A DNA stretch of 64,000 nucleotides from Candidatus Omnitrophota bacterium (GCA_029571225.1 JAKPTF010000097.1:64417-128416); one strand, 5' to 3'; counted from the stretch's first letter, positions 1 through 64,000 are shown. Notes: a model not told the origin generated them from the sequence alone. Made by a program: numbers and translations.

Positions 1-1490
1 GCGCCACTATTATCCGGAGGAAAGACGGGCTGATAAATGCCGCAGCGATCGGAAAGAAAGAGAACGCAAACGCAAATGCGGCAAGCCCCGGCGTTCCTTC
101 TGTTCAGGGACAGCAGTCGGCTTTGGCTTTGCCTGCCGTGTTAGTCTCGTCGTTTACGCTCCAGAACGGCGCGGTGACGTATATCGACCGCAGTTTCGAG
201 CCTCCGGTATCTCTCGATGTCACGGACATTTCCGTTTCAGTAAGCGGAATATCGTTGAGCGAACCATTCCCTTTTAAAATCGAAGCAGCCGTGCTGGCGC
301 CGAAGAAGAATATCAACATTGAAGGCAATGTGTGCTTTGATCCGGCGACAAACGAAATCACGATCCTGGGGCTGACCGCCTCTACCGGGCTCGCCGATTT
401 AATACTGTCAAAGCTTCCCGTCGCGTTTCCCATGATCAAGGATGCCCCCCTGCCTGAAAATGTCAAAGGACTCATCAATGTAAAGTTGGATAATTTGAAA
501 GCAGGCCCTAAGGGACTGGGCGCGTTGAACGCGGTCGTGACCCTGTCGGACGCCTCTCTCAAACTCAAGGAGATGGCGTCTCCGCTAGAGGCAGTTTCAG
601 CCGACGTCCGGCTGACGCAGGCAGATGCCGTCTTTAATAAGCTTTCTCTGTCCGTCAAAGGGGGGCGGATCGAATGTTCGGGAACGCTCAAGGATTATGC
701 CGGGGCACAGGGATACAACGTTTCAGCCGATATCAAGGATATGGCTATCCAGGACCTGATTGCGCAGGATAAAGCCCCGTTCAGGGCAGAAGGCCTCGTG
801 TCCGGTTTGATAAAGGCCGGCGGCACGGGTTTTTCCCCTGACGCTGTAAGATCGAACCTCTCTGCAACAGCCGATATCCTGCTTGCAAAAGCCAGGCTTT
901 CGGATCTCAATGTCCTGCGCGCGGTCCTCGACCGGATCACCGTTATTCCAGGCCTGTCAGCCGCGCTGGAAGCTGGCCTTCCCCGGGAACTGAAGAAAAA
1001 ACTTACGCAGAAAGATACTGAGTTTTCTGATATGAGGCTGCCTGTGGCAATCGAGAACGGCCGTCTGCGCATAAAGGATGCCTCCATCGGTACTGAAGAT
1101 TTCTTCTTCATCGGCCTGGCTGAAGCGGGTTTTGACGGATCGTATGTTCTTGAGGGAGCGTTTGTGATAACCCGGGGTTTTTCCGAGGCTATGGTTGCGG
1201 CAGTGCCGCAGCTGCAATACCTTTTCGATGAGAAAAAACAGATCTATATCCCTTTGAGGGTTTCGGGAGCGTCATCGCAGGTTAAATTCAACGTGGATCT
1301 TGATTATATCGGCAAGAGGCTCCTTGAAAATCAGGCAAAGCAGCAGGTCTTCAAGGCAATCGACAAGGCGCTGGGAGGATCTCCTGCGTCGAGCGGGTCT
1401 GACGCGGGCGCACAGGGCCAGGAGGCCGGCAGCGCAACAGCCGTAAAAGACGCAGTCGGTTCTATCATAGGTAATATATTTAAGAAATAG
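1..1490 (+). CDS. AsmA-family protein, C-terminal portion (5' end lies outside the window)
   Basis: Frame 3 has no stop from nt 3 to the TAG at 1488-1490, so the track's TTG at 123 is not the true start. The long beta-rich sequence with a Ser/Gly/Ala-rich tail resembles AsmA-like C-terminal regions. Confidence 0.6.
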   Translation, partial: ATIIRRKDGLINAAAIGKKENANANAASPGVPSVQGQQSALALPAVLVSSFTLQNGAVTYIDRSFEPPVSLDVTDISVSVSGISLSEPFPFKIEAAVLAPKKNINIEGNVCFDPATNEITILGLTASTGLADLILSKLPVAFPMIKDAPLPENVKGLINVKLDNLKAGPKGLGALNAVVTLSDASLKLKEMASPLEAVSADVRLTQADAVFNKLSLSVKGGRIECSGTLKDYAGAQGYNVSADIKDMAIQDLIAQDKAPFRAEGLVSGLIKAGGTGFSPDAVRSNLSATADILLAKARLSDLNVLRAVLDRITVIPGLSAALEAGLPRELKKKLTQKDTEFSDMRLPVAIENGRLRIKDASIGTEDFFFIGLAEAGFDGSYVLEGAFVITRGFSEAMVAAVPQLQYLFDEKKQIYIPLRVSGASSQVKFNVDLDYIGKRLLENQAKQQVFKAIDKALGGSPASSGSDAGAQGQEAGSATAVKDAVGSIIGNIFKK

Positions 1491-1511
1491 CCCTATTGAA
1501 AGGGAGGTAAG

Positions 1512-2213
1512 GTGTCGGAAGACCGGATATCCGTTGTTCAGCGCTGCTTAATCGGAGCGTTCGTCGTCTTATGCGTCGTCTTGTGCGACTCCGCGGGAGC
1601 GCAGGACCGGCCTAAAGAAAAGATAGTTTTTAGCATCTCCACGGGCGGGTACGCCGAGTATAACGATCTGGGCATCATTGACAGGAACGGCAAAAAGGTC
1701 AAGCTTGTCACATTCAGAACGCATATCGGCGGGCTCATGGATGGGTTTGAACGCATTTACGGGGAGCCCGATACGTTCCTTCCCGTGCGGATTGAAAGGA
1801 ATGTGGTTTTTGCCTTAAGGAAAGAATATCTGGTCGAGGATTATTCCCCGGCTACTTCGTCCGTTTCGATCAAGAAATACGTCCGTGATAAATTCCTCGC
1901 TGAATACCGTATCACCAGGGACAGGCCTATTCAGAACGCGATACTCCTGCGGTCTTACCTCAGGACGGTCAAGGATCTGCATGTCGGATGGAGCGTCGAT
2001 ATAGTGATCCCGGACCGCTATACGGTGACGCTTGAATCCTTTGAGGATATTGATGTTCCGGGCGGCAAATTCTCGACGTATCACTTCGTCAGCTCGCCGC
2101 GCCAATTCGAGCTCTGGGTCACCCGCGACGCCTACCGTATTCCGGTGAGGCTCGCGGTAAAGAAGGGATACCGGACAACCGTGGAAATGAAGGCGTACAG
2201 CATCAGCCAGTAG
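1512..2213 (+). CDS. secreted hypothetical protein (DUF3108-like)
   Basis: GTG start just downstream of GGGAGG. N-terminal hydrophobic signal (LIGAFVVLCVVLC). The C-terminal YHF..ELWVT..IPVR pattern is reminiscent of DUF3108. Confidence 0.5.
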   Translation: MSEDRISVVQRCLIGAFVVLCVVLCDSAGAQDRPKEKIVFSISTGGYAEYNDLGIIDRNGKKVKLVTFRTHIGGLMDGFERIYGEPDTFLPVRIERNVVFALRKEYLVEDYSPATSSVSIKKYVRDKFLAEYRITRDRPIQNAILLRSYLRTVKDLHVGWSVDIVIPDRYTVTLESFEDIDVPGGKFSTYHFVSSPRQFELWVTRDAYRIPVRLAVKKGYRTTVEMKAYSISQ

Positions 2214-2215
2214 TG

Positions 2216-2244
2216 TTGACAGGAGACTTGTGGCCGTATAAAAT
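2216..2244 (+). promoter_or_regulatory. sigma70-like promoter (TTGACA-17 nt-TAAAAT)
   Basis: TTGACA at 2216-2221, a 17-nt spacer, then TAAAAT at 2239-2244, upstream of the MarC-like remnant. Confidence 0.4.
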
Positions 2245-2304
2245 ATGGCTTGCCTATTTTGAAGGCGGCACTAAAATATACATGGGTCTTCTTGTTATGT
2301 CGTC

Positions 2305-2635
2305 GTGCTGGAGGTTCTGATGGATTGGAACGCGTTACTGCGATCGAAGCTCATATTGTTCGCGATCGTCAATCCTGTTGGCGGCATTCCGATTTTTCTG
2401 CAGCTCACCGGGAAGCTGGATAAAGGAGCGTTTGCCGACGCGTTTCAAACCGCGGTATTGAATTCCCTTGCGATCCTGTTTGTATTTATTCTTGCCGGCA
2501 GGAGCATATTAACTTATTTTTTTCAGGATAGACGTTTCTGATCTTATGGCCGCAGGCGGGCTTTTGGTGGTTGCCATAGACCAGCTGGTATTCGGCGCTT
2601 TTGCAAAAAGGGTCTGTTGCATTACATTACAATGA
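2305..2635 (+). pseudogene. MarC-family (UPF0056) membrane protein remnant, frameshifted and truncated
   Basis: Frame 1 (2305-2541) encodes LILFAIVNPVGGIPIFLQLTG, typical of the MarC N-terminus. Frame 2 (open from 2513 to the TGA at 2633-2635) encodes DLMAAGGLLVVAIDQLVFG, matching the conserved MarC RIAGG..L..IA..ML.G segment. The frame switch falls in a T7 run at 2517-2523. The total is about 110 codons against about 200 for the family. Confidence 0.6.
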
Positions 2636-2669
2636 ATCCTTGATACATGATCGGTAGAAAGGATACAAG

Positions 2670-4148
2670 ATGATCCGTTTGTTGCTGACAATTATGATAG
2701 TCATGATCTCCATGATTGCCTCTGTGGCCGAGGACCAGCTGCCGATAACCCTAAACATCGAGGGGGTTTTTATCGATAAAAAGAACCCGGTCGCCATCAT
2801 CGACGGCCATATTTATGAAAAAGGGGATACGGTCGAGGGCGCTAAGATTGTGGAGATCAACAATACCCACGTAAAGGTGGATTTTGACGGCGTGGTCTAT
2901 GCTGTCCCCGTGGGCGTGACCGAAGCATCGTCTTTCGGCCCTCCTGAGCCACCGGGCATAAAGGATAAGTTCGTCGATTGGCTGGCGTCTTTCGGCAGGA
3001 AGCCCGGAGAGCAGAAGAAATCCAAAGCCCCTGGCAAAACACCGGCTGCTGAGAGTCAGCGGGCAAAAACTGTTGAGGAACCGGCTAAGGCGTCTCCTGC
3101 GCCCGCAGCTATGGTTCCTGTTGAGCCGGTTATTAAGGAAGAACTGGTTGAGGCGACGCGCGAACAAGAAAAAGCCAAAGCCGAAGAGGCACATAAGGTC
3201 AAGATAGAGGAACGCAGAGCTGCCAAGGAGCAAGCACGGCAGGAAAAGATAAAACAGGAACAGGAGCGTCAGGCAAGGCTTGCGGAAGAAAAAGCCAAGG
3301 CACAACAGGCTGCGTTTGAGAAGGCCGAGCGCGAACGGCTCGAGCAGGAGCGCATCGCTAAAGAGAAGGCCGAGCGCGAACGGCTCGAGCAGGAGCGTAT
3401 CGCTAAAGAAAAGGCCGAGCGTGAGCGGCTCGAGAAAGAACGTATCGCTAAAGAAAAGGCCGAGCGCGAACGCCTCGAGCAGGAACGCATCGCTAAAGAG
3501 AAAGCGGCTAACGAACAAGCGCGCAAGTCAAGTATAGCCCCAGAACTAACGCAGGCGGAGCAAGAATCCAAAGAACAAACAGAACAGCGAGCGGCGCAGG
3601 AACAAACTGCTCGTGAGCAGGCAGAGCGTGATCGTATCGCACGTGAACAGGCTGCACAGGAACAAATGCGCCAGGCCAAGATTGCTGAAGAAAAAGCCAG
3701 GGCAGAGCAGGCAGCCAGGGAACAGGCAGAGCGGGATCAAATTGCCCGGCAGATCGCCGCAATACCGGCAGAAGACAGGGCTGTGATCGATCAGATCTTC
3801 GCAAGTTCAGGCAAACCGAACTCGGTCTTATTCACTGAAAAATTCAACGAGGCCAGGCGCTATTTCAAAGAAGCAGAGGCTGCCGAAAAGGTAAGCAACT
3901 CGGAGGCATTCGAATCATATTCCAATACCATCCAGTCAATTACCTGGGCGGTACGTTACGGCCCCCGAGAAACCGGTTATGAAAGTGCTGAGCGGCGTCA
4001 GATGCTGAATATGCTTCAGCAGGCATTGCGCAGAAGAAGGGAAATCGCAGAAGCGGTCCTCGGGAATGTCCCTGCCGCTTCGGGTGCCGGAGAAACAGGT
4101 TCAGGTGAAGGCAAAAAAGGTATTTTAAAAGGTTTATTCCGCAAATAA
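2670..4148 (+). CDS. membrane-anchored/secreted protein with a Glu/Lys/Arg/Ala-rich coiled-coil repeat region
   Basis: N-terminal hydrophobic helix (LLLTIMIVMISMIASVA). A small beta-rich domain (VAIIDGHIYEKGDTVEGAKIVEI) of the kind seen in GspB/PilP-like proteins. About 250 aa of highly charged low-complexity sequence. Confidence 0.6.
   Translation: MIRLLLTIMIVMISMIASVAEDQLPITLNIEGVFIDKKNPVAIIDGHIYEKGDTVEGAKIVEINNTHVKVDFDGVVYAVPVGVTEASSFGPPEPPGIKDKFVDWLASFGRKPGEQKKSKAPGKTPAAESQRAKTVEEPAKASPAPAAMVPVEPVIKEELVEATREQEKAKAEEAHKVKIEERRAAKEQARQEKIKQEQERQARLAEEKAKAQQAAFEKAERERLEQERIAKEKAERERLEQERIAKEKAERERLEKERIAKEKAERERLEQERIAKEKAANEQARKSSIAPELTQAEQESKEQTEQRAAQEQTAREQAERDRIAREQAAQEQMRQAKIAEEKARAEQAAREQAERDQIARQIAAIPAEDRAVIDQIFASSGKPNSVLFTEKFNEARRYFKEAEAAEKVSNSEAFESYSNTIQSITWAVRYGPRETGYESAERRQMLNMLQQALRRRREIAEAVLGNVPAASGAGETGSGEGKKGILKGLFRK
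3318..3497 (+). repeat. four tandem 45-bp (15-codon) repeats, EKAERERLEQERIAK
   Basis: Units at 3318-3362, 3363-3407, 3408-3452 and 3453-3497 are nearly identical and in frame within the 2670-4148 CDS. Confidence 0.9.
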
Positions 4149-4213
4149 TACCGGGCCCTTCTGATATGGGGAAATGATTTGTCCCTGCCGATCCGCTGTG
4201 ATACAATAAGTCC

Positions 4214-5380
4214 ATGGCCATCGCAGTTTTAATCCTCATCGCCGTCAATACGGCCTTGTTGCTTTATCTGCTCATGCAGAGGAACGAGGTTAAGAACCTT
4301 GAGCAGTCCCTGCGGCAGGAACTTTCGGCTAACCGCCAGGAATCGAATAACTCGCTTGCCTCATTCAGCAATTCCGTCGTATCCCGCATTAATGAGATAG
4401 CTACCCTTCAGTTCAATCAGTTAAACTCCCAGACACACACCATAGAATTGAAACTCAAGTCAATTCAGGACGATAATGCGCTGAAACTTGAACAGATGCG
4501 CGTTACTGTTGATGAGAAACTTCAGGGTACGCTTGAGAAGCGGCTTGGCGAATCGTTCCGGCTGGTCGGGATTCAGCTTGAACAGGTACAGAAGGGCCTG
4601 GGCGAGATGCAGGCGCTTGCGTCGGGCGTAGGCGACCTGAAAAAAGTCCTGACCAATGTCAAAACAAGGGGTATATGGGGCGAGATCCAGCTGGGAAATC
4701 TGCTCGAGCAGATCCTGACGCCGGATCAATATCTTACCAACGCCGTCACCAAAAAAGGGTCGAACGAACGTGTCGAGTTCGCCGTCATACTTCCCGGCAG
4801 GGACAGGGAACGCGTTCTTATGCCGATCGATGCGAAATTCCCCAAGGAAGATTACGAACGGCTCGTTGAGGCACAGGAGCAGGCGAACAGCGACCTTATC
4901 AGGCAGGCATCCAAGTCGCTGGAAGAGAACGTTAAACAGCAGGCCAGGTTCATAAGTGAAAAATACATCAATTCCCCCCATACGACCGATTTCGGGATCA
5001 TGTTCCTTCCGACCGAAGGGCTTTATGCCGAAGTCCTGCGCATTCCGGGCTTATTCGAATTCCTGCAGTCGAAATACCGGGTCATAGTCGCAGGGCCGAC
5101 CACTATAGCCGCTATCCTTAACAGCCTGCAGATGGGTTTCAGGACACTCGCCATAGAGAAACGCACAAGCGAGGTCTGGAAAATGCTTGCCGGGGTCAAG
5201 ACGGAATTTGCCAAATTCGGGGAGATTCTGGATCGCACTAAGAAGAAGATCGAAGAGGCAGGCAATATCATCGACGAGGCGTCTTCGAAATCCCGCAATA
5301 TAGAGCGAAAATTGAACAAGGTTCAGGACCTTCCTTCCGAACCTCTCGAAGCGTTAGAAGACAAAGAGTCCAGTGGCTAA
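4214..5380 (+). CDS. rmuC: DNA recombination protein RmuC
   Basis: N-terminal TM helix, a long coiled coil, and the conserved RmuC core (GIWGEIQLGNLLEQILTP..., IMFLPTEGLYAE, VIVAGPTTIAAILNSLQMGF). Confidence 0.85.
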   Translation: MAIAVLILIAVNTALLLYLLMQRNEVKNLEQSLRQELSANRQESNNSLASFSNSVVSRINEIATLQFNQLNSQTHTIELKLKSIQDDNALKLEQMRVTVDEKLQGTLEKRLGESFRLVGIQLEQVQKGLGEMQALASGVGDLKKVLTNVKTRGIWGEIQLGNLLEQILTPDQYLTNAVTKKGSNERVEFAVILPGRDRERVLMPIDAKFPKEDYERLVEAQEQANSDLIRQASKSLEENVKQQARFISEKYINSPHTTDFGIMFLPTEGLYAEVLRIPGLFEFLQSKYRVIVAGPTTIAAILNSLQMGFRTLAIEKRTSEVWKMLAGVKTEFAKFGEILDRTKKKIEEAGNIIDEASSKSRNIERKLNKVQDLPSEPLEALEDKESSG

Positions 5381-8300
5381 ACGAGACGCTCCAACACAGG
5401 ATCGGCCGCCCCGCACGCCGGAAGTGCAGGTCGTAGAGGCATCCGCAGGCTCTGGCAAGACATATGAACTTGCCAGCAGGTATTTGCGGCTCCTGTTCGA
5501 TCCATCCCTGCAGACCGCAGACATCCCCTTGAAAAACATCCTGGCCATAACATTCACCAATAAAGCATGCCTTGAAATGAAGGAGCGTATCCTCCAATTC
5601 CTCAAGCAGCTCGCGCTGGACCAGTTCGACGAGGAAAAGGACAAGACGGCCCTGTTATCGAAGCTCGAGGTCCCGGGGGATTACGCGTCGGAAAGGGCGT
5701 TCCTCGTTATGGACGGGATCATCAGACGGTATAATTATTTCCAGGTCCAGACGATTGACAGCTTTATCAACGCGATCCTTTCGGGCTGCGCGTTCAAACT
5801 CGATCTCTCCAGCGACTTCAGGATCAAAAACGACTATCGCGAATATCTGGCTTATAGTTTTGACGAGCTGATCGAGCGGGCTCACGGCAGTCCCGCTGTC
5901 AAGGAACAGTTCCATCATTTCCTTCAGAATTATCTCCATATAGAGAATCGCAGATCGTGGTTTCCAAAAGACGACATCATCGAGATTATGGAATTGTTGA
6001 TGGCCAGCCGCAACAGCTATGGCCTGGGATTCCGGAAATACGGCAAAGGCATTCATGAAATCCAGTCCTTGCGCCGCAGCATCCGCAAAATGATGCTGGA
6101 TATCAGCCGCGATTTTCCCGAAGGGGCCAACATGGCAGTTTGGGGCAAATTCAGAAAGGATTTCAATGACTCCGTCGATATATCGGCTATTGACGAATTC
6201 TTCAATCCGTTCTCAAAGGATTCATTTCCTGCCCGGCGGGGGGCTCGCATTCCGGTCCGAGTCAACGAGCTATGGGGGCGGATCAAGGATTCCATCGTCG
6301 AACTCTACGAATGGGAAGCCCACTCGCGGTATGACCCGTATATCGGCATATTTGAGGGCGTCGAAGAAAATTTCCGGCGCGTATGCCGCGAAGACGACGT
6401 TATGTTCTTGGCTGAACTTAACGCCAGGGCGCGCGATCTTTTTATTTTCGGGTCGATCAGCGTCCCTGAGCTTTATTACCGTCTGGCGACGCAATTCAGG
6501 CATTTTCTCATAGATGAGTTTCAGGATACCAGCATCCTGCAGTGGAAGAATATATATCCCATGGTTGAAGAGGCGCTTGCGACCGGAGGCTCACTGTTCT
6601 ACGTGGGCGACAAGAAGCAGGCCATATTCCGTTGGCGAGGAGGAGAGGTCACGCTCATGGAATACCTCAAAAAACAGCTTGCGGCCTTCAATGTGCGGTC
6701 CCGTCCCTTGAGCATGAATTTTCGGTCGCAAAAGGAAATCGTGGAATTCAATAACACGGTATTTTCTCCGGAGAATATCAGGGCCATGATGGGCAGGGCG
6801 CAGGAGCAAAGCGCAGGAGCGGCGCGCCTGCACGAAAGCGATATTGACGAGATCTGCTCGATATTCATGCATTCACGCCAGAGCCATAAGGAGAAATATG
6901 ACAGAGGATATGTCGAGGTCAGGCCGGTTGACATAACGGACAGCGAGGCGGCGCGGGAATATATCAAAACCGAAGTCTGTAATCGTATCCGGGAATTGAC
7001 ACAGCGGTTCAGGCCGCAGGACATAGCGCTTTTGTGCCGCAGCAACGACGATGTCGAACAGGTTACGTCCTGGTTGCTTGAGAGGAAACTGCCCGTCGAG
7101 TCGGAGAAGACTCTCAATATCAGGGAGAATCCCTTCATCAGGGAGATAATCGCGTTTTTGACCTTTCTCAACTCGCCGATAGACGATCTTGCGTTCGCGA
7201 CGTTCATCATGGGGGAGATATTCACCGGGGTAAGCGGAATATCGAACGAACAGGTCAGGGATTTCCTCTTCAGCTTCGGCAGCGGCACGCGGCATACCGA
7301 ACGGCCCTATCTGTACCGCACGTTCAAAAACGCGTTTCCCTCCGTTTGGGAAAACCGTATCGAGAACTTTTTCAAGACCGTGGGCTTTGTGCCGCTCTAC
7401 GAGCTCGTTATAACCTTCCTGATGGCCTTCCGGGTCCAGGACCGTTTTCCTCATGCGCAGGGTTTTATAATGAAGTTCCTGGAGGTTATCAAAGAACAGG
7501 AGGAGGATAACCAGAACATTGCCCGTTTCCTTGAATACTTCCGGAACGAGCTCCCTGAAAACCTTTTCGTGCACGTTTCATCGAGCGATTCTATACGGGT
7601 GCTGACTATCCATAAGTCAAAAGGGCTTGAGTTCCCGGTGGTGATCATTCCTTTTTTTGAGGTGAACGTCCGAATCGGAGCCGGAGTGAACAAGCGTTCT
7701 TCATTCGTTGTGGATGCCCGTGAAGAGCGTCTCAGCCTCGTTTCGCTGAAACAGGATTACGCGAAGTTCTCTATCCGTCTGGCCGAGAGGCTGCGAATGG
7801 AATATAAACGGTCGCTGATAGACGAATTGAACAATCTCTACGTCGCATCGACCCGCGCCCGTTTGGAACTTTATATCTATGTGCCTGCGCGGTCAGGCAG
7901 GGAATTCAACATTGCCTCTGTTCTGGTTCCTGAAGATAAACGCGTCTGTGGTTCCTCAGGCCCGTATCCTCCACGGCCGCAGAAGCATAAACCGGATACT
8001 CTTCAACTGGAGATTTCGCACTACCGTGACTGGATCAGCTTCCTGCAGGATGAATTCGAGGGACTGTCTTTTATATACGACTACAGCAGGGTCAAGCGCG
8101 GCACCGTTGTCCATTACGCACTTTCGTGCATCGGGAACTGCGCAGGGCTGGAAACGCAACGTGTTGTCGTTGACGCGATTGACAGAGCGCGGCTGCGCTT
8201 TCCTCATTTCAGAGAGTGGGCCGATGTCGGTAATATTCTGCATCGCCTTATCGGACTGCCGCAGGCCAGGGATTTCTTCATCGTGGCTGACGGAGATGTT

Positions 8301-8543
8301 TTTACGGAGCAGGAGATGGTGGACCGGGCCGGCACTACGCGCCGCGCGGACCGCCTTATCGTCAGGGAACACGAGGTGGCCATCGTGGACTATAAAAGCG
8401 GTCGCTTTCCTGACAATGCGCACGCTGATCAGATACGGGCGTATGCCGCTTGTATCCGTTCGATATATCCCGACCGCCTAATAAAGGGATTCCTGGTGTA
8501 TTTCGACGATATAAGCGTGGAAGAGGTCATATGCAGCGGGTGA
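5373..8543 (+). CDS. UvrD/AddA-type helicase-nuclease
   Basis: Walker A (ASAGSGKTY) near the N-terminus, helicase motif II (LIDEFQDTS), and a C-terminal PD-(D/E)XK-like segment (ADRLIV...VAIVDYKSG). The GTG start overlaps the rmuC stop by 8 nt. Confidence 0.8.
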   Translation: MAKRDAPTQDRPPRTPEVQVVEASAGSGKTYELASRYLRLLFDPSLQTADIPLKNILAITFTNKACLEMKERILQFLKQLALDQFDEEKDKTALLSKLEVPGDYASERAFLVMDGIIRRYNYFQVQTIDSFINAILSGCAFKLDLSSDFRIKNDYREYLAYSFDELIERAHGSPAVKEQFHHFLQNYLHIENRRSWFPKDDIIEIMELLMASRNSYGLGFRKYGKGIHEIQSLRRSIRKMMLDISRDFPEGANMAVWGKFRKDFNDSVDISAIDEFFNPFSKDSFPARRGARIPVRVNELWGRIKDSIVELYEWEAHSRYDPYIGIFEGVEENFRRVCREDDVMFLAELNARARDLFIFGSISVPELYYRLATQFRHFLIDEFQDTSILQWKNIYPMVEEALATGGSLFYVGDKKQAIFRWRGGEVTLMEYLKKQLAAFNVRSRPLSMNFRSQKEIVEFNNTVFSPENIRAMMGRAQEQSAGAARLHESDIDEICSIFMHSRQSHKEKYDRGYVEVRPVDITDSEAAREYIKTEVCNRIRELTQRFRPQDIALLCRSNDDVEQVTSWLLERKLPVESEKTLNIRENPFIREIIAFLTFLNSPIDDLAFATFIMGEIFTGVSGISNEQVRDFLFSFGSGTRHTERPYLYRTFKNAFPSVWENRIENFFKTVGFVPLYELVITFLMAFRVQDRFPHAQGFIMKFLEVIKEQEEDNQNIARFLEYFRNELPENLFVHVSSSDSIRVLTIHKSKGLEFPVVIIPFFEVNVRIGAGVNKRSSFVVDAREERLSLVSLKQDYAKFSIRLAERLRMEYKRSLIDELNNLYVASTRARLELYIYVPARSGREFNIASVLVPEDKRVCGSSGPYPPRPQKHKPDTLQLEISHYRDWISFLQDEFEGLSFIYDYSRVKRGTVVHYALSCIGNCAGLETQRVVVDAIDRARLRFPHFREWADVGNILHRLIGLPQARDFFIVADGDVFTEQEMVDRAGTTRRADRLIVREHEVAIVDYKSGRFPDNAHADQIRAYAACIRSIYPDRLIKGFLVYFDDISVEEVICSG

Positions 8544-11371
8544 TCACATACAGTTTGTCGGATGACCTTATCGAGAACCTGGCCGATCTTTTGGTAGCCG
8601 AATATCTTTCCATGGAAGAGGATATCAGCAGGCTCGCGTTCGTGTTCGGCGGCAAGCGGCCCGGCCTGTTCCTGAAGAGAGCGCTTGCCGGGCGGATGAC
8701 CCGCGGGTTTTTCCCTCCGGTTTGTTTCTCTATGGACGAATATGTCGATCATGTGCTTGCAGGTTCGGCCCGCGTCGGCCGTATCAACGATCTTGAGGCG
8801 TGTTTTTTGATGTACCGGCTCGTGAAAAAACATACGCCCGAAATTTTGAAGCGCAGAGAAAATTTTGCCGAGTTCCTGCCGTGGGCGCGGGAGATCATCT
8901 CATTTATCGACCAATTGGACCTGGAGGATGTCGACGCCGGATCGGTCAGAAACATCCAGCTTAACGCGCAGATCGGTTATGACGTTCCCGCGGATATCAA
9001 CATGCTTTTAGAGCATATCCTGCTTTTGCGCCAGGAGTATCACAATCGGCTGAATGAGCTGGGGCTTGTGTCCCGCGGGCTGGCTTATCTCTCGGCGAGC
9101 CGCGTGAAACAAAAAGGCCCTGCCGGATTTGAGAGGATTTTTTTCTGCAACCTTTTCTATCTGCACAGGACCGAGGAGCGCCTTATTCAGAACGCATGCG
9201 AAGGCGGCAGGGCAGTCCTCGTTTTCCAGGGGGGCAGGGAATGGCCGGTTCTTGACGCGCTTGCCTCGCGCACAGGCTGGAATATAGGACGCAGCGATGT
9301 CAGCGGCCGTGGCTACGAACTTTCGATCAGGGCAGGGTTCGATCTTCATTCGCAGGTCTGCGTGGTCCGGGATATCCTGCGCGTCCCCGGAAGGGCGGAG
9401 TCTTCAGTCGTGGTTTTGCCTGACTCAAACAGCCTGATACCGCTTGTATCTGAGATCTCCGGCGTCTGCCAGGATTTCAACGTTTCACTGGGATATCCGC
9501 TCAAGCGTTCGCCCGTATATTCGCTGTTCGAATGCATCTTGCGGTCCCAGCAAACCAGAAGGAACGGCCAGTATTACGCGCGTGATTACCTGCGGACATT
9601 GAGCCATCCGCTTGCCAAGAATCTCCGGTATGTCAATAACGATCCCTCGGTTACCAGAATACTGGTCCACACGGTAGAGGAGGTCATCATCGGCATGGAA
9701 CAAACGGATTTCGGCGGCAGCCTCTTTATCGATCCCGGTTCCGTCGCCGCATCGCACGACGTTTATGACCTGGCGCTTGCAAAAATGAAGCACATGGATG
9801 TCCGGGTGAGCAGGAAGGAATTGGAGGACCTGCTTGCCGCAGTTCATGAGCTACTGTTTTCTTCCTGGGAAAAGACCGCGTCGTTAGCCGGCTTCGCGGC
9901 TGCCCTCCAGCTATGCCTGCATGCGCTTCTTGAGAAAAGTTCCATCGGACATTATCCCCTCAACCTGAAGATAGTCGAGCGCATCATGTCGATCGCCGAA
10001 GAGTTCGCGGACGCGACGTTCGGCTCCGAGCCGTTCGCGCAGGAGGATCTCTTCAAGGTGTTCCGAAACCGGCTGGAAACTGAGATGGTGAATTTCTTAG
10101 GGTCTCCGCTCAAAGGCCTGCAGATTCTCGGCCTGCTTGAGACCAGGTCGTTAAATTTCAAGAACGTGATCATCATGGATGCTAACGAGAACAAGCTCCC
10201 TGCGCTCAAGATCGCCCAGCCCTTGATCCCGCGCGAAATAATGGTCAGGCTCGGCCTTGACCAGCTGGAACAGGAAGAAGAGATACAGCGTTACCAGTTC
10301 AGGCGGCTGATCTCTTCAGCCGAACGGGTGTACTTGGTGTACCAGCAGGACAACCGCAGCGAGCGAAGCAGGTTCATCGAAGAGATCATCTGGGAACGTG
10401 AAAAGGCCGAGAGGAAGCTCGATATCGTCGGTGTTTCTCAGGCCAGGTTCAGGATCGACATGCAGCCGCGCAGGGTGTCGATCAGGAAGAAACCCCATGA
10501 ACTGGAGTTCCTGCGTTCCATGACATACTCGGCCTCGGGGGTCAATGCGTATCTTGCATGCCCTCTGCAGTTCTACTACCGCTATGTCCTTGGCCTCGAG
10601 GAAAAAGACGACCTCCTCGAAATCCCTGAGGCGGCGGATATCGGAACTTTTATTCATGAACTTCTCGAAACAACGTACGCGCGGTTCCTCAACAAGCGTC
10701 CGGTAATTGACGGAGCGTTCGAGCAATATTTCTTTCAGGAAATGGACGAGCGGTTCCGCAGGAAACTCCAGAGGCGCATGCGCTCTGATTCATTCCTGCT
10801 CAAGGAAGTCCTGGACCTGCGCATGAAGGAGTTCCTGGAGTTCGAGCGCACAAGGCCCGTTGTCCAGGTGCTGGGGCTGGAACGGGCGATGAAGGGCAAT
10901 ATCCGTTTCGGCAATGGCAGGGAGTTCTCATTCCAGGCGAGGATCGACCGCATCGACCGTTTTGCCGATGGAACTGTTGCGGTGACTGACTATAAGACAG
11001 GCGATGTCAAACATCTTGTGCCCAGGCGCGGGGCACGTATGGACCCGGCCCTTTTTGAGCGCAAATGGATCAGGGACAATGTCAAATCGTTCCAGCTGCC
11101 GCTGTACCTCTATTTCCTCGATACGCATTACGGCAGGGAACGAACCAATGCATGCCTTTACAATATCCGCGAGGCAGGGGCACGGGATTGTTTGACCTTT
11201 TTGCTCGGTACCGAAGATGATGTTAAAAACAAGGATTCGGTCATGGCCGGATACATGGCTGCGCTCGGGTTCATCCTTGAAGAAATCAACGACCCCGAAA
11301 GAAATTTCGAACCGGACGATTCTGACGAGCACACATGCGGCTATTGCCCGTTCGGGGCGCTGTGCAAATGA
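8531..11371 (+). CDS. AddB-type PD-(D/E)XK nuclease subunit
   Basis: The ATG at 8531 overlaps the upstream stop (ATGCAGCGGGTGA). C-terminal nuclease motif (RIDRIDRF..VAVTDYKTG). An upstream Cys (YLACPLQFYY) plus CGYCPFGALC fits the AddB Fe-S cluster pattern. The P-loop is degenerate (FGGKRPG). Confidence 0.75.
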   Translation: MQRVITYSLSDDLIENLADLLVAEYLSMEEDISRLAFVFGGKRPGLFLKRALAGRMTRGFFPPVCFSMDEYVDHVLAGSARVGRINDLEACFLMYRLVKKHTPEILKRRENFAEFLPWAREIISFIDQLDLEDVDAGSVRNIQLNAQIGYDVPADINMLLEHILLLRQEYHNRLNELGLVSRGLAYLSASRVKQKGPAGFERIFFCNLFYLHRTEERLIQNACEGGRAVLVFQGGREWPVLDALASRTGWNIGRSDVSGRGYELSIRAGFDLHSQVCVVRDILRVPGRAESSVVVLPDSNSLIPLVSEISGVCQDFNVSLGYPLKRSPVYSLFECILRSQQTRRNGQYYARDYLRTLSHPLAKNLRYVNNDPSVTRILVHTVEEVIIGMEQTDFGGSLFIDPGSVAASHDVYDLALAKMKHMDVRVSRKELEDLLAAVHELLFSSWEKTASLAGFAAALQLCLHALLEKSSIGHYPLNLKIVERIMSIAEEFADATFGSEPFAQEDLFKVFRNRLETEMVNFLGSPLKGLQILGLLETRSLNFKNVIIMDANENKLPALKIAQPLIPREIMVRLGLDQLEQEEEIQRYQFRRLISSAERVYLVYQQDNRSERSRFIEEIIWEREKAERKLDIVGVSQARFRIDMQPRRVSIRKKPHELEFLRSMTYSASGVNAYLACPLQFYYRYVLGLEEKDDLLEIPEAADIGTFIHELLETTYARFLNKRPVIDGAFEQYFFQEMDERFRRKLQRRMRSDSFLLKEVLDLRMKEFLEFERTRPVVQVLGLERAMKGNIRFGNGREFSFQARIDRIDRFADGTVAVTDYKTGDVKHLVPRRGARMDPALFERKWIRDNVKSFQLPLYLYFLDTHYGRERTNACLYNIREAGARDCLTFLLGTEDDVKNKDSVMAGYMAALGFILEEINDPERNFEPDDSDEHTCGYCPFGALCK

Positions 11372-12258
11372 ATATGACAATACCGGCATATCCAGTATTC
11401 AGGCCGATCGAACTTGACGATAAAGAGGCGTTCGATGCGGCTTTTGCGGCTTCGCCTCCGGAAAATTCCGAATATACGTTCACCAATCTTTATTCCTGGC
11501 GCGTTCAGCACGGATTTCATGTCAGCCGGATGGATGACCTTCTGATCTTGGCCTCGGAGCAGGATGGGAGTAGGGAATATTATCCCCCGATAGGCGCGGG
11601 CGACGTGAGAGCGGCGATCCGGCGGATCCTTGCAGAAACACGCGGCAGATTCGTCCGTGTGCCTGAGAATATGGTGTCTGCCTCCGGGCTGGGTCAGTCC
11701 GTCAAGGCAGTGGAAGACAGGGATAATGCCGATTATGTGTTCCTTGCAAGGGATCTTATCGAGTTAAAGGGCCGAAGATACGACGCGAAAAGGAACTTTA
11801 TCAAAAATTTCAAGTCGTCATACCAGTACGAATATATCCAGGTTAAAACGGACGATGTCAGACGGGTGCTGCAGTTCCAGGATGTCTGGTGCGTTGAGAG
11901 GGGCTGCGGCCAGAGCGCGAGCCTCCAGGATGAGGCCGATGCTGTCAGGATCATGCTGTCTCATATCGGGCGATTCCCCATCAAAACAGGGGCGCTTGCC
12001 GTCGAAGGCAAAATCTGCGCCGTTTGCATCGCAGAAGCGCTCAATCCCCAGACCCTGGTTATACACGCGCTCAAAGGAGCGCACCTCATGACCGGTATTT
12101 ACCCGGTTATATTCAATGAGTTTCTTATTCGCGAAGCTGCAACCTTCCGCTATATTAACATGGAGCAGGACCTCGGTATTCCGGGATTGCGAAAATCCAA
12201 GGAATCGTATCATCCCGTGCGCCTGGTCAGAAAATTCTCTTTGAGTTTAAACGTTTAA
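11368..12258 (+). CDS. DUF2156-like protein (lysyl-phosphatidylglycerol synthase C-terminal domain family)
   Basis: The ATG at 11368 overlaps the upstream TGA. The N-terminal FTNLYSWR motif and overall size match DUF2156 proteins. Confidence 0.6.
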   Translation: MNMTIPAYPVFRPIELDDKEAFDAAFAASPPENSEYTFTNLYSWRVQHGFHVSRMDDLLILASEQDGSREYYPPIGAGDVRAAIRRILAETRGRFVRVPENMVSASGLGQSVKAVEDRDNADYVFLARDLIELKGRRYDAKRNFIKNFKSSYQYEYIQVKTDDVRRVLQFQDVWCVERGCGQSASLQDEADAVRIMLSHIGRFPIKTGALAVEGKICAVCIAEALNPQTLVIHALKGAHLMTGIYPVIFNEFLIREAATFRYINMEQDLGIPGLRKSKESYHPVRLVRKFSLSLNV

Positions 12259-12303
12259 GCAGTAGAATAAACCTGCCGGGACATGCAAACAAGGAGGGCG
12301 GAA

Positions 12304-12687
12304 ATGGCGGATATGCTCAAAAAGATCCTTATCATCGATGACGAGGCCGACATATGCAATTTTTCAAAGCGCATCCTTGAACGGACGGGGAAATTTGAGG
12401 CATTTACCACGCAGGATTCTCAGGACGGTCTTTCAATTGCCAGGGATAAGAGGCCTGACCTGATCCTGCTCGATATCAACATGCCGAAGCTTGATGGCGG
12501 CGAGGTTGCCCAGGCCTTGTCCGAATCGACCTTGACCAGCGGCATCCCGATCGTTTTCATCACCGCTCTAATGAAAAAGGAAGAACTTGACCAGGAGGGG
12601 AGAGTCAACAAGCATTTTTTTCTTCCGAAACCGATTTCTCCGGATGAGCTTGTCACCAAGGTCGAGCAGATTCTGAGAATGAAATAA
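12304..12687 (+). CDS. stand-alone response-regulator receiver domain protein
   Basis: AAGGAGG lies upstream of the ATG at 12304. CheY-like pattern: IIDDE, the phospho-acceptor context LILLDINMP, ITAL, and KP near the C-terminus. No output domain. Confidence 0.8.
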   Translation: MADMLKKILIIDDEADICNFSKRILERTGKFEAFTTQDSQDGLSIARDKRPDLILLDINMPKLDGGEVAQALSESTLTSGIPIVFITALMKKEELDQEGRVNKHFFLPKPISPDELVTKVEQILRMK

Positions 12688-12719
12688 CCGCTATTGCATA
12701 TAACAGAAGGAGTTTGAAA

Positions 12720-13298
12720 ATGGCAAAATCGCTTAAAGGCACACGGACAGAAAAGAACCTTTTGACCGCTTTCGCGGGTGAATCGCAGGCGCGCAACCGC
12801 TACACTTTTTTCGCGTCCGCGGCGCGCAAGGAGGGTTTTGAGCAAATCGCGAACATATTCATGGAAACCGCCGAAAACGAAAAAGAACACGCCAAGGTGT
12901 TTTTCAAATACCTCGAGGGATCAGAGGCCGAGATCACTGCATCGTATCCAGCAGGCATCATCAAGGACACCAAATCGAACCTCGAGCATGCGGCAGCGGG
13001 AGAAAAGATGGAATGGACCTCGATCTATGCCGATTTCGCAAAGGTCGCGCAAGAAGAGGGATTTGCTGATGTCGCGAATTCTTTCACTCAGATTGCTAAA
13101 GTCGAAAAGTTCCACGAATCGCGGTATCGGAAGCTCGCGGACAATATTGCCAGAGGCGAAGTTTTTAAGAAAAAGGCGGTTACCAAGTGGCATTGCGCTA
13201 ACTGCGGTTATGTGCATGAAGGCACAGAGGCCCCGAAGGAATGCCCTGCATGCAGGCACCCGCAGGCATTCTACGAGGTTCTTGCTGAGAATTTCTAA
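12720..13298 (+). CDS. rbr: rubrerythrin
   Basis: AAGGAG sits 7 nt upstream of the ATG at 12720. Di-iron four-helix motifs (E..ESQARNRY, ENEKEHAK, GEKMEW, EKFHESRY). C-terminal rubredoxin-like CANCGY...CPACRHP. Confidence 0.95.
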   Translation: MAKSLKGTRTEKNLLTAFAGESQARNRYTFFASAARKEGFEQIANIFMETAENEKEHAKVFFKYLEGSEAEITASYPAGIIKDTKSNLEHAAAGEKMEWTSIYADFAKVAQEEGFADVANSFTQIAKVEKFHESRYRKLADNIARGEVFKKKAVTKWHCANCGYVHEGTEAPKECPACRHPQAFYEVLAENF

Positions 13299-13461
13299 CT
13301 TTTTCCTCCTTGTTTTAGAAAAGTATCGGATGATGACGGATTGAATACATATCGCAACACCGCAGCCCGGTACTCGTTAAGATTGAACTTAAAATATCTT
13401 GGTATGAATAATGCTGTGTTTTGAGTGGGTGAATTTTATTTTCCCCAGAAAACAAAGAAAA

Positions 13462-14361
13462 ATGAAAAAAGAGAAGAGCTTTCCGGTTGTATCTCTGGTG
13501 ATCCTTATTGTCTTCGGCCTTTTGTGCTTTATCGGCGGAGCCCTGAGCTCAAATATCCTTAACAAGCGCAAGGTCAACGCCATACAGGCGCGTTTGACCG
13601 AGTGTGAGAACAAATTCCTTTCGTTCAGCAGGCAGGTGATAGGCAATATCGAAGCCGCTGTCCGGATATCCGAAGGCGTATCCAATGTCTGGCATGAGTC
13701 CGTCAAGCGCGGAGAAGATTTCAATGGGGCCATGGTTAAGTTCCTTGAGGAGAACAAGGGGCGGATTTCCGATATGAAGCTCAAACACGACCTCATTGAG
13801 ATACAGGTCGCCGAACTGAAAAAATACAAAAAAGAATCCCGGGATACCTTCGATGCGGTCATGGAATTGTACGATGTTTACAAAAAGATGTACGAGCTGG
13901 GCATGAGCCCTGAGGGAACCGTCGAGGGTTTTGACAGCAATCTCAAGAGCCTGGTTGAAGTGTATAGCCATGCGCAGTCGAAGTTGAGCGTTTATATGCC
14001 TGAACTTAAGAAACCGGCCGGACTTGAGCCGGATGTCCCGGCTGTGCAGACGCCTCCGCAATCCCAGGATGCCCCAGCGGCCCAGGCTCCGGTAGTCAGC
14101 GCCGTTCAGCCCTTAACGGCCGGACCCAGCCAGCAACCTGCCCTTACGTACGATCAGAAAATCAAGCGGATTTCTAAAAACATGACTTATCGTCAAGTCG
14201 AAAGCGAGGTCGGCGTACCCCGCGATAAGAAAAAGGATTCCCGCGGCAATGAGGTTTGGTTTTATCCATCGGAAAAGACGGGATTCAGGAACTTGGTATA
14301 TTTCGCCTCGGGCAAGGTCTTGCAGACAAAAAACCTTCCTTTAAACAGCAGCCTCGACTGA
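13462..14361 (+). CDS. membrane-anchored hypothetical protein with a Pro/Gln/Ala-rich linker
   Basis: An ORF with an N-terminal TM helix (VVSLVILIVFGLLCFIGGAL), a coiled-coil region, a PQ-rich linker and a small C-terminal domain. The start is uncertain (13411 or 13462). Confidence 0.45.
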   Translation: MKKEKSFPVVSLVILIVFGLLCFIGGALSSNILNKRKVNAIQARLTECENKFLSFSRQVIGNIEAAVRISEGVSNVWHESVKRGEDFNGAMVKFLEENKGRISDMKLKHDLIEIQVAELKKYKKESRDTFDAVMELYDVYKKMYELGMSPEGTVEGFDSNLKSLVEVYSHAQSKLSVYMPELKKPAGLEPDVPAVQTPPQSQDAPAAQAPVVSAVQPLTAGPSQQPALTYDQKIKRISKNMTYRQVESEVGVPRDKKKDSRGNEVWFYPSEKTGFRNLVYFASGKVLQTKNLPLNSSLD

Positions 14362-14386
14362 TCGCCATACCATCAGCAATTTTGCC

Positions 14387-14414
14387 TTGACTTGGGTTTC
14401 ATTTAATGTAAAAT
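14387..14414 (+). promoter_or_regulatory. candidate tRNA promoter (TTGACT-16 nt-TAAAAT)
   Basis: TTGACT at 14387-14392 and TAAAAT at 14409-14414, about 50 nt upstream of the tRNA. Confidence 0.4.
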
Positions 14415-14464
14415 AAACTCTGCTCAAGTCAGTTTTGAAAATACGTTCTTTGTTTTTGATCGAT

Positions 14465-14540
14465 TCCCCCTTAGCTCAGCCGGTAGAGCGAGTGGCTGTT
14501 AACCACCAGGTCCGAGGTTCGAGTCCTCGAGGGGGAGCCA
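14465..14540 (+). tRNA. tRNA-Asn (anticodon GTT)
   Basis: Cloverleaf folded by hand: acceptor TCCCCCT/AGGGGGA, D arm GCTC-AGCCGGTA-GAGC, anticodon arm AGTGG-CTGTTAA-CCACC, variable loop AGGTC, T arm CGAGG-TTCGAGT-CCTCG, discriminator G, encoded CCA. 76 nt in total. Confidence 0.92.
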
Positions 14541-15951
14541 TCTTGGAAGGAGCCGTATCCCTAGGGATACGGCTTTTTTCTTTTTCTGCCTCAAGTTTCG
14601 CGCGGTTTGCGGCCGCCCGCGCCCGGCCGCAAACCCGAGCATTTTCAAAAGGGGCGGGATTTTTAAAGCTTTGCTTCTCGTCGCTAACTGGTCGGCAAAG
14701 CAGATTTATTTGGATTGTTTCTTTAGAATAGAGAATGTCTTTAATGTATTTCTGCATTATCAAGCCCTGCTCAATTTTGCTCGCCTTTTCTAAGTAGTTG
14801 ATCAAGTTTTTTAGCTTCTCTTGAACGCTTTCCGGGTCTATTTCAGAGCATTCTTTAGTTAGTTCGAGTCCTTTTCGGACGCGCGAGCTTTCGACATTGA
14901 TCTTGAAGATTAAACTATCTATATAACTGCTATCCTGGGAAATTCGCTTAAGATTATCTACTACAAACCGTTCTAATCTATCCGCGCTCACCTGCCGTGT
15001 TGAACACGCTTGCCAGTCGTGCTTAAATGTTTTCGTACAGCGGTAATAGTAATATCGCTTCATAGATTTCTTGTTAGTATGAGCGGGCGTCATCTTAGAG
15101 CCACACTCCGCGCAATTAACCAAACCACCAAGCATATAATCTTTGTAGAGACGTAATTTTCGCTTCTTGTCGCCGAAAAACTGCTGAACATGATTAAATA
15201 GCTCATCGGATATAAGCGGCTGGTGCAAACCGGAGTAAACCTTACCGCTAAACTTCACTTTGCCTAAGTAAACTTCGTTCTTAAGAATACTCTGCAAATG
15301 CGCTTTGCTGAAAGGTAAGTCTTTATCATCAAAAATATGCTTGCTCTTCAAAGTCTGGTAAGTGTCCGCTAAACATCCTGTCCCGGCAAAAGTCTCAAAA
15401 ATGGTTTTTAATTTTTGAGACTTTTGCCCATCAGGCACCAGCCGTTTATCTCTGGTTATATATCCATAAGGGATATTTCCGCCGTTCCACATACCTTTGT
15501 TGGCCCGTTCAAGCAGCTTGTCGCGGGTTCTTTCGCTGGTTAACTCCCGCTCAAACTGCGCGAAAGTAAGCATGATGTTGCGCAAAAGCCGCCCTGCTGG
15601 CGTAGAGGTGTCAAAGCGTTCTGTGATAGAGATAAAGTCTACCTTATATTGCTCGAAAACTTCCATCAGATAATAGAAATCTTTCGGCGAGCGCGTCAAA
15701 CGATCTATCTTGTAAACCATAACAGTGTTAATTTTGCCTTCTTTAATCTCCCCTAACATCTGCTGAAGTGCAGGACGTTCTAAATTAGCACCGGTAAAGC
15801 CAGCATCACTATACACCTTATAAACAAAAAGATTCTCCTGGCTATTAATGAAAGATTTAATTTTTTCTTCTTGAGCCTGGCAGGAGTTAAATTCTACTTC
15901 GGCTAGGTTATCTGTAGATACCCTAGTATAGATAGCGCATTTAGCTTGCAT
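14476..15951 (-). CDS. large serine recombinase (resolvase/invertase N-domain + recombinase domain + Zn ribbon + coiled coil)
   Basis: N-terminal AIYTRVSTD catalytic-Ser motif, YKIDRLTRS, GRLLRNIMLTFAQFERE, a Zn ribbon (CAECGSKM...YYRC) and a coiled coil. Recognisable recombinase sequence ends near 14710. The ORF continues through the repeat and about 65 nt of the tRNA antisense strand. Confidence 0.9.
   Translation of the reverse strand: MQAKCAIYTRVSTDNLAEVEFNSCQAQEEKIKSFINSQENLFVYKVYSDAGFTGANLERPALQQMLGEIKEGKINTVMVYKIDRLTRSPKDFYYLMEVFEQYKVDFISITERFDTSTPAGRLLRNIMLTFAQFERELTSERTRDKLLERANKGMWNGGNIPYGYITRDKRLVPDGQKSQKLKTIFETFAGTGCLADTYQTLKSKHIFDDKDLPFSKAHLQSILKNEVYLGKVKFSGKVYSGLHQPLISDELFNHVQQFFGDKKRKLRLYKDYMLGGLVNCAECGSKMTPAHTNKKSMKRYYYYRCTKTFKHDWQACSTRQVSADRLERFVVDNLKRISQDSSYIDSLIFKINVESSRVRKGLELTKECSEIDPESVQEKLKNLINYLEKASKIEQGLIMQKYIKDILYSKETIQINLLCRPVSDEKQSFKNPAPFENARVCGRARAAANRAKLEAEKEKSRIPRDTAPSKMAPPRGLEPRTWWLTATRSTG
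14534..14708 (+). repeat. left copy of the 175-bp direct repeat (attL-like)
   Basis: Matches 21324-21498 at 169 of 175 positions. The first ~118 bp are identical and all 6 mismatches lie in the last 57 bp. It begins with the last 7 nt of the tRNA (GAGCCA...). Confidence 0.9.
14551..14590 (+). terminator. rho-independent terminator of the tRNA
   Basis: Perfect 11-bp stem AGCCGTATCCC-TA-GGGATACGGCT (14551-14574) followed by TTTTTTCTTTTTC. Confidence 0.8.
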
Positions 15952-16056
15952 TTTTACCTCCTAGCGTTAAAATATTATCAAAGTACAAGCAAAATAATAA
16001 AAATAATACTAATATTATAATGTTAGCAATATATTGTAAATACGTCAAGGGATTTT

Positions 16057-16251
16057 ATGATTTCGAAGAACATAAAGATTCTGAGGAAGCAGCTTAAATT
16101 GTCACAAGAAGAATTGGCAAAGAAAGCTGGAATTACTTATAGCACTTTAATAAAACTCGAATCTGGAGCCAATCTTAACCCGACTTTAGAAACGGCGAGA
16201 AAGTTAGCTAGGGCCTTAACTGTTTCTATAGATGAATTAGCAAAAGAATAA
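16057..16251 (+). CDS. XRE-family helix-turn-helix protein (64 aa)
   Basis: LRKQLKLSQEELAKKAGITYSTLIKLESG is a classic HTH_3 pattern. The gene is divergent from the recombinase across a 105-bp AT-rich spacer. Confidence 0.85.
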   Translation: MISKNIKILRKQLKLSQEELAKKAGITYSTLIKLESGANLNPTLETARKLARALTVSIDELAKE

Positions 16252-16261
16252 CGAGGCTGAT

Positions 16262-16498
16262 ATGGATAAAAAAGAGATTAAAGCAGTTCACGATGACGAT
16301 TTAGAAACGCTTTTATCTAATCTCAACATTCTCAATGATGTAAAGAGCGGCAAGAAGAAATGCAGATTCTGCGGGTGCGTAATAGACTTAGATAATTTAG
16401 AGGCCATTTTCCCTGACTCAGGAGATATTAAGTTTGTTTGCAGTAATCCAGAATGTTTAAAACAGTTTTATTTATTTCTAGAGAAAGAGAATGTTTAA
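16262..16498 (+). CDS. small Zn-ribbon-like protein (78 aa), unknown function
   Basis: CRFCGC...CSNPEC gives two Cys pairs. GAGG lies upstream of the ATG. The stop TAA abuts the next ATG. Confidence 0.55.
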   Translation: MDKKEIKAVHDDDLETLLSNLNILNDVKSGKKKCRFCGCVIDLDNLEAIFPDSGDIKFVCSNPECLKQFYLFLEKENV

Positions 16499-17578
16499 AT
16501 GGAAACTGTGATTCGATATGTTCTGGCGATATTCGGAAGTAGCGGATTTATCTTATTAATAATTTTCTTAAACCCTCAGAAAGCTGAGATTTGGGCATCA
16601 ATTTTCTGGAAACTACTTCGGACATTTTTTAAAAAGGCAGAAAAGAAATATATTCAACATGATATCCAAGGAAGAATTAATGATTACAATAGAATTCTTG
16701 GAAAAGAAGTAAAAAATTACGAGCCAACCGGAATAAAGATTAGCTGGATTGAAGAATCTGAAAGACAGACAAGTTTTTTTAAGGACAATGCTATAATTAT
16801 AAGATTGCGAAAAAGTGAGAATCAAAATAGAAACTTTGTCTTTGCAAGTCTGACTTTCATTTCCCAAGTAGTATTAAAGAAAGCCAAACGTTATATCTCG
16901 CCTTCACAAAAAGAATCTATTGATCTTTATGTGGCAAAAAAGTTATTTGCTAAAGAAAAGCCTGAGGTTATTGATCAGTTTGTAAACGATTTTCTAATTC
17001 CAAAAACTGAAAATAACAAAAAGGTATCTGAATACTTTGATAAGTATAGTTTAATAGACAAAGTTGGTTTGTTTTGGCCTGTTTTCATTCAAGAGCTAAT
17101 ATTCTTAGGTAATAAAGTTTTTGGTAAAAGACGGGAAGATATTATTGTTACCGAAGTTAATGGACTCGTCGAATTTCTTAAGACTTATTCTGAAAGAGAA
17201 TTAGGCGATCAAAAGAATAAACTAACTTTCAATGGGAGGTATTGTCGCTTCGGGATTATGATCGTAGCAAAATCTTCCAAAGTTCGGACTGGAGATCTGA
17301 AGCCTTATTTGAAATACATGCTGAAGTTGCTTAATGTCGGAATTGAGAATATTTATATAATTGGTTCTTCACAACAAAATAACGAAGCTTTTATGAGAAA
17401 TATATGTCTTGCAGCAGAAGCCGAATTAAATGTTCAATGTTTTTATGAGAAAGAATACTCAGCGCATATAATGATTCAAGGGAAAAGAACCAAATGTGAT
17501 AATCTGTTAATTATAGTGAGAAGAAAAGATTTGCAGTATCATTATGATTCTGAAGACCAGGCAAAACTAAGCAAATAA
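16499..17578 (+). CDS. 359-aa protein with an N-terminal TM helix, no family recognised
   Basis: A long ORF with island-like AT-rich codon usage, a TAAATG junction with the upstream gene, and an N-terminal hydrophobic helix (VLAIFGSSGFILLIIFL). I recognised no catalytic motif. Confidence 0.6.
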   Translation: METVIRYVLAIFGSSGFILLIIFLNPQKAEIWASIFWKLLRTFFKKAEKKYIQHDIQGRINDYNRILGKEVKNYEPTGIKISWIEESERQTSFFKDNAIIIRLRKSENQNRNFVFASLTFISQVVLKKAKRYISPSQKESIDLYVAKKLFAKEKPEVIDQFVNDFLIPKTENNKKVSEYFDKYSLIDKVGLFWPVFIQELIFLGNKVFGKRREDIIVTEVNGLVEFLKTYSERELGDQKNKLTFNGRYCRFGIMIVAKSSKVRTGDLKPYLKYMLKLLNVGIENIYIIGSSQQNNEAFMRNICLAAEAELNVQCFYEKEYSAHIMIQGKRTKCDNLLIIVRRKDLQYHYDSEDQAKLSK

Positions 17579-17598
17579 ATCCCTTTTCTTTAGAAAAG

Positions 17599-17922
17599 TT
17601 AAAAATCCCTCCCCTTTTGAAAATGCTCGGGTTTGCGTCCGCCCGCGCCCGGCTGCAAACCCCGCTATTTTGGTCGCCGCCGAAAAAAATGGTCATGCTG
17701 CAATCAGCATGACCATTGAAAATATGGCTCCTCTTGGATCAAATCAACAAACCATTCCAATAATCTTGCCAAATTCCATTCATAGTTGTAAGAAGAAGGA
17801 TTTATAGGCGCCGCGCCTTGGGGCGCTCCCGCATCTCCAGCAAAAATTATAACGGCAGGCGGTTGGGTGGCGGCAACCGCCTGCCGATCGCGTGGAAAGC
17901 GTTCAAACTGCGTGGCAAGCCC
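17599..17922 (-). repeat. inverted, diverged third copy of the att-like module plus GC-rich blocks
   Basis: The reverse complement aligns in blocks with 20918-21455. Shared blocks are TTAAAAATCCC..CCTTTTGAAAATGCTCGGGTTTGCG, the GAGGAGCCAT..TTACA..TATAAATCC segment, GGCGCGGCGCC, ATGCGGGAGCGCCCC, the 12-bp-stem hairpin, and GGGCTTGCCA.GC.GTTTGAACGCTTTCCACGCGA. Confidence 0.8.
17682..17715 (-). terminator. rho-independent terminator for the minus-strand R-M operon
   Basis: On the minus strand this reads ATGGTCATGCTG-ATTG-CAGCATGACCAT followed by TTTTTTT, downstream of the last gene of the operon (which ends at 17940). Confidence 0.6.
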
Positions 17923-17939
17923 TTCACATATTCCAGTAA

Positions 17940-18485
17940 CTATCTTGATAACGCTTTTATCTGTTTTATAGCTTGCTTCCAGTTTTTGACAAATTTTATC
18001 TTTTTGCCAATCCTACTCCAAGGATACTCAAATAATAGCACTGGTATGCCTTGGGCTTCTAAAATCCTAGCGACCTCCAAACTGTCTTCAATAACAATAT
18101 CGCATTTCTTCATAGAAGATATTTTATCCTTCAAGCCATTAGTCAAAATTAATCTATCAAAAGGAATTTTATTTCTTCTAAGCCAAGTGAGCGTATCTTT
18201 GTGAAATTCTTTTTTTCTGCTACTTATTAAATAAATGCGATTCTCTCTAGCCAAAATTTCTAAAGCCATTTTACTGTTTTTAACTAGTGAAAGGTCGCTA
18301 TAGATTTTGTTACTTTCAACCTCTTTCCATAATTTTTCGATATTTTCGTGGCTAATATCTATATTCTTTTCAAAATCGTAACTGACTATATCCTCAACCT
18401 TGCATTTACAATACTTATTGAGATAAGGCAAGAATGAGCTCACAAAATCAGCTATAATTCCATCAATATCTATTCCAATTTTCAT
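17940..18485 (-). CDS. HAD-superfamily 5'(3')-deoxyribonucleotidase-like protein (NT5C family)
   Basis: N-terminal IGIDIDGIIADF (the DxDGxxADF nucleophile motif), a later ISSRKK, DIVIEDS and a PW segment, as in NT5C/YorS-like nucleotidases. Confidence 0.65.
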   Translation of the reverse strand: MKIGIDIDGIIADFVSSFLPYLNKYCKCKVEDIVSYDFEKNIDISHENIEKLWKEVESNKIYSDLSLVKNSKMALEILARENRIYLISSRKKEFHKDTLTWLRRNKIPFDRLILTNGLKDKISSMKKCDIVIEDSLEVARILEAQGIPVLLFEYPWSRIGKKIKFVKNWKQAIKQIKALSR

Positions 18486-18493
18486 GATAGAAG

Positions 18494-19018
18494 TTATTTA
18501 GATACTAGTTTGAAATGGATAATGTAGATTGTTAAAGCGCCAAGAAGTAGTGGGATAAAATAATAAACGCAGAGGATGACTCCGGCGCTAGTGCGGGATA
18601 CAGATTTGATAATGGAAGTAGTTAGACCAAAAAAGCCTAATTTCTTATATGCCTCGTCATTATCGATTTTTTCAGTAAATTTAACCGATCCCAGCAACAA
18701 TTTATAGTAGTAGAAGAAATCAATGAGCCATTGACAGGCAAGAAAGATTATCCCGATGGTCAGTATTACTATACTTATGTGAACCTTGCGTCCTAATAAT
18801 TGAGCATATAAATTTAAATCTTTTAATGAAATAGTTGCCGCGCCAAAAACCGCAAGGATAATTGATATTACAGTCGTACGCATTTTAATAAGCAATTCAT
18901 TAAAATGCATCTGTGAATCTAACGCCATCTTGTATAGCTCAAGGTCGTGTTTTAGTTTGTCGTGGGGAGGATGGTTTTTCTTATCCTTGTTTTCTTCCAT
19001 GCTTGCCTCAAACCGCAA
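18494..19018 (-). CDS. polytopic membrane protein (3-4 TM), unknown function
   Basis: A charged N-terminus followed by hydrophobic segments (VISIILAVFGAATISL, ISIVILTIGIIFLACQWLIDFF, AGVILCVYYFIPLLLGALTIYII). It is packed between the REase and nucleotidase genes with 1-8 nt gaps. Confidence 0.55.
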   Translation of the reverse strand: MRFEASMEENKDKKNHPPHDKLKHDLELYKMALDSQMHFNELLIKMRTTVISIILAVFGAATISLKDLNLYAQLLGRKVHISIVILTIGIIFLACQWLIDFFYYYKLLLGSVKFTEKIDNDEAYKKLGFFGLTTSIIKSVSRTSAGVILCVYYFIPLLLGALTIYIIHFKLVSK

Positions 19019-19019
19019 T

Positions 19020-19931
19020 TTATTTTCCGAGAATTTCTTTTAAAACGCCTGCGCTAGCTAGAGATAAATTTAAAACAAAGTCCATATCATTAAAAGCGTT
19101 AGTAATTTGATGCGCTCCTTTTTTCCAACCCGGTCCTTCTGTTAGCCAGATAAAACCCCATTTTGCTTTTGCTAATTCATTCTTTCTGTTTGTGTAGGAA
19201 TCAACAATTTCTTGGGGTTTCGATCCCTGCCCATCATAGTAATTAACTTCGAGGTTAAAGAATTTCTTATCTGCTATAATAACATAATCAAATTTTCTGT
19301 TCAAAAGACGGTCAGGAACCGCGACTCCGAATTTCTCTTTTATATGCTTAAACGTTTTCTGTTTGACAACTGAAATGCTTTTAATCTTATCTAGAATTGG
19401 ATCTACTAAGGATTCCATTGAAGTGCCACTTCTATTTTTTCTGGCATTAGTGTCTATTCCAGCTTCTAAGCCAAGAAGATAATCACGCAAATTCTTAATT
19501 TTGAATTCAGAAAAAAGCTTTAGGATGCCTGCTTTATCACAGAAAACAACTATGTCTTCGATGTTTTTAGCGGTAAGGTTTGTCTTTTTGCTAAAATCGA
19601 ATTCTTTTACAGTTTCAGCAGGTCTGGCGGGATCGTCAATAACGGCTATCTCTAAGTCCCTAACAGCGATTATTAACGGGATCACGGGCAGAACTTCAGG
19701 ATTCTTCTTGAGAATTTCTGAAAGCTTATTTCGAGGATCGCTTGAGCCAACTAGATAATTCAGGATATTGATTTCGTAATCATATTTCTGAACATTCTTT
19801 TTGACCTTATCCCAGGCGACGAAGTAGGAGTATGTCTTATTAGACGTCATCAAAGTTTCTTGGAATTTCTTAACCAGTTCGTCAATGTTATTAACCTTAT
19901 AAAACTTCTTATATAAAGATAAATTAGCCAT
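19020..19931 (-). CDS. type II restriction endonuclease, DpnII/MboI family (predicted GATC)
   Basis: Collinear matches to my recollection of DpnII (DpnB): PEVLPVIPLIIAVR, G.EAGIDTNARKNRSG..ME, RKFDYVI, LEVNYYDGQGSK, FIWLTEGPGW. Confidence 0.85.
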   Translation of the reverse strand: MANLSLYKKFYKVNNIDELVKKFQETLMTSNKTYSYFVAWDKVKKNVQKYDYEINILNYLVGSSDPRNKLSEILKKNPEVLPVIPLIIAVRDLEIAVIDDPARPAETVKEFDFSKKTNLTAKNIEDIVVFCDKAGILKLFSEFKIKNLRDYLLGLEAGIDTNARKNRSGTSMESLVDPILDKIKSISVVKQKTFKHIKEKFGVAVPDRLLNRKFDYVIIADKKFFNLEVNYYDGQGSKPQEIVDSYTNRKNELAKAKWGFIWLTEGPGWKKGAHQITNAFNDMDFVLNLSLASAGVLKEILGK

Positions 19932-20811
19932 TTTTAGAGTGAATTTCGTCTTTTAGGCGTTTTAAAGACGTTTCAAGATATTCTTTTTCGAGTTCAATCC
20001 CAATAAATTGACGACGTTCTTTAAGCGCAGCTATGCCGGTAGTCCCGCTGCCAGAAAAAGGATCAAGCACAATATCGCCAGGCCTGGTAGATGCTAAGAC
20101 TATTCGGTCAAGTAATTGTAGCGGTTTTTGAGTAGGATGTTTCCCGTATTTTTTTTCATCAGTACCAGGAGCCTTAATAGACCAAAGACTTAGCATCTGT
20201 TTATTATTGTTCATTTCCTTCATTAATTCGTAATTAAAATAATGCTTGCTGTCTTTATTTTTGGCGGCCCAAATCACAGTTTCTGTTGAATGGGTAAAAT
20301 ACCTGCAACTTAAATTGGGCGGGGGGTTAACTTTAAACCAGGCAATGTCATTCAAGATTTTATAATTCAGATCCTGCATTGCATATCCCACAGCAAAGAT
20401 TATATGTGCAGTGCCGGAAACCCAAATTGTGCCGTTCGGAGTCAAAACGCGTTGACATTCGCGTAACCAGCGCAAGGTGAAGAGGTAATTTTCTTCTTTT
20501 CCTTTTGAAACATCCCATTTCCCTTTATTCACAGATACTTGTTTACCTGCATGGCAAGTAAATCCACCATTTGATAAGAAATATGGCGGATCAGCAAAGA
20601 TCATATCAATCGAATTCTCTGGGAGCTTAGGTAAAACATCAAAGCAGTCGTTGTTAAAAAGAATAAGACTGTGTTTTTTGTCTTCAAAGTAAGGTTTGGC
20701 AGGAACATCTTTGACTAATTCAAAAATGTCTCTGTGCGAACTGTGCTTTTCTTTAGTTAAAGTCGGCATGTTAGGATAAGTTTGAACTTTGAGTATAAAA
20801 TCAGGTATCAT
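19924..20811 (-). CDS. beta-class N6-adenine DNA methyltransferase, DpnA (M2.DpnII)-like
   Basis: IDMIFADPPYFLSNGG, NPPPNLSCRYFTHSTET, GKHPTQKP and LDPFSGSGTTG are near-collinear with DpnA. The preferred start is the ATG at 20811, which has GGAGG 7 nt upstream. The gene overlaps the REase start by 8 nt. Confidence 0.9.
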   Translation of the reverse strand: MIPDFILKVQTYPNMPTLTKEKHSSHRDIFELVKDVPAKPYFEDKKHSLILFNNDCFDVLPKLPENSIDMIFADPPYFLSNGGFTCHAGKQVSVNKGKWDVSKGKEENYLFTLRWLRECQRVLTPNGTIWVSGTAHIIFAVGYAMQDLNYKILNDIAWFKVNPPPNLSCRYFTHSTETVIWAAKNKDSKHYFNYELMKEMNNNKQMLSLWSIKAPGTDEKKYGKHPTQKPLQLLDRIVLASTRPGDIVLDPFSGSGTTGIAALKERRQFIGIELEKEYLETSLKRLKDEIHSKNG

Positions 20812-20917
20812 TTTAGCACCTCCAATATTGAGCGTCAATATATCTTCTACTACTCCTACTATAATAGACGCAAGAAAACCAAAAATCTAACATGTTTATT
20901 TTACTATTAGGTCCGCG

Positions 20918-21323
20918 GGGCTTGCCATGCGGTTTGAACGCTTTCCACGCGAGAGGCTCGGATACCGCCGCCCAGAGGAAAAATTGAAAGTTTTCTCTCG
21001 TTGTAAGCTGTCTTAGGCGGTAAGCGGACGAACCCCTCGTTAATTGAGAGTTTTCTTTGGCGTTATTTGTTGCGGTGAGGACGCATGCGGCAGGCGGCTG
21101 CCGCCACCCAGCCGCCTGCCGCAGCCGAGCCGCACACCGCACGAAAGCCGGCACGAAGCGAGCGGCCAAGCGAGCGCCCAGCGAGGCCTGCGCCCACGCA
21201 GGCCGAGCGGTGCTCGGGAAATGCGGGAGCGCCCCCAGGCGCGGCGCCTATAAATCTTTCTTCTTACAGCTATGAATGGTATTGGGCAAGACTATTGGAA
21301 TAGTTCGATGCTCTAATGGAAGA
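20918..21323 (+). repeat. GC-rich non-coding segment homologous (inverted) to 17745-17922
   Basis: Conserved blocks are shared with the 17.6-17.9 kb copy and separated by copy-specific spacers. It contains a 12-13-bp-stem hairpin at 21087-21122 and ends in a tRNA-3'-end-like AAGAGGAGCCA. Confidence 0.75.
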
Positions 21324-21498
21324 GGAGCCATCTTGGAAGGAGCCGTATCCCTAGGGATACGGCTTTTTTCTTTTTCTGCCTCAAGTTTCGCGCGGTTTGC
21401 GGCCGCCCGCGCCCGGCCGCAAACCCGAGCATTTTCAAAAGAGGCGGGATTTTTAAGGCTTTGCTTATCGTCGCCAACCGTTCGGCAAAGCAGATTTA
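21324..21498 (+). repeat. right copy of the 175-bp direct repeat (attR-like)
   Basis: See 14534-14708. It includes an identical copy of the terminator hairpin (21341-21364) and of the GC hairpin (21395-21424). Confidence 0.9.
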
Positions 21499-21812
21499 AC
21501 GAGTCCTTTGTGTCCAATGGCCGTTGGAGATGCACACCACTCAAAGCAGATACCCGAAAGAACGGATAAAGAGGGTCATTTAACGGTAAATTGCGGGATG
21601 AATTGTGGAATCGGGAAATCTTTGACACATTACTTGAAGCAAAAGTACTTGTATATCGCTGGAAGTAAGAATATAATACAGTCAGGCCGCATAGTTTACT
21701 GAATTACCGGCCTCCTGCTTTAGAGTCTATCAAGTAACGATAACCGGGAGAATTTGGATTTATAATCATTGGAAACATTTAAGGTCCCGCCTTTAAATCC
21801 GGAAAAACAATC

Positions 21813-24365
21813 ATGGCAAACGGCAAACAAAATCTTAATTTTGACTATATCAGCTGTCCTCAAGAAGAGCTTTTTAAGCAGTTGCTGACATCGCAAAAGG
21901 GCCTTACCGATGACGAGGTCTCAAATCGCCTTGAGGAATACGGCTACAATGAGCCTGCCCGGAAGAAGAAACGCACAGTAATCTTTCAAATCCTTTCTAA
22001 ATTCCTCAATCCCCTTGTTATCGTTCTTCTGATTATTGCCGGGTTTTCTTTGTTTTTTGGAGAGAAGATCAGCGCCATCTTGGTCATCGCTATGGCCTTT
22101 ATCAGTGTCTTTTTGTCTTTTATTCAAGAGTATCGTGCGGGTAAAGAGGCTGAGAAATTAAGCGAAATGGTGCGCACCACCGCCACTGTTTACCGCAATG
22201 GGAAACCTAAAGAAATCAATATCCGGGAGATCGTTCCCGGGGATATTGTCGATTTGTTTGCGGGAGACATGATTCCGGCTGACTTAAGGATTATCTCCTG
22301 CAAGGATTTGTTTATCAATCAGGCATCGTTAACCGGAGAGTCTTTTCCCATTGAGAAAACATCTGAAGCCATAACTTCGACTAAGCGTTCTCCCGCTGAT
22401 CTTACCAATATCGCCTTCATGGGCTCAAGCGTGGTGAGTGGAACAGGTCTTGGCGTTGTGGTAAAGACCGGGGTTTCCACTCAATTCGGAGAAATTTCCC
22501 GCAAACTTGCCACGATAACGGTCGCCAGCAGTTTTGATAAAGGTATAAACAGGTTTACTTGGCTGATGATCCGCTTCATGGTTGTGTTAGTGCTTGCGAT
22601 ATTCGGCATCAATGCTTTTAACAAGGGCAATGTTATTGAGGCGTTGCTATTCGCTCTTTCGGTTGCTGTTGGCCTCACTCCGGAAATGCTTCCGATGCTG
22701 GTGGCGATTAACCTTTCCAAGGGCGCCATCGCCATGTCCAAGAAGGATGTCATCGTCAAACGCCTCAATGCCATTCAAAATTTCGGGGCAATGGATGTCC
22801 TTTGCACGGATAAGACCGGCACGTTAACGATGGATAAAATCATGCTGGAGAGGCATTGCGATGTGGTGCGCAAGGAAGATGATGACGTCCTGCGCTTTGC
22901 CTATATAAACAGTTACTATCAGACCGGCTTAAAAAATATCTTGGACAGAGCGATCTTGAAGCACGAAAAACTTGTGGTGAAGCAATACAAAAAGGTTGAT
23001 GAGGTGCCGTTTGATTTCTCCCGCAGGCTTATGTCAGTTGTTGTCGAGGATAGTGGCAAGCATAGGTTGATTGTTAAAGGGGCTCCGGAGGAAATATACA
23101 AGCGTTGCACGAAATTTGAGCTTGAAGGAGACATCCTTGATTTGGGCGCAGGGAATTTGATCCTTCCTGAATTAAAGGCAGAATACGATAATCTTAGCGC
23201 CGAAGGTTTCCGAGTGTTAGCTATTGCTTATAAGGATTTTGACCAGATCAAGGATAGATACACAAAAGATGATGAGCAAGACTTAATCCTCAAAGGGTAT
23301 ATCGCTTTTCTTGATCCGCCAAAGCCTACGGCAAAAAAGACCATTGAGACGCTAAAAAGCCTTGGTATAGATTTCAAGGTTTTAACCGGCGACAATGAAC
23401 TGGTGACCAAAAAGATTTGCGGTGAAGTCGGTCTTGATGTTAAGGGCTTCGCTACCGGCGAGCAAGTGGAAAAAGCCAGCGACCAAGAACTACGGGAATT
23501 AGTTAAGAAAACGACTGTGTTTGCCCGCTTGTCACCGCTTCAAAAGGAGCGGGTCATTCACGCATTACATGACAATAATCATATTGTCGGGTATCTCGGC
23601 GACGGCATCAACGACGCCGCAGCTCTTAAAACAGCGGACGTGGGGATCTCGGTGAATAACGCTGTTGATATCGCCAAGGAATCGGCGGATATTATTCTCT
23701 TGAAGAAAAGCCTTTTAGTCTTGGAGGATGGCGTTCTTGAGGGCAGAAGGACTTTCGGCAATATTCTTAAATATATCAAGATGGGCTCAAGCTCGAATTT
23801 CGGCAATATGTTCAGCATGACCGGGGCGAGTATTTTCTTGCCGTTTCTGCCGATGCTTCCTATTCAGATACTCTTGAATAACTTTCTTTATGATATTTCG
23901 CAGATCGCTATTCCTTCGGATGAAGTGGACAAAGAATATCTAATGAAATCCCGGCCGTGGAATGTGGGATACATCAAGAAGTTTATGCTCTTTATTGGGC
24001 CTGTGAGTTCGGTATTTGATTTTATTACCTTTGGGGTGTTGTGGTTTATTTTTCACGCCCAACAGCCGTTGTTCAATACCGGGTGGTTCTTAGAGTCGCT
24101 TTGCACGCAGACGTTAGTTATTCACATTATCCGCACCGGCAAGATCCCTTTTATTGAAAGCAAGCCCAGCCAGTTTTTGATGTTCACGTCTATTTATATC
24201 GTCACAATCGGTCTTGTTCTGCCGTTTTTACCGTTGGGAAAATATTTCGGTTTCGTGCAACCGCCGCCGATGTATTTCCTTGCCTTGATTATTATTGTTA
24301 CCGTGTATCTATTTACAGTTCAATTTGTGAAAAGCTGGTTTATTAAAAAATATGGATACGAATAA
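21813..24365 (+). CDS. mgtA: magnesium-translocating P-type ATPase
   Basis: CTDKTGTLT phosphorylation motif, TGDN, GDGINDAAALK, and the MgtA-typical LNNFLYDISQIAIPSDEVDKEYL. 850 aa. Confidence 0.9.
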   Translation: MANGKQNLNFDYISCPQEELFKQLLTSQKGLTDDEVSNRLEEYGYNEPARKKKRTVIFQILSKFLNPLVIVLLIIAGFSLFFGEKISAILVIAMAFISVFLSFIQEYRAGKEAEKLSEMVRTTATVYRNGKPKEINIREIVPGDIVDLFAGDMIPADLRIISCKDLFINQASLTGESFPIEKTSEAITSTKRSPADLTNIAFMGSSVVSGTGLGVVVKTGVSTQFGEISRKLATITVASSFDKGINRFTWLMIRFMVVLVLAIFGINAFNKGNVIEALLFALSVAVGLTPEMLPMLVAINLSKGAIAMSKKDVIVKRLNAIQNFGAMDVLCTDKTGTLTMDKIMLERHCDVVRKEDDDVLRFAYINSYYQTGLKNILDRAILKHEKLVVKQYKKVDEVPFDFSRRLMSVVVEDSGKHRLIVKGAPEEIYKRCTKFELEGDILDLGAGNLILPELKAEYDNLSAEGFRVLAIAYKDFDQIKDRYTKDDEQDLILKGYIAFLDPPKPTAKKTIETLKSLGIDFKVLTGDNELVTKKICGEVGLDVKGFATGEQVEKASDQELRELVKKTTVFARLSPLQKERVIHALHDNNHIVGYLGDGINDAAALKTADVGISVNNAVDIAKESADIILLKKSLLVLEDGVLEGRRTFGNILKYIKMGSSSNFGNMFSMTGASIFLPFLPMLPIQILLNNFLYDISQIAIPSDEVDKEYLMKSRPWNVGYIKKFMLFIGPVSSVFDFITFGVLWFIFHAQQPLFNTGWFLESLCTQTLVIHIIRTGKIPFIESKPSQFLMFTSIYIVTIGLVLPFLPLGKYFGFVQPPPMYFLALIIIVTVYLFTVQFVKSWFIKKYGYE

Positions 24366-24408
24366 AATATAATTGTGGTAGAATAAATAATCTAAGAAAG
24401 GAGGCGCA

Positions 24409-24807
24409 ATGAAAAGATTATTGATGATAGCTGTGTTGGTAGCGGGTTTTGCGGTTTGCGCGTATGCGGAAGATGCTTCTAAGGTCGCTGAGCAGGTGAC
24501 TGCGGATTTGCAGAAATCCGGAGCGATAACTGCGCAAGACGCATCAGTGGTGACATCTTCAGTTAAAACTCTTGTTGAAAAAGGCGCTACGGCTTCTGAA
24601 GCAAAAAGCGTTGTTGCTCAGGCTGTCAAGCAGGCTAAGGCCCAAGGGCTCAAAGGCAAAGAGTTATCAGCCAAGGTAAACGAAGCGGTCAAAGCCCGCA
24701 AAGCTCAGATGGATGAAGCCAAGAAGAAAGCCAAAGAAGCCGAAGCAAAAGCCAAGAAAGAAGCCGAAGCAAGGCAAAAGGGATTACAAAAGAAAACAAA
24801 AGAATAA
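24409..24807 (+). CDS. secreted Ala/Lys-rich hypothetical protein
   Basis: AGGAGG upstream. Signal peptide (LLMIAVLVAGFAVCAYA). Charged C-terminal tail. Confidence 0.55.
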   Translation: MKRLLMIAVLVAGFAVCAYAEDASKVAEQVTADLQKSGAITAQDASVVTSSVKTLVEKGATASEAKSVVAQAVKQAKAQGLKGKELSAKVNEAVKARKAQMDEAKKKAKEAEAKAKKEAEARQKGLQKKTKE

Positions 24808-24882
24808 AGATAATAAGGTGTTTATATACATTGCCGCAAGTTCTATTTCGCAGTAAAATATGAGTACAAAAGGGAGGGGGAT

Positions 24883-25230
24883 ATGAAGAGAATTGTCGGC
24901 GTTTTTGTGGCGATTGCGCTCGTATGTGTTATGGCAAGCGGTTGCAGCAGTCAGGTAAGCGAGAATAAGCCTATCTCCCAGATAATAAATGAGGCTCAGA
25001 CGATGTCGGTTGAGCAGCTTCAGGCTACGATCGCTAAATACCAGAAAGCGATAGAATCTAAGCAGGCTGAGATTGACGCTATAAGGAAGCAGCTGCAAAA
25101 GATACCTCTTGCACAAATGATGGGAGAAGAGGCCAAAAAGCTTAAAGCCGAGATCGAAAACATAAACGGTTCCATCAAAGCCCTTTCGGAAAGGCTGAAC
25201 GTCTATACACAGCAGTTGAACAAAAAGTAA
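24883..25230 (+). CDS. small lipoprotein with coiled-coil region
   Basis: GGGAGGGGG upstream. Lipobox-like VMASGC. Heptad-like remainder. Confidence 0.55.
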   Translation: MKRIVGVFVAIALVCVMASGCSSQVSENKPISQIINEAQTMSVEQLQATIAKYQKAIESKQAEIDAIRKQLQKIPLAQMMGEEAKKLKAEIENINGSIKALSERLNVYTQQLNKK

Positions 25231-25294
25231 CGGGCCCTGATTTTTAAAACGGAATTCGATAGAGCCGGGGATGTTTTTTGCGCCATCGAAATAC

Positions 25295-25323
25295 TTGACA
25301 GCCCGCCGTGAATAAGATATTCT
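25295..25323 (+). promoter_or_regulatory. sigma70-like promoter (TTGACA-17 nt-TATTCT) placing the TSS at or near the ATG at 25330
   Basis: TTGACA at 25295-25300 and TATTCT at 25318-25323. No SD is visible before the ATG. Confidence 0.35.
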
Positions 25324-25329
25324 AAAATC

Positions 25330-26124
25330 ATGGTAAAAGAAGCAGTCCTTAAGGTTCTACCCGCCTTGTTTTTATGCCCCGCGATCATCGTATTTACCCC
25401 TGCCGGCGCCTGCGCCGAACGCATCTACTATAAAGACGGCAGGATCGAACACATACAGATTCTGCACAGATTAAAGGGAACATTGTGGTATTCCCGAGAC
25501 AACGGGTCGGTCGGGATCCCCATCATTTCGGTGAAGCGTATAGAGAATGATGATGGAACGCTGTCAAAATACGATTATGAGAACGTAACGGCGCTTATCG
25601 AACGCCTGATAGCGCAGAAACAATACGCGCAGGCTGTGGTATGGTGCGACCGCCTCATAGAAGTTGTGCCTGACTATATACTGGTGCGTTCATTGCGGGC
25701 TGCGTTAAACCATAAAATCGGGAATTTCGAGGCTGCGAGCGCGGATTACCGGTACTTGATCAATAACCGGGCGGCAGGCGCGGAGATCTATAATGATCAG
25801 GGCGTAATTTTCGTTGCGGCGAACAATTACATGCAAGCGAAAGAGTGTTTCCGCGAGGCGATCAGGCTAATGCCCAGGCTCGCGCAGGCTCATGCTAATC
25901 TGGCGAATATTTTCATGCGGCAGAAGGATTATCACGGAGCGATTGAGGAATATACGAAGGCGCTGGATATCGAACCTGCCAATGCCCGCGCGCTGTATGA
26001 TCTCGGAAGGGCGTACAGCGAGAGCGGCGATAAAGCAAGTGCTCGTACTGCGTGGGAAAAGGCGCTGGCTATCGATCCGTCCGATGCCGCAACCAGGCAG
26101 GCGTTGGAAGCAAACCAGGGGTAA
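25330..26124 (+). CDS. TPR-repeat protein with N-terminal signal
   Basis: Signal-like N-terminus. Several 34-aa TPR units (..YNDQGVIFVAANNYMQAKECFREAIRLMP.., ..ANLANIFMRQKDYHGAIEEYTKALDIEP.., ..YDLGRAYSESGDKASARTAWEKALAIDP). Confidence 0.8.
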   Translation: MVKEAVLKVLPALFLCPAIIVFTPAGACAERIYYKDGRIEHIQILHRLKGTLWYSRDNGSVGIPIISVKRIENDDGTLSKYDYENVTALIERLIAQKQYAQAVVWCDRLIEVVPDYILVRSLRAALNHKIGNFEAASADYRYLINNRAAGAEIYNDQGVIFVAANNYMQAKECFREAIRLMPRLAQAHANLANIFMRQKDYHGAIEEYTKALDIEPANARALYDLGRAYSESGDKASARTAWEKALAIDPSDAATRQALEANQG

Positions 26125-26167
26125 TATGGTGTTTTTCCTGAGGATAACAAAGAGAAGTGAGGCGTGG

Positions 26168-27301
26168 ATGAGCAAGCGAAGGGGTTTTTCATTACTTGAG
26201 ATGGTGATCGCTCTATGCATTATCGGCTTGCTTATAGCGGCCGGGGTCATGGCATATCGTTCCCATGTCGAGAAAGCCCGGTCTTCTGAAGCTGTTATTA
26301 CCGCTAATAAGATTTCTCAAGCCGAAGAGATACATAAGATCGAGAACGGCACATACGTGGCTGCGGACAGCACGCAGCAGGTCAATGAGCGCCTGGGTAT
26401 GCAGATTATTACCAAGGATTTTGAATACCGGGTAGTCAACGTGACCGAAGATAACTTCATTGTCATTGCTCAACGCATAGGGCTGGATGCTCAGACGGGC
26501 CGGATACCTGAAGCCCCGATGGTATTGGCGATGAGCCGTTCCGGCATGCTGCCGCAGGGAGGCGGGTACCAACCATATTCCGGCGGCGCTGCAGGCGAGG
26601 GGCAGATTATTCATAGCCCGCCCGGTTTCGGAAGCGGTGGCGGTGCAGGAATGGGAGGTGGCGGCGGTTCCGTCACCAGAACCGATGATAATTCCGGCGG
26701 ATCGGGTTACACTCAGCCTTCAGGCGGAACATCCGGAGGCGTCGGCGGAGGCGGAGGAGGCGGGGGAAGTGCAAGCAGGGCTAATCTTCCCGTTTATGAT
26801 TCCATCCTGGCGGATTCCCTGGCGTTGTTACGGGGGTCTGCGACCGGCAAATACTATTATGACCTTATCGTTGATAACGATATAACTTATGAATTCGGCG
26901 AGACCGCTGATAATGCCCTCGGGCAATGGGACGGGACCAAAATCGTCATCAGGGCTAATCTTCATACTTTGTATCCTGAATCAGCTATTGCCGCAGTCAT
27001 AGCCCATGAGGCAACTCATGCCGATTACGACCTGAATCCGGACAGGTGGATCGCCAGTACCCTTGCGGCACATCCCGAGCTGACCAGAGACGATCTGCAT
27101 ATAGACGTGGAACCTTATTATTCGCTTGATCAGGAATATCACTGTTTTGAGACAGCTGTGCTTGTGTGGAGGCAGACCAAACAGGCCGGGGACGAATGCG
27201 GCGAGATGGATGCCGAAGACGCCCTGTATTCACAGGGCGAAGCTTATATGAAAGCGGATATAGCTGATCGTTACGGCGAAAGGATCCAATATGATTATTA
27301 A
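26168..27301 (+). CDS. prepilin-type N-terminal cleavage/methylation domain protein with Gly-rich linker and C-terminal HEXXH domain
   Basis: MSKRRG|FSLLEMVIALCIIGLLIAAG is a class III signal with Glu at +5. Poly-Gly/Ser linker at about 26610-26790. HEATH is encoded at 27005-27019. The longer track ORF (from 25892) overlaps the TPR gene and is rejected. Confidence 0.75.
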   Translation: MSKRRGFSLLEMVIALCIIGLLIAAGVMAYRSHVEKARSSEAVITANKISQAEEIHKIENGTYVAADSTQQVNERLGMQIITKDFEYRVVNVTEDNFIVIAQRIGLDAQTGRIPEAPMVLAMSRSGMLPQGGGYQPYSGGAAGEGQIIHSPPGFGSGGGAGMGGGGGSVTRTDDNSGGSGYTQPSGGTSGGVGGGGGGGGSASRANLPVYDSILADSLALLRGSATGKYYYDLIVDNDITYEFGETADNALGQWDGTKIVIRANLHTLYPESAIAAVIAHEATHADYDLNPDRWIASTLAAHPELTRDDLHIDVEPYYSLDQEYHCFETAVLVWRQTKQAGDECGEMDAEDALYSQGEAYMKADIADRYGERIQYDY

Positions 27302-27911
27302 TCATCGATTGATACCGCGAAGTGCAATAGTCAGGTTTATGGCTTTTTTCTTACCGGGGGTGATCGGAATGTGCATTGGTTGCGGCTGTTCTCCGAACGT
27401 TAAATATGATGTTTATGTCAGCAAGGACCCTGTTCTGGGCGTTGAGCTTCAATATGTGTCCGGTTGGAAGGTTTCGGAACAGCGTGGATCAGGAGGATCG
27501 TTCATGCAGGCCGTGTTCCTGGAACCGCGCGCGAAAAACGACACTTCCAAAGGCGCGGCAATGGTCGTGACGTCAGAGTCGGCTAGTAAGGTAAAGGCGG
27601 CGTCGCTGGAAGCGTTTGTCGAGGATTTCGTATCGCGCAGGATGAAGTTTGCCGATGCGAAGATTGTTTCCCGCACAAAGGCGCGTGTCGGGGGGCTTGA
27701 AGCTTCAGATATCCTCTTGACGTACCGTTCGGTCGATAAGTTATATTCCGTGGATTCGAAGCCAGTGTCTTTTACGGAACGGGCGCTTGTGGTAAAGAAA
27801 GGCGTAAGTTTCTATACGATCAGGTATGAAAACAATTCCGCGTCCTTCGGACGATTTGAGAAGGCCTTCGAGCATATGGTTCGGACCGTCAGATTCAAAT
27901 CCGGCTCGTGA
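27291..27911 (+). CDS. hypothetical lipoprotein/secreted protein
   Basis: An ORF with a hydrophobic N-terminus and Cys cluster (GMCIGCGCS). The start is uncertain (27291 or 27339). Confidence 0.45.
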   Translation: MIINHRLIPRSAIVRFMAFFLPGVIGMCIGCGCSPNVKYDVYVSKDPVLGVELQYVSGWKVSEQRGSGGSFMQAVFLEPRAKNDTSKGAAMVVTSESASKVKAASLEAFVEDFVSRRMKFADAKIVSRTKARVGGLEASDILLTYRSVDKLYSVDSKPVSFTERALVVKKGVSFYTIRYENNSASFGRFEKAFEHMVRTVRFKSGS

Positions 27912-28301
27912 TCATTCGGTATATTCTTCGCTCGCCCTGATATAAACGGCGACATATTCCGACGGGGAGGGTTGGCTGTATTGGATGGTGATGGTCTCCC
28001 CTGTTTTGATCTCCTCGATCTTTATTTCGCGGCCCCCACGCACGATTGTTGTGTCATCTGGGACTTTGAATGTTATGTACCCCAGTTCGCAGGTGAGCAT
28101 GATGGTTGAGAAGACAAAAGAGACCTTGGCAACGGTACCGGTGATGCGTTTCAGGTCACGGGCGTCCTCAGCCGGGGCCTGCGTATCGTTTGCTGCGATG
28201 GAATTCGTTATCGTCAGACCCATAACGAAGAACGCGCAAAATATTCCCGTGATGTTCCTGTAAAGGCCCTGCTCCATAGCGCCCCCCTGATTTGTTGACA
28301 T
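27912..28301 (-). CDS. hypothetical secreted protein
   Basis: N-terminal signal-like helix (ITGIFCAFFVMGLTITNSIAA) and a beta-rich C-terminus. Convergent with the upstream gene. Confidence 0.4.
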   Translation of the reverse strand: MSTNQGGAMEQGLYRNITGIFCAFFVMGLTITNSIAANDTQAPAEDARDLKRITGTVAKVSFVFSTIMLTCELGYITFKVPDDTTIVRGGREIKIEEIKTGETITIQYSQPSPSEYVAVYIRASEEYTE

Positions 28302-28350
28302 TATAACACAATTATCCGGGTAGTAAATATTAAATGCTGTCCGCTTTACA

Positions 28351-28379
28351 TTGACAATAGCTCTGACCCGGAGTAGAAT
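28351..28379 (+). promoter_or_regulatory. sigma70-like promoter (TTGACA-17 nt-TAGAAT)
   Basis: TTGACA at 28351-28356 (the track's TTG start) and TAGAAT at 28374-28379. The ATG at 28390 follows with no SD. Confidence 0.4.
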
Positions 28380-28389
28380 AAGATTTCAT

Positions 28390-28989
28390 ATGAGACGACT
28401 GTTGTTTTTTATCCTGCCTATCCTGATCGTTGTTACCGCGGTATTGACGGTCTTCGGCGTTATTCAGGTGCGTTTCGAGGAAGATAAACTGATCGATGAC
28501 GTAGGGCGTAAGTCACGGTCGATCGCCGAAAGCATGGAAATATCGGTCAAACATGTTCTGGAGAACAATGACCTGAAGACGGCCAATTACCTCGTTGAAA
28601 AATTTCAGACCCGAGAACGCCTCCAGGGATGCGTCATTTATGACAAAAACGGGGAGGTTTTCGCTATTACCCGCAGGTTTCTTGATTGGAAAGAAAAAAA
28701 CAAGTCCTATTTAAGCCAGTCCCTGGCGGCCGGAGAGCCGCGCGGCGGCATGGAACGATTTAAGGAATACACGGTCTATAGCTATGTCCTGCCCATTTTC
28801 GATGACGGACGGAAGGTAATCGGCCTGGTCGAGGTCATCCATGACACCTCTTTTGTATTCAGCCGCCTGGCTGAATTATGGAAAAGGATCAGCGGCACGC
28901 TGGTCGTGCTCCTCGTGCTGATCCTCTGGATTTCGATCTTCATCCATAAACAGATTTTCGTTCTGCCTGTCCTTCGCCTGACCGAATAG
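28390..28989 (+). CDS. membrane sensor module (TM - extracytoplasmic domain - TM - start of HAMP), ends at an in-frame TAG
   Basis: Two TM helices (LLFFILPILIVVTAVLTVFGVI; LVVLLVLILWISIFI) flank about 150 aa. The sequence stops within the first HAMP helix (VLPVLRLTE*). It is in the same frame as 29086-30627. Confidence 0.6.
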   Translation: MRRLLFFILPILIVVTAVLTVFGVIQVRFEEDKLIDDVGRKSRSIAESMEISVKHVLENNDLKTANYLVEKFQTRERLQGCVIYDKNGEVFAITRRFLDWKEKNKSYLSQSLAAGEPRGGMERFKEYTVYSYVLPIFDDGRKVIGLVEVIHDTSFVFSRLAELWKRISGTLVVLLVLILWISIFIHKQIFVLPVLRLTE

Positions 28990-29085
28990 TTCCATCATTT
29001 CCAGAAAGGAGAGATTGATTCGAACCCTCCTATAAAGGAAAAAGGTGAGCTCGGAAAGCTGGCGAGCGAAGTCGAGCAGGTTGCC

Positions 29086-30627
29086 TTGAGCCTGCGGGTT
29101 GCTCGCAAGAGTATATCAGACGTAGCCTCGGTTAAACTTCAGAGGGAAGAACTCTGGACCGAATCAAAACTGCGCAATCTTATTCACGCGAAACTTGGCG
29201 ATAAGGTCCTGTTTGTTGTTTCAAACAGGGAACCGTATATGCACGTGCTTGACGAGGCGACCGGGGCGGTGCATTGTATCCGTCCGGCCAGCGGCGTCGT
29301 TACGGCGATCCATCCCATCCTGTGCGCATGCGGAGGGACATGGATTGCTCATGGCGGCGGCGATGCGGACAGGAAATTCGTCAATTCGAAAGACAAACTT
29401 GGCGTTCCGCCCAACGATGACAGGTATATACTCAAGCGCGTCTGGCTATCAAAGCAGGAAGAGGATGGGTACTATTACGGGTTTTCGAACGAAGGTCTAT
29501 GGCCGTTATGCCATAATACCCATACGCGGCCTATATTCCGCCAGGAGGACTGGGAAATATATAAACAGGTGAACCGGAAATTCTGCGACAGTCTCCTCGA
29601 AGAACTGCCTGCGACGAGCCCGTTCATATTCATCCAGGATTATCATTTCACCCTACTGGGAAAGATGATCAAGGAAAAGAGGCCTGACGCGAAGGTTGCG
29701 CTTTTCTGGCATATCCCGTGGCCCACTCCCGAGGCGTTCCAGATCTGCCCGTACCAGAAGGATATTCTGGACGGGATGCTAGGGTGCGATCTTATCGGGT
29801 TCCATGTCCAGAATCACTGCAATAATTTCCTGGATACGGCGAACAGGCTCCTTGAGTCCCGCGTGGACACGGAGAAGTTCAGCGTCATCCGCCTGGAAAA
29901 GGAGACGTTCGTTCGCGCGTATCCCATCAGCGTCAAAAGCCATGTCGGCGCGCCCGCCCTTGAACGCGATACGAGCCTCGAGATGGAACGTCTGCGCAAG
30001 GAATTCAATCTGCAGGATATGGTCGTGGGCGTGGGAGTGGACCGTATTGACTACACCAAAGGTATTGTCGAGCGGATCCATGCCATCGACCGGTTCTTTG
30101 AGAAATATCCTAAGTACCGCGGCAAGGTCGTATTCGTCCAGCTCGCGTCACCCAGCCGAACGCATATCAAACGCTATCATGACCTTATTTCCGAGATCGA
30201 CGAGCTCGTAGAGAAAAAGAACTGGAAATACATGGAAGGCAGTTGGAAGCCTATTCTGTACCTGAAACGCCATTTTTCAGCGGATGAAATCGCGCCTTTC
30301 TACGCCATGGCTGATTTCTGCATCGTCAGCTCGCTACATGACGGCATGAACCTGGTGGCGAAAGAATACGTCTCGGAAAAACGCGATAACAGGGGCGCGC
30401 TTATTTTGAGCCAGTTTACCGGCGCTGCCCGGGAGCTTGTGGACGCGATCCTCATAAATTCCTATTCCACCGAGGAATTTGCCGACAGCATCTTTCAGGC
30501 GGTCGAAATGCCTGTTGAAGAGCAGGCCAGGCGCATGGAGAGCATGCGGATGATTGTTGCGGAGAACAACATCTACCGATGGGCGGCTAATATCATCACT
30601 GATCTCACGGCCCTTAAGAACGTCTGA
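29086..30627 (+). CDS. otsA: alpha,alpha-trehalose-phosphate synthase (GT20)
   Basis: VVSNREPY, GGGD, YYGFSNEGLWPLCH, IQDYHF, WHIPWP, GVDRIDYTKG and LHDGMNLVAKEY are characteristic of OtsA. The N-terminal boundary is unclear because the frame is continuous with 28390-28986 apart from one TAG. Confidence 0.9.
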   Translation: MSLRVARKSISDVASVKLQREELWTESKLRNLIHAKLGDKVLFVVSNREPYMHVLDEATGAVHCIRPASGVVTAIHPILCACGGTWIAHGGGDADRKFVNSKDKLGVPPNDDRYILKRVWLSKQEEDGYYYGFSNEGLWPLCHNTHTRPIFRQEDWEIYKQVNRKFCDSLLEELPATSPFIFIQDYHFTLLGKMIKEKRPDAKVALFWHIPWPTPEAFQICPYQKDILDGMLGCDLIGFHVQNHCNNFLDTANRLLESRVDTEKFSVIRLEKETFVRAYPISVKSHVGAPALERDTSLEMERLRKEFNLQDMVVGVGVDRIDYTKGIVERIHAIDRFFEKYPKYRGKVVFVQLASPSRTHIKRYHDLISEIDELVEKKNWKYMEGSWKPILYLKRHFSADEIAPFYAMADFCIVSSLHDGMNLVAKEYVSEKRDNRGALILSQFTGAARELVDAILINSYSTEEFADSIFQAVEMPVEEQARRMESMRMIVAENNIYRWAANIITDLTALKNV

Positions 30628-30628
30628 T

Positions 30629-31480
30629 ATGGTACATCTCTTGCAGAAATGGGATGGGGTATATACCCGGATTAGAGGTAGGCGCATGATGTTGTTCTTT
30701 GATTTTGACGGGACCCTAGCGCCTATCGCCTCGAAACCAGGATATGCCCGGATTCCCGATGTGACGCTGTCTTTGCTCAAAGAGGTCCTGCGTCTGAGGT
30801 CGTGCAAGCTTGCTGTCGTTAGCGGGAGGGCGCTGGCTGATATAAAAAAGAAAATCGGGCTGAAGGGCATTGTGTATGTCGGCAATCACGGCCTTCAGAT
30901 CCGGGGCGCAGGAGTCCGTTATACGGCGCCACTCGTTCCGGTATACAAGGCTTCTTTGCGTAAAATCAAAGCGCGTATAGCGCGCGGGATACGGCGTTAT
31001 TCGGGCGCTCTAATAGAGGACAAAGGCCTTTCCCTGTCCGTCCATTACCGGCTCGTCAGTGCAAGAGATTGCGCTGCGTTGCGTATGGCGGTGCGGAAAA
31101 TCGCCCAGCCGTATTGCGCAAGGCGACTGATCAGGGTCAGAACAGGCAAAATGGTCATGGAGATCAGGCCTGATTTCCGTTGGGATAAAGGAAGCGCCGT
31201 GCGCTGGCTCATCGGCAAATGGAGGGCCCTGGACAAAGGCGCCCGGACTGTTGCGCTATATTGCGGGGATGATTCAACTGACGAGGACGCGTTCAGGGCG
31301 CTTGCAGGCAAAGGCATCACGGTCGTCGTAGGCAGGCGCGCGGAAAGCGCGGCGCAATATTTTCTCGATACGCAGGATGAAGTGAACGGGCTTTTAAGGC
31401 GCATCATTACAGGAGCACGACAGACGCTATGGATCCCCTTCAACAGGCAAAGGAACCGTTCAGGTTCCACACGCGTTTGA
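30629..31480 (+). CDS. otsB: trehalose-phosphatase
   Basis: The ATG lies 2 nt after the otsA stop. HAD motif LFFDFDGTLAP, later GNHG, KG.A and GDD.TDEDAF. Confidence 0.85.
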   Translation: MVHLLQKWDGVYTRIRGRRMMLFFDFDGTLAPIASKPGYARIPDVTLSLLKEVLRLRSCKLAVVSGRALADIKKKIGLKGIVYVGNHGLQIRGAGVRYTAPLVPVYKASLRKIKARIARGIRRYSGALIEDKGLSLSVHYRLVSARDCAALRMAVRKIAQPYCARRLIRVRTGKMVMEIRPDFRWDKGSAVRWLIGKWRALDKGARTVALYCGDDSTDEDAFRALAGKGITVVVGRRAESAAQYFLDTQDEVNGLLRRIITGARQTLWIPFNRQRNRSGSTRV

Positions 31481-32106
31481 ACCTTACCGAATTGACCGGG
31501 CTGCGCGCGTCAGTGCTTCCACAGCTTCTTAAATTGATCAAAAAAGTGCCCGGAGCGTGCATCTATCATCATACCCACCGTTTCCTCGAACAACACCAGT
31601 ATTTGTCTCCGGAACCGCCAAACGATTTTGCCTATTGGGTCAGCGAGGTCATCGGAGAGGCCGCGCTTGCCGAACAGCTTGCCAGCATAGATACGGTGCA
31701 GTTTTCCACGATTAGGAGCCTTCGCGACCGCATCGCGCTTACCATCGAAGATTACCTGGCAAAGAATCCTCTTGCTTCGCTTCGCTTTGCCGGATCGGGC
31801 GAGGAATTTCATTTCGTTAAATCGGTCAGCTTTATCGTGCCTACCGGTTATATCGCGAGCACCCTGGAGGAGTTTGCGGATATCCTTGAGAAGATCACAA
31901 TCGATTCGATATATTTTCATGTGTTCGAGGCTCGGCTTCGCCTTGAACATCCGACGAACGACTTCTCGTACTGGATTGAGAACGCGCTCGGCTGCGGGGA
32001 GCTCGCAGATAAGCTTGCGCAGCTTGACCCGTATGCGTATACCATGGAAGAGCTGCGCAAACGCATCATCTCGATAGTAAGGTCAGGATATGCCAAAACT
32101 TGCTGA
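31429..32106 (+). CDS. conserved hypothetical protein (DUF5752-like, commonly next to TreT-type glycosyltransferases)
   Basis: Internal duplication (..NDFAYWVSEVIGEAALAEQLASID.. and ..NDFSYWIENALGCGELADKLAQLD..). Family assignment is from memory only. Confidence 0.5.
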   Translation: MDPLQQAKEPFRFHTRLNLTELTGLRASVLPQLLKLIKKVPGACIYHHTHRFLEQHQYLSPEPPNDFAYWVSEVIGEAALAEQLASIDTVQFSTIRSLRDRIALTIEDYLAKNPLASLRFAGSGEEFHFVKSVSFIVPTGYIASTLEEFADILEKITIDSIYFHVFEARLRLEHPTNDFSYWIENALGCGELADKLAQLDPYAYTMEELRKRIISIVRSGYAKTC

Positions 32107-33301
32107 TTATATCTCGGTTGTGACCCAGCCGGTCATTGACGACCTCCGGCTTCTCGCGGACAAACTGCGGGGAAAGGTAATCCGCAATATCAATTCGACC
32201 GCTGTCGGTGGAGGCGTTACGGAGATATTGAACCGCATGGTGCCTTTTCTGCAGGAACTGGGCATTGATGCGCACTGGGACGTCATCAAGGGCGGCGAAC
32301 GGTTCTTTGCTGTGACCAAGAAGATCCATAACGCGCTTCACGGCGCGACCGAGCGCATCACCGACGATGATCTTGAGGTTTTTATCCGGACAAGCAAGGA
32401 CAATATGGCGGAGATGGATTTGAGCGGTGATATCATATTTGTCCATGATCCCCAGCCTATAGCCCTGATCGAGAAGAAGGAATCGAATAAATGGGTCTGG
32501 CGCTGCCATGTCGACGTTTCGGAGCCGCAGCGTAATATCTGGGATTTCCTCATGCAGTATATTCCGCGGTACAACGCGGCGGTCTTTTCCGCGCCGTCCT
32601 TCTCGAGGCCCCTTCCTGTGCGCCAGTTCCTGATTTCTCCGTCGATTGACCCACTGAGCGACAAGAACAGGGATCTGCCTGACGATATGGTCCGGACGGT
32701 ATTTGATAAATACGGGGTTCCTCTGGACAAGCCGGTTATCACTCAGATATCTCGCTTCGACCGGCTCAAGGATCCGGTGGGCGTGATTGATGTGTATAAA
32801 CGGGTCAAAAAGTATAATGACTGCCGGCTCGTGCTTGCCGGAGGCACCGCATCGGATGATCCCGAGGGCCTCCAGGTGCTCGAAGAGGTCCGCGAGGCAG
32901 CGGGCAAAGACAGGGATATCCATATACTGCTTATGCCGCAGAATGATCTCGACGTAAACGCGCTTCAGCGGGGCTCGACCGTCATACTTCAGAAATCCCT
33001 GCGCGAGGGGTTCGGACTGACGATCTCTGAGGCGCTCTGGAAAGCCAAACCGGTCGTTGCTTCGCACGTTGGAGGTATCCCGCTGCAGATAAAAAACAAA
33101 TACTCAGGCCTCCTGTGCAGGTCAGTGGACGGCGCCGCTTTCGCGGTTAAACAATTATTGAACAATCCCGGATACGCCAGGAAACTGGGAGAGAACGGCA
33201 GGGAGCATATACGCAATAATTTCCTTCTGACGCGCCATCTGAAAGATTACCTGCTTTTATTTTTGTCTTTGTTCCACTCCGAAGACGTGGTATATTTATA
33301 A
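32090..33301 (+). CDS. GT4 glycosyltransferase, trehalose synthase (TreT)-like
   Basis: NSTAVGGGVTEILNRMVPFLQELGIDAHWDVIKGGERFFAVTKKIHNALHG matches the TreT N-terminal signature. C-terminal EGFGLTISEALWK is the GT-B motif. Confidence 0.75.
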   Translation: MPKLADYISVVTQPVIDDLRLLADKLRGKVIRNINSTAVGGGVTEILNRMVPFLQELGIDAHWDVIKGGERFFAVTKKIHNALHGATERITDDDLEVFIRTSKDNMAEMDLSGDIIFVHDPQPIALIEKKESNKWVWRCHVDVSEPQRNIWDFLMQYIPRYNAAVFSAPSFSRPLPVRQFLISPSIDPLSDKNRDLPDDMVRTVFDKYGVPLDKPVITQISRFDRLKDPVGVIDVYKRVKKYNDCRLVLAGGTASDDPEGLQVLEEVREAAGKDRDIHILLMPQNDLDVNALQRGSTVILQKSLREGFGLTISEALWKAKPVVASHVGGIPLQIKNKYSGLLCRSVDGAAFAVKQLLNNPGYARKLGENGREHIRNNFLLTRHLKDYLLLFLSLFHSEDVVYL

Positions 33302-33367
33302 CGATATAGCGGCAATGTAAAATAACCCCTTCCGGGGCATCCAGGCCGCAGCCATTCACGGTGCCCT

Positions 33368-34465
33368 ATGAAGATCCTTTTCGAATTTGAGAAAAAACCG
33401 CTTTGTTTCGAGCATCCGGTCGAGATCATTTCCTGTCACCATCCTGCCGAACTGGCACGGGCGTTTCAGAAGATCGAGCTGGCTCTGTCTTCCGGCCTGG
33501 TCGTGGCAGGATTCTGTTCATATGAGGCGGGGTATGCTTTAGAAAGGAAACTGCGGGTTGATAAGAATCATGATTTTCCTTTGCTCTACATGGGATGCTA
33601 TACGGCTCCTGCAAAGAAAGGTTCATTCAGCGGGCACACGTGCGCGGCTTCTGCATTAAAAGACATTACGGTCAATACGCCTCAGAAGGAATATTTCAGC
33701 GATATCGACGCGATCCGCAGCCACATCGCGCGCGGCGATGTTTACCAGATCACCTATTGCATAAAGATGAAGTTTGCGTGGGAAGGCGATGCTTTTGGTT
33801 TATACCGGCGATTGTTCAGAGAGCAACCTGTGCCATATGCCGCATATCTGGAAACAGGCGGGTTTAAGATACTTTCGCTTTCGCCGGAAATGTTCCTGAA
33901 GAAAACAGGGTCGTTCATCAAGACCAAGCCCATGAAAGGCACCTGGCCTCGCGGCGGCAATCTGTTAACCGATGTTGCTGCCGGCCTGCGCCTGCATTTT
34001 GACGAAAAGAACCGCGCGGAGAACCTGATGATCACCGATCTTTTGCGCAATGACCTGGGAAGGTACGGGAGGGATATCAGCGTGCCGGTTTTGTTCGAGG
34101 TCGCGAAGTATAATCTTTTGTATCAGATGACCTCGACCGTGACTGCGGCTGTGCGGCAGGATATTCCGGTTTATGAACTTTTTTCCTCGCTGTTCCCGTC
34201 AGGCTCGGTGACCGGCGCGCCGAAGATCAGGGCTATGGAGATCATCAGGGAACTGGAGGACGAAGAACGCAGGATATATACCGGCGCGATCGGATACATA
34301 CTGCCGAACAGGGATATGTTCTTTAACATCCCGATCCGGACATTGCTGTTGAGCGATAAGACGGGCGAGATGGGCATTGGCGGTGGCATTGTCTGGGACT
34401 CAACCCCTCAGGGCGAATGGGACGAGGGCATCCTCAAAGCCAGTTTCATCATGAAGACGCTTTAG
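33368..34465 (+). CDS. pabB: aminodeoxychorismate/anthranilate synthase component I family (chorismate-binding)
   Basis: SPEMFLK, TKPMKGT, ENLMITDLLRNDLGR, FPSGSVTGAPKIRAMEII and IYTGAIGY. Confidence 0.8.
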   Translation: MKILFEFEKKPLCFEHPVEIISCHHPAELARAFQKIELALSSGLVVAGFCSYEAGYALERKLRVDKNHDFPLLYMGCYTAPAKKGSFSGHTCAASALKDITVNTPQKEYFSDIDAIRSHIARGDVYQITYCIKMKFAWEGDAFGLYRRLFREQPVPYAAYLETGGFKILSLSPEMFLKKTGSFIKTKPMKGTWPRGGNLLTDVAAGLRLHFDEKNRAENLMITDLLRNDLGRYGRDISVPVLFEVAKYNLLYQMTSTVTAAVRQDIPVYELFSSLFPSGSVTGAPKIRAMEIIRELEDEERRIYTGAIGYILPNRDMFFNIPIRTLLLSDKTGEMGIGGGIVWDSTPQGEWDEGILKASFIMKTL

Positions 34466-34579
34466 CTAACCCCAATAGCTACAATTGATTACAATTTAAT
34501 TCTTTTTGCGTCAATTTATATACTAGTAGGAATTTATTTGTAATTCTTTGTTTAGCAATGGTTTAGCTAAAACGTCTTG
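34453..34579. repeat. MITE-like element, copy A (127 bp, ~18-bp terminal inverted repeats)
   Basis: GAAGACGCTTTAGCTAAC ... TTTAGCTAAAACGTCTTG enclose a 91-nt AT-rich core. This is homologous to 48868-48992 (identical left TIR, same core length, shared GATTACAA, AATTC and GAATTTATTTG blocks). Confidence 0.75.
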
Positions 34580-36246
34580 AATTGGTCTTGAATTGTTTTG
34601 AGGTGATTTGGGGAGAAGTATTTTGTGGAGATCACAACATTCTTGATGCCGTATTCCATCAATATCCGATATACGTCTGCCTGTTCCTCAAGGGTCGGGC
34701 TTCTGAAATGCGCTTCCATCAGATATTTGAAACCCGGCTGTGATGTGTAATAATCGATGTATTTGTCATCAATCCGCGCGATCTGGCCCTGGAAGATAGG
34801 GTGCTCATGAACGGTCTGGAAATATTGCGTTTCCTTGTTGTAATAGCCCACGCTTTTGTAACTGGTCTGCCAGCCAAGCGGCAATACGAGGACCGGCGAA
34901 CCCTTGTCGCGATGCGCCAGGTCAACATATACCTGCGGCACGGTCAGGTCAAGCAATGGATATGGCGCAGGCAGGAATTCGATGATCTGCAGGATTATCA
35001 GAAATGTTCCTACGCACACACTGCTTTTGATGAACAGGCGTTTCATCCTCATAAATTGCTCCACGCCGAACCCTGCCACGATATAGACGCAGATAAACGT
35101 TACCAGTGCGAATCTTACAGGGATCCTCATCTGGCGCAGCGGGCCGATGCACAATAGATTATAAGGGGCAAGAGCGCGCAGGTTCGCGTGGTGCCCGAAA
35201 AGCAAAGGACCGGCTGCCAGAAGATAAAAGATCGTTCCGGTTATCACCCAGAAAAGCACGATCTTCTTTTTATACGCGACCAGGCGGTTAAACCTCACAA
35301 GCGCAAGGCAGGCGAAAAAAAGCGGGACATACCCGACGAACGCGTTGGTGACGTGCGCGATGGGAGTGGCGAGCGCCGGCAATGCGCGGTATGCCGCAAG
35401 CAACGGCGAGGGCCGCAGGAAGCCTGCCCAATGGATCGAGAAATAATCGATCGCCGCGTCAGGCCATACGGGTAATCTTGTCTGAACAGCGGCTGTCGCG
35501 CGTATCAGCCCGGAGAGATACCATGACGAGAGCGCGAGAAATAGCGCAGCCGATATCGCGGCATTTGTCCGGAAACCGCTGTGAAGCGTCTTGTGTTTCC
35601 GCGCAGAGAAGAATATAACCATGAATACGGCAAGTAGCGTCAAAAATAAGAAATACGTCTGGTCTTCGAGCAGGCACAGCGCATAGACGATCGCCGCACC
35701 TATCCCGTACCGGAGCCTTCCGTGCCCCAGGAATTTCCAGAAGAAGAGAATGAACCAGGGAAAGAACCACACCGACGAGAAATGGAGGAAATAACAGCTC
35801 TGCATGATGACGTACGGGCAGAACGCCAGTGTTAGGCCCGCCCATAATCCGGCAAACCTGCTGCGGCTGTAATACGACACAAGCATATACATGCCTGCCC
35901 CTGTCAGGATGAACTGCAGGAAAAAGACAAGATTCATGCTCACTATAGGGGAGAAGAACGCCTGGAACGGCAGGGAGAGCAGCCCGGACGTTAGAATGTT
36001 ATTATGAAGGAAAAGGGGCGGCCTTTGCGGATAGAAGATAAAATCGGACCTGAGACGGAAAAAATCGATACCCTGCGCGAGGGCCTTTTTTAAGTGCCAT
36101 ATATTCCATACGGATAAATATGTGTCGGTTTGTTCGAAACCGGCAAGCCTGTCCCGCATTGAGAACGCCAGAGGATAGGTATATAGGATTGCGACAGAGA
36201 CGAGCGCGGCAAACAATAAAATTGCGAAGGTCAACCGCGTGCGCAT
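34567..36246 (-). CDS. polytopic membrane protein, probable GT-C-type glycosyltransferase
   Basis: About 12 hydrophobic segments followed by a soluble C-terminal domain. Its start overlaps the stop of the upstream GT2 gene. Confidence 0.5.
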   Translation of the reverse strand: MRTRLTFAILLFAALVSVAILYTYPLAFSMRDRLAGFEQTDTYLSVWNIWHLKKALAQGIDFFRLRSDFIFYPQRPPLFLHNNILTSGLLSLPFQAFFSPIVSMNLVFFLQFILTGAGMYMLVSYYSRSRFAGLWAGLTLAFCPYVIMQSCYFLHFSSVWFFPWFILFFWKFLGHGRLRYGIGAAIVYALCLLEDQTYFLFLTLLAVFMVIFFSARKHKTLHSGFRTNAAISAALFLALSSWYLSGLIRATAAVQTRLPVWPDAAIDYFSIHWAGFLRPSPLLAAYRALPALATPIAHVTNAFVGYVPLFFACLALVRFNRLVAYKKKIVLFWVITGTIFYLLAAGPLLFGHHANLRALAPYNLLCIGPLRQMRIPVRFALVTFICVYIVAGFGVEQFMRMKRLFIKSSVCVGTFLIILQIIEFLPAPYPLLDLTVPQVYVDLAHRDKGSPVLVLPLGWQTSYKSVGYYNKETQYFQTVHEHPIFQGQIARIDDKYIDYYTSQPGFKYLMEAHFRSPTLEEQADVYRILMEYGIKNVVISTKYFSPNHLKTIQDQFKTF

Positions 36247-37010
36247 GGCAATAAACAGAGCTTTTTGCCTTCCGGGTCGAAAATCCTGAAACGCGCAAGA
36301 TTCGATTTCTGCAGGACGAATTTTAGCGCGGTTGCGATGACCCCGGCTCCGTAGGCGATACTGCGCCTGAAGCCTATTGAGGAGGACTCGCTGGTGTAGC
36401 GGGAAGGAGCGGTGATTTCCCCGATACTTAAGCCAAAATAAACTGCCTGCGCTAGCACTTCATTGTCGAAAACGAAGTCGTCCGAGTTCTCCAGCAAGGG
36501 AAGTTTTGAAAGTGCGTCTTTTGAGAATGCGCGGTATCCCGAATGGTATTCGGAAAGCTTTTGCCCGAGGAGAATATTTTCGATAAAGGTGAGTATCCGG
36601 TTTGCCACGTATTTGTACAGGGGCATGCCTCCCCTTAGCGCCATGCCGCCTAGAATGCGCGATCCCAGCACGATATCGAACATACCCGACGAAACAAGGC
36701 CTGCCATGGCGGTGATGAGCTTCGGCGGGTACTGGTAATCCGGATGCAGCATGATGACGATATCGGCATTGCGCCGGAGCGCTTCGCAATAACAGGTCTT
36801 CTGGTTGGCCCCGTATCCCTTATTGCTGGCGTGGCGGAATACGGACAGGCCGATTTCGCCTGCAACAGCTACGGTCCTGTCTTTGCTGCAGTCGTCTGTC
36901 ACCAGGACTTCGTCAACGATCCCCAGCGGGATCTCGCGATAGGTCCTGGCCAGGGTTTTTTCCGCGTTATACGCGGGCATGACTACAATGACTTTTTTCC
37001 CTTCGATCAT
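36231..37010 (-). CDS. family 2 glycosyltransferase (polyprenol-phosphate sugar synthase-like)
   Basis: VIVVMPAYNAEKTL, VLVTDDCSKDRT, and a DxD-like HPDYQY segment. Confidence 0.8.
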   Translation of the reverse strand: MIEGKKVIVVMPAYNAEKTLARTYREIPLGIVDEVLVTDDCSKDRTVAVAGEIGLSVFRHASNKGYGANQKTCYCEALRRNADIVIMLHPDYQYPPKLITAMAGLVSSGMFDIVLGSRILGGMALRGGMPLYKYVANRILTFIENILLGQKLSEYHSGYRAFSKDALSKLPLLENSDDFVFDNEVLAQAVYFGLSIGEITAPSRYTSESSSIGFRRSIAYGAGVIATALKFVLQKSNLARFRIFDPEGKKLCLLPCARG

Positions 37011-37017
37011 GATTTCG

Positions 37018-37845
37018 TCAGAATTTGAAGGTCGTCTTTATCTGAAAAAAATCGCCGCGCGTAGTGTTTTTTGAATAGATATCGCGCAGATACGTGAACG
37101 TGATCCCGGCGATCGGAGTGCGCGCGTACACGTCGGCGCCGATCGACATGGATTCCCGCCTGCTGTCGCTTGCCTTCGCGCCGTTAACCTTTTTGCTCGA
37201 GCTCTGCATCCAGTTGAAGGACGGGCCTGCCTTTACTGTTTTGGTAAGCTGCATGCCGGGCAGGAATTGAAGGTGTATCTCATCGCCCGGGGATACCTTT
37301 GTAGTGGGGTTTTCCAGCCGGAAATAATACTTCGCGACCGCGTCGATGCTGTATCTGCCCCATTGTTTATACACAAAGACCATAGGTTTGATGTCATATT
37401 GGTTTGTCCCGTAATTGACGGTCTTTGCGCTGTCATATTTGCCGTTGCGGAGTTTCACGAACAGCGCGGGAAGGATGTCCGCCTGTTTTAACGGAAGGAA
37501 GTGGCCTATGCCCAGGTTGATGTCGCCGATCCCTTCGGATGACATATGGTACGCCCCGCTGCGCACGTTGCCGGCAGGGAACATGGCGGTCAGTACCAGG
37601 TCGGGCGAGTAATAGCAATACCTGAGTATTTCCTCGTTCTTGACGTAGTCATAATCATTGTGACTGACAACGCCTTTGGCATTCGTGTATTTGTCGGCGG
37701 TATAATAGGCGCAATAGGTAAGGATATAATGGCCTTTGGGAGCCCTGACCCCGTCGTAAAAATTGACCGCCGAAGCCGGTGTCTGGAGGAATGACGCGCA
37801 CGCGCAAAGGATCGGGACCAGGGCATATCGTCGCATAATGAGCAT
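37018..37845 (-). CDS. outer-membrane beta-barrel protein (MetA-pathway/transporter family-like)
   Basis: Signal peptide ending ASA. Alternating beta-strand pattern. C-terminal ...TTFKF with a terminal Phe. Confidence 0.55.
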   Translation of the reverse strand: MLIMRRYALVPILCACASFLQTPASAVNFYDGVRAPKGHYILTYCAYYTADKYTNAKGVVSHNDYDYVKNEEILRYCYYSPDLVLTAMFPAGNVRSGAYHMSSEGIGDINLGIGHFLPLKQADILPALFVKLRNGKYDSAKTVNYGTNQYDIKPMVFVYKQWGRYSIDAVAKYYFRLENPTTKVSPGDEIHLQFLPGMQLTKTVKAGPSFNWMQSSSKKVNGAKASDSRRESMSIGADVYARTPIAGITFTYLRDIYSKNTTRGDFFQIKTTFKF

Positions 37846-37917
37846 ATTATAATTTACTTACCGTGCCTGTGCAATAATTTTAACTTTATATTCGCGCTTC
37901 CTGGGGTATAATAAGCC

Positions 37918-38226
37918 ATGCGTGTCAGAAGGCGCAAATGGCAGGTCTATATACTGCAGTGCAAGGACGGATCTCTTTATACGGGCATGACCTGCGATAT
38001 CGAACGGCGCTACAAAGAGCATGTCCGGGGCAGTTCCCGTTATACCCTTTATAATCCTCCGGTGCGGCTCCTGTATACCGAGGATTGCCATGACCGACCA
38101 GGCGCTTTGAAACGGGAATGCCAGATCAAGTCATGGCCCCGCGCGAAGAAATTGGCGCTTATCAGCGGCGCGGGAAGATTGAATGAGGCCGTAAGTCCGG
38201 TTGTTTCAAAAAGGAAACGTAAATGA
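37918..38226 (+). CDS. GIY-YIG nuclease family protein
   Basis: VYILQCKDGSLYTGMT..ERRYKEH matches the GIY-YIG (UPF0213) pattern. Confidence 0.8.
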   Translation: MRVRRRKWQVYILQCKDGSLYTGMTCDIERRYKEHVRGSSRYTLYNPPVRLLYTEDCHDRPGALKRECQIKSWPRAKKLALISGAGRLNEAVSPVVSKRKRK

Positions 38227-39044
38227 GCTTATTCACTGTGGATGCTTTATTATGCAAAGGCGACGGCCGCTGCTGTCAGGTGTGCCCTGTCGGCATTATC
38301 GCAATGGATTCCAAAGGATATCCGGTAGCCGTTGCCGGAGCCGAAGAGCGGTGCATTAACTGCGGCCATTGCGTGGCAGTGTGCCCTCACGGAGCTTTAT
38401 CGCTTAAATCCATGGCGGCATCTGATTGCGCTCTGCTGCCTCAAGGGTGGAACTTGACCCCGCCGCAGGTCGAACTTTTCTTGAAGGGCCGCAGATCAAT
38501 ACGGCTGTTTAAAAAAGATATTGTCGAACGCGCGATAATCGAGCGGGTGATCGATGCGGCCAGGTATGCGCCGTCCGGAACGAACCGCCAGCCTGTCAGG
38601 TGGGTCGTCGTACACGATACCGCAAAGGTCAGGCAGATCGCACGGGAGACCATAGAATGGATGAGATCCCTTATCGTGGAAAAGTCTTCTATGGCTGAAT
38701 CCCTGCGGTTTGATTACCTGGTGAGCGGATGGGATGCTGGCAGGGATTTTATATGCCGCGGGGCGCCGCATCTTGTTTTGCTTTACGGGCTGAAGGATGA
38801 CATGATCGCACCGGGGTCGTGCATGCTGGCAGGCGAATATTTCGAACTGGCAGCGTTGCCACATGGACTTGGGACCTGCTGGGCAGGATATGCGACTATG
38901 GCGTTGAACAAGTGGCCTGCCGCAGCAGGGATCGTCAACATTTCCTCGAAGTGTGCCTGTTTCGCAGGGTTTCTCGTAGGATACCCCCAGAACGGCTACG
39001 CGCGCATTCCTCTGCGCAACGAGCCCAGGATTACGTGGCGATGA
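38223..39044 (+). CDS. ferredoxin-domain nitroreductase family protein
   Basis: Two Cys clusters (C..C..CCQVCP; CINCGHCVAVCP), then a nitroreductase core (RRSIRLF, APSGTNRQP). Confidence 0.75.
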   Translation: MSLFTVDALLCKGDGRCCQVCPVGIIAMDSKGYPVAVAGAEERCINCGHCVAVCPHGALSLKSMAASDCALLPQGWNLTPPQVELFLKGRRSIRLFKKDIVERAIIERVIDAARYAPSGTNRQPVRWVVVHDTAKVRQIARETIEWMRSLIVEKSSMAESLRFDYLVSGWDAGRDFICRGAPHLVLLYGLKDDMIAPGSCMLAGEYFELAALPHGLGTCWAGYATMALNKWPAAAGIVNISSKCACFAGFLVGYPQNGYARIPLRNEPRITWR

Positions 39045-39925
39045 TGTTTGAGATCAGGATTATCCCTAAGGCTTCTGACGCGGGCCAGGCTGACCTTATC
39101 AGATGCGTCCTGATAAACGCCGGCGTTTCCGCAGACCGGATCATCGAGCAATACAGTAAAAGCAGATGCGCCATCATTTTTTATGAACGTTCCCGCAGGC
39201 GGCGCGAATATTTTGTGCGGCTTCTGAAATCATTAAAGCTTCATCATGCGGCTATATGCGTCCGTGCGGTAGCCAGTCAGGATTGGGCGTCAGCCTGGAA
39301 AAAATACTTCAGGCCTTTTAACATAACGCCGGATATCCGTGTCATCCCCCTGTGGATGAAAAACGAGAAGGTCCCCCGGGGATCGATACCCATATACCTT
39401 GATACTACGTTTGCGTTCGGGTCAGGACTTCACGCAACTACGAGGATGATGGCCCGGTTGATGTACAGCCGTAAAGGCAGCCTTGAGAGTTTTCTTGATA
39501 TCGGCACAGGTTCTGGGATCCTGGCGCTTATCGCCGGAGCATACGGGAGCCGCTGCATACACGCGATCGATATCGACCCGGTCGCAATACGCACTGCCGC
39601 CGCGAACTGCGCAACCAACCGCTGTGAAGTCGCGCATCTTGCAGCAGAGCCTTTGGAAAATATGAAAACGCGCAGGAAGTTCGATTTTGTCGCGGCGAAT
39701 CTTCTGACAGAAGACCTGATACGCCTGCGTAAAAAACTCATCTCCGCAGTCGCTCCAGCAAAATATCTCGCTGTGTCGGGCATATATCGCGACAATTACC
39801 GTGAATTCCGGCGAAGGTTCCGGTCTGACAGTCTTCGGTGCGCTGCTGTCGCAAGGCAAAAGGGCTGGTACGCTGTTTTGTTTCAGAAAGTGGCTTCCAG
39901 CCGTTCCCGCGCCGGAAGAGGCTAA
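39041..39925 (+). CDS. prmA: ribosomal protein L11 methyltransferase
   Basis: WKKYFRPF, FGSGLHATT, and the SAM motif LDIGTGSGILAL...AIDIDP. The ATG overlaps the upstream TGA. Confidence 0.8.
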   Translation: MMFEIRIIPKASDAGQADLIRCVLINAGVSADRIIEQYSKSRCAIIFYERSRRRREYFVRLLKSLKLHHAAICVRAVASQDWASAWKKYFRPFNITPDIRVIPLWMKNEKVPRGSIPIYLDTTFAFGSGLHATTRMMARLMYSRKGSLESFLDIGTGSGILALIAGAYGSRCIHAIDIDPVAIRTAAANCATNRCEVAHLAAEPLENMKTRRKFDFVAANLLTEDLIRLRKKLISAVAPAKYLAVSGIYRDNYREFRRRFRSDSLRCAAVARQKGWYAVLFQKVASSRSRAGRG

Positions 39926-39969
39926 CTTTCTGTTGAACAATCGTTTGTTTTATAGTAAGATAAACGATC

Positions 39970-40461
39970 ATGGCGCAGGTAGCTTTCACTTTGCAAAGCA
40001 AGAAATTCCTTGCCGAATTCAACCAGTCCCTGACCGCACAGATGATCATTAAAAGCCTTCCCGTGGAAGGCGCAGTCAAGCTCTGGGGGGATGAGCTGTA
40101 TCTTGAAACCGGCATCCAGGCATCAGACCTTCATGCGACCATGGAGGTCAATATCAGCGATGTCGGATATCGCCATGAGAACAAACGAGTATGTGTTTTT
40201 TTCGGCAGGACCCCCGCAAGCACCTCCGACAGGCCCGTGCCTGCCGCTCCGGTTGTGATAGTCGGCAGGATTCTTTGTCCGCCGGATGAATTGCGCAGTA
40301 TCAAAGAGGGAGAGATACTCAGGATAACTCTTAATGAAGACAAACCGCATATTAAGCCTCTGCCCTCGGGCGATAGAAAACTTACACAGGCCGAGATCGA
40401 TGAGCTGGTGAAAAAACTGCTGGCGGCGAAATCCGCCGGCCAGGGGCCAAAACCGGCATGA
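39970..40461 (+). CDS. cyclophilin-like-fold protein
   Basis: LW.GDELY...G....V.VFFG pattern of the Cyclophil_like family, with a charged C-terminal tail. Confidence 0.5.
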   Translation: MAQVAFTLQSKKFLAEFNQSLTAQMIIKSLPVEGAVKLWGDELYLETGIQASDLHATMEVNISDVGYRHENKRVCVFFGRTPASTSDRPVPAAPVVIVGRILCPPDELRSIKEGEILRITLNEDKPHIKPLPSGDRKLTQAEIDELVKKLLAAKSAGQGPKPA

Positions 40462-40467
40462 GGAGCG

Positions 40468-40797
40468 ATGATACCGTTTTCTGATTTGAAGGACCGCATC
40501 AAGGCGGCAGGTTTTGAAACGCTTCGTAATGAAAGCGATACGTATTTCGAGGTCGTTTTTGTTAGAACGCAGCTGGAAAAATATACCGTTGAGTTAAACG
40601 GCTTGTTCGGCAAAATCGCCTGGCCCTCCGATACGCCGGTATCAGCCGGGGTCAAGAAAGCAATTGCCCAGTACGGCAGCGTCATGGCCGGCCAGACCTT
40701 ATATGCCGAACAGGAGGGAAGCAGGATCGTATTCGCTATGCTCTGGCCATGGGGTGACCAGGTGCATATTACGCTCAAAGCCGGCGTGACGGAATGA
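40468..40797 (+). CDS. hypothetical protein
   Basis: A 109-aa ORF with host-like composition between two same-strand genes. No motif recognised. Confidence 0.4.
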   Translation: MIPFSDLKDRIKAAGFETLRNESDTYFEVVFVRTQLEKYTVELNGLFGKIAWPSDTPVSAGVKKAIAQYGSVMAGQTLYAEQEGSRIVFAMLWPWGDQVHITLKAGVTE

Positions 40798-40827
40798 TGC
40801 CGTGCTGCCGGGATAGAGGAGGAGTGT

Positions 40828-41373
40828 ATGAAACGGCTGGTGTTTTTTGCAGCAGGGGTTTTGTGTTTATCTATCTTTGGTAAAGGAGTTGATGCCGTGG
40901 AGAATCCGATAGTCGTGCTTGAAACAACGCAGGGGGTTATGGAATTGAAATTGATGCCCGATATAGCGCCCAAGGCGTGTGAGAATTTCGTGAAGCTGGT
41001 GGAAAAAGGGTACTATGACGGCTTGATATTTCACCGCGTCATTAAACAGTTCATGATCCAGGGCGGTGACCCTACCGGCACCGGCAGGGGCGGCCAGTCC
41101 ATATGGGGGAAACCGTTTGAAGATGAGGTCCGGCAGGATGTCAAATTCGACAGGCCCGGGCTTCTGGCTATGGCCAACGCCGGGCCGAACACCAACGGCT
41201 CGCAGTTTTTTATTACGACTGTGCCCACGCCATGGTTGAACATGAACCATACGATATTCGGCGAGCTTGTTTCCGGAGCGGACGTTCTCAAAAAAATCGA
41301 GATGACCCCCGTAGGAGCGCAGGACCGGCCGGTCACTGACCAGAAGATTGTCAGGGCGTATATAAAAAAGTAA
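40828..41373 (+). CDS. ppiB: peptidyl-prolyl cis-trans isomerase, cyclophilin type (secreted)
   Basis: Signal peptide. [38 protein letters not shown] and HTIFG. Confidence 0.92.
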
Positions 41374-41384
41374 CGTTTCATTCG

Positions 41385-41419
41385 AAAGAGCCCGGGAGAA
41401 GGTACTGCCCGGGCTCTTT
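41385..41419 (+). terminator. candidate terminator hairpin after ppiB
   Basis: 12-bp stem AAAGAGCCCGGG...CCCGGGCTCTTT. The T tract is short, so the call is tentative. Confidence 0.4.
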
Positions 41420-41431
41420 CTCCTGCGGAGC

Positions 41432-43468
41432 GTGATGCCCAGAATAAGACTTCTCCTATTATCGTCATGTCTGGCAATACTCCCTTCCTTCAATTCTATT
41501 CCCGATTGTTTTGCGCAAAGCGCCCCCGAATTATATAACCGGTCCAGATTCAACCAGGCAGTCAGGTATTACCGTATCATGGCGGATTCCGGAGACCTGA
41601 GAGGGTATCTGAACCTTGCGGTCATCCTTAAGGACCTGGGACATTACCGGCAGGGGATCGCAGTGCTTGAACATGCGCGCAGGCGCTATCCTGATGATCA
41701 GGCGATCCTGGTACTTCTTGCCAGGATGTATTTCCTAAACGGCGAGCCGCAAAAAGCAGCGGACCTATTACAGGGGCCGGTTCGAAATGACGCTGCAGGG
41801 ACAGAGGCCCTGCTTTTATTAGGCCTCTGCTATGACAGCATGGGCCGCAGGGACGATGCCGGAGCATACCTGCGCCGCGCGCTCGAGGCTGACCCCAACA
41901 ACATAATAGCACATCTGACCCTGGCGGACATATATTACCGCAGCGATAAACTCAGAGAATCAGAACAGGAATATAAGACGGTAAATCTGCTTGACGCCAG
42001 CATCCGTAATATTTATTCATACTGGGGCGCAGTCCTGGTGAAGCTCGGTAATTACCGCGAGGCGTACAGAATCTATGAGAAAATGCGTTCGTTCGATCCT
42101 TCGGATCCGGTAACTCTGGCGCAGCTTGAACTGGTGCGCAATAAACTGGGGGAGACGTTCTTCGCCAGGGAAAAAGAAAAGCGTCTTGCTGTAAAAGAGC
42201 GGAAAAAAGTTCTGGCCCAGCCGGCTCGTGTCTCTGATGAAGCGGTCAAGGTCAGGGTTGGGCTCGTGGATAGCGCAAGCCAGGTCGAGATCTTGGTATC
42301 AACCGGTTATTCCATCAAAACGAAACAGGGCAATTTCCTGGTCAATCGAGGCATGGCAGGCCAGGTTTGTTCTGTATCAGCCTCACCCGATAACAAGGTC
42401 ATCTGCCAGCTTCCCGATGCAGGCCGGATCGTTGTGGACGAGCCGGTTCTTTTCATCCCGGAAAACAGCCGGGGCACCTGTACTATTTTTGATATCCAGG
42501 TGGCAAAAGACGAATTCTGGCAAAGGCAGGAGGACCGTTCGTACCGGGGGATGCTTGAGGTATCCGCGCATGGGTCAGCCTTAAAGGTGGTTAATGTTTT
42601 GAGCATGGAGGAATATCTCTACAGCGTCGTGCCGTCGGAAATGATATCGTCCTGGCCGTTCGAGGCGCTCAAGGCCCAGGCGGTCGCGGCACGGTCCGAG
42701 GCGCTTCATAAGATCGGCCGCCATAAGGCTGACGGATACGATTTTTGCCCTGAAGTGCACTGTCAATCATATACCGGCGTTGAACGTGAGACCCCGGCGA
42801 CGAATATGGCTGTAGATGAAACGCGCGGCCAGGTGCTGTTTTTCGGGGGAAAACCAGTTGATGCGGTGTATTCGAGCTGCTGCGGCGGCCATACGCAGGA
42901 CAATATTTTCGGCAAAGAGCCGCGGCAAGTAGAATATTTCCGGGGTGTACCGGATATGGCATCGGCTAACGGACTGACCTTTCCTCTGGACCCCGTTGGC
43001 CTTGAACAATGGTTGAAGTCCCCTCCCGAAGGAATCCTGTGCGATATTCCAGAATTTGCCCGGTCGAGCAATTTCAGGTGGGTGCGCGTATTCTCATCAT
43101 CGGAAATGGACGCCCTGGCATCTAAGCTCGGAGATATCGGAAAGGTCTCGAAAATAGTCGTTACCAGGAGGAATGCTTCGGGACATATCGGCTCATTGAA
43201 GCTGGTGGGCAGCAGGTCATCATACCTGATAGAAAAGGAGTTGAACATCCGCAAGGCGCTCGGCGACCTTCGTAGCAGCATGTTCAAGGTTGAGATCAGG
43301 TATGACAGGGACCGGAACCCTCTGCAGTTCGTTTTTTACGGCGGAGGATGGGGCCATGGCGTTGGCATGTGCCAGGCGGGCGCGTGCGGCATGGCCAAGA
43401 AAGGCAAGAGCTACAAGGATATTCTGGCACATTATTTTAAAGGCTCTGAGCTGAAAAAAATGTATTAG
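41432..43468 (+). CDS. TPR-repeat + SpoIID/LytB-domain protein
   Basis: N-terminal TPR units. C-terminal EEYLYSVVPSEM, AQAVAARSEAL, the VHCQSYTG region and YSSCCGGHTQD are typical of SpoIID. Confidence 0.8.
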   Translation: MMPRIRLLLLSSCLAILPSFNSIPDCFAQSAPELYNRSRFNQAVRYYRIMADSGDLRGYLNLAVILKDLGHYRQGIAVLEHARRRYPDDQAILVLLARMYFLNGEPQKAADLLQGPVRNDAAGTEALLLLGLCYDSMGRRDDAGAYLRRALEADPNNIIAHLTLADIYYRSDKLRESEQEYKTVNLLDASIRNIYSYWGAVLVKLGNYREAYRIYEKMRSFDPSDPVTLAQLELVRNKLGETFFAREKEKRLAVKERKKVLAQPARVSDEAVKVRVGLVDSASQVEILVSTGYSIKTKQGNFLVNRGMAGQVCSVSASPDNKVICQLPDAGRIVVDEPVLFIPENSRGTCTIFDIQVAKDEFWQRQEDRSYRGMLEVSAHGSALKVVNVLSMEEYLYSVVPSEMISSWPFEALKAQAVAARSEALHKIGRHKADGYDFCPEVHCQSYTGVERETPATNMAVDETRGQVLFFGGKPVDAVYSSCCGGHTQDNIFGKEPRQVEYFRGVPDMASANGLTFPLDPVGLEQWLKSPPEGILCDIPEFARSSNFRWVRVFSSSEMDALASKLGDIGKVSKIVVTRRNASGHIGSLKLVGSRSSYLIEKELNIRKALGDLRSSMFKVEIRYDRDRNPLQFVFYGGGWGHGVGMCQAGACGMAKKGKSYKDILAHYFKGSELKKMY

Positions 43469-43535
43469 GTTTTTTTGTTGATAAAAGCGGCAAAGCAGTA
43501 TACAATATTTAAATATACATATGAAAGGAGCTGTC

Positions 43536-44282
43536 ATGAAAAGGTTTCCGTTCGTTCTAAAAATGTGTTTTGCATGTTTTCTGGCACTTGTTACGGCTGT
43601 AGTGTCGTACGCGCAGCCTCAACCCACGGCACAGGTAGATAATAACGCTGGAACCCAGGCAATGCCTCCTTACAGCGGCCCCAAGGCGAGGATCGCTGTA
43701 GCTGATTTCGACGTCAAGGCGGCTAAAGCTAACGGTGAGATCGGAACGGGGCTCCGTGAGATGATGGTAACGGCTCTTATGAATTCCAACAGGTTCCGCG
43801 TTGTGGAGCGCCAGGTTTTGAACGCGCTCATGCAGGAACAGGAACTCGCTTCATCAGGCGCGGCGCAGGCAGGCGGTGTTCAGCGTGGCCAGATTAAGAC
43901 GGCTGATATCATGATAACCGCCGCGGTCACCGAATTTGAGCCTGAGGCTTCGGGAGGAGCCGCTGGCCTGGGCGGAGGCGCCGGCATAGGCCGCGGGGTT
44001 CTCGGCGCGGTACTGGGAGGTTCAAGGAATAAAGCCCATATGGCTCTTGATATCCGCATACTCGACACGTCGACTTCGGAGATACTGGCAGCGACCCGCG
44101 TCCAGGGTCAGGCGACGGACATGCAGGGCGGCATACTCGCCGGTTTTCTCGGAAGCTGGGGGCTGGGCGCAGGCTTATCGGGGTATGCGAATACTCCCAT
44201 GGAAAAAGCTATACGCGTTTGCATCATCGAGGCGGTGAAATACATCTCGCAGCAGGTGCCCGCAAGTTATTATAAATATTGA
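43536..44282 (+). CDS. CsgG/HfaB-family periplasmic/outer-membrane protein
   Basis: AAAGGAG lies 5 nt upstream of the ATG at 43536. Signal peptide. RIAVADFD...G.GLREMMVTALMNSNRFRVVER..L..L..EQ matches the CsgG family. There is a Gly-rich insertion. Confidence 0.7.
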   Translation: MKRFPFVLKMCFACFLALVTAVVSYAQPQPTAQVDNNAGTQAMPPYSGPKARIAVADFDVKAAKANGEIGTGLREMMVTALMNSNRFRVVERQVLNALMQEQELASSGAAQAGGVQRGQIKTADIMITAAVTEFEPEASGGAAGLGGGAGIGRGVLGAVLGGSRNKAHMALDIRILDTSTSEILAATRVQGQATDMQGGILAGFLGSWGLGAGLSGYANTPMEKAIRVCIIEAVKYISQQVPASYYKY

Positions 44283-44794
44283 TGCCGAATGACAGGAAGA
44301 TATTTCACGGCAGGCTGCTAAAGCTGTATTCCCGCTCAATACGCCTGCCCAATGGTTTTGTTGCCGGATTCGAGATCATAAAACATCCGGGAGCGGCACT
44401 TGTCATTCCTTTCATGGACCGTGATACAGTTATCATGCTCCGGCAGCTGCGGCCCGTGATCGGCAGATATTTGTATGAACTGCCTGCCGGAACGCGCTCC
44501 GTGGGGGAATCGGCACGGAGGTGCGCGCTGCGCGAGATCATTGAAGAAACCGGGTTTTTAGCCGGGTCGCTAACGCGCGTAGGAACTATCTATCCGGTGC
44601 CTGGATATTCGACCGAAAAGATCGATATATTTTCTGCCCGGAGCCTGCGCAGAGCCGCTGTCAGGCCCGAGCAGGACGAGATACTGGAATGTATTCCGAT
44701 GGGCCGTGCCACGGTCCGGAGGATGTTTAAGTCAGGCATGATCGTCGACGCAAAGACGATCTGCGCTCTGTCATTTATCGGCTGGCTGAACTAA
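44279..44794 (+). CDS. NUDIX hydrolase (ADP-ribose pyrophosphatase-like)
   Basis: Nudix box: ELPAGTRSVGESARRCALREIIEETG. Confidence 0.8.
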   Translation: MMPNDRKIFHGRLLKLYSRSIRLPNGFVAGFEIIKHPGAALVIPFMDRDTVIMLRQLRPVIGRYLYELPAGTRSVGESARRCALREIIEETGFLAGSLTRVGTIYPVPGYSTEKIDIFSARSLRRAAVRPEQDEILECIPMGRATVRRMFKSGMIVDAKTICALSFIGWLN

Positions 44795-44807
44795 GAGCGT
44801 TTCACAA

Positions 44808-45590
44808 ATGCGCCTTGTTCGATGCAAATACAATTCGGCAATCCGCTGGGGTGTCCTGAAAGACTCCAGAGTCGCGCTCCTGAAAGAGCCGCCTTTTGAA
44901 AGGATCATCCCATCAAAAAAATCAATATCTCTTTCGAGGGTAAAATTAACTGTTCCCGCAGAACCCACGAAGATCGTGCTGGTCGGCCTCAATTACCGCG
45001 ACCATGCTGCCGAGTTGAACATGCCCCTGCCAATCGACCCTGTCATATTCCTGAAGCCCCCGACCGCGCTTCTTGCGCACGGACAGAAGATTGTCCTTCC
45101 AGGAGGCGTGGACCGTCTAGATTACGAGGCGGAGCTGGCGCTAGTTATCCGCAAAGAAGCCAAAAACGTTTCTGCCGAGGACGCTTTGAAATACATCCTC
45201 GGATACACCTGTTTGAATGACGTAACGGCGCGAGACGTGCAGAAAAAGGACGGTCAATGGACTCGCGCAAAATCATTCGATACGTTCTGTCCCGTAGGCC
45301 CATGGGTCGAGACGGATTTCGACCCGGGGAAAAGCACGGTTATCTGCCGTTTAAACGGGGCTGTGAGACAGCGGTCACAGACGACAAACCTCATCTTTTC
45401 CGTTCCGTACCTTGTGTCGTTTGTATCTCGGGTCATGAGGCTTTTCCCGGGAGACATCATCTCAACGGGCACGCCGCCCGGAGTGGGAGCAATGAAGCCC
45501 GGGGATCATGTCGAAGTTGAGGTCTGCGGTATCGGGGTATTAAAGAATTCCGTGGTATCTGAGAATAAAGCGAAGCGTTCACATAGATAA
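44808..45590 (+). CDS. fumarylacetoacetate hydrolase family protein
   Basis: VGLNYRDHAAE, LDYEAELALVI, NDVTARD, K..D.F.P.GPW and PGD.I.TGTP.GVG. Confidence 0.85.
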   Translation: MRLVRCKYNSAIRWGVLKDSRVALLKEPPFERIIPSKKSISLSRVKLTVPAEPTKIVLVGLNYRDHAAELNMPLPIDPVIFLKPPTALLAHGQKIVLPGGVDRLDYEAELALVIRKEAKNVSAEDALKYILGYTCLNDVTARDVQKKDGQWTRAKSFDTFCPVGPWVETDFDPGKSTVICRLNGAVRQRSQTTNLIFSVPYLVSFVSRVMRLFPGDIISTGTPPGVGAMKPGDHVEVEVCGIGVLKNSVVSENKAKRSHR

Positions 45591-45695
45591 CCGGGGTATG
45601 GGGCATCAAAGGCTCACGGCAGCGGGAACCTGATGATCCGCGCCGGGCCCGAGGCCTCAAAGCGGTCTGGAGGTCACCAGAACAGGAGGGTTGAA

Positions 45696-45866
45696 ATGCT
45701 CGGAATACCGGATCCTGGCGTGTGGATGGCGTACCTGTTGTGCATCGTCAGCGTCGTGATCAGTATCTGGTACGGCGCTGCGAACTGGAATAAAGGGGAT
45801 GAGCCCGTGTATCCTGAAGACGTCAAATGGGTAAAGGATGAAAAAGAAGCAAAAGAGGAATTTTAA
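45696..45866 (+). CDS. small membrane protein preceding the symporter (symporter accessory subunit-like)
   Basis: AGGAGGG upstream of the ATG at 45696. One TM helix (VWMAYLLCIVSVVISIWYG). Ends 18 nt before the symporter start. Confidence 0.5.
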   Translation: MLGIPDPGVWMAYLLCIVSVVISIWYGAANWNKGDEPVYPEDVKWVKDEKEAKEEF

Positions 45867-45884
45867 CCTTTGACCGGAGGATAT

Positions 45885-47486
45885 ATGGAAAACATTACTC
45901 TTTTAACTCTCATCGTCGTAGCATATCTTTTCATCATAGGGTATCTCGGGTATTACGGATACCGCAGGACCAAGAATGCCCTGGATTACCTGGTAGCCGG
46001 CCGCAGCGCGCATCCGGTGGTTATGGCCCTGTCCTACGGCGCGACATTCATCTCGACGTCCGCCATCGTGGGTTTCGGCGGAGCCGCGGGGCTGTTCGGC
46101 ATGGGGCTTTTGTGGCTGACGTTCCTCAATATTTTCGTCGGCATCGTCATCGCGTTCATCGTGTTCGGCAAACGCACGAGAAAAATGGGGCATAACCTTG
46201 ACGTCCATACGTTCCCGGAACTGCTGGGAAGGCGTTTCAAATCGACGTTCATCCAGGGGTTCAGCGGCATGGTCATCTTCCTTTTCATGCCCATATACGC
46301 CGCGGCGGTCCTGATAGGCGCGGCCCGGTTCCTTGAAGCTACGTTCCCCAGCTATATCAATTATAACGTGGCGGTCCTTATTTATACGCTGATAATATGC
46401 GCGTACGTGCTTGCAGGCGGGTTAAAGGGCGTCATGTACACCGACGCTCTGCAGGGCAGCATCATGTTCGTCGGCATGGCAATATTGCTTGTGTTCACGT
46501 ATGTGAAATTAGGCGGCGTCGTCGTCGCGCACCAGGCATTGACCGCGATCGCTGATAAGGTGCCGCAGAACCTGGTCGCGCAGGGCCATCGGGGATGGAC
46601 CGCTATGCCCGCTCTCGGCTCGCCCTTATGGTGGTCGCTCGTATCGACGATCGTCATGGGCGTGGGCATCGGGGTGCTCGCGCAGCCGCAGCTTGCGGTA
46701 AGGTTTATGACCGTGAAAAGCAATAAGGAGCTTAACCGTGCGGTTATGATCGGAGGGATCTTTATCCTGATGATGACGGGCGTGGCGTTCGTGGTCGGAG
46801 CTCTCACCAACGTGTATTTTCTGGATCATCCCGCGTTCGGAAAAATCGCCGTCGCAGCAGCGGGCGGCAACATCGACAAGATAATCCCTACCTATATCAA
46901 CGCGGCGTTGCCCACATGGTTCGTGTATGTGTTTATGCTCACGCTTTTATCAGCGGCAATGTCCACGTCGAGCTCGCAGTTCCATACGCTGGGAAGCGCG
47001 TTTGGCAGGGATTTTGTCGAAAAATCGGTCCTGGCAGGAAGGCAGTTCAAATACACGGTCGGGATTACCCGGATCGGCATCGTGCTGGGAGTGTTTGTCA
47101 CGGTTTTGCTCGGGTTCAAACTGCCGGATAATGTCATCGCTGTCGCAACGGCTATCTTTTTTGGCCTGTGCGCGACGACGTTCCTCCCTTCGTATATAGG
47201 AGCCCTTTTCTGGAAAGGCATGACCAAACAGGGGGCGATCGCCAGCATGATGGTCGGTTTTCTCGGAAGCGCGTTCTGGCTGTTGTTCATCCATCAGAAG
47301 GAAGCGGTTGCCCTGGGGCTGTGCAAGTTCATATTCAACAAGCCCTGCCTCGCGGTTCATCCGTGGAACGTCGTGGACCCGATCGTCGTCATTCTGCCGC
47401 TGTCGCTGGCCACAGCATTCGGGGTGAGCCTGTTCACCAAAAAAATGTCGAAGGAGCACGTCGAGGCATGTTTCAAACATATATAA
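45885..47486 (+). CDS. sodium:solute symporter family transporter
   Basis: GGAGGA upstream. About 13 TM segments. The N-terminal YLVAGRS motif is typical of the SSF family. Confidence 0.85.
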   Translation: MENITLLTLIVVAYLFIIGYLGYYGYRRTKNALDYLVAGRSAHPVVMALSYGATFISTSAIVGFGGAAGLFGMGLLWLTFLNIFVGIVIAFIVFGKRTRKMGHNLDVHTFPELLGRRFKSTFIQGFSGMVIFLFMPIYAAAVLIGAARFLEATFPSYINYNVAVLIYTLIICAYVLAGGLKGVMYTDALQGSIMFVGMAILLVFTYVKLGGVVVAHQALTAIADKVPQNLVAQGHRGWTAMPALGSPLWWSLVSTIVMGVGIGVLAQPQLAVRFMTVKSNKELNRAVMIGGIFILMMTGVAFVVGALTNVYFLDHPAFGKIAVAAAGGNIDKIIPTYINAALPTWFVYVFMLTLLSAAMSTSSSQFHTLGSAFGRDFVEKSVLAGRQFKYTVGITRIGIVLGVFVTVLLGFKLPDNVIAVATAIFFGLCATTFLPSYIGALFWKGMTKQGAIASMMVGFLGSAFWLLFIHQKEAVALGLCKFIFNKPCLAVHPWNVVDPIVVILPLSLATAFGVSLFTKKMSKEHVEACFKHI

Positions 47487-47497
47487 AGGAGGATGGT

Positions 47498-48862
47498 ATG
47501 CGCAGATCAGTTACCGTACTTATACTTATGGCGTTTATTGCGGCGGTCGGATTGATGTCCGCACAGGCCCAGGATGACGCGGTCAAGCTTAAAGGCGGCG
47601 TGTATGAAAGGATCCGCCATGAATATTGGAAGAACAACCAGGATATGGAGGATACATATTACGGAGGCGGAGACCGTAATTTTTTCAGGTTCAAGACGAG
47701 CCTCTGGGGCCAGGTGGATTATGAAGAGACCTTTTCGTTGTTCGGAAAGCTGACCAATGAGATTAAGAGCTATAATCTTCTTGGTTCAGGAGGCCGCAAG
47801 GTCTATTACAGCGATCATCGCCACTGGGACCCTGACGAGACCATCTTCGACAACCTTTATATCGACGTGAAAAGACCGGCTGACATACCGGTCAGCTTCA
47901 GGATCGGCCGCCAGGACCTGCTCAACCAGTACGGGGAGAATTTCCTTATCTGCGACGGCACGCCCGGCGACGGCTCCCGCACTTTCTACTTTAATGCGTT
48001 GAAGGCTAGCTGGTACATGGACGGCGAGAATACCCTTGATATGATGTACATGAAGACCCCGCGCGACGACCAGTGGCTGCCGGTTATCAACGAGGATAAG
48101 AACCCGGTTGTGCTGACCACGACCGCGGAAGAGGGTTTCGCGTTTTACTGGAAGAACAAGTCCGTAAAGAACCTGGCACTGGAGCCGTATTTCATGTATA
48201 AGCATGAAGATGACGATTACGGCAGCGGGTATCAGTCAAAATCTAGCAAGATAAGGACCGTGGGCGCGTTCAGCAAATACAGCATCGCGCCGTGGACGCT
48301 GCACGGACAACTTGCGCACCAGTCAGGCGAATACGGCGACGATGACAGGCAGGCAGTGGGCGGGTATTTGTTTGCTGATCTCAACCTGAATGATTCAGAA
48401 ATGAATCCTGTTTTGAACGCCGGATACGTTTACCTGTCAGGGAACAAGCAGAGGACGCCGAAGCAAGAAGGCTGGAATCCTCTGTGGTGCAGGTTCCCCA
48501 TCTACTCTGAATTGTACGCGCAGGCGTTTCAGTATGAGTCAGGAAATTCCTATTGGACTAACCTGTCGATGTACCGTATAGGCGTCACGCTAATTCCGTT
48601 CAAGCAGGCTAAGTTCAATCTCAATTACAGCTTCCTGCGCGCCAATGAGCTTGTCGCGGCGAATGCCACGGGCAATCTGTCAGGAACTGGAAAAAACAGG
48701 GGGCATTTGATAATCGGAAAGCTCGATTATACGTTTAACAAGAATATATCATCTTACTTACTGGGAGAATACTTCATACCGAACCACGGGAGCAACGGAT
48801 TCTATACGGACGCCGCAGATCCGGCTATTTTTATCCGTACCCAGCTCGAACTCAAGTTCTAA
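47498..48862 (+). CDS. outer-membrane beta-barrel porin (alginate-export-like)
   Basis: AAGGAGG upstream of the ATG at 47498. Signal peptide ending AQA. Beta-strand periodicity. C-terminal ...QLELKF. The longer track ORF from 47168 overlaps the symporter and is rejected. Confidence 0.55.
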   Translation: MRRSVTVLILMAFIAAVGLMSAQAQDDAVKLKGGVYERIRHEYWKNNQDMEDTYYGGGDRNFFRFKTSLWGQVDYEETFSLFGKLTNEIKSYNLLGSGGRKVYYSDHRHWDPDETIFDNLYIDVKRPADIPVSFRIGRQDLLNQYGENFLICDGTPGDGSRTFYFNALKASWYMDGENTLDMMYMKTPRDDQWLPVINEDKNPVVLTTTAEEGFAFYWKNKSVKNLALEPYFMYKHEDDDYGSGYQSKSSKIRTVGAFSKYSIAPWTLHGQLAHQSGEYGDDDRQAVGGYLFADLNLNDSEMNPVLNAGYVYLSGNKQRTPKQEGWNPLWCRFPIYSELYAQAFQYESGNSYWTNLSMYRIGVTLIPFKQAKFNLNYSFLRANELVAANATGNLSGTGKNRGHLIIGKLDYTFNKNISSYLLGEYFIPNHGSNGFYTDAADPAIFIRTQLELKF

Positions 48863-48867
48863 CAATT

Positions 48868-48992
48868 GAAGACGCTTTAGCTAACATTTTGGTGGATAAG
48901 AGATTACAAAACAATTCCGACTGTTTGTTAAATTGGGCAATAAAGAATTTATTTGCAAGATATTAATCCACAGTATGTTAGCTAAAACGTCC
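48868..48992. repeat. MITE-like element, copy B (125 bp)
   Basis: GAAGACGCTTTAGCTAAC ... GTTAGCTAAAACGTCC with a 91-nt core. See copy A at 34453-34579. Confidence 0.75.
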
Positions 48993-49000
48993 AGTATTTT

Positions 49001-50725
49001 ATGATTGAATTTTTAGCAGGAGATGAGGCGCTGGCGCAGGGGGCTTATGAGGCAGGATTACAGTTTGCCGCTTCATATCCAGGCACGCCCGCGACCGAGG
49101 TGCTCGAATATCTGGCAAAATTACCTGACGTTGACGCGCAATGGTCGGTTAACGAAAAGGTCGCCTTCGAGGTGGCACTCGCCAGCGCTATCGCTGGAAA
49201 GCGGTCGTTGTATTCGTCAAAGCACGTCGGCTTGAACGTTGCAATGGACCCGCTCATGACCTCGGCGTACACAGGCGTCAATGCCGGATTCATCGTCGTG
49301 ATCTCCGACGATCCCGGCATCCATTCATCGCAGAACGAGCAGGATACCCGCATTTTCAGCCGCGTCGCAAAGATCCCGATGCTCGAGCCGTCCAGCCCTC
49401 TTGAGTGTTATCAGTACGCCCCGGCAGCGTTCAAGATCAGCGAGGATTTCGATACCCCGGTCATGATACGGCTCACGACGCGGGTCGCCCACACAAAAGA
49501 GAATATCGCGGTTTCCGGAAAACGCAAGGCGGCCCAAAAGGAATTCAGGATCGACGTGCCGAAATACGTCATGGTGCCGCGCAACGCATACAAAAAGCAT
49601 ATTATACTCGAAAAAAAACTCGCCCGCCTTCGGAAATACTCAAATAAAACCCCCCTGAACAGCATCGAATTGAACAAGCGTTCGATCGGCTTTATCACCA
49701 GCGGCGTCTCCTATTTATATGTCAAAGAGACGTATCCGGATGCCTCGGTGCTGAAGCTGGGAATGCCGTATCCTTTTCCCGATGAAAAGATCAGGGAGTT
49801 TGCTTCAAAGGTAAAAAAGGTTTTTGTCATCGAAGAGCTCGAGCCGTTTCTCGAAGAAGAACTTCAGAGGCTCGGCGTACGGGCAAAGGCCAAAAGCAGC
49901 TCCTTTCGGATAGGGGAGTTGAGGCCGGAATCAATCCCTGCCATCGTCGCGGGCAAGAAGAAGGTCGAAGAAGAACCAACATCGCGCAAGCCGGTGCTGT
50001 GCCCGGGCTGTCCGCATCGGGGGGTATTCAGCGTTTTGAGGTCGTTAAAGCTGACCGTTGCCGGAGATATCGGCTGTTATACGCTCGGCGCTCTTCCGCC
50101 TCTGGGCGCCTTGCATTCCTGTCTGTGCATGGGTACAGGAGTCACGTTTTTTGACGGATTCTCAAGGGCCCTGGGCAATAACGTCGTGGGCGTGATCGGC
50201 GATTCCACGTTCGTGCATTCAGGCATCACTGGACTGGTCAACGCGGCCTACAACAGGACAAAAGGCGTCATCATCATCCTTGACAATTCTACTACCGCAA
50301 TGACCGGCAGCCAGCCGCATCCCGCAACAGGGCTGACGGCCAGAGGCGAACAGACAAAGAAGCTTGTCCTTGAGGACCTGTGCAGGGCCTGCGGCGCAGA
50401 CTTTGTCGATGTGATCGATCCGTTCAAGACAGCCGAATTGAAGGCGCTTGTCAAACAACGCCTTGATGGAAAAGCGTTATCGGTTATAATAGCGCGTTAT
50501 CCCTGCCGCCTGATTGACCGCACCCGCGCCGCGGCGCCTAAGATCGATGCGTCTAAATGCAAGAAATGTTACCAGTGCCTTGCGGTCAACTGCCCGGCTA
50601 TATCCAGAACCGAAGACGGGTTTATCGCAATCGACGCGCAGACCTGCACGGGCTGCAACGTCTGCGTCAACGCGTGCAGTTTCGGCGCGCTCATTAAACA
50701 CCAGATCCGTTCCCAGGAGCCATGA
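49001..50725 (+). CDS. iorA: indolepyruvate:ferredoxin oxidoreductase alpha subunit
   Basis: N-terminal G.EALAQGAYEAG...ASYPGTPATEV, a TPP-binding GDSTF.H.G region, and two C-terminal 4Fe-4S motifs (CKKCYQC..NCP; CTGCNVCVNAC). Confidence 0.9.
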   Translation: MIEFLAGDEALAQGAYEAGLQFAASYPGTPATEVLEYLAKLPDVDAQWSVNEKVAFEVALASAIAGKRSLYSSKHVGLNVAMDPLMTSAYTGVNAGFIVVISDDPGIHSSQNEQDTRIFSRVAKIPMLEPSSPLECYQYAPAAFKISEDFDTPVMIRLTTRVAHTKENIAVSGKRKAAQKEFRIDVPKYVMVPRNAYKKHIILEKKLARLRKYSNKTPLNSIELNKRSIGFITSGVSYLYVKETYPDASVLKLGMPYPFPDEKIREFASKVKKVFVIEELEPFLEEELQRLGVRAKAKSSSFRIGELRPESIPAIVAGKKKVEEEPTSRKPVLCPGCPHRGVFSVLRSLKLTVAGDIGCYTLGALPPLGALHSCLCMGTGVTFFDGFSRALGNNVVGVIGDSTFVHSGITGLVNAAYNRTKGVIIILDNSTTAMTGSQPHPATGLTARGEQTKKLVLEDLCRACGADFVDVIDPFKTAELKALVKQRLDGKALSVIIARYPCRLIDRTRAAAPKIDASKCKKCYQCLAVNCPAISRTEDGFIAIDAQTCTGCNVCVNACSFGALIKHQIRSQEP

Positions 50726-51219
50726 AGAGACCCGTGCCTAGGATATTGACGACGAGCATCCTGTTCTGCGGAACAGGAGGCCAGGGTGTTTTGTCCGCTG
50801 CGGAGGTCCTCGGCTGGGCTGCGATCTACGACGGGTATCATGTCAAGAAGTCAGAGGTGCACGGCATGGCGCAGAGGGGCGGTTCAGTCGAATCGCATGT
50901 GCGCTTCGGGCCCCGCGTGTTCTCACCGCTCATTCCCGCGGGTCGGGCGGATTATCTTGTGTCTTTCCTCAAAGAAGAAGGCCTGCGCATGAAACCGATG
51001 CTGCGCAAGGGGGGCGTTGATCTGACCGCCGAACTGGAGCAGGGCAGCAGCCATTGCGACGATAAACGTTATTTTAACAGTTATCTCCTCGGAGTTCTTT
51101 CGCGCCGTCTGTCAATCCGCATTGAAAGCTGGTTCTCGGCGATAGACCACGTGTTCGGAAAGAAGAACCCGCAGGCGAACAGAAACGCGTTTTTGCGAGG
51201 AAGGGGTGAGATGAAATGA
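50722..51219 (+). CDS. iorB: indolepyruvate oxidoreductase beta subunit
   Basis: Overlaps the iorA stop. GTGGQGVLSAAEVLG...EVHGMAQRGGSV is typical of the IorB/gamma-domain family. Confidence 0.85.
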   Translation: MKRPVPRILTTSILFCGTGGQGVLSAAEVLGWAAIYDGYHVKKSEVHGMAQRGGSVESHVRFGPRVFSPLIPAGRADYLVSFLKEEGLRMKPMLRKGGVDLTAELEQGSSHCDDKRYFNSYLLGVLSRRLSIRIESWFSAIDHVFGKKNPQANRNAFLRGRGEMK

Positions 51220-52517
51220 TCTGGAACGAGAAGATGGAATGCATGAAGCCGGAGGAACTCAAGAACATCCAGTCGGAAAGGCTCCGGAGCCTGGTCGCCT
51301 ATATCCATAAAAATTCTCCCGCTTACGCGGCAAAGCTCGATGCCTTCGGCATATCGCCCAAGGACATCAAGACGATCGACGATATAAAAAAACTTCCCTT
51401 CACGGTCAAAGACGACCTGCGCGACAGCTATCCCTTCGGCCTTTTCTCCCGGCAGATCAAGGATATCAGTGAGATCCACGTGTCAAGCGGCACGACCGGC
51501 AACCCTACGGTTGTCGGATACACGAAGGATGACCTGAAGCTCTGGGCAGAGGTCATGGCGCGCGTGCTGTGCTGCGCCGGCGCTGTTCCCGGCGATATGA
51601 TCCAGGTCGCCTACGGTTACGGGCTTTTCACCGGAGGGCTGGGATTCCATTACGGAGCGCTCGAAATGGGGCTCTCGGTCATCCCGGCATCTTCGGGGCA
51701 GACCAAGCGTCAGCTCAAGATCATGCAGGATTTCAAACCCAGGATCCTGGGCTGCACTCCCAGCTATGCGCTGTATATGGCAGAAGAGGCAAAATCCATC
51801 GGCATCAAGCCCAGGGACGCGTCATGGAAAATCGGGATATTCGGAGCTGAGCCCTGGAGCGAGGGTATGAGAAAGGCGCTTGAATCCACATATGACATGA
51901 TAGCAACCGACGTCTATGGGTTGTCCGAGATCATCGGCCCGGGCGTCGCGCAGGAATGTCAGCATAAAAACGGGCTGCATCTTTTCTCGGACGTGTTTTA
52001 TCCGGAGGTTATAGACCCCAAGACCGGCACGGAGGTCAAGGAAGGCAGCAAGGGAGAGCTTGTCATCACGACGCTTACAAAACAGGGGCTGCCGCTTATC
52101 CGTTATCGTACCCGCGACATCGTCGCGATAAAATACGAGAAATGTAAATGCGGCAGGACCAGCCCACGCATCTCCAAGATATCGGGCCGCACCGACGATA
52201 TGATCATCGTGCGGGGCATCAACGTGTTCCCGTCTCAGATCGAGCACGTGCTTCTGGGCATCGAAGGCACGCAGCCGCATTACCAGCTTGTCGTTGACCG
52301 CAAGGTCGGCGACCTGGATGAGCTTGAGGTCCTGGTTGAAGTCGAGGAAAAGATATTCTCCGACGAGATCAAGAAACTTCGCGGCCTGGAAGAGAAGATC
52401 AAGAAGGAGATCGAGTCGATCCTGGGAGTCCTGGTTAAGGTGCGCCTTGTCGAGCCCAGGACCATCGAGCGCAGCGAGGGCAAGGCCAAGCGCGTCATAG
52501 ACAAACGAGTGCTGTAA
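51216..52517 (+). CDS. paaK: phenylacetate-CoA ligase family protein (copy 1)
   Basis: LPFT.K.DLRD.YPFG, SSGTTG.PTV, YGLSE, RYRTRD, and GR.DDM.IVRG.NVFPSQIE. Confidence 0.9.
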   Translation: MIWNEKMECMKPEELKNIQSERLRSLVAYIHKNSPAYAAKLDAFGISPKDIKTIDDIKKLPFTVKDDLRDSYPFGLFSRQIKDISEIHVSSGTTGNPTVVGYTKDDLKLWAEVMARVLCCAGAVPGDMIQVAYGYGLFTGGLGFHYGALEMGLSVIPASSGQTKRQLKIMQDFKPRILGCTPSYALYMAEEAKSIGIKPRDASWKIGIFGAEPWSEGMRKALESTYDMIATDVYGLSEIIGPGVAQECQHKNGLHLFSDVFYPEVIDPKTGTEVKEGSKGELVITTLTKQGLPLIRYRTRDIVAIKYEKCKCGRTSPRISKISGRTDDMIIVRGINVFPSQIEHVLLGIEGTQPHYQLVVDRKVGDLDELEVLVEVEEKIFSDEIKKLRGLEEKIKKEIESILGVLVKVRLVEPRTIERSEGKAKRVIDKRVL

Positions 52518-52535
52518 ACCATAAAGGAGCCTGCG

Positions 52536-52967
52536 ATGAAGCTTATACAGATATCTATATTCCTGGAAAACAAGAAGGGGCGTCTGCTTGAGGTGTGCTC
52601 GCTTCTGGGCGAGAACAAGATAAATCTGCGGGCGCTGACAGTTGCCGAGAGCGATAATTTCGGCGTGCTGCGGCTGGTTGTGGACAAGCCGCAGGAGGCG
52701 ACTACAATCCTAAAGGCCAAAGGGTTCGTGGCCAATCTCACCGAGATCGTAGCAGTCGAGGTCCCGGATAAACCGGGCGGCCTCGCCGAGGTGCTCAGGA
52801 TTCTCTCAAAGCACAATATCAACGTCGAATACATGTACGGCTTTCTCGAACGCGCCTCGACCCGTGCGCTTCTGGTGTTCAGGTTTGACAATCCCGATAC
52901 CGCGATCGAGGTGCTCAAGGCGAACAAAATACGCGTTGTCGGTCAGAAGGACATGAGGGCTTTGTGA
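52536..52967 (+). CDS. ACT domain-containing protein
   Basis: Two ACT-like units (ISIFLENKKGRL; VAVEVPDKPGGLAEV). Confidence 0.75.
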   Translation: MKLIQISIFLENKKGRLLEVCSLLGENKINLRALTVAESDNFGVLRLVVDKPQEATTILKAKGFVANLTEIVAVEVPDKPGGLAEVLRILSKHNINVEYMYGFLERASTRALLVFRFDNPDTAIEVLKANKIRVVGQKDMRAL

Positions 52968-54277
52968 TGGAAGTGAAATACAGGGATAAGAAGATCGAGA
53001 CGATTGATCGGGGCGCGCTAAAGGCGTTGCAGCTGAAGCGCCTAAGGGAGACTGTGCGGTACGCTTTGAAGACCCCGTTTTATAAGTCGCGTCTGAAAAA
53101 ATCCGGCATAAAATCCGCGGCCGATATCCGCAAGCTCGACGACCTCAACCGCATACCTTTCACGACAAAAGACGACCTGCGCGAATGTTACCCGACAGGC
53201 CTGCTTGCGGTGCCGATGAAGGACGTGATCAGGCTTCATACGTCGAGCGGCACGACCGGCATTCCGACCGTTATCTATCACACGCGCGGGGATATCGACG
53301 TCTGGACAGAGTTGCTTGCGCGTTCGATCGTCGCCACAGGCGCAGGCAAGGAGGACATATTCCAGAACATGATGTCATACGGCATGTTCACCGGAGGGCT
53401 CGGCCTTCATTACGGGGCGGAACGCGTCGGCATGACTGTGATCCCCATGGGCGGCGGCAACACAAAACGCCAGGTCCAGCTCATGAAGGACTTCGGGACG
53501 ACCGTGATGCATATAACGCCCAGTTACGCTCTCCATATATATTCAAAGCTCGAGGAATGCGGTGTATCGCTCAAAGACCTGAAACTCAAAAAGGCGTATC
53601 TGGGCGCGGAACCGTATTCGGAAAATACCCGCAAGAAGATAGAATCCCTTTACCATATCGACGCGTATAATTCATACGGCCTCTCCGAGATGAACGGCCC
53701 GGGCGTCGCGTTCGAATGCGTGTACAAGACCGGCATGCACTGCTGGGAAGACACCTATATTATCGAGGTCATCGACCCCAAAACGTGCGAGCCGCTTCCC
53801 GATGAAAAGGAAGGGGAGCTTGTGCTCACGAACCTGACGCGGCGCGCGACACCGCTTCTACGTTACCGCACGCGGGATATCGCATGCATTTACCGTGGGC
53901 CGTGCAGGTGCGGCCGTACGCACCGCAGGATATCGCGCATCACCGGCAGGACGGACGACATGCTCATCGTAAACGGGGTCAACGTGTATCCGTCTCAGAT
54001 CGAGGCAGTGATTATGCGCATTCCCGAGGTAGGCACTAATTACCAGATCTATCTTGAAAAAGAAGGGACGCTCGATAAACTGGTCGTTAAGGTCGAGATC
54101 TATTCGAAATTGTTTTCCGGCGAGATCAGCCAGATTGAGGCGCTCAAGAGCCGGATCAAAGACGAACTGCGCGCATCGATCGTGATCAATCCGGTGGTTG
54201 AACTCCACGAGCCCGGCAGCCTTCCCGTGTTCGAAGGCAAGGCAAAACGCGTGGTTGACGCCAGGGCAAAATTATAG
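52964..54277 (+). CDS. paaK: phenylacetate-CoA ligase family protein (copy 2)
   Basis: Same motif set as copy 1 (IPFTTKDDLRECYP, SSGTTGIPTV, RYRTRD, GRTDDMLIVNGVNVYPSQIE). Confidence 0.9.
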   Translation: MMEVKYRDKKIETIDRGALKALQLKRLRETVRYALKTPFYKSRLKKSGIKSAADIRKLDDLNRIPFTTKDDLRECYPTGLLAVPMKDVIRLHTSSGTTGIPTVIYHTRGDIDVWTELLARSIVATGAGKEDIFQNMMSYGMFTGGLGLHYGAERVGMTVIPMGGGNTKRQVQLMKDFGTTVMHITPSYALHIYSKLEECGVSLKDLKLKKAYLGAEPYSENTRKKIESLYHIDAYNSYGLSEMNGPGVAFECVYKTGMHCWEDTYIIEVIDPKTCEPLPDEKEGELVLTNLTRRATPLLRYRTRDIACIYRGPCRCGRTHRRISRITGRTDDMLIVNGVNVYPSQIEAVIMRIPEVGTNYQIYLEKEGTLDKLVVKVEIYSKLFSGEISQIEALKSRIKDELRASIVINPVVELHEPGSLPVFEGKAKRVVDARAKL

Positions 54278-54320
54278 CGGCGGCAAGCCGGAAGCGTTTT
54301 ATTAACGGAGGGTACATCCA

Positions 54321-54746
54321 ATGGCAAGAGAATTGAACATATTCGTCGAGAACCGTCCAGGCCGGCTGCGCTCGGTAGCCGAGGTTTTGTCGCAGAAAAG
54401 GATCAACGTGCGCACCATGACCCTTGCGGACCGCGGGGAGTTCGGCCTTATGAAAATGATCGTGGATAAGCCGCAGGAGGCGCTCCTGGCTCTTCAGGAT
54501 AAAGGTTTCGCCTGTGCCATCAAGGATATCCTGGCGATCGCGCTCAAAGACAAGCCGGGCAGCTTTTTGAAACTTGCCGACCTTTTATACACGCACAAGG
54601 TCAACGTCCTTGACGCCTACGGGTTTGTCATAGAGTCGAACAAACAGGCGGTGTTCTGTTTGGAGGTCAAGGACACGGCCGCGATTAAGAAGATACTCCG
54701 GAAGGCGGGCTTTGAACTTCTTGAGGACGAATTGCACGAATTCTGA
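54321..54746 (+). CDS. ACT domain-containing protein
   Basis: Paralog of 52536-52967 (NIFVENRPGRL; LAIALKDKPGSF). Confidence 0.75.
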   Translation: MARELNIFVENRPGRLRSVAEVLSQKRINVRTMTLADRGEFGLMKMIVDKPQEALLALQDKGFACAIKDILAIALKDKPGSFLKLADLLYTHKVNVLDAYGFVIESNKQAVFCLEVKDTAAIKKILRKAGFELLEDELHEF

Positions 54747-54747
54747 T

Positions 54748-55533
54748 ATGGTCATAGACATTCATGCGCATGCCTGGCCGGAGAAGGTATCGCAGAAGGC
54801 GCGCGAGAATCTGGAATCGTATTACACGGTTAAATGCTGCGGTGACCCCACGGTCTCGACGTTGCTTTCGTTCATGGACGCCAACAAGGTCGACGTGAGC
54901 GTTATTTGCGCCGTAGCGTCGAGGCCCGAACAGGTTGTTTCCATCAACGACTGGCTGTTCTCGGTGGCAGGCGAACGCATCAAGATATTCGCGTCCCTGC
55001 ATCCAGGGTACAGCGGCTGGAAGAAAGAAATCGCCCGTATCAGGGAATATGCCCACGGGATCAAATTCCAGCCGAGCTTCCAGTCCTTCTTCGTGGACGA
55101 TGAAGCGGTGTTCCCGGTGTACGAAGCCCTTGAGGGATCGGGGCTGCCGGTATTGTTCCACTCCGGAGATGAGCTGGCCCCGCAGATGACGATCAGGGCC
55201 ACGCCCGAACGGCTGCTCAAGGTCCATAAGAAATTCCCGGGCATGACCATGATCGCCGCGCACATGGGCGGGTTCAGGCAGTGGGACGAGGTAAAAAGAA
55301 TTCTCGTGGGCACTGACATATACCTGGATACGTCCGCGTCGTTCGGATATATATCCGACGAGGACGCTCTGTACATCATGCGCCGCCATCCGCAGGAACG
55401 CATCGTGTTCGGCACGGATTTCCCGTTCTTCAGCCAGAAGACCGGGCTTGACTATATTGAAAAGCTTGGCCTGGGCCGCCATCACAAGGAATTGATCCTT
55501 TCCGGAAACGCGCGCAGGTTATTGCGCATATAA
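54748..55533 (+). CDS. amidohydrolase-family (TIM-barrel metal-dependent hydrolase) protein
   Basis: The ATG at 54748 lies 1 nt after the upstream TGA. N-terminal IDIHAH motif, later H..G and a D near the C-terminus. Confidence 0.7.
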   Translation: MVIDIHAHAWPEKVSQKARENLESYYTVKCCGDPTVSTLLSFMDANKVDVSVICAVASRPEQVVSINDWLFSVAGERIKIFASLHPGYSGWKKEIARIREYAHGIKFQPSFQSFFVDDEAVFPVYEALEGSGLPVLFHSGDELAPQMTIRATPERLLKVHKKFPGMTMIAAHMGGFRQWDEVKRILVGTDIYLDTSASFGYISDEDALYIMRRHPQERIVFGTDFPFFSQKTGLDYIEKLGLGRHHKELILSGNARRLLRI

Positions 55534-55554
55534 GCAAACGCCACGGAGACGAAT

Positions 55555-57381
55555 ATGAAGACTGATGAAGCCGTTGGGCAGGACGCGGCGCAGCTGGCCG
55601 ATAAGGCATGGAGCCGCATCGGCAGGCAGAAGCGCGCCGGCATCCTCGTTCCGCTTTTTTCCGTTTTTTCGCAAAAAAGCGCCGGCATAGGAGATATCGA
55701 AGACATAAGGCCGCTTGCGGACTGGTGCAGCGCCTGCGGAAATTCTATTCTTCAACTGCTGCCCATGAACGAGGTCGGGCCGTTGTTCTGCCCGTATGAT
55801 TCCTTAAGCTCGTTCGCGCTTGACCCCATGTATATTCGGCTTGAAGGGGTTGACGGATTCGACACCGATGAGGCGCGCGCTTCAGTCGCGAAGCTCAAAG
55901 AGGCGTTCCCTGCAGGCAAAAGGAACGTTGACTACAGGATCAAGGCTGAAAAATTGAAAGTCCTGCGAGGCATCTTCGACGCGCTGCCTGAGTCGAAAAA
56001 AAACGGATTCAGGGAGTATGCGGACGCCAACAGCTATTGGCTGGAAGATTTCGCCTTATTCTGTTATCTCAAAAAAGCCCATAACGGATACGCATGGTGG
56101 CAATGGGATAAGGAATACCGTGACCGCGACCCTGTTGCGCTCAAGAACATCGCGATCGAGCACGCCAATGATCTTGATTTTTTCAAATGGCTCCAGTGGC
56201 AGCTGTTCAAGCAGTTCTCCGAGGCCAGAAAATACGCGCTGAAAAAAGGCATCCTGCTCAAAGGCGACCTGCCGATCCTGGTTTCCAGGGATTCGGCTGA
56301 CGTGTGGGCCCATCCGTCTTATTTCAACCTCGATTTTGTCGCCGGCGCTCCGCCTGATATGTACTGCGCAAAGGGCCAGCGCTGGGGAACTCCGACTTAT
56401 AAATGGGACGCGATCTTCTCCGACGCGGGCACGTATCTTGCGGAAAAGCTCGCCTACGCCCAGAACTTCTACGATATCCTGCGCATCGACCACGTGGTCG
56501 GGCTTTTCCGGATATGGGCGATCCCGTTCAACGATCCCGAGGAGAACAAGGGGTTGAACGGCGCCTACGATCCCGGGGACGAACAGCAGTGGGAGTCGCA
56601 CGGCAAGCGTATCCTGTCGTTCATGCTGGCGCATACCTCGATGCTTTTGTGCGCGGAGGACCTCGGCACGATCCCTCCTGTGTGCACCAAGACGCTGCTC
56701 GAGTTCAAAATACCAGGCAACGACGTGCAGCGCTGGATCAAGGACTGGAAAGTAAAGCACGATTTCCTCGCACCCGGGGAATACCGGCCCCTTGCGGTAT
56801 CAATGCTTTCCACGCACGACACCACGAACTGGAGCGCGTGGTGGGAGAACGAAGCGGGCACGATCGACGAAGGATTGTTCGACCGCCTGTGCGCGGCACG
56901 CGGCATAGACGCAGCGGCCATGAAAAAGGCGCTGTTCGATCCTAATCTGTCCGCACACGGAAGGCTTCGCTGGCTCAAGGATATAGACTCGGTCGACAGG
57001 CTCGTATCCATACTCGGCCAGGGCCGCGATCAGCTGTGGCAGTTTATTGACCTGTATGAGAACTCGTATATGGAGAAGGAAAAGCTCTGGAAGCAGATGG
57101 CCATGAAAGGCGCCATGAAGGAAAAAGCGACCAGATCGCTGGTCAGCGAGGTCATGCGGGCAAACCTGCAGACCGCTTCCGTATTTTCGATCAACCTGAT
57201 CACCGATATTCTGTATCTTTTCGGCGCGATCAGCGGCGATCCATACGATTACCGGTTGAATACGCCCGGCACGGTCGGTCCGGCCAACTGGTCGCTCGTA
57301 ATGCCGCTGTCGATAGAAGAAATGCAGGATGAGAAATACACTTCTATCTTGCGTAAAATGATCAAAGCTTCAGGCCGGTGA
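55555..57381 (+). CDS. malQ: 4-alpha-glucanotransferase (GH77 amylomaltase)
   Basis: [35 protein letters not shown]-like AEDLGTIP and THDT. Confidence 0.85.
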
Positions 57382-57412
57382 CCGGCGGAAGCCCAAACAA
57401 AGGAGCGCACGT

Positions 57413-58762
57413 ATGGAAACAACTAGGTTTATGCTTGGCGAAAAAGATATCCCGCAGGCATGGTATAATGTCGCGGCTGACCTGCCGTTCCAGCTTCCGC
57501 CGCCCATACATCCGGGAACATTAAAGCCGTTGCAGCCGCAGGACCTGGCGCATATTTTTCCGATGGAGCTGATCAAACAGGAGATGTCGGCGAAACGCTG
57601 GATCGATATCCCGTCAGAGGTACTCGATATTTACCGTATCTGGAGGCCGACTCCCTTAAAGCGCGCGGTCAGGCTCGAAAAGGCGCTCAAGACCAAGGCG
57701 CGCATCTATTACAAGGATGAAAGCGTTTCTCCTGCCGGCAGCCATAAGCCGAACACCGCCGTTGCGCAGGCGTATTATAACAAAAAGGCAGGCATCGAGC
57801 GCCTGACTACGGAAACCGGAGCCGGACAGTGGGGCAGCGCCTTGAGCTTTGCGTGCAACATATTCGGCCTCAAGTGCACGGTGTATATGGTAAAGGTCAG
57901 TTACCATCAGAAGCCGTTTCGCAGGTCGCTCATGCATATATGGGGATCAAATGTCATCGCGTCGCCCTCGGATACTACCGACGCCGGCAGGGCCATGCTC
58001 AAGGCCGACCCCCATTCGCAGGGATCCCTCGGCGCGGCCATATCCGAAGCGGTGGAGGATGCAGCCAAGCATAAGAATACCAATTATTCCCTCGGCAGCG
58101 TGCTTAACCACGTGCTTCTGCATCAGACGGTAATCGGCCTTGAATTGAAGAAACAGCTGAAAATGGCAGGCGAGACTCCGGATTATCTGATTGCCTGCGT
58201 CGGCGGAGGGAGCAACTTCGGCGGGTTTGCCCTGCCGTTTATCACCGATAAGCTAAAGCGCCCGTCTTTGAAAATCATAGCTGTAGAGCCGAGCGCCTGC
58301 CCCAGTATCACCAGGGGAAAATACGCCTATGATTTCGGCGATACAGAAATGCTTACCCCGCTTTTGAAGATGTTCACGCTGGGACATAAGTTCATGCCGC
58401 CGGGGATACACGCCGGGGGCTTGAGGTATCACGGATGCTCGTCGCTTGTCAGCGCATTATGCGCGCATAAGCTCATCGACGCAGTATCATGCGAACAACT
58501 GGACATCTTCAAGTCGGCTATGCTTTTCGCGCAGACCGAGGGAACGCTTCCGGCTCCGGAAAGCGCCCACGCCATCAAGGCTGCAATAGACGTGGCAAAA
58601 CGCGCTCCGAAGGGCAAATGTATTGTTTTTAACCTGAGCGGCCACGGGTTCCTAGACCTGGGGTCATACGACAAATATATGGCGGGTGAGCTCGTAAATT
58701 ACGCGCATCCCTCGGCGGAGATCGAGCGTGCTTTGAAGGACCTGCCTAAGGTCTGCGAATAA
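57413..58762 (+). CDS. trpB: TrpB-like PLP-dependent enzyme (tryptophan synthase beta, TrpB2 type)
   Basis: [34 protein letters not shown] and NLSGHG. Confidence 0.85.
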
Positions 58763-58786
58763 AGGTTGTTATCAAGAGAGGAAGAA

Positions 58787-59134
58787 ATGGACCGTGAACT
58801 GATCGTCATTGGCGACCGCGTGCTCATCGAGCCGGATACCGAGACCGAGAAGACCGATACGGGATTGTATCTTCCGCAGGGCATCAAGGAAAAGGAAAAG
58901 GTCCAGGCAGGCACGGTTGTAAAGACCGGGCCGGGATTTCCCATCCCAAGCCCCGAGGACCTCGAGATCGAGCCGTGGCAGTCGCCCGAACAACTGAAGA
59001 AATATTTTCCCCTTCAGGCAAAGGAAGGGGATTATTGCATATTCCTGCGCAACTCCGGCGTTGAGATAACCTATGAAGGGCGCAAGCTCGTCATCGTGCC
59101 CCATTCGGCGATCCTGGTTCTTCTGCGTGGATAA
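58787..59134 (+). CDS. GroES/Cpn10-like co-chaperonin family protein
   Basis: GDRVLIEP....KT..GLYLP......K...G.VV..GPG pattern with an insertion. GAGAGGAAG lies upstream of the ATG at 58787. Confidence 0.55.
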   Translation: MDRELIVIGDRVLIEPDTETEKTDTGLYLPQGIKEKEKVQAGTVVKTGPGFPIPSPEDLEIEPWQSPEQLKKYFPLQAKEGDYCIFLRNSGVEITYEGRKLVIVPHSAILVLLRG

Positions 59135-60272
59135 GATTAACCTGCTTTACGTTATAACGAAGCTTGAGCTGGGCGGAGCGCAAAAGCAGCTCCTATCGCT
59201 CATACAGGGGCTTGACAGGGCCCGTTACAATATTTTCCTGTTTGCCGCGCGCGAAGGCATCCTTATGGACGATGCCCTTGCGGTTCCGGGCCTTCGCGTG
59301 CACCGGTCGCTCTTCCTGGAACGGGCAGTAAATCCGTTCTTAGACATCCCGGCGTTCTTCGAGCTGGCATTTTTTATCAGGCGGGAAAAAATAGATATTG
59401 TTCATACGCACAGCTCCAAGGCCGGGATACTGGGCAGGTTCGCCGCTGCGGCTGCCGGCGTCAGGGCAATCTATCATACCGTTCATGGCTGGCCGTTTCA
59501 TGATTTCCAGTTCCCTCCGGCCAGATGGTTTTTTGTGTCTCTTGAACGATGCGCGGCTGCCGTGACCACCCGGATCATTGTGGTGTCGGAGCACGATAAA
59601 ACGCGAGGGCTCAAATACGGGATCGGTTGCGATGGCCGCTACAGCCTCGTGCGATACGGCATCGATGCGGCGGCGTTTGAGGAGGCTATTCCTGCAGCGC
59701 GCAAAAGCTTGGGCATACCTGAAGGCGTGCCTGTCGCAGCTATGATTTCGTGTTTTAAACCGCAGAAGGCAGTGCAGGATCTCATTACTGTCGCCCGTGA
59801 TGTTTGTGCCGTAAGAAAGGATGCCTTGTTCATGATCGCGGGCGACGGCACCCGGCGCCGCGCGATATCGAAGCTGATCCGAGCATACGGCCTCAAGGGC
59901 AACGTTCTCCTTCTTGGATGGCGCCGGGATATCCCGGAGATTCTTGCAAGCTGCGACGTTTTTATTCTGACGTCGTTATGGGAAGGCATGCCGATCGCGG
60001 TCATCGAAGCCATGGCAGCGTCCCGTCCCGTCATCGTTACGGATACAGGCGGCGTGAGGGAGCTTGTCAGGGACGGAGATACCGGATTCATTGTTCCCTG
60101 CCGCGACACGGGCGCCATGTCCCGGAGATTATTGACGCTGTTCCATGACCCGGCAATGAGAGCACGCATCGGGAATAAAGCTCGCGATTCCTTAAAAGAC
60201 GATTATTCGGCGCGCCGGATGGCGCAAGAAACGCAGCGTTTGTACGGAACGGCCGCTGGCAGCCTGCCGTGA
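59127..60272 (+). CDS. GT4-family glycosyltransferase
   Basis: INLLYVITKLELGGAQK N-terminus and a C-terminal EG.P.A.IEAMA...PV..TD.GG..E motif. The start is uncertain (GTG at 59127 overlaps the upstream stop). Confidence 0.75.
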   Translation: MDKINLLYVITKLELGGAQKQLLSLIQGLDRARYNIFLFAAREGILMDDALAVPGLRVHRSLFLERAVNPFLDIPAFFELAFFIRREKIDIVHTHSSKAGILGRFAAAAAGVRAIYHTVHGWPFHDFQFPPARWFFVSLERCAAAVTTRIIVVSEHDKTRGLKYGIGCDGRYSLVRYGIDAAAFEEAIPAARKSLGIPEGVPVAAMISCFKPQKAVQDLITVARDVCAVRKDALFMIAGDGTRRRAISKLIRAYGLKGNVLLLGWRRDIPEILASCDVFILTSLWEGMPIAVIEAMAASRPVIVTDTGGVRELVRDGDTGFIVPCRDTGAMSRRLLTLFHDPAMRARIGNKARDSLKDDYSARRMAQETQRLYGTAAGSLP

Positions 60273-60291
60273 ACTCACGAAAGGAGCATAC

Positions 60292-61218
60292 ATGGGATCG
60301 TTTGACATAAAATCGCTGATAGCCAATATCGAAAAGGTTATCGTAGGCAAGACCGAAACGGTGAAGCTTTTGCTCGTCGGCCTGCTCACCGACGGCCACA
60401 TCCTTATCGAAGACGTGCCGGGGACGGGCAAGACTATGATGTCGCTTGCGCTTGCAAAGTCAGTGAGCGGCGACTTTAAGCGCATCCAGTTCACGCCTGA
60501 CCTTTTGCCTTCGGACGTGACCGGAGGCCACGTGTACAATCCCAAGACGGGCGATTTCGATTTCAAAAAAGGGCCCATATTCACGAACCTCCTACTTGCT
60601 GACGAGGTTAACCGCACCACGCCGCGCACGCAATCCGCGCTGCTTGAATGCATGCAGGAGCGCACCGTCACGCTAGACGGAAAAACATTCCATCTGCCGT
60701 CGCCGTTCATGGTCGTTGCGACCCAGAACCCGATTGAGCATCAGGGAACGTACCCTTTGCCCGAAGCGCAGATAGACAGGTTCCTCCTGAAGATATCCAT
60801 GGGCTACCTGACAGCGCAGGAGGAAATGGCTGTGGTTTCAACGCAAAAGGTCCGCCATCCGATCGAGACATTGCCCTCGGTCGCTAGCCTTGCGGATATT
60901 TTATCGCTGCAGGAAACGGTCAAGAATATAGCCATCTCGGAACAGGTCATGAAATATATCGTGGACCTTGTATATGCGACGCGCACCAAGGAAGACATCA
61001 AGCTCGGCGCAAGCCCCCGCGCCTCCATAGCGCTTATGAAGGCCAGCTCCGCCTGGGCGTTCCTGGAGGGGCGCGATTACGTAGTGCCTGAGGATGTCGC
61101 TCAATTGCTTCCGTTCGTCCTCAAACACCGGGTCAATATGCATCCGAAGGCCCTGGTCGCCGGCAAGACCGCTGATCTGGCAGTGCGCGAGATCCTTGCA
61201 GCGGTCCCCATACCATAA
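60292..61218 (+). CDS. MoxR-family AAA+ ATPase
   Basis: GHILIEDVPGTGKT (Walker A), LLADEVNR (Walker B), FMVVATQNP, and GASPRA. Confidence 0.92.
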   Translation: MGSFDIKSLIANIEKVIVGKTETVKLLLVGLLTDGHILIEDVPGTGKTMMSLALAKSVSGDFKRIQFTPDLLPSDVTGGHVYNPKTGDFDFKKGPIFTNLLLADEVNRTTPRTQSALLECMQERTVTLDGKTFHLPSPFMVVATQNPIEHQGTYPLPEAQIDRFLLKISMGYLTAQEEMAVVSTQKVRHPIETLPSVASLADILSLQETVKNIAISEQVMKYIVDLVYATRTKEDIKLGASPRASIALMKASSAWAFLEGRDYVVPEDVAQLLPFVLKHRVNMHPKALVAGKTADLAVREILAAVPIP

Positions 61219-61224
61219 AGGCCT

Positions 61225-62463
61225 GTGATGGATAGATTTTCCATAAAACGCCTGGCCCTTGTCGGAGTCGTATTTATATTCAACGGTGTGCTCGTCTTGC
61301 GCACACCCGTTGTTTTTTTCAGGTTTTTGTTCTGGTTTTTCATGGTATCGGTCCTTATTGATGCAGTGGGGCTGGCAGTGACAAGGTACGGTATGCGCGT
61401 CACGGTCAAACGCAGGCATCCCGGCCGCGTGGACGAAGGCGACCGGATCGAGATAGAGATCGAAATAGAAAATACCGGAGCTGCGCCTGTCTTCAACACA
61501 GTCATAGAAGACTGCATTTCCTGCGCGCCCGAGGCGCAGCGTATCCAGCGCGCCGAAGTCGATTACCTGCCGTCTGGATATCCTATGGTGGTACGCTGGA
61601 GATGCGCCTGCGAGGCCCGAGGCAGGTACGCCCTTGGCCCGTGCAGGCTGTATTATTCGGATTTTTTCGGTCTCTTTACTTTCAGCAAAATACTGCCGGA
61701 TACGGAGTCTCAGATATACGTGTATCCGCGCATATTCCGGATCAACAAGTTCCCGCCTATGATGAAAGGGACCGCGCCGTGGTTCGGGATAGGAGCGTCG
61801 CGTTCAAGCGGAGGCGACGATGAATTTTTCGGGGTCCGGGATTACCGTTCCGGAGATCCGGTGAAAAGCATCCACTGGATTTCGACGGCGCGCAGGAACA
61901 AGCTGATTGTCAGGGAATTTCAGCAGCAGAATTTTTTTCGAGCGACAATCCTGTTCAATATGTCCGGGGAATCCAATCTCGGCGAGGGCAGGGAGAGCGT
62001 CGCGGAATATATCGCCCGCATTGCCGCATCGGTTTCAAAACACCTTCTGGATAATGATATCGCCGTCGAGGTCATAGCACATACACAGGAGATTGTCCAC
62101 ATTCCTTCCAACAAGGGCGCTGAGCATCTCGAGGAGATACTGAAATTCCTGACCGTTGCCCAGCCGGAGAGCAATGTGTCTCTTGCAGAGATCTTCCGCG
62201 AGTTCATGAGGTTCATCCCGGACGATTCCAATCTCATTGTGATCATGCTTGACCGGGATTGGGATGTGTTCCTGACCTATGCCACTGCCGGAAGGCGCAA
62301 CGTATCGCTTGTGCCTTTGATCCTGCTTTCATCGTCGTTCGTCACGGGATATGAGCGCAAGGAAACGCTTTTGCGCGCAAAGGTTAAATTCGCCGAGCAC
62401 GGAGATATAAGCCCGCTGGTTTTCTCGGCGGGGGAGGACCTTGAACGTAATTTTTCAGCGTGA
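61225..62463 (+). CDS. DUF58 domain-containing protein
   Basis: N-terminal TM helices. GGDDEFFGVRDYRSGDPVKSIHW is the DUF58 signature. Canonical position after moxR. Confidence 0.85.
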   Translation: MMDRFSIKRLALVGVVFIFNGVLVLRTPVVFFRFLFWFFMVSVLIDAVGLAVTRYGMRVTVKRRHPGRVDEGDRIEIEIEIENTGAAPVFNTVIEDCISCAPEAQRIQRAEVDYLPSGYPMVVRWRCACEARGRYALGPCRLYYSDFFGLFTFSKILPDTESQIYVYPRIFRINKFPPMMKGTAPWFGIGASRSSGGDDEFFGVRDYRSGDPVKSIHWISTARRNKLIVREFQQQNFFRATILFNMSGESNLGEGRESVAEYIARIAASVSKHLLDNDIAVEVIAHTQEIVHIPSNKGAEHLEEILKFLTVAQPESNVSLAEIFREFMRFIPDDSNLIVIMLDRDWDVFLTYATAGRRNVSLVPLILLSSSFVTGYERKETLLRAKVKFAEHGDISPLVFSAGEDLERNFSA

Positions 62464-62467
62464 GCGT

Positions 62468-64000
62468 ATGGAGACCAGAGACAGGTTATTGATGGCTGAA
62501 CTGTGCGTCACTACGGGGATGGTTGTCTGCGCGCTCTGGCTGTTCCCTTCCGGGGTCATCATGTTCCGGCCGGAGGCGACGTTTTTGCTTGGCCTTGGGC
62601 TGACGTTCAGCGTGTTCAGGATGAACCGCGCCAATGACTGGCAGCATTATGCCGCGCCTCTGGCGCTGGCAGTTATCTGCACATGGATTATATACGTCAT
62701 TTTCAGCGCGCCTCTGGCGTACCGTGACCTGGTTATCGTGGTGCTCAAGGGACTGATATTCATAGAGCTTGCTTTAAGCTTTATGCTTTGCTCAAGCGCC
62801 TTTATGGGATATGTGCAGGCATTAAGCGTCCCGCTTTTTATGGCGCATGCGCTATTGATAGACAAGTATCATCCCGGTTCTATGGTTCTGGTGGGCTCTT
62901 ACCTGGCGCTTTCCGGCCTTGCCATGCGTTTCAAGCTTTCCGATTTCGCCCGGCGCGGACATGGATATTCATTCACCCATGCAGTATCTCTTATCATACC
63001 CGTTATTATAGTTCTTGTGAGCATTTCACTTTCCCTTATCCTTATGACAGCGGTCACGTTGCCGAAGATGGAGCGCGCCGGAGCGTTTTTTGGAGAGGCA
63101 GATTCACAGAACTTGGAGAGGGACTACTTTGAGAAACAGGAACGCCTCCAGAAGCAGAGCATGGATCTTATTCTTGACCTGGAATCGAACGATCGAAGAA
63201 TTGAATCATTCGATGATCTTAACAACCTTGTAAAGGAATCGCCCCTGACGATAGACGCCGAACAGGGCGAAGAAGGGCTTATCTCCTTGCTTAGAACGTC
63301 CGGCGCAGGTATAAATCTTCCTGAATTAGAAAAACGCAAACATTTGACCAAATCATATTGCGATACAAAAGTCAAATTCGAGCAGAACCGTGCGCGTGCA
63401 AAGATTGCGCAGGTTCTTAAGGACGATCCCTTGAACATCCCTGCGCGCATGTCGGTTATGAACCATGTCAACCGGATACAGCAGGCCCGGTCGCTTGAGG
63501 ATATCCGCAGGCTTCCGTCGCCTCAAGAAAAGGCGCAGGCGCATTCCCTTGGCAGGCGTACGGAGGATGAAATAGCCCAACAGCTTGATAGCCTCCAGGA
63601 ATGGAAGCTGTACGAGATATACCGCAGGGACCTATCATATCTTTCTGGCGAAGCTGAAAAATCAGCCGGAGGTACGGGAGGAGCGCTTCAGGAGATCATT
63701 GCTGGTATCAGGGCTGCGGTAAATCTCGGAGACGTCGAAGAACTGCAGAACAGGATAGACGCGGCCATGGCCTCAGGCGCGTTCGCCGATGCCCACATCT
63801 ATGAGAAGCTGCAGGAGGCGCTCGATATCAAAGCCCATATGATACGGGCGGCCCAGGCGAAGCGCGCCCGGGAAGCGGTTTTGGGCAATCTCGACATCCC
63901 GGTGCAGGAACAGGATCAGATGATCAAGCGGATCGAAGAAGCGGCGAAGATCCCGAGATTTACGGGCGAGCAGGCCGCTCAAAGCGATATGAGAGCGCCG
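62468..64000 (+). CDS. membrane protein with a long coiled-coil C-terminal region (3' end outside the window); not in the supplied ORF track
   Basis: My hand translation from the ATG at 62468 (4 nt after the DUF58 stop) finds no stop up to nt 64000. Several hydrophobic helices in the first ~190 aa, then charged helical sequence. Confidence 0.5.
   Translation, partial: METRDRLLMAELCVTTGMVVCALWLFPSGVIMFRPEATFLLGLGLTFSVFRMNRANDWQHYAAPLALAVICTWIIYVIFSAPLAYRDLVIVVLKGLIFIELALSFMLCSSAFMGYVQALSVPLFMAHALLIDKYHPGSMVLVGSYLALSGLAMRFKLSDFARRGHGYSFTHAVSLIIPVIIVLVSISLSLILMTAVTLPKMERAGAFFGEADSQNLERDYFEKQERLQKQSMDLILDLESNDRRIESFDDLNNLVKESPLTIDAEQGEEGLISLLRTSGAGINLPELEKRKHLTKSYCDTKVKFEQNRARAKIAQVLKDDPLNIPARMSVMNHVNRIQQARSLEDIRRLPSPQEKAQAHSLGRRTEDEIAQQLDSLQEWKLYEIYRRDLSYLSGEAEKSAGGTGGALQEIIAGIRAAVNLGDVEELQNRIDAAMASGAFADAHIYEKLQEALDIKAHMIRAAQAKRAREAVLGNLDIPVQEQDQMIKRIEEAAKIPRFTGEQAAQSDMRAP

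Follow-up and report, generated by a model that had tools for sequence, protein, structure and literature searches.

The current analysis places a DpnII-type restriction-modification (R-M) pair within the same operon as a homolog of MisC, the membrane effector of type II Metis, and a small phosphatase of the NT5C family. The operon occupies positions 17940-20811 on the minus strand of the window, a 64,000-nt stretch of DNA from a Candidatus Omnitrophota bacterium, and it probably (at roughly 60%) represents a two-layer anti-phage cassette, in which restriction is followed by a Metis-like abortive alarm fed by the cassette's own methylase. This reading builds upon direct observations of protein homology, gene packing, a conserved pairing of MisC with NT5C, and a recurrent linkage between MisC and adenine methylases.

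Metis has been reported only in a November 2025 preprint by Osterman et al. and is the first defense shown to sense host genome degradation via a methylated mononucleotide, with infected cells being killed once methylated nucleotides from the degraded host genome appear (bioRxiv 10.1101/2025.11.05.686725). In type II Metis, which is named Rst_Hydrolase-3TM in DefenseFinder and Hydrolase-TM in PADLOC, MisC is a membrane effector sensing N6-methyl-dAMP (m6dAMP) and its usual partner is the HAD phosphatase MisB; the system is Dam-dependent, it is toxic when m6dAMP is added, and phage denA mutants escape it (bioRxiv 10.1101/2025.11.05.686725). The same preprint describes MisC as an octameric, pore-like assembly with a cytosolic m6dAMP pocket, which includes a leucine whose mutation abolishes defense, and MisB as an m6dAMP phosphatase that is dispensable for defense and clears basal m6dAMP, thus preventing self-killing; in the validated system, the absence of MisB renders MisC toxic (bioRxiv 10.1101/2025.11.05.686725). 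Protection against T7 has been shown for the MisB-MisC operon of E. coli (Rousset et al. 2022, PMC9122126).

The first two genes of the window operon constitute the R-M pair. The leading gene (19924-20811, minus strand) encodes a beta-class N6-adenine DNA methyltransferase resembling DpnA and M.LlaDCHIB, with 295 aa from the ATG at 20811 and a frame that stays open to a TTG at 20838. The protein carries a DPPY motif, matches Pfam N6_N4_Mtase (2.5e-58) and PADLOC MTase_II (1.9e-97), and is 57% identical over 250 aa to M.LlaDCHIB, the second, beta-class methylase of the LlaDCHI system on pSRQ700. Given this kinship, it is presumably GATC-specific, placing m6A on GATC. The second gene (19020-19931, minus strand) encodes a 303-aa DpnII-family type II restriction endonuclease, which matches Pfam DpnII (PF04556) at 5.6e-86 over its full length (model positions 3-277 of 278), PADLOC REase_II at 8.5e-74, and R.LlaDCHI of pSRQ700 at 33% identity (tblastn, 5e-43). 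The host flanks show no avoidance of GATC, with 346 sites in 56.8 kb (observed/expected 0.99).

An 8-nt overlap joins these two genes, 1 nt or 19 nt separate the endonuclease gene from the membrane protein gene depending upon a TTG or an ATG start, and the HAD gene starts 8 nt past the stop of the membrane protein gene. With intergenic gaps of 1-19 nt, there is no space for separate transcription signals between the four genes. A GC-rich terminator-like hairpin with a subsequent T-rich tail is located 54 nt past the NT5C stop (17853-17886, minus strand; 13 pairs, 10 of them G-C), although it is a consensus match only and the total count of terminator-like sites is not above shuffled-sequence expectation. 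A second terminator-like hairpin with a T-run (17688-17717, minus strand) is the one that an earlier, sequence-only reading of this DNA had taken for a single terminator; the minus strand has two such hairpins. In most other respects, that reading described the operon well: the four minus-strand ORFs are positioned and packed as it had reported, and its assignments of a DpnA-like methylase, a DpnII-family endonuclease, and an NT5C-like HAD protein all held up. It was likewise correct in finding no DpnM-type partner methylase, as no further methylase ORF, of the alpha-class DpnM/Dam type or otherwise, occurs between the direct repeats of the surrounding island. Single-methylase cassettes of the DpnII family do exist, such as the M-R cassette of the Psychrobacter plasmid pYP14d, while LlaDCHI of pSRQ700 is arranged M-M-R. 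The last two genes of the window operon are absent from these classical cassettes, as had been supposed, and no MisC match was found in any plasmid carrying a DpnII-family endonuclease.

The operon resides inside a 6.8-kb low-GC island (GC 0.32-0.41 vs 0.52-0.55) flanked by 180-nt direct repeats on the plus strand. The left copy (14529-14708) begins 12 nt inside the 3' end of tRNA-Asn (14465-14540) and the right copy (21319-21498) is 96% identical to it. A large serine recombinase with Resolvase, Recombinase, and Zn_ribbon_recom domains (1.9e-38, 2.3e-11, and 5.5e-15, respectively) is encoded at 14476-15951 on the minus strand by an ORF that runs through the left direct repeat; its NCBIfam matches are CcrB/XisF-like and fall under the cut-offs. 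The four-gene cassette itself is bracketed by GC-rich inverted repeats, in which a left arm at 17599-17922 pairs with a right arm at 20918-21456, the latter extending into the right-hand direct repeat. Specifically, 17599-17838 is an inverted copy of 21217-21456 at 75% identity, 17853-17893 pairs with 21081-21121, and 17883-17922 pairs with 20918-20957. Copies of the island are known from one Omnitrophota population only and every copy is at least 99.7% identical. Pfam detects neither Metallophos nor PUA in the eight island proteins, indicating that the MisA effector is absent. The island also holds a third, unrelated candidate module consisting of a 78-aa and a 359-aa protein.

The third gene of the operon (18494-19000, minus strand) encodes 168 aa if started at an ATG, which has a GAGG ahead of it, or 174 aa if read from the TTG at 19018, to which its frame is open. 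As judged by sequence comparison, its product is a MisC homolog. It matches the PADLOC model PDLC03009 "Hydrolase-TM" at 4.9e-12, a model that corresponds to E. coli MisC (7.5e-141 in the control), it is 32% identical to E. coli MisC over 128 aa (BLASTP, 6e-13), and the profile of its family aligns with E. coli MisC over nearly its full length (hhalign probability 99.3%, E 3.1e-20, 159 columns). Hydropathy and an AF2 monomer model (pLDDT 80) agree upon three TM helices, so the previous description of a 174-aa protein with three to four helices applies in length to the TTG start and in topology to the lower number. Residues Q30, H32, F33, N34, R41, L102, V106, and T127 are invariant among the window's family, E. 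coli MisC, and a Legionella homolog, forming the motif Q-x-H-F-N..R, L..V (in LLLGxV), T, and in the AF2 monomer they fall in the parts of the helices predicted to be cytosolic. By analogy with MisC, we propose that the protein is an m6dAMP-gated membrane effector. Identity between the window's subfamily and the validated MisC proteins is low, at about 25-32%, so the ligand of the subfamily could differ. An abortive-infection effector had been one of the guesses for this protein and it fits the MisC homology, whereas nothing points to the exporter that had been offered as the other, as the protein has three TM helices and resembles no transporter in fold or family searches. Pfam 8xMP is matched only weakly (0.0083, under the cut-off), and because E. 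coli MisC itself has no match to that family, the hit does not count as evidence for an octameric, pore-like assembly.

The fourth gene (17940-18485, minus strand) encodes a 181-aa HAD phosphatase with the N-terminus MKIGIDIDGIIADF. Pfam assigns it to NT5C (PF06941; 3.9e-16, 59.9 bits vs a cut-off of 24.8), its family profile matches PDB 3bwv at 6.5e-9 and human mdN at 1.4e-3, and the same two proteins are the top Foldseek matches to its AF2 model (pLDDT 88; TM 0.71-0.79). D6, D8, D129, and D134 are invariant in its family and correspond to the HAD catalytic motifs. We considered and rejected an orthologous relationship with MisB, a HAD_2 protein: Pfam returns NT5C instead of HAD_2, BLASTP detects no similarity to E. 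coli MisB, the hhalign probability is 0.9%, and the PADLOC Hydrolase model (PDLC03008), which scores 6e-198 in the E. coli MisB control, does not match. Because of the latter result, the window system would presumably be missed by a caller needing both PADLOC models. We propose instead that the NT5C-type HAD is a functional analog of MisB, dephosphorylating basal m6dAMP, with family membership as the guide to its putative substrate. Close NT5C homologs (55-58% identity) adjoin MisC or a MisC-sized gene, whereas a distant homolog (34%) adjoins ruvA instead.

Taken together with the findings from Metis, several steps can be envisioned for the function of the cassette. In the first layer, the methylase of the DpnII-type R-M pair would place m6A on GATC, while the endonuclease would cut unmethylated GATC in incoming DNA. 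The second layer would be triggered by a phage that evades the endonuclease and breaks the host chromosome down to mononucleotides, whereupon the methylated GATC sites of the chromosome would yield m6dAMP. Upon binding m6dAMP on its cytosolic face, the MisC-family protein would oligomerize into a pore and abort the infection. In healthy cells, the NT5C-type phosphatase would dephosphorylate the trickle of m6dAMP arising from normal repair, thus keeping the effector silent. The m6A mark of the cassette methylase would therefore both shield the cell's own DNA and give rise to the alarm signal. As the methylase shares the transcript and the mobile island of the alarm module, the module brings along the writer of its own signal and should consequently work in any new host, even one without Dam. 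The ligand, the pore, the protective role of the phosphatase, and the GATC specificity are all extrapolated from the E. coli and Phyllobacterium systems.

The pairing of the last two genes is not particular to this operon. Representatives of the MisC family number approximately 1,560 at 50% identity, many of them in Omnitrophota and Bathyarchaeia. Among 93 non-redundant MisC-family loci, an NT5C-type gene adjoins MisC in 45 of the 83 informative ones, 44 times at +1 on the same strand and once as a fusion, and fusion proteins are found both for NT5C-MisC (L021 and P0119) and for HAD_2-MisC (P0212). Such pairing marks the NT5C-type HAD as a dedicated partner of MisC, and MisC plus NT5C forms a widespread two-gene module, mostly without DpnII; genes of the DpnII family were present in only 2 of the 93 loci. 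The membrane protein and phosphatase are thus no unexplained extension of an R-M operon but form a module homologous to type II Metis, and the suggestion that they would be conserved together with R-M genes fails for DpnII endonucleases while being strongly upheld for adenine methylases, which is the link predicted by the Metis mechanism.

It is upon this methylase linkage that the strongest competing explanation turns. The R-M pair and the Metis-like pair could be two independent neighbors that are co-transcribed, with the Metis-like module using any host m6A and having no special dependence upon the cassette methylase. We consider this unlikely, although several points speak for it: defense genes cluster in general, the unrelated 78-aa and 359-aa module is found on the same island, and the validated Metis systems rely upon host Dam. 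Furthermore, most MisC plus NT5C pairs with context have no methylase nearby (e.g. L040, L069, and L010), from which it is clear that the linkage is not obligatory. Despite this, an adenine-type DNA methylase is located no more than four genes from MisC in 21 of the 51 loci with enough context. Among genes no more than four positions from MisC, 28 of 451 encode methylases, as compared to 2 of 289 further off in the same loci (odds ratio 9.5, p = 7.6e-5), although this comparison is biased, as the methylase seeds were drawn from MisC-proximal genes. The methylase positions peak at -2/-1 on the same strand. The enrichment could be partly due to ordinary co-location in defense islands, since R-M genes are the commonest defense genes and cluster with other defense genes. 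All of the plain beta-class methylases near MisC, meaning those not fused to ParB, contain DPP[YF], and the remaining MisC-linked enzymes (D12, N6_Mtase/Eco57I, type III Mod, and DUF1156) also belong to adenine-methylase classes.

The subclade of MisC to which the window belongs is especially difficult to reconcile with independent neighbors, as eight of its nine loci with context are methylase-linked and the partners are of at least five types: DpnA-like enzymes with or without DpnII, AlwI plus two methylases, an Eco57I-type enzyme plus helicase, D12, and plain beta-class. Such variety implies repeated independent capture. Three loci of this subclade (L035, L037, and L038) have a methylase and no NT5C gene. 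Orthologs of the window methylase at 77% and 73% identity adjoin MisC plus NT5C pairs in L007 and L044, respectively, neither of which contains a DpnII-family endonuclease, so the methylase stays beside MisC where the endonuclease is absent. In addition, the short gaps described above argue that the four window genes form one transcription unit.

Two other explanations are much less probable. In an addiction module, a MisC-like toxin and an NT5C-type metabolic antitoxin would stabilize the island or amplify the post-segregational killing that R-M pairs are known to cause, with cassette loss letting the endonuclease cut and the chromosome degrade, whereupon the m6dAMP set free would cause MisC to kill the cell. 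The toxicity of MisC without MisB and the presence of the cassette on a recombinase-bearing mobile island, bracketed by inverted repeats, would both be in line with such a role, but loss of the whole operon removes MisC as well and homologous systems have demonstrated anti-phage phenotypes, making this improbable. Similarly improbable is a model along the lines of the sequence-only reading, in which the NT5C-like enzyme acts upon bulk dNMPs, either blocking phage recycling or depleting pools, and the membrane protein exports the nucleosides so formed or is an unrelated abortive-infection effector; NT5C-family enzymes are indeed dNMP phosphatases, nucleotide-depleting defenses are known, and the NT5C gene shares its operon with an endonuclease, but the membrane protein is a MisC homolog without resemblance to transporters, the MisC plus NT5C pair occurs mostly without any endonuclease, and the phosphatase of Metis is dispensable for defense and serves only against self-toxicity. 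That phosphatase removes basal m6dAMP instead of depleting dNMP pools or blocking recycling (bioRxiv 10.1101/2025.11.05.686725).

For the two-layer cassette, a broader generalization can be entertained, which we regard as having about an even chance of being correct. MisC-type Metis modules may be routinely hard-wired to their own adenine methylase at the 3' ends of many kinds of R-M operons (DpnII, AlwI, type III, type IIG, Eco57I-like, and ParB-fused or D12 orphan methylases), such that the R-M methylase doubles as the writer of a danger signal for genome degradation, with NT5C having been convergently recruited to the role of MisB. Were this the case, the window would encode a self-contained, horizontally mobile cassette in which restriction is the first step and the sensing of genome degradation the second. 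The window and 22 other methylase-linked loci offer concrete, clonable candidates for MisC systems with their own methylase. They also suggest that R-M methylases may commonly serve two defense layers at once, that the phosphatase "safety catch" can come from a non-homologous HAD family, and that the MisC carriers of Omnitrophota and Bathyarchaeia extend far from the Proteobacteria in which Metis was studied.

When compared to known systems, the window operon combines features of several. Like DpnII/LlaDCHI/MboI-type R-M systems, it has overlapping genes for a DpnII-family endonuclease and a DpnA-type beta-class methylase, but it has one methylase rather than two, lacking the alpha-class DpnM/Dam-type enzyme, and it has two more co-transcribed genes after the endonuclease gene. 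Its HAD protein shares the DxD nucleophile motif, the motif IV aspartates, and the fold of the NT5C 5'(3')-deoxyribonucleotidases (human mdN/cdN and S. epidermidis 3bwv); unlike these, it belongs to a dedicated subfamily whose genes nearly always follow MisC directly or are fused to it, and its proposed substrate is a methylated dNMP, not bulk pyrimidine dNMPs. With type II Metis, the window has in common a homologous 3-TM effector with invariant residues in helix parts predicted to be cytosolic, an operon joining this effector to a small HAD-superfamily phosphatase, and a mobile genetic context (a P4 satellite for the E. coli system and the recombinase island here). However, the window phosphatase is NT5C (PF06941) and not MisB/HAD_2 (PF13419), the order of MisC followed by phosphatase is the reverse of that in E. 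coli, and the pair makes up the 3' part of an R-M operon and would draw upon the m6A methylase of that operon rather than upon chromosomal Dam. Validated Metis systems use the host's own Dam, while Osterman et al. predicted systems with their own DNA-modifying enzyme and gave candidates for the MisA effector only, namely a putative type III Metis comprised of MisA and the methylase MisD (Discussion and Fig. S9; bioRxiv 10.1101/2025.11.05.686725). An own-methylase architecture had thus been predicted only for MisA systems and not described for MisC. The window shares the type III design, in which an effector is encoded with its own adenine methylase and would be independent of host Dam, and its methylase gene (19924-20811) and the MisC-like gene belong to one closely packed series of genes. 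The putative type III effector is MisA, with a PUA domain and a calcineurin-like NAD+ diphosphatase, whereas the window effector is of the MisC family and its methylase is also part of a complete R-M pair with an endonuclease.

The four genes that fill positions 17940 to 20838 are closely packed minus-strand open reading frames, as the sequence-only reading had described, and their coordinates, the 8-nt overlap between the methylase and endonuclease genes and the short remaining junctions (1-19 nt between the endonuclease and membrane protein genes, then 8 nt) were all recovered. The operon begins with a 295-aa methylase (ATG at 20811, the frame being open to a TTG at 20838; Pfam N6_N4_Mtase, 2.5e-58), followed by a 303-aa endonuclease (19020-19931; Pfam DpnII, 5.6e-86), a 168-aa membrane protein (18494-19000), whose ATG is preceded by GAGG and which would reach 174 aa from an alternative TTG at 19018, and a 181-aa HAD protein (17940-18485; Pfam NT5C, 3.9e-16, 59.9 bits against a cut-off of 24.8). 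The terminator previously proposed 3' of the cassette is present as a terminator-like hairpin at 17717-17688, but it is not a single one, as a second minus-strand hairpin lies at 17886-17853. Promoter and terminator scans did not yield more sites than shuffled sequence, and a promoter-like site at 20838-20810 was not relied upon, because it overlaps the likely methylase start codon.

The restriction-modification (R-M) half of the cassette is ordinary. Its endonuclease is a homologue of the pSRQ700 enzyme R.LlaDCHI (33% identity, 5e-43), and the methylase contains DPPY and is 57% identical to the beta-class (DpnA-type) methylase of that plasmid. This kinship to LlaDCHI-type components suggests a GATC specificity, and GATC is not avoided in the host DNA (346 sites in the 56.8-kb flank, observed/expected 0.99). 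Classical DpnII cassettes, which are arranged M-M-R in pSRQ700 and M-R in Psychrobacter pYP14d, end at the endonuclease with no gene added after it, and the last two genes here are thus foreign to them, as had been supposed. An HTH protein (16057-16251) has weak PADLOC matches to control proteins, yet it is unlikely to be an R-M controller, since it heads the operon of the 78-aa and 359-aa proteins described below, on the opposite strand and 3.7 kb from the methylase start.

By sequence, the membrane protein is a homologue of MisC, the effector of type II Metis anti-phage defence. It matches the PADLOC model "Hydrolase-TM" (4.9e-12), a name that goes back to Rousset et al. 2022 (PMC9122126); we found the locus of that study in RefSeq E. 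coli genomes with both genes annotated as misB and misC, and the two PADLOC models are exactly E. coli MisB and MisC (6e-198 and 7.5e-141). The window protein shares 32% identity with E. coli MisC over 128 residues (6e-13), its family profile matches E. coli MisC with 99.3% probability (E 3.1e-20, 159 columns), and E. coli MisC as a query retrieves 113/113 of the transmembrane (TM) ORFs in the fetched loci. Invariant in both the window's family and the E. coli MisC group are Q-x-H-F-N, an R, L..V (in LLLGxV) and a Thr. Three TM helices are predicted by hydropathy as well as by an AF2 model (pLDDT 80), and the model places the conserved motifs on predicted helix extensions at one side of the membrane. 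The suggestion that this protein might be SLATT-like or a transporter gained nothing from a PDB fold search with the model, which returned neither and no significant match at all (best E = 1.6). A match to Pfam 8xMP ("octameric membrane protein") fell below the cut-off (0.0083) and was dropped, since E. coli MisC itself does not match 8xMP; a literature search on that name found nothing relevant. The MisC family is of considerable size, with 1,563 of 1.84 billion cluster representatives matching at E <= 1e-3. The window's subfamily is absent from IMG/VR and GenBank phages, and its two plasmid matches are both weak. Some MisC proteins are extended at the N-terminus by 100-230 aa without a Pfam match (L035, L036 and L006, ORF 343 aa; also proteins P0073, P0077 and P0086). 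In L035, the gene for the extended MisC lies directly 3' of those for an Eco57I-type methylase and a helicase (T5orf172/ResIII), with no HAD gene after it; the extension might be a stand-in for the phosphatase or an added sensor.

As published, Metis effectors respond to N6-methyl-dAMP (m6dAMP) freed as lytic phages degrade Dam-methylated host DNA; deletion of dam abolishes defence and phage denA mutants escape it (bioRxiv 10.1101/2025.11.05.686725). According to the same study, the type I effector is MisA, an NAD+ diphosphatase, and the type II effector MisC is a 3-TM protein with a predicted cytosolic m6dAMP pocket and a predicted octameric pore, whereas MisB is an HAD_2 phosphatase converting m6dAMP to m6dA, which is dispensable for defence and guards against basal m6dAMP toxicity. 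E. coli MisB is not detectably similar to the HAD protein of the window, which no PADLOC model matches. Its identity as an NT5C-like protein, already proposed from its nucleophile motif, is upheld by Pfam, by a PDB search with the family profile (3bwv 6.5e-9, human mdN 1.4e-3; the single sequence found nothing, so that the profile was required) and by an AF2 model (pLDDT 88), whose top predicted fold matches are again 3bwv and mdN (TM scores 0.71-0.79). The catalytic aspartates of the family are invariant.

Pairing of this phosphatase type with MisC is recurrent. The 107 fetched loci with MisC relatives, together with the window's island, form 93 non-redundant groups at 90% identity, and in 45/83 loci informative for the neighbour an NT5C-type gene adjoins MisC, 44 times as the next gene downstream in the same orientation and once as a fusion. 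The same slot holds a PF12710 HAD in six loci and a MisB-type HAD in two, and therefore two unrelated HAD families, the MisB and NT5C types, occupy one position beside MisC. Fusions join MisC to NT5C (L021, P0119) or to HAD_2 (P0212). In the reverse search, the gene next to close NT5C homologues is MisC or of MisC size, whereas ruvA adjoins a distant homologue (34% identity). These comparisons point to the window HAD as a dedicated NT5C-type analogue of MisB, presumably with a like substrate.

It could be argued that the R-M and Metis-like systems are independent and merely co-located, and the linkage data bear on this in both directions. DpnII-family genes occur in just 2/93 groups, so that, seen from the R-M side, the association is rare, but DNA methylases in general are strikingly frequent MisC neighbours. 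A Pfam scan of 278 neighbour proteins found 16 N6_N4_Mtase, 5 D12 and 3 Eco57I-type methylases. Partners verified one by one are AlwI with two methylases (L037, L055), type III Mod and Res (L015, L026), a methylase-Mrr fusion (L022), an Eco57I-type methylase with a helicase (L035, L038), an MmeI-like type IIG enzyme (L071), DUF1156 with SNF2/PLD (L046), D12 methylases (L011, L042, L065) and one methylase cluster that is ParB-fused in L093 (also L009, L105, L106). Methylase genes number 28/451 at up to four positions from MisC versus 2/289 farther off in the same loci, peaking at -2/-1 on the same strand; this corresponds to an odds ratio of 9.5 (p = 7.6e-5), for which the methylase seeds were drawn from MisC-proximal genes, and R-M genes in any case sit in clusters with further defence genes. 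A methylase is nearby in 21/51 loci with enough context, and several MisC-NT5C pairs, such as that of L040, have none. Within the MisC subclade of the window protein (>=50% identity), 8/9 loci with at least 2 kb upstream contain a methylase, of at least five partner kinds. Orthologues of the window methylase (77% and 73% identity) stand beside MisC and NT5C in L007 and L044, loci in which no DpnII-family endonuclease was found. On balance, we regard mere co-location, the main rival to the layered reading given below, as rather unlikely.

Several features of these neighbourhoods deserve mention in their own right. Between methylase and MisC, related loci encode neighbour-protein clusters c5, c7 and c9 and, in L007 and L044, 203-aa and 363-aa proteins, for none of which Pfam or PADLOC gave a significant match; c5 matches PDDEXK_11 weakly, once (E 0.0013, below cut-off). 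All plain beta-class methylases, a set that excludes the ParB-fused ones, contain DPP[YF]. The methylases of the L093 cluster (L009, L042, L065, L076, L093, L105, L106) have HPPY at motif IV, where D/N/SPPY is usual, with the small proteins c7 and c9 (174-215 aa) between methylase and MisC; since no endonuclease is recognisable there, these may be orphan-methylase and MisC systems. A DprA-like (DNA_processg_A) protein occupies position -1 of MisC in L051 and L054, and two calcineurin-like Metallophos proteins occur among the genome-MAG neighbours of MisC; both may be alternative partners or MisA-like genes. In L031, a Dehalococcoidia MAG, a second, independent DpnII-family endonuclease and beta-class methylase lie beside a distant MisC homologue (251 aa), convergent with it and not upstream.

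The cassette resides on an island with a GC content of 0.32-0.41 versus 0.52-0.55 in the remaining window. Its ends are 180-nt direct repeats, 96% identical (14529-14708 and 21319-21498), unusually long for a serine-recombinase element, the left one beginning within the 3' end of tRNA-Asn (14465-14540). The large serine recombinase ORF (14476-15951) spans the left repeat, antisense over the tRNA, and therefore a recombinase-like C-terminal peptide (…NLLCR.V.D.KQS.KNPA.FENARV…) is also found at the right repeat. The host is a Candidatus Omnitrophota MAG, its flanking rubrerythrin being identical to HOU36209.1. Five other metagenome contigs carry the island at >=99.7% identity, and in two of them an IS256-type element has entered the recombinase gene. 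The latter, L003 and L004, had been considered as a second genomic context for the cassette and are not independent evidence, because they are the same island with that insertion; in these other metagenome populations, the IS256-type (Transposase_mut) element has split off the 5' end of the gene, corresponding to window position 15927, and probably immobilises the island. GC-rich inverted repeats of ~240-320 nt (17599-17922 and 20918-21456; 75-94% matching) bracket the cassette, 17599-17838 being an inverted copy of 21217-21456 with shorter paired pieces besides; their outer parts are diverged inverted copies of the att-like direct repeat, and the 64-kb window has no further copies. An Rfam scan of 14000-22000 found tRNA only, with no known RNA family matching the repeat arms. 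The inverted repeats suggest either a separately acquired or invertible module under the serine recombinase or two integrations in opposite orientation at like sites. On its plus strand the island also carries a trio of genes headed by that of the HTH protein. The other two (16262-17578) form a conserved two-gene module to which no family could be assigned: the 78-aa product has its Cys residues in a Zn-ribbon-like pattern, and the 359-aa product has a TM helix at its N-terminus. The 359-aa protein has 37 homologues, and a 79-80-aa gene always lies immediately upstream in three other contexts (L116, L118, L120), of which one is next to a TIR_2 protein, one is a HinfI-type R-M operon with the module placed between methylase and endonuclease, and one is next to NERD with BglII/C5-methylase/Vsr. 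The pair looks like an uncharacterised defence-island module. Just beyond the right repeat, upstream of an mgtA-like P-type ATPase (21813-24365), ~21600-21720 translates, as read by eye, to an IS3/rve-type transposase C-terminus (…EAKVLVYRWK.EYNTVRPHS…), apparently a remnant.

The operon is most economically read as a layered cassette, in which restriction is backed by a Metis-like alarm. The DpnII-type pair would restrict unmethylated DNA, and the same methylase would mark the chromosome with G6mATC at sites such as those of the host flank. A phage evading restriction and degrading the chromosome would then release m6dAMP, the ligand expected by homology, and trigger the putative MisC-like pore, while the NT5C-type phosphatase would hold basal m6dAMP down. 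By bringing its methylase along on the mobile island, the cassette would make the alarm independent of the host, which matters in lineages like Omnitrophota, in which a Dam-type methylase cannot be assumed. Earlier ideas that the extra genes deny phage recycled nucleotides or act as an exporter are unsupported by the known workings of the homologous Metis system.

Both the parts and the principle of such a cassette are already known, namely type II Metis (Rst_Hydrolase-3TM) and DpnII-type R-M. In the published work on Metis that we found, there is no description of an NT5C-family phosphatase replacing MisB, of the order MisC then phosphatase or of fusion proteins, nor of MisC modules inside R-M operons supplying an adenine methylase. 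Osterman et al. do predict Metis systems with their own methylase, their "putative type III" consisting of MisA and methylase operons only (bioRxiv 10.1101/2025.11.05.686725), and the presence of MisC in R-M operons carries that prediction over from MisA to MisC.
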